Shown: positions 1 through 64,000, counted from the first letter of the stretch. The stretch: DNA of 64,000 bases from an uncultured Muribaculaceae bacterium (GCA_964396655.1 CAYNFP010000003.1:82177-146176), one strand, 5' to 3'. Numbers and translations: made by a program. The notes: generated by a model not told the origin, from the sequence alone.

Positions 1-31577: not shown

Positions 31578-34500
31578 TTAACCAACTTTCTCTATTCTAA
31601 TTCTAACAACTAAATCATTTATTTTTACTTCTTCTCCAGAATTATCTTTAATAAACTCTAAACATAAAGTTTCATCTTTAATATAATTGCCATATTTAGA
31701 AATCATTTCTTCAATTTCTTGTAAAGGTTCATAATATATTTTTATTCTGTTGCTTACTTCTAATCCTGAATCTTTTCTCATATTTTGAATCTTACTATTA
31801 AATTCACGAGCTAATCCTTCAAGTAATAATTCTTTATTTAATTCTGTATTTAATATTATAACTTTGTTATTTAAATATGCTGAATTATAACCTTCTTTAG
31901 GAGTAATAAATCTCATTATCATATTTTCAGTTACCTTAAAATCTTCACCATTTAATTTAATAGTTAAATCATTGTTATTTAATTTTTCAACATCTTTATG
32001 AGATATATTATTTAAATAATTTTGGAATTCTTTTAATGAAGAACCTAATGTACTTCCAACTTCTTTAAAGTTTGGTTTATAAGTTATATGAACATATTCT
32101 TCCATATTATCACAATAATTTATATTTTTTACATTTAATTCTTCTAAAATTAATGAGTCTATATCTTTTATAATATTCATATATTTTGAATCTATTATAA
32201 CTTCTAATAATGGCTGTCTAATTTTTATTTTAGCTTCTTCCCTAGTATTTCTACCCATTGTTATAAATTCAATTACTAAGTCCATTTGTTCTTCAATATT
32301 GTTATCTATTTTAGAATCATCACATACTGGATAATCTGATAAATGAACAGATTTTTCTTCAGTTAAATTTCTATAAAGAATTTCTGATAAGAATGGAGTT
32401 GTAGGCGCGATTAATTTAGATATACCAACTAAAACTTCATATGTTGTTTGATATACTGCTTTCTTACTTACACTAAGTTCACTTTCCCAGAATCTTCTTC
32501 TATTACGTCTTATATACCAGTTAGATAAATGTTCACAAACAAAATCTTGTATTAAATGTGTTACCTTATTTAAATCATATTTTTCATATGCTTCAGTAAC
32601 ATTTTTAACTAAATTATTATATTTTGATAATAGCCATTTATCTATTAAATCTAAGTCTTTATAGTCTATTTTATATTCTCTTGGATCTATATTATCTGTA
32701 TTAGCATATAGTTCAAAAAATGTATAAGTGTTTTTTAATGTATTAAAGAATTTAGATATTACTTCTTTTATTCCATCTTCATCAAATCTTGTAGGAAACC
32801 ATACAGGGGAAACATATAATAAATACCATCTAGCTGCATCTGCTCCATAATTTTCAAATAAGTTAAACGGATTAACCCCATTGCCTCTACTCTTACTCAT
32901 TTTAAGGCCTGTTTTATCTAAGATGTGATCATTTACTAATACATTTTTATAAGGGCTCTTATCCATTACAAAAGTGCTTATTGCTAAAAGAGTATAAAAC
33001 CAACCTCTTGTTTGATCTATTCCTTCACATATAAAGTCTGCTGGAAATTGAGTCTCAAATAATTCTTTGTTTTCAAATGGATAATGATACTGGGCAAAAG
33101 GCATTGCTCCTGAATCAAACCAGCAATCTATTACTTCACTTACTCTGTTCATTGTCTTGCCACATATAGGACATTTAATATGAACATCATCTACATATGG
33201 TCTATGTAATTCTATATTTTCATCAATTTTCTCAATAGCTTTTTCTACTAATTCTTTTCTAGACCCAATCGATTCCATGTGTCCACATTCACATGTCCAT
33301 ATATTTAAAGGTGTACCCCAATATCTATTTCTTGATAATGCCCAATCATTTATATTTTCAAGCCAATTTCCAAATCTTTTTTCTCCCGCAAAATCTGGAT
33401 ACCAATTAACTGTATTATTGTTAGCAACTAATCTGTCTTTTAGTTCAGTCATTTTTATATACCAGCTAGGTTTAGCATAATATAAAAGCGGTGTTTTGCA
33501 TCTCCAGCAATGAGGATAATTATGCATTATTTTTTCTTTTTTAAATAATTTACCATTTTGTTTTAAATAATCAATTATTTCTTGGTCTGTATCTATTACA
33601 AATTTATCTTTCCATGGACCTTCTAAGAAACAACCATTTTCTCCAACTGGATTAACAACTGGTAAATTATATTTTTTACCTACATTATAGTCATCTTCAC
33701 CAAAAGCTGGCGCTATATGAACTAAACCTGTTCCATCTTCCATTGTGACATATTCATCACATACAACAAAAAATGCTTTTTTATCTACTTTTATAAATGG
33801 TAATAATTGTTCATATTCTTTATATTCTAATTCTTTTCCTAAGTATCTATCAACTATTTCATAATCTTCCTTAAATATTTTTTCTCTTAATTTTTCAGAT
33901 ATTATAAAATAATTATTTTCTAATTTAACTTTAACATAATATTCTTTTGGATTTACACAAACCGCAACATTAGAAAGTAATGTCCAAGGAGTTGTAGTCC
34001 ATACTAACAAATAAGTATTATCAACACCCACTAGTTTCATTGGAACATAAACTGTAGTAACTGAATCTTCTTGGTAACCTTGAGCAACTTCGTGTGAAGC
34101 AAGTCCGGTTCCACATCTACTACAATAAGGCATAATTTTATGCCCTTGATATATTAAACCTTCATCAAAAAATCTTTTTAATATATTCCATTCTGTTTCA
34201 ATGTAATTATTATCAAATGTTATATAAGGATGTTTCATATCTATAAAATAACCCATTTCTCTGGTCATTTTTTCCCATTCACCTTTATATTTCCAAACAC
34301 TTTCCTTACATTTTTCATTAAATTCTTTTATTCCATATTTTTCTATTTCAGTTTTATCATTCAAACCAAGAGTTTTTTCAACTTCAATTTCAACAGGCAA
34401 TCCATGAGTATCCCATCCTGCTTTTCTAAGAACTTTAAAACCTTTCATAGTTTTATATTTACATATAGAATCTTTTAAATCTCTTGATATTACATGATGT

Positions 34501-34667
34501 ATTCCAGGTAAATTATTAGCTGTTGGAGGTCCTTCAAAAAACACAAAGTTTTCTTTTCCTTCTCTATTTTTTATTGATTCATTTAAAATATCTATTGTGT
34601 CCCAATAGTTATTAACTTCATCTTCCTGTAATTTAGTTTTAGTTTTTTCTAAACTTTTAAATTTCAT
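31578..34667 (-). CDS. ileS: Isoleucine--tRNA ligase (type 2)
   Basis: 1029 aa; HIGH (PTANNLPGIHH) and KMSKS motifs; editing domain. Confidence 0.95.
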   Translation of the reverse strand: MKFKSLEKTKTKLQEDEVNNYWDTIDILNESIKNREGKENFVFFEGPPTANNLPGIHHVISRDLKDSICKYKTMKGFKVLRKAGWDTHGLPVEIEVEKTLGLNDKTEIEKYGIKEFNEKCKESVWKYKGEWEKMTREMGYFIDMKHPYITFDNNYIETEWNILKRFFDEGLIYQGHKIMPYCSRCGTGLASHEVAQGYQEDSVTTVYVPMKLVGVDNTYLLVWTTTPWTLLSNVAVCVNPKEYYVKVKLENNYFIISEKLREKIFKEDYEIVDRYLGKELEYKEYEQLLPFIKVDKKAFFVVCDEYVTMEDGTGLVHIAPAFGEDDYNVGKKYNLPVVNPVGENGCFLEGPWKDKFVIDTDQEIIDYLKQNGKLFKKEKIMHNYPHCWRCKTPLLYYAKPSWYIKMTELKDRLVANNNTVNWYPDFAGEKRFGNWLENINDWALSRNRYWGTPLNIWTCECGHMESIGSRKELVEKAIEKIDENIELHRPYVDDVHIKCPICGKTMNRVSEVIDCWFDSGAMPFAQYHYPFENKELFETQFPADFICEGIDQTRGWFYTLLAISTFVMDKSPYKNVLVNDHILDKTGLKMSKSRGNGVNPFNLFENYGADAARWYLLYVSPVWFPTRFDEDGIKEVISKFFNTLKNTYTFFELYANTDNIDPREYKIDYKDLDLIDKWLLSKYNNLVKNVTEAYEKYDLNKVTHLIQDFVCEHLSNWYIRRNRRRFWESELSVSKKAVYQTTYEVLVGISKLIAPTTPFLSEILYRNLTEEKSVHLSDYPVCDDSKIDNNIEEQMDLVIEFITMGRNTREEAKIKIRQPLLEVIIDSKYMNIIKDIDSLILEELNVKNINYCDNMEEYVHITYKPNFKEVGSTLGSSLKEFQNYLNNISHKDVEKLNNNDLTIKLNGEDFKVTENMIMRFITPKEGYNSAYLNNKVIILNTELNKELLLEGLAREFNSKIQNMRKDSGLEVSNRIKIYYEPLQEIEEMISKYGNYIKDETLCLEFIKDNSGEEVKINDLVVRIRIEKVG

Positions 34668-34898
34668 AATATCTCCTTTTTAATTAAAATAAAAACGCCC
34701 TATTAAAGGACGATTATTAATTCGTGGTACCACCTTAGTTTATTCTTAAATCTGTAACGTAGATATACGATTTTTTCTACTTATTTCAAAAAAATACATC
34801 AGAAGTGATTCTATATATAATTAATTGCTTATTTACACCATCCATAAGCTCTCTATAAATTTATTATATATACGTCTTCCTCATTTGTTTTCAAATAG
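34668..34898 (-). promoter_or_regulatory. T-box riboswitch leader of ileS
   Basis: Minus-strand AAGGTGGTACCACGAAT T-box motif at 34721-34737; terminator-like helix and U-run before the RBS. Confidence 0.75.
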
Positions 34899-34928
34899 AT
34901 TATACTATTTTTAGCAATTTATGTCAAT
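34899..34928 (-). promoter_or_regulatory. Sigma-A type promoter for the ileS T-box leader
   Basis: Minus-strand TTGACA-(18)-TATAAT exact hexamers. Confidence 0.5.
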
Positions 34929-34941
34929 TATAATATTCTTT

Positions 34942-35558
34942 TTAGCGATTCAGTCTTCTTATTAAATCATTTACTGGTTCATCATCTGTTGTAACTACAT
35001 AACGCTTGCTCTTTTTTTCTTCAAAAGTATTTAATTTTTTAATTTCAGGTAATTTTTCACTTTCTTTTTTAAATTCTATTGGGCATTGAGTTTTTATAAT
35101 ATTTTTTGCTTTTTCTAATGCTTTTTCTACTATTTCAATTTGCTCTTTAGTAATTTTTAAATTTTTGTGGTTGTTTTTCGATTGATTTTTCTTACTTTTT
35201 GCTTCGCCATATGAAGCCAAACAAGCAGTAGAAGCAAGTGAAGAAAAGAAAATGATAGCTCTTATAATAGAAGGGATTGCTTGCATACAGGTAATATAGT
35301 TTCTACTAATAAAGATAATTTAAAATCCCAATCATGTTTCCAAAGGTTTTTTATTATATCCATTATTTTAGTATTAGAATAATCGCATTTCCTTATTTCA
35401 CTTTCAAACTGAGTTTGCTGACTTCTTAGATAATCTAAATAATTTTCTAATTCTAGTACTTCTTTTACATTCTCACCGTCTACTTTAATAACCCCTTTAT
35501 CTGTTTCTACAAAAACTTCTCCATTCATTTGCATTATTTTAAAATTCATAATATACAC
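34942..35558 (-). pseudogene. Disrupted paralog (family B) of the 37193-37861 gene: internal deletion/frameshift removes the first TM helix
   Basis: Two overlapping ORFs (98 aa + 114 aa) together align to the N- and C-termini of the intact 222-aa paralog; N-terminal 45 aa are identical. Confidence 0.55.
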
Positions 35559-35608
35559 CTCATTTAAATTATATAATTAATTTTTTATTATTTCAATTTA
35601 ATTACATA

Positions 35609-36265
35609 TTATCTTCTATATCTTCTAACCATTGCTTCATCTGCTTCATTTTTAAGAGAATACTCAGTTCTTAAAGGAATTGAAATAGAGCCAGGTTTTT
35701 TTGCTACATTTTTTTCTGTTAAATCAGGTCTTGGTGTTTTTATAAATCCTTCTATTATATTTAACTCTTCTTGAGTTTTAATGATTAAATCTTTAAATTC
35801 TTGCAATTTTATGTGATTAACATTGGATTTATATCTGTTAACTATTGCTTTTGCAGCAATTGACAAAAAAGAAGCCATAGCAATAAGTGCCCCAGTTAGA
35901 ATTGCTCTTGTTTGGGTTATAAAATTAATAACATTATAAAAAGACTCTCCATTTATACTTAAAGATATTTCTGGCATTCTAAAAATCAAGAAGAAAATTA
36001 TACCAAAAATAATAGTTAATGGCTGTGCGAACATTAGAAACAATTTAGTTCCATAATTTTTTTTCATCATTGATTTTATTGATATTTCTAAAGAAAGAGA
36101 ATTTTTTTGAAGTTCTGTTTCTAATTTTTTTGTTTCTTTTTGAAGACACTCTATATAATTTTCTTTGTCAAGGATATCCTTGATATCATTACCTTTGACT
36201 TCAACAAAGCCTTCATCTGTTTGAACTATAATACCATCGGTACTCTCTATTATTTTATAATTCAT
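35609..36265 (-). CDS. Small membrane protein, paralog family A (N-terminal soluble domain, 2 TM helices, basic RRYRR C-terminus)
   Basis: 218 aa; intact; paralog of the 37912-38400 ORF and, in the N-domain, of the family-B genes and 39381-39977. Confidence 0.6.
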   Translation of the reverse strand: MNYKIIESTDGIIVQTDEGFVEVKGNDIKDILDKENYIECLQKETKKLETELQKNSLSLEISIKSMMKKNYGTKLFLMFAQPLTIIFGIIFFLIFRMPEISLSINGESFYNVINFITQTRAILTGALIAMASFLSIAAKAIVNRYKSNVNHIKLQEFKDLIIKTQEELNIIEGFIKTPRPDLTEKNVAKKPGSISIPLRTEYSLKNEADEAMVRRYRR

Positions 36266-36427
36266 AAACTCTCCTTTTATTTTTATTCATTAAATTTAAA
36301 AGAATTCACCTTATCGTTTTATCACTTATTATAATTTTATTTTCATCTTTAATATTTAATATTTCAAAATTTATAAATTTTTTTCCTATAGAATTTATTA
36401 TATAAACATTAAATTATCATGTCAATA

Positions 36428-36458
36428 AAATAAAAAAGAGATTTTATTTTAATCTCTT
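36428..36458 (-). terminator. Terminator overlapping the stop of the 232-aa coiled-coil membrane protein gene
   Basis: AAGAGATTttattttAATCTCTT hairpin plus T-run on the minus strand. Confidence 0.4.
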
Positions 36459-37147
36459 AATAAAACACGACTTGTTCTTTCTGCTATTTCTTCATCAGGA
36501 AATTCAACTAGATTTCTTTCTGATTCCAAACTTTTAATCGCTTCTGATCTAGCAGAGTCTATTCTTTGTAGTTTTGCGGTTTTCTTCTTTATAAGTTTAC
36601 CACAATATGTTATTATTGCTTCTAATTCTTTTGAATCAGTCTCCATTAATAATAATTCTTCTAGATATTTTTTTCTCTTTGTTTCTTCTTTTGAAATTTT
36701 AGAATCTACTTGTTCAATTGTTTTTGACTTTACTAATTTTCTTAAACTAGCTGTATTTATAAAATATTTTGCAATAAAATATGCATCAAAAGCAAGTAAT
36801 ACAGATCCAATTAAAGCTATAATAGCTAAAATTGCTGAACTTCCCAAAATTGATATTAATACAATTGCCAATAAAAACATACTTATTAGATTGCTAATTA
36901 CAATTCCTTTTTGCATTGAAAATTTGTGTTTATCAAATATTTTTGGAGCATTAATTAATGTTTTTTTCTCTAATTTTAGTTCTTCAATTTTATTTTCAAT
37001 TTGTATTAATTCTTCATTAATTGAATTTAAAAGACTTAATTTTTCAATAGTAGAATTCTTTTCTTCTTCTAACTCTTTTAAACTTTTTTTAATTTCTTCA
37101 ATTATCATTAAATATTTATCCATTTTTTTCTTCTCTCCCCTTTTCAA
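36449..37147 (-). CDS. Coiled-coil / 2-TM / coiled-coil membrane protein (232 aa)
   Basis: Heptad-rich E/K N- and C-terminal segments flanking two hydrophobic helices; same architecture as 38650-39354. Confidence 0.55.
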   Translation of the reverse strand: MKRGEKKKMDKYLMIIEEIKKSLKELEEEKNSTIEKLSLLNSINEELIQIENKIEELKLEKKTLINAPKIFDKHKFSMQKGIVISNLISMFLLAIVLISILGSSAILAIIALIGSVLLAFDAYFIAKYFINTASLRKLVKSKTIEQVDSKISKEETKRKKYLEELLLMETDSKELEAIITYCGKLIKKKTAKLQRIDSARSEAIKSLESERNLVEFPDEEIAERTSRVLLRD

Positions 37148-37160
37148 AATATTGCTTTAT

Positions 37161-37189
37161 ATTATACAACAATTTAAAAAGATTGTCAA
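37161..37189 (-). promoter_or_regulatory. Consensus sigma-A promoter driving the 232-aa membrane protein gene
   Basis: Minus-strand TTGACA-(17)-TATAAT, perfect consensus hexamers and spacing. Confidence 0.55.
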
Positions 37190-37192
37190 ATT

Positions 37193-37861
37193 TTAGCGAT
37201 TTAATCTTCTTATTAAACCATTTACTGGTTCATCATCTGTTGTAACTATATAACTATAACTCCAGTCCAAGTACTTCTTAAAAGTATTTAATTTTTCTAT
37301 TTCTGGCAATTTTTCAGTATCTTCTTTTAAAACTATAGGACAGTGGGTTTTTAAAATTTGATTTGCTTTTTCTAGTTCTTTCTCCACTATTTCAATTTGT
37401 TCTTCAGCTATTTTTATATTACGATGATACTCTTTTGATTTGTTTTTCTCTGATTTTGCTTCTGTATATAAAGATAAGCCGGCCCCCGAGAAAAATACTA
37501 CTAAAAAAAGTATAACTTTTATAATAGTGGGAAAGGCAAGCCACGTATTAAAGGCAAATACAAAGATCAAGGGAATTAAGATAAACCCTGCCATTATTCC
37601 CTCCAAGAGCGGCAGCATCTTAAATACCACACCACCACTTTTCCAATTATGTTTAATTATATCTATTATTTTAGTATCTGAAAAATCATTTCCGTATAAA
37701 TTTCTTTTAAACTGAATTTTCTGACTTTTTAGATAATCTAAATAATTTTCTAATTCTAGTACTTCTTTTACATTCTCACCATCTACTTTAATAACCCCTT
37801 TATCTGTTTCTACAAAAACTTCTCCATTCATTTGCATTATTTTAAAATTCATAATATACAC
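37193..37861 (-). CDS. Small membrane protein, paralog family B (N-terminal soluble domain, 2 TM helices, C-terminal DDEPVNGLIRRLNR)
   Basis: 222 aa; intact; N-terminal 45 aa identical to the 35262-35558 ORF. Confidence 0.6.
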   Translation of the reverse strand: MYIMNFKIMQMNGEVFVETDKGVIKVDGENVKEVLELENYLDYLKSQKIQFKRNLYGNDFSDTKIIDIIKHNWKSGGVVFKMLPLLEGIMAGFILIPLIFVFAFNTWLAFPTIIKVILFLVVFFSGAGLSLYTEAKSEKNKSKEYHRNIKIAEEQIEIVEKELEKANQILKTHCPIVLKEDTEKLPEIEKLNTFKKYLDWSYSYIVTTDDEPVNGLIRRLNR

Positions 37862-37911
37862 CTCATTTAAATTATATAATTAATTTTTTATTATTTCAAT
37901 TTAATTACATA

Positions 37912-38560
37912 TTATCTTCTATATCTTCTAACCATAGCTTCATCTACTTCATTTTCAAGAGAATAATAGGTTCTTAAAGGAGTTGAAATAGAACCAAGTT
38001 TTTTTACTATATTTTTTTCAACTAAATCAGGCCTTGGAGTTTTTACAAATCCTTCAACTTTACTAAGTTCTTCTTGAGTTTTAACTATTAAATCGTTAAA
38101 TTCTTGGAGTTTTATATGTTTAACATCAGAATCATATTTATCAACAATTGCTAACCCAGAAAGTGACAATAAAGGTGCCAGAACAACAAGTGAGCTTATT
38201 AAAACCGCTTTCACTTGTGTTATAAAATTAATTACATTATAAAAAGTTTCACCATTTATAGTTAAAGACGTTGTGGGCACTCTTAAAAGGGAAAATAAAA
38301 TTACACCAAAAATGATCGTTAATGGTTGCATAATAGTTAGAAGTAGTTTTACTCCCGAATTTTTTTTAATAATTAATTTTATTATTTCTATAACTTTCAT
38401 ATTAGAATAATCTTCTTTTTGGAGTTCTCTTTCTAATTTTTTAGCCGCTTTTTCAAGACATTCTATATAATTTTCTTTATCAAGGGCCCTCTTAATATCA
38501 CTACCTTGAACTTCAGCAAAGCCTTCACTTGTTTGAACTATAGTGCCATTAGACTTTCTA
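37912..38560 (-). pseudogene. Family-A paralog with N-terminal frameshift/stop; only the C-terminal 162 aa remain as an ORF
   Basis: Upstream 160 nt translate in frame to a family-A N-domain (GTIVQTSEGFAEVQGSDIK...ENYIECL), but the ATG-proximal reading frame hits TAG after 12 codons. Confidence 0.5.
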
Positions 38561-38649
38561 TTATTTTATTATTCATTATAACTCCCTTACGAAAATATTA
38601 TTATACTTGTTAAATGATTTGTCAAATTTTAATTAACAATCTCATTATA

Positions 38650-39354
38650 TTAAAGACGATGGGTATATGCTCCTGTTGTTCTTGATTTTTCAATTTCTGT
38701 TTCCATTGCATTAAATTGTTTTGTTTGTTCAGGAGTTAAAACTTCACATAATATTTCTTCAATAATTGAAGCTCTCATTTCTGTTTTACATTCTATTTCA
38801 TTTTCAAGGTCTTTAATTAAATTGCACAATCTGTAACATTCTTGTTCCAAAGTTTTAATTTCTTTATCACAATTCGTTAATTTTTGACTTAATCTTAATT
38901 CATTTTTTCCGTTTTCTTCTATATCTTTATTTAATTTGTCAATATTAGTGATTTTTACTAAATCCCTAAGATATTTTGTTTCTTTAAAATAATCAATTAC
39001 ACCCTCTGTTATGAATAATATTGGAATAATTATTAAATAGAATATTAAATGATTTACTGGAAAAGAAAATATTAAAAACATAATAATAACGAATAAAGCA
39101 ACTGCTCCACCTAAAATAGAATAAAATTTTGTTAAAAATTTCTTTTTTTCTTTTTTAATTTCTTTACTTCTTTCTATTAAACTCCTTTTTGATTTTAAAT
39201 CGCGTTCTTTTGATTCTACTTCATCATATGATTTTTTAATTTTCACTCTTTTTTTTCTTTTAGAGTCTAACAAAGATTCTTTTTTTGCTTTTTTGCTTTC
39301 TAAATCCCATTTTTCATCTTCTAATTTTCTAATTTCTTCTAATAATTTATCCAT
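38650..39354 (-). CDS. Coiled-coil / 2-TM / coiled-coil membrane protein (234 aa)
   Basis: Same architecture as 36449-37147; low sequence identity to it. Confidence 0.55.
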   Translation of the reverse strand: MDKLLEEIRKLEDEKWDLESKKAKKESLLDSKRKKRVKIKKSYDEVESKERDLKSKRSLIERSKEIKKEKKKFLTKFYSILGGAVALFVIIMFLIFSFPVNHLIFYLIIIPILFITEGVIDYFKETKYLRDLVKITNIDKLNKDIEENGKNELRLSQKLTNCDKEIKTLEQECYRLCNLIKDLENEIECKTEMRASIIEEILCEVLTPEQTKQFNAMETEIEKSRTTGAYTHRL

Positions 39355-39380
39355 GTAACCTCCTAATAAAAATTTTTATT

Positions 39381-39977
39381 TTAACTTCTTTTGCTACCCC
39401 TGCTTCTTTTTAAAGTCATTGATTTATTATCTTCTAATGCAATAGTTGGAGAATAAGGGCAATGAGAAAATGTTTCTATTTCTGTTCTTTCGATTTCTGG
39501 GCATTCTTTCTTTTCGTAATTTTTAATTTTTTCTAATTCTTTTAATTTTGATTCATATAATTCTTCACGCAATTTTATTGATTTATATAATTCTTTAATA
39601 TCAATAATAGGATTTATTACTAAACTCCAAATAGGGATTACCCCTACTATTATTATAAGAGTAATTGCAATCAATAATTTTGTAAATGTAAGTGAGAAAA
39701 GAAATAATATTCCCAAAACTGTTGCTAAAGAGAAAATAAATGAATGAGCTCTAAAAATAATATCTTTTTTAAATTTCATTTTAAATATTTCCATTAATTT
39801 ATCAGAATTAATTCCTTCTGGTAATCGTTTTTTTAAAAAATCTATTTTGTCTTTTAAATATTCACAATAATTTTCTAATTCTAAAGTTCTTTCTATATTT
39901 TCTCCAGTTATTTCATATGTCCCTTCATCAGTTTCAAGATACTTTTTTCCTGCAATCTTAATTATTTCGTTATTCAT
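39381..39977 (-). CDS. Small membrane protein with family A/B-like N-domain, 2 TM helices, coiled-coil basic C-terminus
   Basis: 198 aa; N-terminal TDEGTYEITGENIERTLELENYCEYL matches the N-domain shared by families A and B. Confidence 0.55.
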   Translation of the reverse strand: MNNEIIKIAGKKYLETDEGTYEITGENIERTLELENYCEYLKDKIDFLKKRLPEGINSDKLMEIFKMKFKKDIIFRAHSFIFSLATVLGILFLFSLTFTKLLIAITLIIIVGVIPIWSLVINPIIDIKELYKSIKLREELYESKLKELEKIKNYEKKECPEIERTEIETFSHCPYSPTIALEDNKSMTLKRSRGSKRS

Positions 39978-40052
39978 AAATATACTTCCTTTCTAAACGA
40001 TATTTATTATAAATTCTATATATATATTTGTCAAACAAAAAAATATGAATGT

Positions 40053-40493
40053 TTATTCATACTTATTTAAATCTATATCATCTATTTCATCTATAACTTG
40101 AAGTTGACTTTCAACAATTGCTCTAAGTCTCTTTTTAAAGAATCTTACATTTCTTTTTAATGTTTCTATATCATCTTCTGCTTTTTCAGCTTTCATTAAA
40201 GCATCATTAATTATTCTATTAGAGTTCCTTCTAGCTTCTTGCATCATTGAATCCGCTTCCTGTCTTGCTAATGTTTTAATCTTTTCACAAGTTTCTTCAG
40301 CAGTAAATATTGCTTTATTTAGAGTACTTTCTAATTTTTCATAATGTTCTAATTTTTCTTTTAATCTTAAATTTTCAGTTTCTGTGGCTTTACTTTTATT
40401 AAGTAAAAACTCATAGTTTTTTATGATATCATCAAGTGCTTTATTTACTTGATATTTATCATATCCACGAAAAACCGTATTAAATTTTTCCAT
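40053..40493 (-). CDS. divIVA: DivIVA-domain cell division protein
   Basis: N-terminal F..VFRGYDKYQV DivIVA signature then coiled coil; downstream of sepF as in the dcw cluster. Confidence 0.8.
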   Translation of the reverse strand: MEKFNTVFRGYDKYQVNKALDDIIKNYEFLLNKSKATETENLRLKEKLEHYEKLESTLNKAIFTAEETCEKIKTLARQEADSMMQEARRNSNRIINDALMKAEKAEDDIETLKRNVRFFKKRLRAIVESQLQVIDEIDDIDLNKYE

Positions 40494-40517
40494 AGAAACA
40501 CCTCAATGTTCTTTATT

Positions 40518-40913
40518 TTACCATTCTGTATCTTCTGAAGTAGTCTTTTTGCCTTCTTCTTCTGTCATTTTTCCTTGAACAGCAATATTCTTAGGTGTGC
40601 ACAAATAAATTCCTGCTCCTAATTTTTCCATACTGCCTCCAATAGCGTACAAAGTTCCAGTTAAAAAATCAAGGATTCTTTTTGATTGATCACTAGTTAC
40701 CCTTTTAAAGTTAACAACTACTGCATTTCTATTTTTTAAATGATCTGCAATCTGCTGACTTTCAGAATATGCTCTTGGTTCAACCAAAATCATGCTATTA
40801 CCAGCATCTGTCATCTTTTTTACTGTTTCATCACTATTTACTGAATAATATTCCTCCTCTTGATTCTCTCCATCATCAGGATTAAATATTTTTCTTAATT
40901 TACCTAATGCCAT
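40518..40913 (-). CDS. sepF: Cell division protein SepF
   Basis: 131 aa; conserved C-terminal domain (AVVVNF..V..D.SKRILDFL.G..YA..G). Confidence 0.85.
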   Translation of the reverse strand: MALGKLRKIFNPDDGENQEEEYYSVNSDETVKKMTDAGNSMILVEPRAYSESQQIADHLKNRNAVVVNFKRVTSDQSKRILDFLTGTLYAIGGSMEKLGAGIYLCTPKNIAVQGKMTEEEGKKTTSEDTEW

Positions 40914-40987
40914 GACTTTTCCTCCGTATCTTTCTACTATAAAATTATTGTACCATAAATCAAGATAAAATGTAAATATCTTTATAT

Positions 40988-64000: not shown

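Follow-up and report, generated by a model that had tools for sequence, protein, structure and literature searches.

What fills the interval between divIVA and ileS in this uncultured low-GC gut bacterium, and what could its products do? Seven coding units lie there on the minus strand, running from divIVA to the ileS leader (Table 1), with sepF, divIVA, ileS, comEA and comEC as neighbours in the window (the whole 64-kb stretch of DNA analysed). Adjacency of divIVA and ileS is an ancestral Firmicutes feature, belonging to the DCW2 cluster ylmE-sepF-ylmG-ylmH-divIVA-ileS (PMC8136486), which agrees with the statement in an earlier note on this DNA that divIVA is directly followed by ileS in related Firmicutes; the array therefore interrupts that adjacency. 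The division cluster of the window also lacks ylmG (canonically 2-TM) and ylmH.

Array composition and protein architecture

Of the array's units, five are intact genes and two are frameshifted pseudogenes, so that the single array of seven minus-strand genes described earlier holds for its seven units and their positions, with B2 and A2 now recognized as pseudogenes. By sequence, the members appear to represent two unrelated families, class I (A, B and C) and class II (D1 and D2); the earlier view that all seven are paralogous had to be given up, homology between D and A/B/C being undetectable (hhalign probability 2%). D1 starts 27 nt past the stop codon of C and is probably co-transcribed with it.

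Table 1 Features of the divIVA-ileS interval, in window coordinates, ordered from divIVA to ileS.
Feature	Coordinates	Strand	Description and support
divIVA	40053..40493	-	Upstream boundary; Pfam DivIVA, E 1e-28
Promoter of C	40006..40034	-	Perfect TTGACA-N17-TATAAT
C	39381..39977	-	Class I head-hairpin-tail, 198 aa, intact; ORF and Shine-Dalgarno, AF2 model
D1	38650..39354	-	Class II coiled-coil/TM-hairpin/coiled-coil, 234 aa; AF2
Promoter of B2	38597..38625	-	11/12 consensus
B2	37912..38576	-	Class I pseudogene; three-frame translation and DNA alignment to B1
Promoter of A1	37871-37899		11/12 consensus
A1	37193..37852	-	Class I, 219 aa, intact
Promoter of D2	37161..37189	-	Perfect consensus
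D2	36449..37123	-	Class II, 224 aa, intact; closest paralogue of D' (40% aa identity)
Promoter of B1	36397..36425	-	Perfect consensus
B1	35609..36265	-	Class I, 218 aa, intact; conserved ~25-aa loop between TM helices
Promoter of A2	35568-35596		11/12 consensus
A2	34942..35549	-	Class I pseudogene; DNA alignment to A1 and three-frame translation
Promoter of ileS leader	34899..34927	-	Perfect consensus
ileS T-box leader	34703..34893	-	Downstream boundary of the variable slot; Rfam RF00230, 104 bits
ileS leader terminator	34696-34712		

Structurally, A, B and C are homologous end to end (BLASTP E-values of 7e-15 for A1-C, 3e-10 for A1-B1 and 2e-5 for B1-C) and share one order of parts: a three-strand beta-meander and helix, a TM hairpin, a cytoplasmic amphipathic helix, a K-x-x-x-P motif and a basic C-terminal tail. 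The N-terminal beta-meander/helix, hereafter the head, spans ~45 aa with the motif T-D/E-E/K-G ... G ... L..ENY...L, and its proposed sharing by A, B and the 198-aa gene C is borne out by residues invariant in all three (M1, N2, I5, T16, G19, G25, L32, E35, Y37 and L41). The two TM helices and charged tail reported earlier were likewise recovered, the hairpin beginning near residue 73 in every class I protein and the tails being basic; K/R-rich sequence on both flanks of the hairpin predicts an N-in/C-in topology. External loops are 2-25 aa long and the bulk of the protein mass is cytoplasmic; the only sizeable extracellular loop, that of B, is conserved rather than diversified in sequence, which therefore argues against a surface arms race. 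The AF2 model of C, of moderate quality (pLDDT 64), places strands at residues 4-8, 11-16 and 19-25 (these three head strands at pLDDT 60-70), a helix at 28-50 and the helices of the TM hairpin at 58-95 and 99-151.

Class II proteins form a long antiparallel coiled coil, with a TM hairpin linking the two strands (AF2 helices 2-97, 102-130 and 138-205), and the interleaved coiled-coil/2-TM/coiled-coil pair was thus found as claimed (pLDDT 79). D1 and D2 are 28% identical (E 2e-4), and Foldseek matches to D1 were generic antiparallel coiled coils only.

A variable slot with a clade-restricted family

Comparison with relatives shows a chromosomal slot of variable content between divIVA and ileS, filled by a clade-restricted orphan family in 1 to 7 copies. 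Four genus-level relatives share a class I gene immediately upstream of the ileS T-box. In the sister lineage (L003) the slot contains only C', the orthologue of C, and D', with 46% amino-acid identity for C/C' and 40% for D2/D', between flanks that are 93% identical at the nucleotide level (SepF 100%, DivIVA 99% and IleS 96%); BLASTN homology with this lineage runs from the divIVA side to position 39804, through the head of C, and resumes at 34936. In L001 a single B-type gene, whose product P0003 is the orthologue of B1 (51% identical), lies directly upstream of the T-box, and in L009 this place is taken by an uncharacterised 502-aa protein together with C'', at the same site as a candidate defence gene (PADLOC PDC-S02, a YhcG nuclease). 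The upstream neighbour is not divIVA in L001 or L009, and P0017 is located elsewhere, leaving divIVA next to the family in only two of the 4-5 contexts, the window and L003. A single class I gene under its own consensus promoter of sigma-70 type is the minimal unit, and D is an optional partner found only in the window genome and the sister lineage.

These comparisons qualify the earlier idea of a lineage-specific insertion: the class I gene upstream of the T-box is shared with relatives, so the array did not arise as a single insertion, and it is the extra five units (about 3.4 kb, by duplication) that are specific to this genome. Similarly, when the junction was checked in relatives as had been proposed, the class I gene was kept there, and the full seven-unit array was seen in the window only.

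Duplication, gene conversion and decay

The array expanded when a D-B-A unit of ~2.3 kb was duplicated in tandem. A conversion tract at 37704..38003 on the minus strand, paired with 35401-35700, is 95% identical between the units (core 97-99%) and spans the 3' end of B, the intergenic promoter and the 5' head of A; outside it the two units are 55-83% identical. Repeat spacing shifts from 2303 to 2257 nt at the A2 deletion. Decay has been complementary, with B broken in one unit and A in the other, which leaves an intact set of one A, one B, one C and two D. In B2, which starts at ATG 38576, codon 9 has lost 1 nt (about 38552) and the shifted frame meets a stop at codon 12, leaving a 162-aa ORF (37912-38400) that corresponds to the headless C-terminal portion; this frameshift recurs in independent Logan assemblies, with identical sequence in contigs L006 and L007. 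In A2, 43 nt are missing within TM1, which leaves two ORFs, 35262-35549 (95 aa) and 34942-35286 (114 aa), a lesion seen in the window only. The ancestral state of this genome's array was a C+D pair, followed by D-B-A tandem duplication, gene conversion and decay.

Transcriptionally, exact TTGACA-N17-TATAAT sites occur four times in the 64-kb window, all within the locus, against 0.1 expected by chance, and consensus promoters are also kept in relatives upstream of their family members.

Divergence relative to the flanks

Between the window and the sister lineage, flanking genes show dN of 0-0.02 and omega of 0-0.06, compared with dN 0.45 and omega 0.48 for C/C' and dN 0.55 and omega 1.04 for D2/D'. 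Array dN is thus 20-150x that of the flanks at omega 0.5-1.0; the omega values come from the NG86 method, which is unreliable for AT-rich sequences that are 40% identical. Constraint is stronger on the head than on the remaining protein (omega 0.26 versus 0.58), and ORFs of 200-234 codons remain open in DNA of 24% GC. Coiled-coil and TM segments under weak constraint could also give high omega.

Searches for known families

An exhaustive HMMER scan of 1.84 billion representative proteins returned 12 matches at E<=1e-3, in fewer than 10 related clusters, all from the same genome or from relatives of ~25% GC with the exception of two NACHT repeat proteins; word-index searches found the genome's own proteins, P0003 and P0007, and no others. 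No significant match was found for the array proteins in Pfam, NCBIfam, PHROGs or PADLOC, and no characterised family emerged from PDB sequence searches or from Foldseek against PDB and BFVD, as the earlier note had anticipated. That note had named two outcomes that would count against it, membership of a characterised family and carriage on phages or plasmids; both were looked for and neither was found, and 50,697 phage genomes, 72,556 plasmids, IMG/VR and BFVD all failed to yield a relative. Around the slot, searches for tRNA, integrase, prophage genes and flanking repeats were negative, and slot GC equals flank GC. PADLOC matches were all at E>=8e-4 apart from one of D2 to LeoBC (8e-6, 23 bits), rejected as a compositional match over the D2 coiled coil. 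PHROG matches were all at E>=0.001, those to phage lysis and exclusion families in PHROG or Pfam were no better than about 0.002-0.01, none of the seven members listed YGGT/YlmG (PF02325) at E<=5, and Reg_prop (PF07494) matched no family member.

The two exceptions, the NACHT/STAND proteins P0015 and P0016, were matched by the head (E 1e-6 over 9 stretches, and 1.5e-4). Their extracytoplasmic parts contain propeller-type ~36-aa repeats, weakly Reg_prop-like (P0016 against PF07494, E 0.0035 at best), and the class I head aligns to one 36-aa unit with an hhalign probability of 92.8% (E 3.9e-7, 34 columns). In contrast to these repeats, which come in 10-13 tandem copies, the head occurs once; its predicted location is cytoplasmic, it is joined to a TM hairpin, and it has a helix in place of the last strand. 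The likeness may also reflect convergence of a short beta-hairpin motif.

Possible functions

Judging from sequence and structure comparisons, the array proteins seem to fit no described family among the resources searched, and our best guess at their role is held with low confidence. Tentatively, and as somewhat less than an even prospect, we posit a diversifying accessory membrane module with a conflict or immunity role rather than one in core division, because of the extreme locus-specific divergence, the omega of 0.5-1 with open frames, the copy-number turnover and the candidate defence nuclease in a relative. Divergence, turnover, pseudogenes and sigma-A-type consensus promoters speak for the alternative raised in the earlier note, an evolving immunity family. 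Several observations count against a conflict role: no defence, toxin, immunity or holin model was matched significantly; the neighbouring genes include no sensor, enzyme or toxin partner; the family is vertical in one small clade and almost always at one chromosomal site, whereas typical defence genes spread horizontally; and divIVA adjacency in two lineages fits a division role.

The main rival, also raised in the earlier note and in our view unlikely though still a serious contender, is that the proteins are division or sporulation accessories, clade-specific membrane anchors or regulators that partner DivIVA or SepF at the poles or septum. On this reading a conserved division protein of the cytoplasm would be bound by the head, while the hairpin and basic tail would provide attachment to the membrane. 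The genes resemble the small DCW2 proteins (ylmG/YGGT, ylmH) and DivIVA partners in their sepF-divIVA-ileS position at the tail of the cluster (PMC8136486), directly after divIVA in the window and L003, and in 2-TM topology; both termini are on the cytoplasmic side, where DivIVA acts; the absence of ylmG and ylmH from the cluster and the retention of one intact copy per type also fit; and conservation of the head in all paralogues suggests a common conserved partner. However, DCW2 genes are conserved across Firmicutes, whereas the array family is clade-restricted, hypervariable and of variable copy number, and neither its presence nor its synteny with divIVA is conserved Firmicutes-wide, the family's few clusters coming from 1.84e9 representatives. 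Absence of divIVA adjacency outside two contexts, identities of only 46% and 40% in a pair of lineages with DivIVA and SepF at 99-100%, the pseudogenes, the lack of any YGGT or other division-family match, and promoters of sigma-A consensus rather than sporulation type likewise speak against it.

Firmicutes carry tandem immunity-gene arrays, for example beside staphylococcal T7SS toxins. By analogy, the locus could be an orphan immunity array whose tandem paralogues would shield the membrane from membrane-acting toxins or bacteriocins of competitors, a rather improbable reading that accommodates the diverged tandem paralogues with pseudogenes, the strain-variable, high-turnover slot, the omega of 0.5-1, the small membrane products and the constitutive promoters. 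Unlike such arrays, this one has no toxin, bacteriocin, T7SS or ABC-export genes near it in the window and no sequence relationship to known immunity families (homology checked by Pfam only), and its proteins are mostly cytoplasmic with short external loops.

Very unlikely, in our judgement, is a divergent SLATT-type 2TM pore-forming effector, the remnant of or partner to a nucleotide- or RT-based defence. Residues 72-158 of C weakly match SLATT_6 (PF18169; Pfam/NCBIfam, E 0.015) and a PADLOC CBASS 2TM effector model (E 0.004), C' weakly matches an RT-associated SLATT model (E 0.013), and hydropathy and AF2 indicate two TM helices with flanking helices, as described for SLATT proteins (PMC9226505). 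Size (~200 aa), the combination of a TM hairpin with cytoplasmic helices and a place in fast-turnover loci are points in common. Yet C scores 15.3 bits against a gathering threshold of 27.1 (Pfam) and 15 against 100 (NCBIfam), only one of seven members matches SLATT_6, weak matches of this kind are common for TM-rich segments, SMODS, SLOG, TIR and RT genes are absent nearby, PADLOC finds no partner, and neither the beta-meander head nor the basic tail is characteristic of SLATT. Least probable and largely refuted is that the genes are ordinary mobile cargo left by a prophage or plasmid (a holin/antiholin or superinfection-exclusion gene, for example) or non-functional ORFs in decay. Although two of seven units are pseudogenes in a variable slot, PHROG holins and spanins match weakly (E about 0.01) and phage holins, antiholins and exclusion proteins are also small with a TM hairpin and charged termini, the family sits among chromosomal core genes without lysin or prophage context or signs of integration, is absent from the phage, plasmid and viral collections, keeps long ORFs open in four lineages, has both Shine-Dalgarno sites and consensus promoters, and has a head under purifying selection.

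Returning to an accessory conflict or immunity module, class I and II proteins would be expressed constitutively and strongly and would insert with both ends in the cytoplasm; the conserved head could mediate oligomerisation and, as it resembles a single propeller-type blade, may therefore need partners to fold. Class I proteins and D might then form cytoplasm-facing membrane assemblies that, under diversifying selection, perhaps serve in membrane perturbation, exclusion or immunity. A more specific picture, which we think improbable, is that single-blade heads, each unable to fold by itself, of 5-8 subunits (possibly mixing A, B and C) close into a cytoplasmic propeller ring, with the hairpins bundled as a 10-16-helix membrane pore or platform and D as gating or scaffold, kept as a diversifying locus in the otherwise invariant divIVA-ileS junction. 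If this propeller ring proved real, it would add a type of bacterial membrane assembly not described before, either a self-contained abortive-infection or exclusion effector or a DivIVA-linked division device.

Gene content of the divIVA-ileS interval

Adjacency of divIVA and ileS is a conserved Firmicutes feature belonging to the DCW2 cluster (PMC8136486), and, as the earlier note proposed, it is interrupted here by an array of small membrane-protein genes, each unit of which has a Shine-Dalgarno sequence and which has a GC content (22-27% throughout) equal to that of its flanks. The array had been counted as seven paralogous genes. The A, B and C proteins (class I) are indeed full-length paralogues with one architecture, since BLASTP similarity is significant well beyond their ~45-aa N-terminal head (A1-C, 7e-15; A1-B1, 3e-10; B1-C, 2e-5), and the shared head is real, with M1, N2, I5, T16, G19, G25, L32, E35, Y37 and L41 invariant in a six-sequence alignment. 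However, two of the seven are pseudogenes, and the coiled-coil D proteins (class II) are not detectably related to A, B or C, their homology being rejected at an hhalign probability of 2%. B2 has a stop at codon 12 after a 1-nt deletion at codon 9, so that a 162-aa ORF previously taken for a gene is its headless remainder, and A2 is split into two ORFs by a 43-nt deletion in TM1; the B2 lesion also occurs in independent Logan assemblies, and the A2 lesion in the window alone. D1 and D2 share a weak relationship (28% identity, E 2e-4). Given these lesions and the lack of detectable homology between D and A, B or C, the locus comprises two families, with five genes intact and two reduced to pseudogenes, which leaves the original observation largely right, with corrections on B2, A2 and D1/D2.

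Features of the divIVA-ileS region in listed gene order
Feature	Coordinates	Strand	Product or evidence
glyQS		minus	most upstream gene listed, followed by sepF
sepF	40518-40913	minus	Pfam SepF 4e-26
divIVA	40053-40493	minus	Pfam DivIVA 1e-28
C	39977-39381	minus	198 aa
D1	39354-38650	minus	234 aa
B2 pseudogene	38576-37912	minus	class I
A1	37852-37193	minus	219 aa
D2	37123-36449	minus	224 aa
B1	36265-35609	minus	218 aa
A2 pseudogene	35549-34942	minus	class I
ileS T-box leader	34893-34703	minus	Rfam 104 bits
ileS	34667-31578	minus	follows the T-box leader

In the window, the division-cluster tail at 40518-42373 (minus strand) consists of glyQS-sepF-divIVA; ylmE, ylmG and ylmH, which usually surround sepF in the DCW2 cluster of Firmicutes, are missing from this position. 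Two adjoining genes of 280 and 275 aa with no Pfam match lie between uvrC and glyQS (42424-44172, minus strand), and a second T-box leader (22239-22420, minus strand, 97.6 bits) precedes a 345-aa gene at 21169-22206.

Architecture and predicted structure

Structurally, class I proteins consist of the head, a linker helix, a TM hairpin from near residue 73, a cytoplasmic helix, a KTPRP/KTHCP/KKECP motif and a basic tail (RRYRR, RRLNR or KRSRGSKRS). The hairpin is K/R-rich on both flanks with a loop of 2-25 aa, hence the predicted N-in/C-in topology. An AF2 model of C (pLDDT 64) has strands at 4-8, 11-16 and 19-25, a helix at 28-50, and hairpin helices at 58-95 and 99-151, with the tail disordered. 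That of D1 (pLDDT 79 overall, >90 in the N- and C-terminal helices) runs from a helix at 2-97 into TM1, through TM2 (102-130), to helices at 138-205 and 208-233, and predicts an antiparallel coiled coil closed by the TM hairpin. Foldseek searches with C gave best E-values of 1 against PDB (CdvA filament, TM-score 0.18) and 0.28 against BFVD; D1 matched generic coiled coils alone in PDB (SMC arms, chemoreceptors, AhlB-type; E>=0.065).

A parallel to the head comes from P0015 and P0016, two proteins of ~1000 aa that combine a signal peptide, 10-13 tandem ~36-aa repeats of propeller-like character (weak Reg_prop signal), a TM segment and a NACHT NTPase. Built into a profile, the repeats align with the class I head across 34 columns (hhalign 92.8%, E 3.9e-7). 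The head thus resembles one unit of a propeller-type repeat, and this may hint at oligomerisation.

Database searches

The proteins form an orphan, clade-restricted family of cytoplasm-facing membrane-hairpin proteins. A word-indexed search of 5.8 billion proteins returned the genome's own proteins, P0003 (222 aa) and the fragment P0007 alone, and nothing past D1 and D2 for D. Scanned exhaustively with a HMMER profile, 1.84 billion representatives yielded 12 hits at E<=1e-3. Apart from proteins of the genome itself, these comprise C' (P0012) and C'' (P0013) from relatives, the two NACHT proteins, and P0017, a remote 256-aa protein of the same architecture (E 3.5e-4). Scans of all array proteins and relatives against Pfam, NCBIfam, PHROGs and PADLOC found nothing at or near threshold; the view that the family is uncharacterised stands against every library searched. 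Sub-threshold, inconsistent matches (SLATT_6, Halogen_Hydrol, DUF948, DUF2207_C, LeoBC/LmuB coiled coil, Cas6b) were set aside, as were VAMP2/VAMP8, the best PDB sequence-profile matches (E 0.004-0.02), which reflect composition and architecture, a helix running into a TM segment, and not homology. SLATT membership was likewise rejected (15 bits against a 27-bit cut-off, one of seven members matching, no partner genes). Nothing on genes of the divIVA-ileS interval turned up in the literature. The organism is present in samples of the SRR8925774 series and in SRR19071532.

Mobile or phage cargo can essentially be discounted: no relatives were found in phage genomes, plasmids, IMG/VR or two scans of JGI metagenomes, no tRNAs near the array, and no Rfam families other than the T-box.

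Comparison with relatives

Across relatives, all on ~25% GC contigs, the divIVA/ileS junction is a variable slot. The sister-lineage locus L003 (L004 and L005 are the same) reads sepF-divIVA-C'(200 aa)-D'(233 aa)-T-box-ileS; its flanks are 93% identical to the window in nucleotides (SepF 100%, DivIVA 99%, IleS 96%, T-box 98%), and homology stops at 39804, inside C just past the head, and resumes at 34936. In L001 (T-box 88% to the window) the T-box is directly preceded by a single B-type gene, upstream of which lies a divergent gene. L009 (IleS 81% to the window) carries, in this order, the gene of a 502-aa protein, C'', the T-box, a YhcG nuclease gene and ileS, and the remote family member P0017 (L013) has an unrelated context. 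From this comparison, having a class I gene immediately before the ileS leader is ancestral to this small clade; divIVA adjacency is not universal among relatives, and D is an optional partner.

Some of these loci call for comment. The metagenomic contig L001 is chimeric at 1500-2793, where GC rises from 0.25 to 0.40-0.49 inside ileS and IleS switches to an unrelated type after ~residue 95, and positions 1-1620 alone are usable. The GTDB species-representative scan returned one locus, L015, on the same contig as L009; it is binned in an 'uncultured Muribaculaceae' MAG, which is implausible given a GC of 25.7%, a T-box and an ileS of Firmicutes type, and mis-binning is suggested. In the L009 stretch 3024-4276 the nuclease gene (YhcG/DUF1016 PDDEXK) has the ileS T-box leader (3024-3215) on one side and the start of ileS (4276) on the other, so that this accessory nuclease is apparently under tRNA-Ile-sensing control. 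The 502-aa gene (858-2366) has no Pfam match, a weak PADLOC HORMA match (E 0.0045) and no homologue in the window; only 13 nt separate its end from C'', with which it probably shares a transcript. The window has its own 295-aa YhcG-like PDDEXK nuclease (35% identical to that of L009), adjoining a 288-aa tyrosine recombinase downstream of comEC (the two at 26900-28676, minus strand); the pair may represent a further small accessory insertion, unless the recombinase is xerC/xerD.

Promoters, duplication and evolutionary rates

Exactly four perfect TTGACA-N17-TATAAT sites occur in the 64-kb window (0.1 expected by chance), and all four fall within the 5-kb locus (34899-40034), one each before C, D2, B1 and the ileS leader; sites matching 11/12 consensus positions precede B2, A1 and A2. 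In relatives, C', D', P0017 and the B gene of L001 likewise keep exact sites in front of them. The enrichment concerns exact-consensus sites only, total promoter-like sites not being above chance (42 found, 41 expected). With the T-box terminator as the sole terminator-like site on the coding strand, these promoters predict strong vegetative, gene-by-gene transcription.

Evolutionarily, the array has expanded via duplication, conversion and decay. Direct repeats spaced 2251-2312 nt apart show that a D-B-A unit was duplicated in tandem. Identity between the two B-A blocks is 55-83% outside one tract (37961-37761), which matches the second unit at 97-99% across the 3' end of B, the A promoter and the head of A, and which is a recent gene-conversion tract. 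B is broken and A intact in unit 1, B intact and A broken in unit 2, a complementary pattern of decay that speaks for selection to retain a functional copy of both.

Divergence is fast and specific to the locus, with a constrained head. By NG86, which is rough at such divergence and base composition, flanking genes have dN 0-0.02, dS 0.12-0.33 and omega 0-0.06, against dN 0.45, dS 0.94 and omega 0.48 for C versus C' (head 0.26, rest 0.58), dN 0.55, dS 0.53 and omega 1.04 for D2 versus D', and omega 0.47 for B1 versus B2. The family evolves 20-150 times faster than neighbour genes, and the contrast with the flanks is robust despite the rough estimates. Coding is maintained, as ORFs of 200-234 codons stay open where stop codons are frequent.

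Functional interpretation

Open frames, the constrained head and consensus promoters indicate that the family is probably functional. We tentatively posit, at rather less than even confidence, that the proteins may assemble into membrane oligomers serving an accessory role in conflict or immunity, because of their turnover and omega of 0.5-1 with frames kept open, weak but recurring 2TM-effector-like matches, and the L009 nuclease at the same site, a PADLOC candidate defence hit (PDC-S02, E 5e-130). Against this stand several points: no partner gene, no sign of horizontal spread and no significant match to a model were found, and B has an external loop that is conserved. The main rival, a DivIVA-linked division accessory, fits the position and topology but sits poorly with the hypervariability and inconsistent synteny, and we consider it unlikely. 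An orphan immunity array directed against membrane-acting toxins or bacteriocins is quite improbable.

The novelty is that of a protein family and its architecture, not of a mechanism. Orphan families are common in uncultured AT-rich gut bacteria; unusual here are the location, rate contrast, promoter density and single-blade head, all directly testable. If functional, the array would represent a protein family and membrane architecture without a described relative, placed at a gene junction that ranks among the most conserved in Firmicutes, and it raises the questions of whether the division-cluster tail may host a conflict or immunity hotspot, and whether a single-blade head on a TM hairpin could build oligomeric membrane assemblies.
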